Origin: Deltaproteobacteria bacterium TL4
GTDB lineage: Bacteria; SAR324; NAC60-12
Length of the DNA stretch: 24,628 bases
Direction of reading: 5' to 3'
NCBI GenBank assembly: GCA_051382335.1
Contig: JBBCAX010000104.1
Span: 1-24,628 of the forward strand
In this document: positions 1-24,628 of the stretch, one piece after another
How the letters are laid out: the number at the start of each line of letters is the position of its first letter
How positions within the stretch are numbered: position 1 is the first letter of the stretch
The notes under the pieces: model-generated
What the model was told of the DNA's origin: nothing
What the model saw: the letters and a program-made list of their open reading frames with translations, nothing else
Databases searched by the model: none
Position numbers and translations under genes: made by a program

Positions 1-210
1 AAAAGTACGCTCCTCAAAAGGTTTAAAAGTACATCTTTGGGGAAAAATGGCTGCTGCTATTTTGGTCTTAGCTGCAATTGTTTAACTCCGGATTCGCATG
101 AAAAGTATAGACCCTTATTAAATATCAACTTAATAAATCGGATTCATGTCTTTTTTCCAAAATCATGGTTTGGGATATGATGATACTAATGTATTGAGAA
201 AGGAAAAGGA

Positions 211-1905
211 ATGATCGCTTTAAAAGATATAAAAATTGGGGTGAGATTAGGATTGAGTTTTGCTATGGTTTTGTTGCTTTTTGCAGGAACCGTAGCCATA
301 ACCTATTCGTCACTCCTGTTAGTAGAGGCTAATACAAAATTTGTTGAAGAAGAAAGCCTGCCCTTCGTGCTGCTTGCCGATACGATGGTTAATAACAACA
401 TACAGGTTCAGCAGTGGCTTACCGATGTTTCGGCCACGCATAATCCTGATGGCTACAAAGACGCTGAAGAAGCGGCTCAGAACTTTAAAAATGGAATCGA
501 GAAGTTTAAAGCCATGTTTAGAGAGGAAAATAACACAAACGCTCTCAGGGAGATAGAGGAATTGGAAGCCGCCTTTAACCCCTATTATGAGACGGGAAAA
601 CGAATGGCCAACACCTATATAACGCAGGGAATCGAGGCCGGTAATCAAATAATGAAGCAATTTGACGAAACAGCCGCAGCAATGTCAGAAAAGGTTTTAA
701 AATTCCAAAAAATGCAGATTGAGGAGACCACTCAAAAGATAAAGGGGATTGAAGTATCTGTAAATGACGCTGGGAAGGCACTATTCTCCATAGGGGCAAT
801 TGTGATATTCCTGACAATTCTTAATTCCTTTTTTCTCACACGAAGCATCACGAAGCCTTTGAAAGAAAGTGTCCAGGTCGCTGATCGTTTGGCAGAGGGA
901 GATCTCACAGTAGCGATTGAGGTAAAAAGCAAGGATGAAACGGGTCAATTGCTTGCGGCCATGAAGAACATGACCGAGCAGATTCGAAAGGTTGTCAGCG
1001 ATGTAAGAGGGGCAAGCGATAATGTTTCCGCAGGAAGTCAACAACTCAGTTCGGCCTCGCAGCAATTGTCCCAGGGTGCCACAGAACAGGCGGCCGCGGT
1101 TGAAGAGACTTCCGCTTCCATGGAGCAAATGAGTTCCAATATTCAACAAAATGCCGATAATTCCAACCAAACCGAAAAAATCGCCTCAAAATCAGCTTCT
1201 GACGCCAGAGATAGCGGGCAGGCGGTAGAAACCGCGGTAACCGCCATGAAAGAGATTGCCAAAAAAATCTCGATCATTGAGGAGATTGCGCGGCAAACCA
1301 ACCTGTTAGCCCTGAATGCCGCGATTGAGGCGGCTCGGGCAGGGGAACATGGAAAAGGCTTTGCGGTTGTCGCGTCTGAAGTTCGTAAACTCGCAGAACG
1401 CAGCCAACAGGCCGCGGGAGAAATCACAAAACTGTCCTCTTCCAGCGTGGCCGTCGCGGAAAAGGCGGGGATGATGTTGAAGCAACTGGTTCCTGATATT
1501 CAAAAAACAGCGGAATTGGTGCAGGAAATCAGTGCGTCCAGTAATGAGCAAAACTCAGGGGCGGAACAAATCAACAAAGCGCTTCAACAATTGGATAGCG
1601 TCATTCAACAAAATGCCAGTGCTTCTGAGGAAATGGCTTCTACCGCGGAAGAGCTTTCTTCCCAGGCACAACAACTCCAGGATACGATTGCCTTCTTCAA
1701 CATTGGGACAAATGAAGAACCTCATGCGAGAGCAAAGAAGCTCACAACCCAGCATGTCCCCATGAATCCTCCTAAGGGGACTCTTACGGCGACCATGCAA
1801 AAGAAAAAATTACCAACCCCTGCTCCCAAGAAGGCACTGTCTCACTCCTTGGATTTGGATATGGGGACGGATGATAAGACAGATAATGAGTTTGAGCGTT
1901 ATTAA
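211..1905 (+). CDS. Methyl-accepting chemotaxis protein (TM-periplasmic sensor-TM-HAMP-signalling domain, C-terminal pentapeptide)
   Basis: Two hydrophobic segments; HAMP motif (ITKPLKE...LAEGDLT...DETGQLL); signalling tip [40 protein letters not shown]; ends in EFERY; AAGGA upstream of the ATG. Confidence 0.97.
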
Positions 1906-1946
1906 ATATGAAATAAAAAAATAATCTCAGCGTGAAAGGAAGAGAC

Positions 1947-2489
1947 ATGTCAGTAAACGAAATCACCGAAACGATGCAATATTTAACCTTTATTCTGGAT
2001 GACGAGATCTTTGCTGTCGATATTTCCAAGGTACGGGAAGTTCTCGAGTATACGGCCGTGACCAAGGTTCCCAGAGTGCCTGAATTCATTCGCGGTGTGA
2101 TCAATCTCCGTGGGAATGTGGTTCCTGTTGTTGATTTGAGACTTAACTTTGGAATGTCGCTCACAAAGCGCACAATCAATACGTGTATCATTATCGTAGA
2201 GGTAACCATCAACGATGAAGCCCTAGTCTTGGGAGCCTTGGCGGATTCTGTCAAGGAAGTGATTGATATGGACCCCGAACAAATTGAACCTCCTCCAAAA
2301 ATCGGAACAAAACTCAGAACAGAGTTCATCAAAGGCATGGGAAAATACAATGATGATTTTGTCATCATCCTTGATATTGACAGAGTTTTCTCTGTGGATG
2401 AGCTTTCAATAGTTCAGAATGTAAACGAAAGTAGTGTTTCCGCTAAAGAACATAAGTCGGCGACAACGATGGAGGCCAGTCCTGCGTGA
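1947..2489 (+). CDS. cheW: Chemotaxis coupling protein CheW
   Basis: QYLTF..DEIFAVDISKVREVLEY..VTKVP..PEFIRGVINLRGNVVPVVDLR and GALADSVKEV motifs. Start placed at ATG 1947, behind AAGGAAG, rather than the GTG at 1932. Confidence 0.96.
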   Translation: MSVNEITETMQYLTFILDDEIFAVDISKVREVLEYTAVTKVPRVPEFIRGVINLRGNVVPVVDLRLNFGMSLTKRTINTCIIIVEVTINDEALVLGALADSVKEVIDMDPEQIEPPPKIGTKLRTEFIKGMGKYNDDFVIILDIDRVFSVDELSIVQNVNESSVSAKEHKSATTMEASPA

Positions 2490-2493
2490 TGAT

Positions 2494-5400
2494 ATGACAA
2501 CCCGCATTCTTCATGGGACATGGCTACCTGCTATTGAAAAAGGCTTCTATCACTCAGGACAATTTGTGCTATGGTTGGAAGGGGTGGAGGAACATTTTCT
2601 CACACCCCAGATCTCCTACCCTTCTTGTGGTTTCCTCTCTGATGAACTCAAACCCCTTCTCCTTTCCTTTCAAGCTCAGCTCAATCTTAAGCTGGAGTAT
2701 GGTCAAAAATTCATAACCCTGCCAGGGGTTAATTCGATTCCACTTTCCTCGACCTACGCCTTTGATGTTGAAGCCCTGAATAAAAAAATCACCTGGTTGA
2801 CCCTGGCCTTTCAGGGCGCGTTGCTTGAAGAAATACAGCATCTTCGTCTCTTTTGCGCTGAAGTCACTGCGCATGGCACCGTTGAAATTGGAGAGGAATT
2901 GAGAATTTGGTTTTTGTGGCTGGCAGAGTTAATTACTCTGCTTGCTGAAAACTTATTTCTACCTTCCTGGGTCATCAAGGAAGTCAACCATCCTGACGGA
3001 ATGTTAACCCTTGCGCCTCTGTGGGAATTCAGCGCAAGACGATTACAGGGCTTGGCAAAAAAATATGAAAGCCTGCTTCCGCTTTCAGCAACCTCTGTCG
3101 CTCATGACGCACAAGGCGGTTTTTGGAACAAACAGGAACTTCTGACGCACTTCGCAAATTGTTTTTTGAACGCTCAAGTTCGTCAAACGCAACTTCCACC
3201 CAAGTTACGGTTAAAAATCAATCCCACCTTTTTAAAAGCATTTTTCCAAAAAAACCAGGAGTTTGAAAGCACCAGGGAATTCTATGTAGCGTTTGAAGAA
3301 TGGAAAACATCGCTTCCCCTTTATCAATTAAATCAGAATTTTATTTTAGGTTTCAGGGTCATAGAACCACCCTCAGCTTCAGAACCTTGGTGGCTTCGCC
3401 TGTTTATTGAATCTCGTGTTGACGCTTCTTATAAACTTGATTTGAGAAAATATGGAATGCTGTCCTCCAATGAAAAAAAGGAATTATACGCTTATTTTGG
3501 ACAAGGATTTGAGACCCAACTGGAAACCATGCTGCACTTGACCAAACATTTTTATCCCCCCCTGGAAATGATCTTGAATCAGGCCTCTCCGTTTGAGCTT
3601 TGTCTTGATTCCCAGCAAATCGTAGAATTTTTTGAAGACTATTCTGGTCTCCTGGAAGCTTATGGTTACCGGGTTATCATTCCAAACTGGTGGCAGGAAA
3701 AGAAGCCTTTCAGCAAAGTGGTCCTAAAGGTTGAAACCGATCCAGCTCAGAGTTCACGCTCGAAAGGGCACCCGACTCAAAATCTGGTACAGACGGTGGT
3801 CAAGCATCACTATGAGCTTATGGTGAATGGGGTTCTTTTGGACAAAAAAAAATGGGAACAGTTGGTTCAGGAGAAAATTGCCTTACTTCAAATCAGAGGA
3901 CAGTGGATCCACCTGGATCACGAGCATTTGCGCCAATTGATGGAGAACTGGGATCATTACGCCAAAACAACACAGCCTTCAATTTTGGAAATCCAAAGAC
4001 TTCATACGCTTGAAGCCGAAGTGGAATTGGAGCTGGACGAAAACACCCAGCAACTTTTGGCGCCCTTACATCGCCGTGGTGGATGGCCTGAGGTTCCACT
4101 TTCCCAAACTGAAATCGAGCTGAGACCTTATCAAAATGAAGGAGTCGCCTGGTTGCAGTATTTAAAAACTTTGGGCATTAATCCCTGCCTGGCGGATGAT
4201 ATGGGCTTGGGCAAAACCTATCAGGTATTAGCGTTCCTTTTTCACGAAATGGAAACAGAAGCCCCGTCTTTAAGCAACCTGGTGGTCGTTCCTTCCTTTA
4301 TTTTAGGGAATTGGAATCGTGAGATTAACACGTTTTCTTCCAAATTTCAGGTGTACACTTATTATGGCAGACAACGGATTCAGCATGTTCAGAAATTGAA
4401 AAAACATATCGCATCGTTTCAGATTGTTCTGACGTCTTATGGAACCCTAATGCATGATATTGAACTGTTACGGGAGCTTGAATGGCACCGGATTATTTTG
4501 GATGAAGCCCAACTGATCAAAAATCCTCATAGTTTGCGGACCCAATGGATCAAATCGCTCCAGGCCAGGCACCGTCTTGCGTTAACGGGAACGCCCATTG
4601 AAAATCGTCTTTTGGATTTATGGTCCATTTCAAACTTTCTCAATCCAGGCTATCTTGGGGAAATGAAAACGTTTATCCGTGATTTTGAAGGACCCATTCA
4701 ACAGAAAAAAGATCCTGAAAAGGAAAAACAATTGAGATCCCTGACTGAAGTTTTTGTTTTAAAACGCAATAAAACCGATAAAAATTTAATCAATGATTTA
4801 CCTGATAAAATTGAAATTACGGAACCTTATTATCTGACACTGGAACAAATCTCGCTCTATGACGCCTTGGTTATTGATACCGTAGTTAAGTTGAAAGAAA
4901 GCCAGGAAGAACACAAACCGATGTTGAAAGTATCTTTAATTGGCAAACTCAAATTACTCTGTGATCATCCCGGTATTTTTTTGGAAGACAACAGCGAATT
5001 TTCTCTGGAGCGTTCGAACAAACTGGCACTAATGCTGGAACAGGTCAAGAACGTGATTGCCGCCAATGAATGCGCGATTATCTTTACTCAGTACATCAAA
5101 GCCGCCAAACCGCTACTTTCCTACGTTGAGCGTTATATCACCCCTCATACTTATTTTATTTACGGGGGTCACAGTCCGATGCAGCGTGACAAAACCATTG
5201 AGGCGTTTAAACAAAGTCCAGGTGGCGCGGTTTTTATCATTTCACTCAAGGCAGGAGGTGTTGGCCTGAATTTAACCAAAGCCAATCATGTGTTCCATTT
5301 TGACCGCTGGTGGAATCCCGCTGTTGAAAATCAAGCCAGTGACCGTGCCTATCGGATAGGACAGAAAAAGAAGGTCACTATCCACCATTACATTGGAGTC

Positions 5401-5592
5401 GGCACTTTGGAAGAAAGCATCCATAACATGATTTATAACAAATCAACCTACAGTCAATTGATTCAAAGTCCTTACGAGGAGGAACAAAATCCGCCTTTGT
5501 TTGATACGCTACTGACACAACAGGTGATCGCGTCCATGAATGACGAGGATTTTGTCAGCTTGGTAACACGTAACGAAGGAGAGTCGTTATGA
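2494..5592 (+). CDS. SNF2-family (Swi2/Snf2) helicase-like ATPase with long N-terminal region (DUF3670-like)
   Basis: Motif I LADDMGLGKT, II DEAQ, III TGTPIEN, V SLKAGGVGLNLT, VI QASDRAYRIGQ. N-terminus ILHGTW and the LLQIRGQWIHLD segment are typical of SWIM-associated bacterial SNF2s. Start placed at ATG 2494, 4 nt after the cheW stop. Confidence 0.95.
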   Translation: MTTRILHGTWLPAIEKGFYHSGQFVLWLEGVEEHFLTPQISYPSCGFLSDELKPLLLSFQAQLNLKLEYGQKFITLPGVNSIPLSSTYAFDVEALNKKITWLTLAFQGALLEEIQHLRLFCAEVTAHGTVEIGEELRIWFLWLAELITLLAENLFLPSWVIKEVNHPDGMLTLAPLWEFSARRLQGLAKKYESLLPLSATSVAHDAQGGFWNKQELLTHFANCFLNAQVRQTQLPPKLRLKINPTFLKAFFQKNQEFESTREFYVAFEEWKTSLPLYQLNQNFILGFRVIEPPSASEPWWLRLFIESRVDASYKLDLRKYGMLSSNEKKELYAYFGQGFETQLETMLHLTKHFYPPLEMILNQASPFELCLDSQQIVEFFEDYSGLLEAYGYRVIIPNWWQEKKPFSKVVLKVETDPAQSSRSKGHPTQNLVQTVVKHHYELMVNGVLLDKKKWEQLVQEKIALLQIRGQWIHLDHEHLRQLMENWDHYAKTTQPSILEIQRLHTLEAEVELELDENTQQLLAPLHRRGGWPEVPLSQTEIELRPYQNEGVAWLQYLKTLGINPCLADDMGLGKTYQVLAFLFHEMETEAPSLSNLVVVPSFILGNWNREINTFSSKFQVYTYYGRQRIQHVQKLKKHIASFQIVLTSYGTLMHDIELLRELEWHRIILDEAQLIKNPHSLRTQWIKSLQARHRLALTGTPIENRLLDLWSISNFLNPGYLGEMKTFIRDFEGPIQQKKDPEKEKQLRSLTEVFVLKRNKTDKNLINDLPDKIEITEPYYLTLEQISLYDALVIDTVVKLKESQEEHKPMLKVSLIGKLKLLCDHPGIFLEDNSEFSLERSNKLALMLEQVKNVIAANECAIIFTQYIKAAKPLLSYVERYITPHTYFIYGGHSPMQRDKTIEAFKQSPGGAVFIISLKAGGVGLNLTKANHVFHFDRWWNPAVENQASDRAYRIGQKKKVTIHHYIGVGTLEESIHNMIYNKSTYSQLIQSPYEEEQNPPLFDTLLTQQVIASMNDEDFVSLVTRNEGESL

Positions 5593-6413
5593 AATTAAAG
5601 TGGTGGAGTCATCAATTTTGGGAAACTTTTCAAACTCAATGTGAACCCTATGTTTTAGCGCGGGCAAGGCCTTATGTCTCGAAAAACAAAATACACGCCT
5701 TTGCGCTTGAAGCGAACACGGTCCATGCCCTTGTGGTCGGAAGCAAGAATCCTGTTCTCGAAATTGCGGAGGGAACCGAGTTTGAAGTACGAGTTGAGTT
5801 TGCCGAATTCATGCCTGAGGAAAAGGAAATTTTACTTGAAAAACTGGGTCATAATCTGAATTTTATCCATGATTTGAAAAACAAGGAACTCTCTGAAAGC
5901 CTGCTCCCCCTTTTTGAGCATTGGGGATATGCGTTGATACCGCGCTTTCGAGAGGAGTTTGAGCTGCAATGCCACTGCCCTGATTGGAATCATCCTTGTG
6001 AACATACGGCAGGAGTACTCTATTATTTTGCGAGAGAAGTCAGCAAAAACCCAATGCTGCTGTTTGAAATCAGGGGGTTCTCCAAAGCCGAACTGTTGAA
6101 AAAAATGGAGGCAACTCCAGAAGTGGAGACGCCTTGTGAGCAGGAGGAACAAACGGTTCCTTTGGAAAAAGCAGAATTCCTATACCCACAAGTGAGTCAG
6201 GTTACTGTGCCTGAATCGATGATTGCGTCTTTTTGGAAAACCGCTTCCGACAGTGATGAAGATCCCATTTCGACGCCCCCCCGTCAAACCTCACGCCCCT
6301 CCCCCTTCTTTGAGTCTCAGAACGACTACCCTGATTTCTGGAATCAGCCTTTTTCCTTCAGGGATGTGCTGAATTCCCTTTATCAATGGATCAGAAACGC
6401 CGTAAAGATATGA
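5589..6413 (+). CDS. SWIM zinc-finger protein (SNF2 partner)
   Basis: CHCPDWNHPCEH matches CxCx5CxH (SWIM); flanking WWS..F, LARARPY and NPMLLFEIRG motifs; ATGA overlap with the SNF2 stop. Confidence 0.93.
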   Translation: MKLKWWSHQFWETFQTQCEPYVLARARPYVSKNKIHAFALEANTVHALVVGSKNPVLEIAEGTEFEVRVEFAEFMPEEKEILLEKLGHNLNFIHDLKNKELSESLLPLFEHWGYALIPRFREEFELQCHCPDWNHPCEHTAGVLYYFAREVSKNPMLLFEIRGFSKAELLKKMEATPEVETPCEQEEQTVPLEKAEFLYPQVSQVTVPESMIASFWKTASDSDEDPISTPPRQTSRPSPFFESQNDYPDFWNQPFSFRDVLNSLYQWIRNAVKI

Positions 6414-6426
6414 ATATTGAGAACAT

Positions 6427-6460
6427 CTCCGTGCCTCTGTGTCTCTGGCTGAACGGTTAC
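6427..6460. repeat. Short repeat remnant (CTCCGTGCCTCTGTGTCTCTG...GCTGAACGGTTAC)
   Basis: Imperfect 8-nt periodic CTCYGTGY units in the intergenic gap; single copy in this window. Confidence 0.35.
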
Positions 6461-6474
6461 AATCAGCGGCCACA

Positions 6475-6583
6475 GTCATCGTTTCGCCAGGTTCCCTTCG
6501 ACTCCGCTCAGGGAACGGTTTCGGAGGCTGAGCGGAGTCGAAGCCGGATTCAAAAGATTACTGCCTTTTGGCGAAACGATGAC
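6475..6583. repeat. Nested inverted-repeat element (MITE/REP-like)
   Basis: Perfect 15-bp outer IR GTCATCGTTTCGCCA (6475-6489 / 6569-6583) encloses a perfect 16-bp inner IR CTTCGACTCCGCTCAG (6496-6511 / 6528-6543). Lies between convergent genes. Confidence 0.85.
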
Positions 6584-6599
6584 GATAGCCCCATCAGCA

Positions 6600-9500
6600 T
6601 TAGGGCGCACAGTATTCAGGGCAGGGATGTTTGGCCTTAAAGGCGTCAATGCTCGTAATCGGTGTTTCGTTAACGGGAACATCCTTGTGCGTGTTTCCAA
6701 GGAATCTCAGGTTGAGTCGTTTTCTGGAAGGAGGCATCAGGTATTGGCGAACCACCTCACTTAACGTTTCCAATTGAATTTTTTCGACCGCAAGGATGTC
6801 TTCGCTCACATGATCAAACTGGGCCTCCTTTTCAAAAGCAATGCTGAACAAGCGAGAGGCCTGTTCCGCGATGGAGGAGGGTTTTTTGAGCTTTGCGTTG
6901 ATTACGGCTTTTTTGAGCGCTTCCACTTCATTCGGGGGAAGCTTTAAAAGAGACTCAATAAACGTCGGAAAATAAGCGTCTACACGTTGTTGCAGTTCTC
7001 CCGGGGAGTATTTTCCAGACTGAATAAGAAATAACAAACCCAGGGTTTTCTCCTCTTGAGTCATGCCCGCGTCTAACAAATAACCTAATTGTTGCTGCGT
7101 TCTCATTTCAGTATAAAAAAGAGGTTGTAACATTTTGCTGATGACCAACAGAGCGCCCTGAAGCTCCGGATTCGTTTGTCCCACTTGAAACTGAACCACC
7201 AGCGCTGAATTATTCACTGGAACGCTATGAGAGAACGTATAATCCGAAGATGGGGGCAACTGAATGATGCGTTCCATGAATCGTTCCTTTGGTGATAGGG
7301 AGGTTCCCCCCAAATTCTGACTGACCACAGCTACGGTTTCTTTCACCAAATCCCGTTGAAGATTTCCATACGACAATCCTTGAATGTAGTTTTGAGCATA
7401 AAGCGTTTTTGCATAAGCTTGAAGTTGCTTCAGCGTTAAGCTCTGGATCACCTGTTTGTATTGTTCTATGGAGTACTTTTGAGACTCCAAAATGAGATTC
7501 TGGAAATACAAGGCTTGTTGATAGGGTTGTTGATAATCAAAATTGAGATAGGTTCTTAGCAATTGTTCTTTGAGCGAGTCAAAAATTTCAGCAGTGAGGG
7601 TGACGTTCTTTAGCTGTTCAGAAATTTCCTTGGCCAGTTCGAGGATCCGGTCTGAATAGCCGTTAAAAGTCAGCATGATGCCTTTTTTTTGGGAACTGAG
7701 GCTAAAATCAAGTCCTGCTAAACTGACCATGTATCGGAATTCGTTGAGCTGCTCTTCGATGGCATTGACGTATAATTGCGAAAGCACCGCGTCTCGGGGC
7801 GTCTTATAAGTTTCAGGGGTGTGGATTAAGAAAATCAAATGGGCTTTAGGTGTTTGGAACCGAAGATCTTGTTGAAACCAAATTTCTCCTTGAGGGGCGT
7901 CCATAATTTTTTCAGGAAGTCCCATGACATGTTTCTGAACTAATTGCCTCAGGGTGGATTCCTGACCAAACGTCGTTAATGAAGCCTCGGTTTTAAATTG
8001 TTCCCAGGAGGCGTAAGTTTTTCCCTGTAAGCTTTTGAGGGTCTCCATCAGAGAGTCCGCCAGTTGTTCCTGCTTAAGACCAACTACGGATTGATACGTG
8101 AGTTTAAAGAGCGTGGTGTTGGTCAATAAAGTCAGGTTTTGTGGAATGAATTTATTTTTTTCAGGTAAGTGTAACTCCTTCGATAAGGGCCTGGAATACC
8201 ATTCTGCCAGCCACTTTGAAGGGGTTTGGGTATAGGCATATTCCGCGCTATAATAGGTTTCTTTTTGTGTGACGTGTACGTTGCGAGCGGCCAACAGGAC
8301 TAACATATTGTCAGGAGTCAGGCGAAAAAGAAAGTGATCAAACTTCTTGGGATCATAGCTCATATAAAGGAAGGGCACTTTTTCTACTTGATCCATGGGA
8401 ACATAATGAAGCAACGAGGCCAAGTCAATCACGGCAGGGGTTCCTTCCTGTTTTTCCGAAAATTGATAATCCAGTTCCGCCATTTGTTTCATTTCGTTGT
8501 AGATATATTCCGGCAGGCTCTGTTGACGTAACAAACGAATGTATTCAAAAACATGCTGTAACACCGTTTTGTAGTTTTCCAACCCTTGTGGGGTCAGCGT
8601 AATGGAAATCGTAAAGGCTGAATAAGAATTGGTGGATAAACTGCCACCTGCGGACAAGCCCGTCACCAGGTTTTTTTTCTTTAAGAGCGAAAGCAAACTG
8701 CCTTTGCCTTCATGGCCCATTAAAAAACCCAAAGTCTGAAGAGGTTTACTTGGGTAATAGTTTTCTGAGGGAGGCAGAGGAAAGAATAGCTGCAGCACTC
8801 TTGTATCTTTGATGGTTTTGACCTGTAACAATCTCAATAGGGACTTCTTTTCCATTAAAACAGGAGGATAGGTAAAGGTGGGTAATTTATGGTTGATGAC
8901 CCCGGAAAAGCGCGGAACAATCCATTGTTGCAGGGTATCCAGATTTTCCTTTCCCAAAACAACAAGTGTCATCAAATTACTCGAATAATGAGTGTTGTAG
9001 AATTCGAGTAATTCTTCTTGTGTCGTGCCTTGCAACGTCTCTAAATTTCCTGTTGAGAAGTTTTTTTCAGGGTGCTTGGATTCCAGGGGTAATGAGGCCA
9101 CTCTTTGCATTCTCCAGTAGTCACTTGGAATATTTTTGGAGTGTTCTGAATCAACGGCTTCCATTTCACGTTTTACAAATTCAGGACTGAAAAGAGGCGC
9201 AACAAAGAATTGAGAAAAACGGTCAAGTGCGCCTTCCAAATGATCCGCTGATATTTGAAAATGGTAATTGGTGCTATCCGAGGTAGTGAACGCATTGCTA
9301 TAGCCATCATTTTCCGAAATGAAATTCTGGTAATTCCCAACCTCCGGATATTTTTTTGTGCCTAAAAAAAGCATGTGTTCTAAAAAGTGAGCCAGTCCCG
9401 CTCGGGAGGGAGGATTATTCAAGGACCCCACGGAAACACTCAGTGCCGCGGAAGATCGGTGAATGGTAGGGTCGGAGATGATCAGAACTTTCATTTGATT

Positions 9501-9641
9501 GGGTAACAAAAAACGGCGGTAGGTTCGTTCGGGAAATCTGGGGTCTGTTTGGTCGGCTTTTTGGGCCCATCCGACAAAGCTTTGTTGGATTAATAAAACA
9601 ATAATACAAAAGATAAATCGAGATTTAAGATAATATTTCAT
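6600..9641 (-). CDS. Secreted M16A zinc metallopeptidase (pitrilysin/insulinase family)
   Basis: Inverted zinc motif GLAHFLEHMLFLGT (HxxEH), NAFT, REMEAVDSEH, GHEGKGSLL, MRTQQQLGY; signal-peptide-like N-terminus. Confidence 0.96.
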   Translation of the reverse strand: MKYYLKSRFIFCIIVLLIQQSFVGWAQKADQTDPRFPERTYRRFLLPNQMKVLIISDPTIHRSSAALSVSVGSLNNPPSRAGLAHFLEHMLFLGTKKYPEVGNYQNFISENDGYSNAFTTSDSTNYHFQISADHLEGALDRFSQFFVAPLFSPEFVKREMEAVDSEHSKNIPSDYWRMQRVASLPLESKHPEKNFSTGNLETLQGTTQEELLEFYNTHYSSNLMTLVVLGKENLDTLQQWIVPRFSGVINHKLPTFTYPPVLMEKKSLLRLLQVKTIKDTRVLQLFFPLPPSENYYPSKPLQTLGFLMGHEGKGSLLSLLKKKNLVTGLSAGGSLSTNSYSAFTISITLTPQGLENYKTVLQHVFEYIRLLRQQSLPEYIYNEMKQMAELDYQFSEKQEGTPAVIDLASLLHYVPMDQVEKVPFLYMSYDPKKFDHFLFRLTPDNMLVLLAARNVHVTQKETYYSAEYAYTQTPSKWLAEWYSRPLSKELHLPEKNKFIPQNLTLLTNTTLFKLTYQSVVGLKQEQLADSLMETLKSLQGKTYASWEQFKTEASLTTFGQESTLRQLVQKHVMGLPEKIMDAPQGEIWFQQDLRFQTPKAHLIFLIHTPETYKTPRDAVLSQLYVNAIEEQLNEFRYMVSLAGLDFSLSSQKKGIMLTFNGYSDRILELAKEISEQLKNVTLTAEIFDSLKEQLLRTYLNFDYQQPYQQALYFQNLILESQKYSIEQYKQVIQSLTLKQLQAYAKTLYAQNYIQGLSYGNLQRDLVKETVAVVSQNLGGTSLSPKERFMERIIQLPPSSDYTFSHSVPVNNSALVVQFQVGQTNPELQGALLVISKMLQPLFYTEMRTQQQLGYLLDAGMTQEEKTLGLLFLIQSGKYSPGELQQRVDAYFPTFIESLLKLPPNEVEALKKAVINAKLKKPSSIAEQASRLFSIAFEKEAQFDHVSEDILAVEKIQLETLSEVVRQYLMPPSRKRLNLRFLGNTHKDVPVNETPITSIDAFKAKHPCPEYCAP

Positions 9642-9750
9642 GGGAACTGTTCTTAATGAAGGGTTATGGAGTTTTGAATTGACTCCTGTGAAGGTTCATC
9701 CTAACTTGCGGAGGACAATTGGCACAAAAGAACCTCGAAAGAATCCTGAC

Positions 9751-10497
9751 TCAGAGTCCTTTGAAAGAAGAACTCAACAGGAAGCTCATAGTCCGCTGGT
9801 CATCCGTCAGAATTTCGAGATGATGGTCAAAAAGGACGCGCATCATCATGCAATAAGCCTGAAGTTCATTGGCCAGCCATTTGTCCTGGTTTCTCAGTTT
9901 GAAGCCGAACGGGATTGTAGGTTGCTTCGTATCATTGATATTGGGACGGCTTTTCAGTTCAGCAATAGAAAGCGTACATTGTCTTCGTGTTTCCAGTGCT
10001 TTTATATGTTGAACAAAAAAAGGGGCAAGCTTTTCCCAATCTTTTCCGCCAAATTGCCTGTAAAATTCTTTCGCGGAATGATTCATATTGTCCCAGAAGT
10101 ACTTTTCCAGTTTTGATGATCGATGTTGAATATGCCAATTGAGATCAAAACCTTTTTTAAACCAATGATTTTGATGTCGGAGGCACGATTTAAGAACCGC
10201 CTCAAAAAATAAATCTTCGTCAATTGAAGGTTCTCTGGCCTTTGAGGCCACAGGGTTTTGAGTGTCTTTGGACACAACGTCGTTTTTGTTAGGTTTCGTG
10301 GCTAATTTTGAGACGATTTTTTCATAAGCTGCATTGATTTCCCGGGTTTTCTCTTCCGCCTTTGCCAGTCGTCTGGGGTGACCCGCATGTCGGTCGGGGT
10401 GCCAAATGTGCAATAAATCACGGAAGTTTTCTCGTATTTCTTCAATGGTTGCGTTTTGCTCAACTTCTAATACTTTCAATGCGGTGTCAAAATCCAT
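9751..10497 (-). CDS. J-domain (DnaJ-like, class C) protein with unrecognised C-terminal domain
   Basis: N-terminal ALKVLEV...IEEIRENFRDL...WHPDRH...AEEKTREINAAYE with intact HPD. Confidence 0.9.
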   Translation of the reverse strand: MDFDTALKVLEVEQNATIEEIRENFRDLLHIWHPDRHAGHPRRLAKAEEKTREINAAYEKIVSKLATKPNKNDVVSKDTQNPVASKAREPSIDEDLFFEAVLKSCLRHQNHWFKKGFDLNWHIQHRSSKLEKYFWDNMNHSAKEFYRQFGGKDWEKLAPFFVQHIKALETRRQCTLSIAELKSRPNINDTKQPTIPFGFKLRNQDKWLANELQAYCMMMRVLFDHHLEILTDDQRTMSFLLSSSFKGL

Positions 10498-10607
10498 TGG
10501 AACCTGTGTTCATCCTAACGGTCTATAAAGATTATGCTACTCGTGATTTTTAATGATAATGGACCTAAGCCTATCGAACGGACTCTCTCTTACAGGAATG
10601 CAAAATC

Positions 10608-10937
10608 ATGGAAACTAAAGATTATCTAAAACGATCTAAAGAATTATTCAAGCGGATTGAGGAGAAACTTGATGAATTTGAAGATGAAATTGATTTTGAT
10701 TATGCCTCTGGGAAATTAGATATCAGTTTTGAATCCGGGGGCAATCACATTATTGTGAATACACAGCAAGCCCTACATGAAATTTGGCTTGCTGGTAATG
10801 GGAAAGGATGGCACTTCAAGTACCTTGAAGATCAGGAAATCTGGTATGCCCAGGCGGAACAGGAAGAGTTTTTTCAAGCGTTCGCCAAATTGTTAGGGGC
10901 TCGGTTAAAAAGACGGGTCACTTTTAATCAGTCATAA
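10608..10937 (+). CDS. cyaY: Frataxin-like iron donor protein CyaY
   Basis: 109 aa, acidic N-terminal helix, GKLDISF, IIVNTQ...EIWLA...GWHF frataxin signature. Confidence 0.92.
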   Translation: METKDYLKRSKELFKRIEEKLDEFEDEIDFDYASGKLDISFESGGNHIIVNTQQALHEIWLAGNGKGWHFKYLEDQEIWYAQAEQEEFFQAFAKLLGARLKRRVTFNQS

Positions 10938-10950
10938 AGGAAGAAGAAAC

Positions 10951-12495
10951 GTGTCTCATTACTTGCCTCCATTCGTCGGTTTGATTTGTGGTCTACTGTT
11001 GTTTACCGCCTGTGAAGCGGAACATCCCAAAGCGACAGAACCTGATAGTCCCTCAACCGTCACAGGGACGATGTTTGAACCTCCGCAGGAAATTGAATCA
11101 GGGGCTCAAAAATATTTTGAGAATCCTGTCTCCATTGTCCCTGTAGACTGGAATTACGATCAAAGCAACGATTCCTATCTGGTTGTCAATCCTTTGAGTG
11201 ACCAAGGTCATGGCGTTGAAGCGGATGGAACCATTGCTGTGCTGAACAAACTGAGTCATCCGAGCGGAACGTCGGTCTGGAATGATTTTCTTCAACTGTC
11301 TCAGCCTCTTGCCGCGCTTCCGGAAGCTTCGCTTTCATGGCGTCAACATCTTATCGTCGGACCTTTTAACAGAAATGGCAGTTTTGATCCGGTTTCGACG
11401 CTGGATATGATTATTGTGGATAGCAGTTTACAGCGCGTGGAGGTATGGAAAGGGACGGGGAACCAAAATTTTGAACAAAGTCAATCCTTCAGGGTGGAGT
11501 TGCTTCCCATTTTTGTGGTTTCAGGGCAATGGAATGATGATAATCAGGATGGGGTGATTAATGCTTCAGATTTTCTGGATATCGCTGTGATCAATAAAGG
11601 AGGAAATACACTTTCTGTTTTATTCAATGATGGCTATGCCGCCTTCGCTTCTTATGAAGTCACTCAAAGCTCCGTCGACCTTTATAAGCTTTTGGACAAA
11701 ACGCCCCCTCCTTCAGAGGTTCTGACACAGGTGCAAACCTTGATTGGCCAGCAGTTTACCACTAAAGGCGCCTTTCTTTCCGCATTGACTTCAGTGCTAG
11801 GGGAAGAACTGACGGCACAGTATCAAGAGCAAATCTTTAAGTATACAACGACCATCGTCTTAGAAACGGGGTTGATACCGATGAGAGCCGTGACCGGCGA
11901 TTGGAATCACGATGGAGCTCCCGACTTGGCGACCTTATCCCATGGAGAGTCCAAAATAAAAATATGGCTCAATGAGGGTACAGGAAAATTTACTAAAGTT
12001 GAAAATGAGGTGCTGGTTGAGGCCAGTCCCTCCGATCTCAAAGCAGGAGATTGGGATCATGATGGGGTTCTCGATTTAGCGGTAACCAGTAATAACTCCA
12101 AGCACAAAGTCCTTTCCTTGTTGTATGGTGAGGGGACCGGCCGTTTTGGCCAACGCTATGACCTTCCCGCGGGGAAGGGGCCGGCTTCGATTACTGTCGC
12201 CGATTTCAATGGTGATCAAGTTCCGGATTTTGCGATTGCAAATCAATTCTACTTTGCCACTCAATCGGTTGCCCTGCGGACAGGCGATGTGGTCCTGTTG
12301 TTGAGTAACGGAACCAAGGCTAAAGCTTCCAAAGAAAACCCGCTTTATGTCCAGCATTCGTTTGCCGTAACCTCGGATCCGATGGGCAGTCCTCCCAGTT
12401 ATGTATTCGCAGACGATATAAACCAGGATTCCAAACCTGATTTGATTTTAGCGCTTCCCTACAAAAAAAAGCTATCAATCCTGATTCAAAAATAG
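10951..12495 (+). CDS. FG-GAP/VCBS-repeat (beta-propeller) lipoprotein
   Basis: Lipobox-like LLLFTAC; repeats GDWNHDGAPDLA, GDWDHDGVLDLA, ADFNGDQVPDFA, DDINQDSKPDL; GTG start 13 nt after the cyaY stop. Confidence 0.9.
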   Translation: MSHYLPPFVGLICGLLLFTACEAEHPKATEPDSPSTVTGTMFEPPQEIESGAQKYFENPVSIVPVDWNYDQSNDSYLVVNPLSDQGHGVEADGTIAVLNKLSHPSGTSVWNDFLQLSQPLAALPEASLSWRQHLIVGPFNRNGSFDPVSTLDMIIVDSSLQRVEVWKGTGNQNFEQSQSFRVELLPIFVVSGQWNDDNQDGVINASDFLDIAVINKGGNTLSVLFNDGYAAFASYEVTQSSVDLYKLLDKTPPPSEVLTQVQTLIGQQFTTKGAFLSALTSVLGEELTAQYQEQIFKYTTTIVLETGLIPMRAVTGDWNHDGAPDLATLSHGESKIKIWLNEGTGKFTKVENEVLVEASPSDLKAGDWDHDGVLDLAVTSNNSKHKVLSLLYGEGTGRFGQRYDLPAGKGPASITVADFNGDQVPDFAIANQFYFATQSVALRTGDVVLLLSNGTKAKASKENPLYVQHSFAVTSDPMGSPPSYVFADDINQDSKPDLILALPYKKKLSILIQK

Positions 12496-12715
12496 TAAGT
12501 ACCTCATGAGACGCTCACACCTCCGGTCATTTCAACATATTTTAGTGTTTTTTTGGAGTTTGCGCTAAAGAAAAAAGGAAGGTCTTTCTCTGCGATCGCC
12601 TTTGCTCTTCCTTATGAAAGTTATTGAATCAAACAGCATGGTTGACATTACCCACCCCAAAATGGCAAAAAATAGAATCATGCTCTAAATAGGGGTTCAA
12701 AAGATAATCGGTGTT

Positions 12716-14509
12716 ATGGTAAAGATCACAAGAAAACTCTTTGAGGAGAATCAGGAAATTTTAGCGTACTTGAAGGGATCTCGTTTGTTTGATAATGTCC
12801 CTGATTCTGAATTAAAAAAATTGCTGCCTGTCTCAGAAATAAAGGATTTTGATAAGGACGATGAGATTTTGACAGAAGGCCAAATCAATACTTACGTCTA
12901 TTTTTTAATTAGAGGCGAAGTTTCAGTGTATGCTGAAGGGGAATTCATCATCTCATTACGACGCTCAGGCGATATTTTTGGAGAGATGAGCATTATTAGT
13001 CATAAACCGTGTTCCGCAACGGTTATCGCGGATACTCCGGTTCATCTGTTTTGCGTTCAATCGAAGGATATTGGGGAATACAATGAGTTTGATTCAAGCT
13101 CTTATAAAAATATCCTGTACCGTTTATTTGCCATGATTTTAACAGATAAACTCAGTCTCACCACCCATAAAGCCAAACAATTCGAAAAAGCGAATATTCA
13201 ATTAGCCAAAGTAAAACAGGAACTTCAAGAGACCAATGAAACCTTGGAACAGCGCATTGAAGAACGGACTATCGCGCTGAAAGAAGCAAATCAACAACTT
13301 CAAAGGGAATTATTAGAACGCAAACGCTTGGAGGAAGAGCATTTAAAACTGGAGCATCAGTTGAATCAATCTCAAAAAATGCAGGTTCTCGGTACCTTGG
13401 CCAGTGGCATTGCGCATAATTTTAATAATTTATTAACTCCGATTCTCGGATTTTCAGAGTTAGCCCAAAATCAAATGGAGCCGGAAAGCAAAGCCTATCA
13501 CTTTATTGACCGATCTAAAAACGCGGCCCTTCAGGCGAAGGATCTGGTTTCTCAAATTCAAGTTTATTGTAGAAACAGTGCACTCAAGCGTAATATGCTC
13601 GATCTTTCAAAAAATACTAAAGAAGGAATTGAACTGCTAAAAAGAATGATCCCCAAGAACATTCTCATAAGCACCCATATTTCAGGTAAAATTTTACCCA
13701 TCATGGGAGACGACGCACAATTGAAGCAAGTGTTGATGAATCTTTGTGTTAACGCGACACATGCCATGCCAGAAGGGGGAGAGTTAACCATTACGGTAAG
13801 AGATCTGGAGCGCTATGATTTACTGACCTCTCAACAACATCAAATTTCAGGAGAATTTTTTGTCCTGGAAGTCAAAGATACAGGTCATGGGATGACTGAG
13901 GAAACGATAAAGAAGATTTTTGATCCCTTCTTTACAACTAAAGGTCCTCAGAAAGGGGTAGGACTCGGTCTATCCACATTGCTTGGCATTGTAGAGCAAC
14001 ATCAAGGAGGGGTTGATGTTCAAAGTCAGGTGAACCAGGGAAGTACCTTTACGATCTATCTGCCAACGCTGTATCCTGTTAACGAGGAACTCCTGTTACC
14101 CAAACAAAAAGAACAAAAAGTGCTCCTATCTGAATTTTCGGTTCTACTCATTGATGATGAGGGGGGTATTCTTGAATTTCTTAAGGAGGCTTTAACCCTT
14201 GACACGACATGTACCCACGTAACCGAATCTCTCAGTGCAAAGATGGCTCTGGAACAGCTTAAACAAGATCCTCACGCCTACAATGTCATTGTCACAGACT
14301 ACATGATGCCAGAAATGAATGGGCTCCAATTCACAGAAAAAATAAGAGCCATGGGAATCGAAATTCCTGTGATCATGAGCACAGGTTATGATAGTCTTGA
14401 AGAAGAAGAGCTGAAACAAAGCGGAATTAATGAAGTGATTATTAAACCTTATGAACTCAAAGATTTATTGCAATTGATAGAAAAAGTACTTCAGTCTTCT
14501 AAAACTTGA
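12716..14509 (+). CDS. Cytoplasmic hybrid histidine kinase: cNMP-binding-like domain, coiled coil, HisKA, HATPase_c, REC
   Basis: Crp-like domain (GEVSV...GDIFGEMS); H-box GIAHNFNNLL; N-box QVLMNLCVNA; G1 VKDTGHGM; F-box IFDPFFTTK; G2 GVGLGL; REC LLIDDE...VTDYMMP...IIKP. No TM segment. Confidence 0.95.
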   Translation: MVKITRKLFEENQEILAYLKGSRLFDNVPDSELKKLLPVSEIKDFDKDDEILTEGQINTYVYFLIRGEVSVYAEGEFIISLRRSGDIFGEMSIISHKPCSATVIADTPVHLFCVQSKDIGEYNEFDSSSYKNILYRLFAMILTDKLSLTTHKAKQFEKANIQLAKVKQELQETNETLEQRIEERTIALKEANQQLQRELLERKRLEEEHLKLEHQLNQSQKMQVLGTLASGIAHNFNNLLTPILGFSELAQNQMEPESKAYHFIDRSKNAALQAKDLVSQIQVYCRNSALKRNMLDLSKNTKEGIELLKRMIPKNILISTHISGKILPIMGDDAQLKQVLMNLCVNATHAMPEGGELTITVRDLERYDLLTSQQHQISGEFFVLEVKDTGHGMTEETIKKIFDPFFTTKGPQKGVGLGLSTLLGIVEQHQGGVDVQSQVNQGSTFTIYLPTLYPVNEELLLPKQKEQKVLLSEFSVLLIDDEGGILEFLKEALTLDTTCTHVTESLSAKMALEQLKQDPHAYNVIVTDYMMPEMNGLQFTEKIRAMGIEIPVIMSTGYDSLEEEELKQSGINEVIIKPYELKDLLQLIEKVLQSSKT

Positions 14510-14515
14510 GCGGAG

Positions 14516-15100
14516 TCAGCTCACGCTTTTTTGAAATACGCCAAGATGATCCAGGAAGGTGTCAACGTGAGTCACTCCGTGTTGTTCACAAAAGTGAAAG
14601 AGCATTTTCTGCTGCTTGGCAAAAAATGTTTCCAAGCGCTGTCTTTGATCCATGTTAGCCGTCTGTGCTTGGTGGATTTCATACATAAAAGCAATGATAT
14701 CAAGAACTTTTAGCTCTGTTGCGAACTCTGAATCAGCATGGATTTCCAGGGCCGTTAGAAAATTGTTCTGAATGGTTTCCAGTTGTATTTTGAGATCCTG
14801 CGTTTTTAACCCGGGTAAGATATCTCCGGTTGAGGATTCATGTAAATCATGAGTTAAGGCCAAAAGCATTAATTTATTGCGACGGTTTTCATTGTACTTA
14901 TTAAATTTTGCCCAGTATAATGCTAAAAAGGCGGTGCACATACTGTGTTGTCCCACATTCCAGTTGCCAAATCCTGAAACCGCAAAGGCCCGCGGAATTT
15001 TGAATAAATTCATGGCAACATCCAGGTTAGGATCATTCTGTATTTCAGATAAGTATCCCTGAGGTGTCAAAATGTCGAGTGTTGGTGCGTTGCTTTGCAT
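14516..15100 (-). CDS. HD-domain phosphohydrolase, YfbR/5'-deoxynucleotidase-like
   Basis: KIPR...NVGQHS...LALTHDLHESSTGDI...KVLD pattern matches the YfbR-type R..H...HD..E..TGD...D arrangement. Confidence 0.85.
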   Translation of the reverse strand: MQSNAPTLDILTPQGYLSEIQNDPNLDVAMNLFKIPRAFAVSGFGNWNVGQHSMCTAFLALYWAKFNKYNENRRNKLMLLALTHDLHESSTGDILPGLKTQDLKIQLETIQNNFLTALEIHADSEFATELKVLDIIAFMYEIHQAQTANMDQRQRLETFFAKQQKMLFHFCEQHGVTHVDTFLDHLGVFQKSVS

Positions 15101-15241
15101 GAGTTTCCAAAAAAAATGAGATAATGTTGAAATAGGCGCCTGTCAGCATTGTCTTTTTGAATAAACTCTTGTACAGATAAGATAAAGTCAAATTCTGTTT
15201 TTAGTGGTGATGATGATAAATTTTTTCCATAAAGGTTGGAA

Positions 15242-16600
15242 ATGAGGATTTTTTCGATACGTTTAATGGTCATGCTGTGTCTTGTGCTTCTGAGCGCGAT
15301 AGGGTGTTCCTCAAAAAGTGACAGCGGGGATAGTAAAAAAAGCCCTACCATGGACGACAATTTTGACCCTTCAAAAGATGGCGATTCACAGAATGGATCA
15401 AATCTGAGTAACAGTTGTGGGGTGTGTAGTCCTACCGATGAAAATGCGGGACCCAAACCTGTAGGAACCGAGGCTTCAGGCAATCTCACGGAAACCTGCG
15501 CTAACCGATCCACCAGCTATAGTGCGACGATAGGGAGTTCCCTCGAAATTAAGAACATTAACTGCCCTTCTGAAGCTACAATCACGGTTGGCCAAGAGAC
15601 GAAAGGCGTGAAATTCGACGTTCCCGCGGATACGGTTTCCTTTATCGTTCATCTCTTTAGTCCTGTGACAGGAGACGTCAACGCGGTTATTTCCAGTTTG
15701 ACCTCCCCGAGTTCAACCGAGGTTTTGGCCAGTCTGCTGGGTGCCGGTGTGAATGCGGATTATATGGATTTTCAGGAAGGGTACGCTAATGTGATGGTGC
15801 CTAAAAAACCAGGGGTTCCGATTCCACAAGGAGAATGGTTGTATGAACTTCTCGCTATGACTCGAGCGGTCAATACGGCCGATATTAACATGAAAATTTC
15901 TTTGCGAACTGGTAAAGTTTCCGCTACACCAAACATCAGATTTCAACCCTATCTCTGTTCTACAAATTTTTCCAAAGCAGATCTTCAAGGAGCCTTGGAT
16001 CACGCAAAAAAAATATATTCAGACAATGGAATTAATGCGCTCATCAATCCGGTTTCTATCCTTACGGAAAGTAAGTATTTTGTGATTGATGGAGATTTCA
16101 CCAGTGCGGTTACCGCGGAGTTGGTCGGCAAAGGGAGTTCCAGTACGGTCAACTTGTTCTTTGCGGACGATGTTCAACTTCCAGGACAAGGGCTTTCGTT
16201 ATTGGGGATTGCCTCCGGTTTACCTGGAGCACAAGGCATCGTGGGGAATAGAAATGGTGTGTTGATTGGCTTGGCAAACCATCAACAGTCAGGCAGCCGT
16301 GTTTTAGACCCCATACTTTTAGGTGAAACCGCAGCTCATGAATCCGGACACTTTTTGGGGCTGTTTCATACCACAGAAGGGGATGCTTCCTATCACGATA
16401 TTATTGATGACACCCCGGAGTGTTTTTTGAAAGATGATACTAATCACAACAGGCAATTGGATCCTCACGAGTGTCCTGATGGGGCCAATTTAATGTTTTG
16501 GATTGCGGGAGATGATCCCAAAACGGGACAGCATATTGATCAGAGTCATTTAACTCCAGATCAAATTAAAATGCTTGCAAGCACACCCATTGCGCAGTAA
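15242..16600 (+). CDS. Lipoprotein zinc metalloprotease (metzincin, M43/pappalysin-like)
   Basis: Lipobox-like LSAIGC followed by a Ser/Asp-rich linker; AHESGHFLGLFHT (HExxHxxGxxH); DTPEC and Met-turn NLMFW. Confidence 0.88.
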   Translation: MRIFSIRLMVMLCLVLLSAIGCSSKSDSGDSKKSPTMDDNFDPSKDGDSQNGSNLSNSCGVCSPTDENAGPKPVGTEASGNLTETCANRSTSYSATIGSSLEIKNINCPSEATITVGQETKGVKFDVPADTVSFIVHLFSPVTGDVNAVISSLTSPSSTEVLASLLGAGVNADYMDFQEGYANVMVPKKPGVPIPQGEWLYELLAMTRAVNTADINMKISLRTGKVSATPNIRFQPYLCSTNFSKADLQGALDHAKKIYSDNGINALINPVSILTESKYFVIDGDFTSAVTAELVGKGSSSTVNLFFADDVQLPGQGLSLLGIASGLPGAQGIVGNRNGVLIGLANHQQSGSRVLDPILLGETAAHESGHFLGLFHTTEGDASYHDIIDDTPECFLKDDTNHNRQLDPHECPDGANLMFWIAGDDPKTGQHIDQSHLTPDQIKMLASTPIAQ

Positions 16601-16664
16601 TTTTATGTGTGGTAAGTAAGGACAGAACCTATCAGTGAAATATTTATCAAGCGAAAGAGGAAGT

Positions 16665-17270
16665 ATGAAAGTAACTATAAAGGGAAAGAACCGAATCCTG
16701 TTGCTGTGTTGGCTCCTGATCAGCATCAATCTATGGGTACAAACGGCGTTTGCGGCACCAACCAAGCAGGAAGTTCAAGCCTTGCTGTTGGGGTATGAAT
16801 GGCAATTGAACCCTGAACTTTTTAAAAATCTCGGGCCTGATACGGATTTGGTGCTCATGGAAATCATTAACGATCCTCAGCCTACCTTGAATTATATCAT
16901 CAATCGAGCACTGATCACTTTAAGACTCTATCAGAACGAGAGGGTTGCCCAATTTTTAGAAGCGTACATTGAAAAAGGCGTTCCTTCTTCAACGGTTCGT
17001 CGAGCCATCGATTCCTTTGCGCGGGCATTTAAGGACGCGGAGCCTCAACGAGTGCAGAAATCCGCTGAAAGGTTATTGACGCACTCCGATCCTCACACTC
17101 AAATTGCCGCGGCTCGTATTTTGAAAAGCCTCAATACCTCGGCTTCAACTCAAACGTATCAACGCTATATGAGAACAAGCATGGAAGATTGGCAACGAAC
17201 GGCCATTCAAAAGGAGGACTCGGACGAATGGACGCTTGAGCGTGGGATTTTGAGGAAAAAGCAAAAATAA
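16665..17270 (+). CDS. Exported helical (HEAT-like) hypothetical protein
   Basis: GAGGA ribosome-binding site before ATG 16665; signal peptide ending AFA-A; HEAT-like segments (RALITLR..., LLTHSDPHTQIAAARIL). Confidence 0.75.
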   Translation: MKVTIKGKNRILLLCWLLISINLWVQTAFAAPTKQEVQALLLGYEWQLNPELFKNLGPDTDLVLMEIINDPQPTLNYIINRALITLRLYQNERVAQFLEAYIEKGVPSSTVRRAIDSFARAFKDAEPQRVQKSAERLLTHSDPHTQIAAARILKSLNTSASTQTYQRYMRTSMEDWQRTAIQKEDSDEWTLERGILRKKQK

Positions 17271-17284
17271 CCAAACGTCCAGGC

Positions 17285-19492
17285 TTAAAGATAGAAATAA
17301 TGAAGTGAGGTATTCTGATCCCCTTTGGCTCGGTTTTGGTCGATGTTGAAAATCACGATCACTTCCGTTTCTATCTTGAGTTTTACGTTCATCACGACCA
17401 AGTCCGCGGTTTCAATCATCTGAAACAAACCTCGTCCAGCCCCTCCTTTCTTTTCATTTAAAGAGCCGGCTTTCCCCTCGTAACAACTTTGAAGGTAATC
17501 CAGAATAGTTCCCCGATCGAGCGCGCCAAAGGGATCCACGGTTGAAATCGCCAGCAGTACGCCGTCACAAGCGTAGGAAAAGGTGCCTTCCTCTTCGGGG
17601 GAAAGATAAACCGGAACAGTTCGTGGCAAATGATTGTAAATTGGCTTACCTGACGCATCTGTCGGCGCATCATAAATGGCATTCATCAAAAGTTCCTCAG
17701 CCACTATTTCGCATTTGGAGATGATGCTTTGGCGCAGACCCAGATCCTTAAAATGGGAGGCCATTTTATTGACTAAGTCTTCACGCTCGTTGCTGCCTTT
17801 AATGGGATGTTGAATGATATCCACCCCCCAATTTAAATATTTTTCGATTCCAAATAAATCTTGGCTGATTAACTTACTGATGGTGGTCGTAATATTTTTT
17901 AAGGTAAAATTTCGATCCTCCTCATTTCGGGAAACAATATTGGAAATGAACGGATTGGCCTTAAGAATCGGGAGGTAGGATGACGCATTTTCCGAGGTCA
18001 TCAGAACCGTTTGAACCTTCTCGTTTTTTTCTTTAGCGATCTGACATAAGCCTATCAATTCTATATTGGCACAGACTATATCGTAATGTTGTTCTTCAAT
18101 CTGTCTGATTCCCGCTTCCATGGTGTCCACAATATCCAATTTAACCCCGGTTCCTCCTAAGGCCAATTTTGCGACAATTTGCTGTTTTTTCGTGGTTTCC
18201 GCAAGCAGTACCCGCTTATTGCTGATGGCTTGTTCTGAAATATAGAGAGAGGTAATAGGACGTAAGGCTTCTTCCAGTTTATGCGCATTCCGGGTTATTT
18301 GTCGTAGGGGTTTGCCCATTTTCTTGCTTTTGAGTTGATGGAGTTCTGCCAAGGTCTCCAGGAGTTGTCTCAGGTGGGTGTCTTGTACCGTTCGCAGTTT
18401 TTCTAATATTTTAGTTTTTGTGGTGTGTAAATCTTCCAATTTCCGGTTACTGGCCGCAAGCGTTGTGTTTTGCTGTTCCAGTTGAGTCATTGATTCATGA
18501 AGAAGATTGGTCCGTTGTTCCACTTTCCGTTCCAATTTATAGGTTAACCCCAGGTTGCCCAAGGCAATGGCCAAAAATTGACAAAGGGTATCGGCATAAT
18601 GTTTTTCTTTTTCGTCTAAATGAAACGGAGCCTTGGAGTTGATTTTAATCAAACCAAGCAACGCCTTCTCACTTTGAATGGGCATTTGGAGGGTTTTGCC
18701 TTTTACGGTGCATCCCGCTTTTGCCTGGGTCAGGGATAGGGGGACTTTCCTTGAATAGGAATGATTGGTGTTCTGAATACCTTCGAGTTTTATGACAGGA
18801 ATCTCATTGATGGAGGGACTTGTTTTCATGGAAAACTTGGAATATCCGACTTCGTTTTTGTTGTTCTCTTCTCGAAAATAGATATCAACGTGTACCGATT
18901 GTCCCAAATAGAGTTCGTGAACAATAATATTTGAGGCTTGGATTAAGACGGTGAACGTATCTTTGGAGGAAGAGATGGCTTTGATCGCTTCCAACAAACG
19001 CTCTAATTGCAGATTCGCTTTTTTTAATTGCTGGGTATATTGCTTTTCTAGTTGTTCTCGTTCCTCCGCTTGACGGACCATTAATTTATTTTGCTGAGCA
19101 AGTCTGACAAAAACATCAACTTTGCTTCTTAAGATACGGATATCGATAGGTTTTAGTAAATAGTCTGAAGCCCCCGACTGGTATCCTTTCAGAATGTTGT
19201 CATCATCTTTAGAAAGTGCTGTCATAAAAATGACGACGGGTATGGGATTGAGTCCTTCTAACTTTTGAATGCGTGACATGGTTTCAAATCCATCCATGAT
19301 CGGCATGCTGACATCCAGAATGATTAAATCAAACAGGTCCTGTTTCAAATGTTCCAACGCTTGAACGCCCGAGAGTGCTTTATAGAACTGTCGATTTTCT
19401 TTTTTTAAAGCCTCTTCCAAGAAAAAAAGATTGTCAGGTTGATCATCAACGAGTAGGATCTTGATTAATGGATCATTGGAGTTTGTGGTCAT
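17285..19492 (-). CDS. Multidomain signalling protein: REC, GAF-like, coiled coil, degenerate REC, HATPase-like domain
   Basis: Intact N-terminal REC (LLVDD, ILDVSMP, FMTA, LLKP); GAF-like MPIQSEKALLGLIKI...F; second REC-like RVLLAE...YDIVCAN; C-terminal EELLMNAIYDA, VDPFG and GGAGRGL boxes. Confidence 0.85.
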   Translation of the reverse strand: MTTNSNDPLIKILLVDDQPDNLFFLEEALKKENRQFYKALSGVQALEHLKQDLFDLIILDVSMPIMDGFETMSRIQKLEGLNPIPVVIFMTALSKDDDNILKGYQSGASDYLLKPIDIRILRSKVDVFVRLAQQNKLMVRQAEEREQLEKQYTQQLKKANLQLERLLEAIKAISSSKDTFTVLIQASNIIVHELYLGQSVHVDIYFREENNKNEVGYSKFSMKTSPSINEIPVIKLEGIQNTNHSYSRKVPLSLTQAKAGCTVKGKTLQMPIQSEKALLGLIKINSKAPFHLDEKEKHYADTLCQFLAIALGNLGLTYKLERKVEQRTNLLHESMTQLEQQNTTLAASNRKLEDLHTTKTKILEKLRTVQDTHLRQLLETLAELHQLKSKKMGKPLRQITRNAHKLEEALRPITSLYISEQAISNKRVLLAETTKKQQIVAKLALGGTGVKLDIVDTMEAGIRQIEEQHYDIVCANIELIGLCQIAKEKNEKVQTVLMTSENASSYLPILKANPFISNIVSRNEEDRNFTLKNITTTISKLISQDLFGIEKYLNWGVDIIQHPIKGSNEREDLVNKMASHFKDLGLRQSIISKCEIVAEELLMNAIYDAPTDASGKPIYNHLPRTVPVYLSPEEEGTFSYACDGVLLAISTVDPFGALDRGTILDYLQSCYEGKAGSLNEKKGGAGRGLFQMIETADLVVMNVKLKIETEVIVIFNIDQNRAKGDQNTSLHYFYL

Positions 19493-19659
19493 TGTGGAGT
19501 CAAATTGGAGTTAGGGGTTAGGAAGTGTCCTGCTGTTCATTTTAAGTTGTTCGCTGTTCACCAGCTTAGTCCATAATCCATAAAAGGACAAACTCAAATT
19601 ACACACAGGGGAAACCTTCTTAGCGGCTACCCCTTAAAACGTTATCAGGAAGGAAAAAA

Positions 19660-20322
19660 GTGGCAACACTCGGGATCATCTGTCCTCTAAAGGTTGAAGC
19701 CGAACCTTTATTGAAATGGAACACAAATCCTCAGACGTATCGTTACAAAGAGCGGACCTGGGCAAAACTCGAATTAGGATCACATACGGTCATTCTTGTG
19801 GTTAGCAAAATAGGAAAACGAAACACCGAAGTTGCGACAAAAGCACTGATAGCCGAGCATAGACCTCAAATTATGATCAATTTTGGTAGTGCGGGGGCCA
19901 TTTCCCCCCAGATAAAAGTTGGCGAGATAGTGGTTGCTAATGCAACCGCTGAGTATTTAAGAAAGGCACCTTATTGTAACCTCGCTCTGGTCTCTGAGGG
20001 ACTACTCCAACCCGCACGATCTTTCCCTCAAATAAGGATTGGTCCCATCGTTTCTGCCAATAAAATCATCAACAACGAGTCAATGAAGTTGAAACTCTAT
20101 GAACGCTATCAAGCTTTGTGTGGTGATTGGGAAAGTGGTGTGTTTATGCGTGTATGCCAGGAAGCAAAAGTACCTGGTGTTCCTTTTCGAGTGGTTACAG
20201 ACCTGGGAAACGCAAAGGCGATTGCGGACTTTATGAAAAACCATAAAAAAGCACTAGCCCTTGCTTCGCAAACATTAAAAGCGTATTTAGGACACCTTGA
20301 AACGGGTTTATGGCCGGGATGA
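19660..20322 (+). CDS. MTA/SAH nucleosidase-like protein (PNP/UDP phosphorylase family)
   Basis: GII.P..VE, SKIGK, INFGSAGAI, VGEIVVA, GPIVS, DWES and FRVVTD align with MTAN motifs; GTG start after AGGAAGGA. Confidence 0.85.
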   Translation: MATLGIICPLKVEAEPLLKWNTNPQTYRYKERTWAKLELGSHTVILVVSKIGKRNTEVATKALIAEHRPQIMINFGSAGAISPQIKVGEIVVANATAEYLRKAPYCNLALVSEGLLQPARSFPQIRIGPIVSANKIINNESMKLKLYERYQALCGDWESGVFMRVCQEAKVPGVPFRVVTDLGNAKAIADFMKNHKKALALASQTLKAYLGHLETGLWPG

Positions 20323-20326
20323 TGAG

Positions 20327-21385
20327 CTAGTCTTGATTGCTCACTCCGGCAGAGCTGAAGGTTGCCATTTCATTATACATTTTGACAGAAGCTTCAATCA
20401 AACTCATCGCAAGAGCGGCCCCTGTGCCTTCACCCAATCGCATCTGTAAATCCAGAAGAGGCGTCACACCAAACTTATTGAGGAAGGTTGTATGTCCCGC
20501 TTCTTGAGATCGGTGACTGAAGAATAAATAGTCCTTAACGTTTTCATTGATTAAACACGCAACCATTGCACCAGCGGATGAAATAAACCCATCCACAACC
20601 ACTGGGACTTTTCTGGAAGCTCCTCCTAAAATCAGACCACAAATTCCAGCGATTTCCAGCCCGCCAACAGCGGCCATCACGCTGAGGGGATCGGTGAGTC
20701 GTTCTTTGTTGACTTCAAGCGCTTTTTTAATAACCTCGATTTTATTTTTCAAAGCGGCATCTCCAATTCCTGTTCCCCGTCCTGTGATCTCTTCAACGGC
20801 GCAAGGCAGTAACGTCGCTAAAATTGCTGATGACGGAGTGGTGTTCGCAATGCCCATATCGCCTGTTCCCAGAAGATCCACGCCGTTATCTGCGGCCTCT
20901 TGGGCTAACTGAGCTCCTGTCAAAATTGCCAGTTCTGCTTCCGCGACTGTCATTGCGGGGCCTTTGGCAATGTTATCAGTGCCTTTTTTTATCTTTTTGT
21001 GATAAAGGCCTTTCATGCCTTCCAAATCCGCGTTGACCCCCATATCCACAATACCGATTTCCGCGCCAACATGTCTGGCAAAAACATTGATTGCCGCTCC
21101 ACCTGCCAGAAAATTGGCAACCATTTGTGGTGTGACTTCCTTGGGAAACAACGAAACCCCCTCATCCGCAACGCCATGATCCCCCGCAAAGGTGAAGATC
21201 TTCTTTTTCTTTAGTTGAGGCTTACTGGTATTCCGTGCCAAACAATATTGTTTAACACAGTCCTCCAGGCGTCCAAGGCTTCCAGGCGGCTTGGTCAGAT
21301 CATTAAGGTGGGCCTCCACTTCAGGCTGTAAGGCTTGATTCACAGGTTGTATGGATTCAATAATTTTTTTTAACTGTTCATTCAT
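20327..21385 (-). CDS. cobT: Nicotinate-nucleotide:dimethylbenzimidazole phosphoribosyltransferase
   Basis: LTKPPGSLGRLE, FAGDHGV, GDMGIANTT, GRGTG, VDGFI and MRLGEGTGA motifs. Confidence 0.97.
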   Translation of the reverse strand: MNEQLKKIIESIQPVNQALQPEVEAHLNDLTKPPGSLGRLEDCVKQYCLARNTSKPQLKKKKIFTFAGDHGVADEGVSLFPKEVTPQMVANFLAGGAAINVFARHVGAEIGIVDMGVNADLEGMKGLYHKKIKKGTDNIAKGPAMTVAEAELAILTGAQLAQEAADNGVDLLGTGDMGIANTTPSSAILATLLPCAVEEITGRGTGIGDAALKNKIEVIKKALEVNKERLTDPLSVMAAVGGLEIAGICGLILGGASRKVPVVVDGFISSAGAMVACLINENVKDYLFFSHRSQEAGHTTFLNKFGVTPLLDLQMRLGEGTGAALAMSLIEASVKMYNEMATFSSAGVSNQD

Positions 21386-21398
21386 CTTGAACCTTTTC

Positions 21399-21914
21399 TT
21401 ATTTGAGTTTTAAGGGAATTCCGCTCACCGTCAAATACACTTGATGTGCGATTTGTGCGGTTTCTTGATTTAATCGGCCCGCATAATCTCTAAACTTTCG
21501 AGACAAGGCATCGGAGGGAACAATGCCCATACCAATTTCGTTGCTAACAATGATCAAATCACACAAGGGATCGGTGATCACCTTGAGAAATTCTGAAATT
21601 TCAGGAAAGGTTCCCGCCTTTTCAGTGCGATGATACATCAGATTGCCTAGCCAAACGGTGAGACAATCAATCACAGCGACTTCAATGGTTGAAGGCAAAT
21701 GGAGTAACGTTTTCGCGATATCCAAAGGTTCTTCAAGCGTTAAAAAATCTGAACCTCGGTCTTGTTGATGCTGGTGAATTCTTTCCCGCATTTCATCATC
21801 CATCGCTTCCGCTGTCGCGAGAAACGCTTTATTTTGATAGGCTTGGGCTAATTGAAGGGCATAATTGCTTTTACCGCTTCGACTGCCTCCGGTGATCATC
21901 ATTATTTTTTTCAT
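21399..21914 (-). CDS. cobU: Adenosylcobinamide kinase / adenosylcobinamide-phosphate guanylyltransferase (CobU/CobP)
   Basis: P-loop GGSRSGKS, RI..HQ.DRG, DCLTVWL.N, VSNEIGMGIVP, FRD.AG.LNQ, VSGIP. Confidence 0.97.
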   Translation of the reverse strand: MKKIMMITGGSRSGKSNYALQLAQAYQNKAFLATAEAMDDEMRERIHQHQQDRGSDFLTLEEPLDIAKTLLHLPSTIEVAVIDCLTVWLGNLMYHRTEKAGTFPEISEFLKVITDPLCDLIIVSNEIGMGIVPSDALSRKFRDYAGRLNQETAQIAHQVYLTVSGIPLKLK

Positions 21915-21932
21915 AGAAGGGCTTTCTTAAGG

Positions 21933-22913
21933 CTATGCTAATAACCAGAGCAGAGCTACAAACAGTGCTGTTGAAAAATACACTGAAAATGAAATTAATT
22001 GTAAACTCAGTTGAATATGCGTCAGCGTTACGTTTTTTGTCCCCTCTCCAAGCCAGGCTTTTTCGACTTTGCCAAAAGGATAAATTCCGGGTCCGCCAAG
22101 TTGGATATTCAAGGCTCCCGCAATACAACTTTCAGGGTGTCCTGAATTAGGGGATTTATGTTTTAAGCGATCTCTCCATCCAATCACCCATGCCCCCTTA
22201 TAATCCTGTTTGTGAAACCATGCGGAAAGCACCAGCAATGGAATTCCCAAACGGGCAGGCATAAAATTGAGGTAATCATCCAATTTGGCGCTGACGAAGC
22301 CAAACTGTTGATAGCGTTCATTCTGATAACCGACCATGGCATCCAGAGTATTGCTTACCCGGTAAAACAACACACAGGAAAGTGCACCAGTTAAAGAATT
22401 GTACCCCAGAGGGTGCGTGATTAAGGCTCCCACGGTAAACCAAAACAGCGGAGCCAGATAACTGTCAACATAGTTTTCAGCCACACTTTCAATAGTCGCA
22501 CGGGCAACGCCTGGTTCGTCTAATTGCTTCGCGTCTCGTCCAATCATCTTTTGAACGGCGTCTTGAGCCTGTGCCAAATCCTTTGCTTCAAGCTTTGCTT
22601 TTACAGCGTTTGCATGTTCCAGCAAATCCTTAAACGCAATGCAGGAATAAAGCAGGAACAGTTCCAGTATCCATCGGTATTCTTGCAGCAGATTGCCAAG
22701 GAGAAGATAGGTTCCAAGCACACTGGTATGCATCAGGAGCACTAACAGGAAACCACCGAAATATCCCGATAGCTGAATTCGTCTTAAGCCTTGCTCCAGT
22801 TGTTGAATCAACCCTCCCATAATCCGTACTGGATGAAGAGGATAGACAGGGTCTCCCCAAATAATATCCAGCAGAAAGGCACCCGATAAAATCACAGCAG
22901 AGGATTGTAACAT
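21933..22913 (-). CDS. cbiB: Adenosylcobinamide-phosphate synthase CbiB (CobD/CbiB family)
   Basis: LDIIWGDP...HPVRIMG, ESVAEN, NTLDAMVGY, AKLDD..NFMPAR, SPNSGHPE, GGP..Y; multiple TM segments. Start placed at ATG 22913; the ORF is open to 23021 but the extension looks non-homologous. Confidence 0.94.
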   Translation of the reverse strand: MLQSSAVILSGAFLLDIIWGDPVYPLHPVRIMGGLIQQLEQGLRRIQLSGYFGGFLLVLLMHTSVLGTYLLLGNLLQEYRWILELFLLYSCIAFKDLLEHANAVKAKLEAKDLAQAQDAVQKMIGRDAKQLDEPGVARATIESVAENYVDSYLAPLFWFTVGALITHPLGYNSLTGALSCVLFYRVSNTLDAMVGYQNERYQQFGFVSAKLDDYLNFMPARLGIPLLVLSAWFHKQDYKGAWVIGWRDRLKHKSPNSGHPESCIAGALNIQLGGPGIYPFGKVEKAWLGEGTKNVTLTHIQLSLQLISFSVYFSTALFVALLWLLA

Positions 22914-23123
22914 AGTTTTAATTATGAACTGGGTGATGAAAGCCTCCGGCGGCAAGCTTTGAAAAGCTTGACCCAATTTTTTAGAACTTGGAAGAAACTC
23001 TCCGAAGAAGACATTAGACATCTTTTCAAAATAGAACCTGGATTTTAAAGGATTTGTGGGTATGAGCCTCCTCCTTTACAGCTTTTCAGAATTTCAAATA
23101 CATTGTAAGGAGGACCAATGAGC

Positions 23124-23317
23124 TATAGAGGTTCATTTAAATAAATTCAGAAAACTCATCCTGTTGCGTGATCCGTTTAAACAACGCTGTTTCAGGAGTG
23201 CCAAAGCTTGCTTTGGCCAGAAAGGCGAAGGCTTTTCTTGGGCTTTGGCCAAAGCTTGCTTTGGCACTCCACAGTCTGGGTTAGACTCAAAGGAATTTAT
23301 TTAAATGAACGTCTATA
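23124..23317. mobile_element. 194-bp MITE-like element, copy A
   Basis: 25-bp terminal IR TATAGA(G/C)GTTCATTTAAATAAATTC with 1 mismatch; internal inverted GGAGT-GCCAAAGC-NN-GCTTTGGC doublet; near-identical second copy at 23772-23965. Confidence 0.9.
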
Positions 23318-23331
23318 CTTTGATCAACTGA

Positions 23332-23432
23332 TAGTGTTTCAGAAAAGTATTTTGTGCTGGGAGCGCAGGCGTCCCGCCTGCTTTTGCGGACAAGATGCCC
23401 GCGTTTCCAGGAAAGACTTATCTGAAAGTCTA
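23332..23432. mobile_element. Degenerate MITE-like element carrying a REP-like doublet
   Basis: Ends TAGTGTTTCAGAAAAGT / ACTTATCTGAAAGTCTA (14/17 IR); inside, CTGGGAGCGCAGGCGTCCCGCCTGC and the inverted GCGGACAAGATGCCCGCGTTTCCAG. Confidence 0.7.
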
Positions 23433-23510
23433 TAGATGACCAGAAAAGTTTTGTCTCGGGGAGAGGGCAAGAAGCCCACGCTCCCAAGACAAAACTTTCC
23501 TCGAGTGCTA
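23433..23510. mobile_element. Degenerate MITE-like element abutting the previous one
   Basis: Starts TAGATGACCAGAAAAGT (shares CAGAAAAGT with 23332); perfect 12-bp IR AAAGTTTTGTCT (23445-23456 / 23487-23498); carries GGGCAAGAAGCCCACGCTCCCA; ends GCTA. Confidence 0.65.
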
Positions 23511-23771
23511 TACTTAATAAGTGAACAGGTCTTAAAAAAAGACGCAAGGAAGAAAAAGAAAAACCGCTTGGAGGCTCAGCAAGGGACAGCGTCCAAAAAC
23601 CAACTGTTCCGAAAAATTAAAATTTGAAGAAGGCCGCTATCGTTTGACATAGCGTTTTTGTAATGTTAGTGAAAAATTTAACAGGGGCGCATCCAACCGA
23701 TGGGGGAGTGTCTTGAGATACCTAAGGGGGTTTCCTGATTTTGCCTATAGAGTTTGGGAAATTAAACGACC

Positions 23772-23965
23772 TATAGACGTTCATTTAAATAAATTCCTTT
23801 GAGTCTAACCCAGACTGTGGAGTGCCAAAGCAAGCTTTGGCCAAAGCCCAAGAAAGGCCTTCGCCTTTCTGGCCAAAGCAAGCTTTGGCACTCCTGAAAC
23901 AGCGTTGTTTAAACGGATCTCGCAACAGGATGAGTTTTCTGAATTTATTTAAATGAACATCTATA
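23772..23965. mobile_element. 194-bp MITE-like element, copy B (inverted relative to copy A)
   Basis: Reverse complement of 23124-23317 with 3 substitutions by manual comparison; same terminal IR. Confidence 0.9.
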
Positions 23966-24007
23966 GTAGAAAAGTCGTCTCGTCTCTTTTTACAAAGGGG
24001 GTTTAAA

Positions 24008-24274
24008 ATGTTTGACTTTCTCTTGAGCGGCTGGCACGTTTTCCGCACCGCACCGCACCGCACCGCACCGCACCGCACCGCACCGCACCGCACCGCACCG
24101 CACCGCACCGCACCGCACCCGCTATTTTATCATTCTGACCAATCATTTCGCGCCTTTGCTCCAGTCCTCTCTTTTATTTTAAGAAAAATTTCCGTCCCGC
24201 TCTACTTCGTCGGTTTTCTGCTGATGTTCGCGTCTCCTGCCAGAGCTGGTCCGCTCTATGATATTTTGTCATAA
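24008..24274 (+). CDS. Putative short ORF or gene remnant containing a pentanucleotide repeat and a signal-peptide-like C-terminal half
   Basis: AAAGGGGG upstream of the ATG; RTAPH repeats; RKISVPLYFVGFLLMFASPARA-G (basic, hydrophobic, AxA); stop 8 codons after the putative cleavage site. Confidence 0.4.
   Translation: MFDFLLSGWHVFRTAPHRTAPHRTAPHRTAPHRTAPHPLFYHSDQSFRAFAPVLSFILRKISVPLYFVGFLLMFASPARAGPLYDILS
24043..24117. repeat. Microsatellite (CCGCA)15
   Basis: 15 perfect tandem CCGCA units counted directly. Confidence 0.98.
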
Positions 24275-24306
24275 TATTGCAAACAGTTGAAATTAAAGGA
24301 TAAAAA

Positions 24307-24396
24307 ATGGTATGGTGGGACTACGTGCCCGCCAAAAACGCGCAAAACAAGGGTATTTCCCTGTTTTTCCCGGGGCACGTAGTCCCCGGCTACCAT
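24307..24396. repeat. GTAG-type REP doublet (REPIN-like) 1
   Basis: Perfect 14-bp IR GGGACTACGTGCCC (24317-24330 / 24373-24386) with outer ATGGTA/TACCAT; the right unit reads GTAG-CCGGGG-ACTACGTG-CCCCGG on the minus strand. Confidence 0.85.
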
Positions 24397-24555
24397 CACA
24401 GGCGGGTATCCAGGTTTGTAGTCCCAGCTAAAGGCGGAACTACGAGCTTTTCTTCATGATTTCATAAAAAGTCACTATTAACTAGTGGTGCTAGTTTGAT
24501 AGGCTACTCACTTAAGCTACATGAGACAAGTCTCACAACGAAGCATGAAAGTAAT

Positions 24556-24612
24556 TGGTAGGCCGGGATTACATGCCCGGCAAAATGAGGGGCACGTAGT
24601 CCCCTTCTACCA
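24556..24612. repeat. GTAG-type REP doublet (REPIN-like) 2
   Basis: TGGTAG-GCCGGG-ATTACATG-CCCGGC and, on the minus strand, TGGTAG-AAGGGG-ACTACGTG-CCCCTC, separated by AAAAT. Confidence 0.85.
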
Positions 24613-24628
24613 CTTTCTTACAAAGCCG

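Follow-up and report, generated by a model that had tools for sequence, protein, structure and literature searches.

Rickettsia palindromic elements (RPEs; Ogata 2000 and 2002, as summarized in PMC10969869) are repeats of about 150 bp reported from Rickettsia; about half of them lie in ORFs, and they are treated as MITEs, miniature inverted-repeat transposons (PMC10969869). The module that we describe here resembles them in being a short repeat that sits in frame in many unrelated genes and is translated as a conserved extra peptide (PMC10969869). It differs from them in its length of 193 nt, its short terminal inverted repeats (TIRs), its 8-bp target duplication, its candidate partner IS and its presence in several phyla, and also in that the copies examined all lie in frame in long ORFs, its fold has been solved and it forms tandem arrays. 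The module works like an RPE but we do not file it as one; the likeness is one of description. With non-coding MITEs it shares small size, TIR boundaries, a target duplication and the lack of a transposase (PMC10969869), whereas the whole interior of the module is taken up by a single open frame, which encodes a folded domain that purifying selection maintains. PARCELs offer a further parallel, being palindrome-coded amphipathic repeat modules with a patchy spread, often in membrane proteins (PMC2996958). However, PARCELs are tandem repeats of 25 residues each, in ORFs without a known function (PMC2996958), whereas the module is a 62-aa single insert in conserved enzymes, with TIRs and a target duplication. 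In full-text literature that took in few subscription papers and no supplements, we found no description of the module or of its candidate partner IS.

The window, a 24,628-nt stretch of DNA from Deltaproteobacteria bacterium TL4 (contig JBBCAX010000104.1), carries two of these inserts, one in an M16 peptidase and one in an FG-GAP repeat protein (Table 1). We propose that both belong to one family of 62-65-residue domains that is likely translated from a 193-nt MITE moved by an unclassified IS with GGCA ends. Elsewhere in the window, an SNF2 helicase with DUF3670 is followed by a small CxC..CxH protein that has no Pfam match and carries what we take to be a SWIM-like motif (2434-6413), and a 735-aa response-regulator protein has a GAF-like middle and a C-terminal part that has no domain assignment (17285-19492). 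Near the end lie a palindromic repeat of roughly 190 nt, present twice in inverted orientation (23120-23320 and 23770-23965), a copy of another dispersed palindrome (23351-23424) and a run of GCACC pentamers (about 24044-24100). Rfam gave no match on the window.

Table 1. Locations of the module copies, their hosts and related elements. The first four rows are positions in the window.
Feature	Location	Strand	Description
M16A peptidase ORF	6600..9641	minus	pitrilysin/IDE-like zinc peptidase, 1013 aa; host of first module copy
Module copy in M16A peptidase	7923..8108	minus	aa 512-573, at C-terminal end of hinge linker between N and C halves
FG-GAP repeat protein	10951..12495	plus	514 aa, lipoprotein-like N-terminus (by eye); host of second copy
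Module copy in FG-GAP blade loop	11653..11847 (quoted peptide to 11850)	plus	65 aa
LptA-like array protein	L001:2538-4898		6 module copies
PPIase array protein	L002:2676-4766		3 module copies
Cas7-11 copies in 7ZOL/7ZOQ chain B	about 1073-1126, 1139-1187, 1204-1248		region about 1073-1260
IS on C82	C82:1-1701 (L268)		open 506-aa transposase-like ORF; several copies
IS on C344	C344:991-2815 (L192)		second IS of same unclassified family; ORFs of family 506-548 aa
Young non-coding MITEs	C110:14325-14476, C322:273-424, C148:7832-8041, C326:10392-10737, C253:18008-18241 and four more		152-346 nt, GGCA ends

The M16 ORF begins with an N-terminal hydrophobic segment, retains an intact HFLEH at residues 85-89 and matches IDE at E 1e-160. 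With this HxxEH motif and four M16 domains (PF00675, PF05193, PF16187 and PF22456), it is an M16A peptidase with the two-half architecture and zinc motif of pitrilysin and IDE. In IDE, the hinge linker that joins both halves comprises residues 516-541 (PMC8836115). When aligned to human IDE, the peptidase breaks at residues 506/569 opposite 493/496 of the IDE chain, such that about 60 extra residues stand where IDE advances by only three. In full-length IDE numbering the break falls at 538-541, the very end of the 516-541 hinge. The original prediction of an insert between two motifs that a short linker joins in IDE was therefore correct, and a paralogous M16 peptidase of a relative (G015) also lacks the insert, with 28 aa between FIP and W where the TL4 peptidase has 90 aa.

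Human IDE and the G015 paralogue thus have no segment of this length. All orthologues examined across the order do: 39/39 have a long spacer of 86-98 aa, one of them shortened to 76 (39 of 40 relatives were taken in, and one fragmented gene was left out). The M16 insert is therefore not particular to the TL4 genome, although in a few of the most remote orthologues its sequence matches only weakly or not at all. In 10 close orthologue pairs, dN/dS was 0.06-0.33 for the insert and 0.04-0.13 for the remaining gene, and the insert is under purifying selection. Together with its presence in 39/39 orthologues, this low dN/dS indicates an old M16 copy that has been maintained. Its fixation at the end of the hinge dates back to the common ancestor of the order. 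The inserts of the M16 orthologues score 2-9/15 for TIRs and 0-5/8 for target duplication, which is background level, and against distant comparators the net gain is 60-62 aa where about 66 are expected.

The FG-GAP copy has a different history. Its spacer is 90 aa here and 23-26 aa in 17/17 orthologues, which were found in 17 of 40 relatives. All 17 orthologues are empty sites, and the FG-GAP copy is therefore private to the TL4 lineage among the genomes searched. This copy exceeds the family profile by 3 residues, which lie in helix 1, and its net gain, measured on distant comparators, is 64-67 aa where about 70 are expected. Its TIR (5/15) and duplication (4/8) are also at background level. 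The absence of a TIR and duplication at both window copies is expected for old copies, and their membership of the family therefore rests on protein homology.

Are the two inserts related? Direct BLASTP of the M16 insert against the FG-GAP insert gave no match, and an iterative search of the TL4 genome seeded with the FG-GAP copy (P0001) left the M16 copy below threshold (E 2-9). Profiles that held out one side found the other. A DNA profile built from 20 other copies aligned by codon, none from M16, recovered the M16 copy at E 3.4e-4 and 23 bits, where the best reversed decoy reached 11.8 bits at E 1. A protein profile of 37 copies with no M16 sequence (A1) found the M16 window copy at E 0.0085 and 10 of 28 M16 orthologue ORFs at E <= 1e-3. 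In the opposite direction, a profile built only from M16 inserts found the module in 10 other ORFs, and no decoy was listed at E < 2. Finally, hhalign of A2 against A1 gave a probability of 98.96 and E 7.8e-18 over the full length. AlphaFold models of both inserts (pLDDT 89.5 and 81.8) agree in their layout: a short strand is followed by two helices, a bridge and two further helices.

These profile comparisons establish the M16 and FG-GAP inserts as homologous, in line with the kinship that had been proposed from an alignment by eye, and the structure models agree. The competing view is that the M16 insert shares no ancestry with the family or is merely convergently helical, with the FG-GAP copy alone a member. 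The missing BLASTP match and the weak scores of single copies fit that view, as does the fact that such helical profiles also match the designed protein m4D2 (E 1e-3 to 1e-5). It is nonetheless very improbable: the reciprocal profile matches exceed their decoys, hhalign aligns the two sides across their full length at E 8e-18, the ends match, the predicted elements come in the same order, and both profiles rank the same protein, Cas7-11 of Desulfonema magnum, first in PDB searches.

In the Cas7-11 structures (PDB 7ZOL/7ZOQ), the profile matches three tandem copies of the module at E 3e-18. The second of these is also the best structural match to the module model (Z 7.6, rmsd 2.0, 62 aligned; next Z 5.1), although helical bundles can reach a Z of 7.6 (VIA) by chance, and the score carries weight only together with the sequence match. 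Foldseek against the PDB returned nothing at E <= 0.001, and no other Cas7-11 entry was among the matches listed in the same PDB profile searches. The Cas7-11 structure paper describes insertion subdomains in Cas7.4, one of which is a coiled-coil tail (PMC9935389). We find three tandem module copies within Cas7-11, and the available text of that source names no mobile repeat (PMC9935389). The frame of the module folds into a compact four-helix unit, as seen experimentally inside Cas7-11. A RAMP-domain protein of TL4 (C126:12250-15663) has a weak possible module copy.

We counted the module across the TL4 genome with a 179-sequence profile that contained no TL4 copies and included some M16 orthologue inserts (E < 0.05). 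This gave 27 module copies in 20 ORFs; the lowest accepted score was 17.2 bits and the best decoy 12.8. Hosts include an LptA-like protein (6 copies), a PPIase (3), LptD, PstC, LepB, ArnT-like and MotB-like proteins and a CHASE2 kinase, and further FtsA, DnaE, an AddA-type helicase, a DciA-family protein and three transposases. In relatives, the LptA-like and PPIase arrays reach 9-10 copies. Tandem arrays of 3-10 copies, known from LptA-like proteins, PPIase and Cas7-11, probably arose by local duplication. Hosts in other lineages comprise an Hsp70-like and a pyruvate phosphate dikinase-like protein, both named by eye, and Cas7-11. In a distant family of the phylum (L178-L182), two adjoining cytochrome c genes each have a module inside the haem domain, and this pair adjoins an apparent nitrous oxide reductase gene (by eye).

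The module was present in 63/63 relatives in the order, in 8/24 genomes in the rest of the phylum and in 72/88 genomes of the phylum overall, with 15 matches in the UASB270 genome and 23 in a Candidatus Vecturithrix genome. In another phylum it was found in 2/176 genomes. A genome-wide pattern scan returned 3 loci only, and the phylum range is therefore a lower bound. A word-indexed protein search with A1, which is insensitive, gave 8 matches only, a search of viral contigs and plasmids with one query gave no module, and the ESM Atlas gave no usable match.

No Pfam or NCBIfam family exceeded its curated cut-off for either insert. When 37 members were searched, there were single weak matches at most (best E 0.013) and no covering model; DUF2795 and DUF5789 touch module arrays below cut-off. 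Across 37 copies no column is invariant or conserved at the 90% level, and the conserved positions look like core residues. Inteins start with Cys, Ser or Thr, end in His-Asn and have the Hint fold. The module starts with Phe or Tyr, ends in a KHA-like motif and is modelled as helical, and we set an intein aside. The picture of a small promiscuous helical domain without a named family, grafted into loops of unrelated proteins, therefore stands as originally drawn. The lineage specificity proposed with it does not, since the module also occurs in other phyla and in Cas7-11. Specificity for the envelope fails as well: 8/20 host ORFs lack a hydrophobic segment, including FtsA, DnaE, the AddA-type helicase, the DciA-family protein and the three transposases. 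What remains of the suggested enrichment in exported proteins is a mild skew, as 12/20 hosts have a hydrophobic segment against a baseline of 33-37% among 3615 long ORFs (p roughly 0.03, by hand approximation); the module is not restricted to exported hosts.

Young copies reveal the anatomy of the element at the DNA level. Among six copies from unrelated genes in different genomes or metagenomes, identity is 65-88% across 193 nt without a gap, and for two copies in one genome the 84% match is confined to the limits of the module. The 193-nt unit takes in 7 nt ahead of the Phe codon and runs as far as the Ala codon of KHA; these first 7 nt (conserved GGCAAGT) lie upstream of, and outside, the protein profile. 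Consensus ends drawn from 41 copies outside this phylum read GGCAAGTTTTAAA on the left and, in reverse complement, GGCATATTTCAAAAT on the right, and the two mirror each other. Young copies have 15-nt TIRs, with a mean of 10.5/15 in four metagenome copies and 13/15 at best. Further inward, 11-nt complementarity was 4.63 observed against 4.42 +/- 0.08 after synonymous recoding, so that it is mostly explained by the amino acids encoded.

Target duplications are 8/8 in two copies (L136 and L186) and 7/8 in a third (L164). Overall, duplications of at least 7/8 flank 3/132 copies where 0.1 are expected, with the register chosen from L136 and L186 and orthologues included in the 132. The element plus its duplication (193+8 = 201 nt) makes 67 codons, and only one of the six frames is open, that of the module. 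FtsA of TL4 is longer than 29/29 orthologues by exactly 66 aa, which equals a 190-nt copy (one codon short) plus 8, and a relic duplication of 5/8 flanks it. Filled and empty sites can be compared at two loci, FtsA (29/29 orthologues empty) and FG-GAP (17/17). In public marine metagenome runs from one study, 14 of 16 contigs matched the L136 stretch over just part of their length and departed from it at the element borders, and depth was 25-50 inside the element and 0-4 outside. The best of these runs may be the source of L136 itself, and the piled contigs are divergent copies.

BLASTN among 23 TL4 copies gave no cross-matches, which indicates no recent burst in this genome. The TL4 genome holds no intact pair of module-type TIRs at module length, and neither it nor the relatives' loci examined hold near-identical or non-coding module copies. 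Every module copy examined is in frame within a long ORF. No intergenic or out-of-frame copy was found, in searches that outside TL4 were mostly protein-based and could miss such copies. A normal MITE should leave intergenic and out-of-frame copies, and the MITE reading does not account for their absence from these searches.

A candidate partner exists in the TL4 genome itself. The ends of the IS on C82 (GGCATGTTT...AAACATGCC) equal the outer right end of the module, and its 8/8 duplications were recovered across contig breaks. What the module and this IS have in common is limited to the outer 9-13 nt, the first 9 nt being the same, and to 8-bp duplications. Nine of 132 facing pairs of GGCA ends in TL4 have duplications of 7-8/8 and are non-coding MITEs, several with internal palindromes. 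The related IS on C344 has more than 1,500 homologues, few of which bear a name. Transposases of this family score far below cut-offs (ISL3 at E 2e-4 to 0.012, IS256 at E >= 0.03, DUF6399 at E 0.003), and with no model over cut-off for ISL3 or IS256 we leave the family unclassified. The C82-type transposase was found in only 2/41 related genomes, TL4 included, with a fragment in 1/5 others, and not in G042, the holder of the best young copy. Assemblies often lose IS elements, but this does not count as evidence for the partner.

Other vehicles were considered and set aside. For IS1595, which we take to have GGC ends and an 8-bp duplication, one 148-aa fragment was found, and the ends matched the C82/C344 family instead. 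The module of an IS630 lies inside the DDE region, and we read it as one more target. Paired matches that had resembled a two-ORF IS in the distant family were cytochromes c.

Could the module be a promiscuous domain of the ordinary kind, which recombination, gene conversion and tandem duplication have spread and whose inverted ends are a by-product of the codons for FKIT and ILKHA? Arrays of 3-10 copies do need local duplication, recoding does account for most of the inner complementarity, and intergenic copies are indeed lacking. However, this explanation does not cover the 8/8 repeats that flank copies in two unrelated genes, the conserved GGCAAGT ahead of the protein profile, the exact 66-codon gain of FtsA, the sharp DNA borders or the match to the ends of a TL4 IS, and we consider it improbable. 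The suggestion that the module docks or targets envelope proteins as a tag, binding the wall, the S-layer or a secretion partner, has even less to recommend it. The copies in FtsA, DnaE, AddA and transposases defeat the idea of an export tag, and those in DciA and Cas7-11 also speak against a docking role, as do the lack of any 90%-conserved column and the insert-free orthologues of FG-GAP and FtsA. In its favor are the excess of hosts with a hydrophobic segment, the LptA-like and PPIase arrays and the purifying selection on the module, but the tag is hardly credible.

We therefore favor the translated MITE. A transposase of the unclassified IS family would recognize GGCA(T/A)GTTT ends, duplicate 8 bp and move the 193-nt element. 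Insertion in the one open phase would keep the host frame and add a domain in a surface loop, while insertions into genes in the other phases would be purged. Surviving copies would then drift in DNA, with selection keeping the fold. IS-driven transposition and in-frame phase selection are what we infer, and so is a MITE origin of the window copies, which are old and have no DNA signature. Against this account stand that lost signature, the net lengths of the two window copies, which fall a few residues below the ideal, the failure to find a near-identical or non-coding module copy in TL4 or in the relatives' loci examined, and the scarcity of the C82-type transposase among related genomes.

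The M16 copy is probably a tolerated passenger, which we take as the default reading, and later co-option is possible. Its retention across the order makes it possible that the module tunes the hinge opening of the peptidase. A more far-reaching proposal is that a cross-phylum MITE lineage survives only in genes, with a self-folding domain as its licence to insert; that it hops via an undescribed IS family; that it seeded the essential proteins FtsA, DnaE, LptD and LepB and a CRISPR effector; and that its M16 hinge copy was domesticated to tune enzyme opening. We put this forward tentatively, as an account that is rather unlikely to hold in full.

With the module, the path by which a folded protein domain likely arose from selfish DNA can be traced. 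One family shows young copies with transposon ends, old copies in essential genes, a candidate transposase and a structure in the PDB. Domain birth from mobile DNA, a route long under discussion and proposed for RPEs, becomes directly testable, and the partner IS family, with its many mostly unnamed homologues, comes into view. The sites of insertion also show which loops of FtsA, DnaE, LptD, M16 peptidases and Cas7-11 can accommodate a domain of 60 residues.
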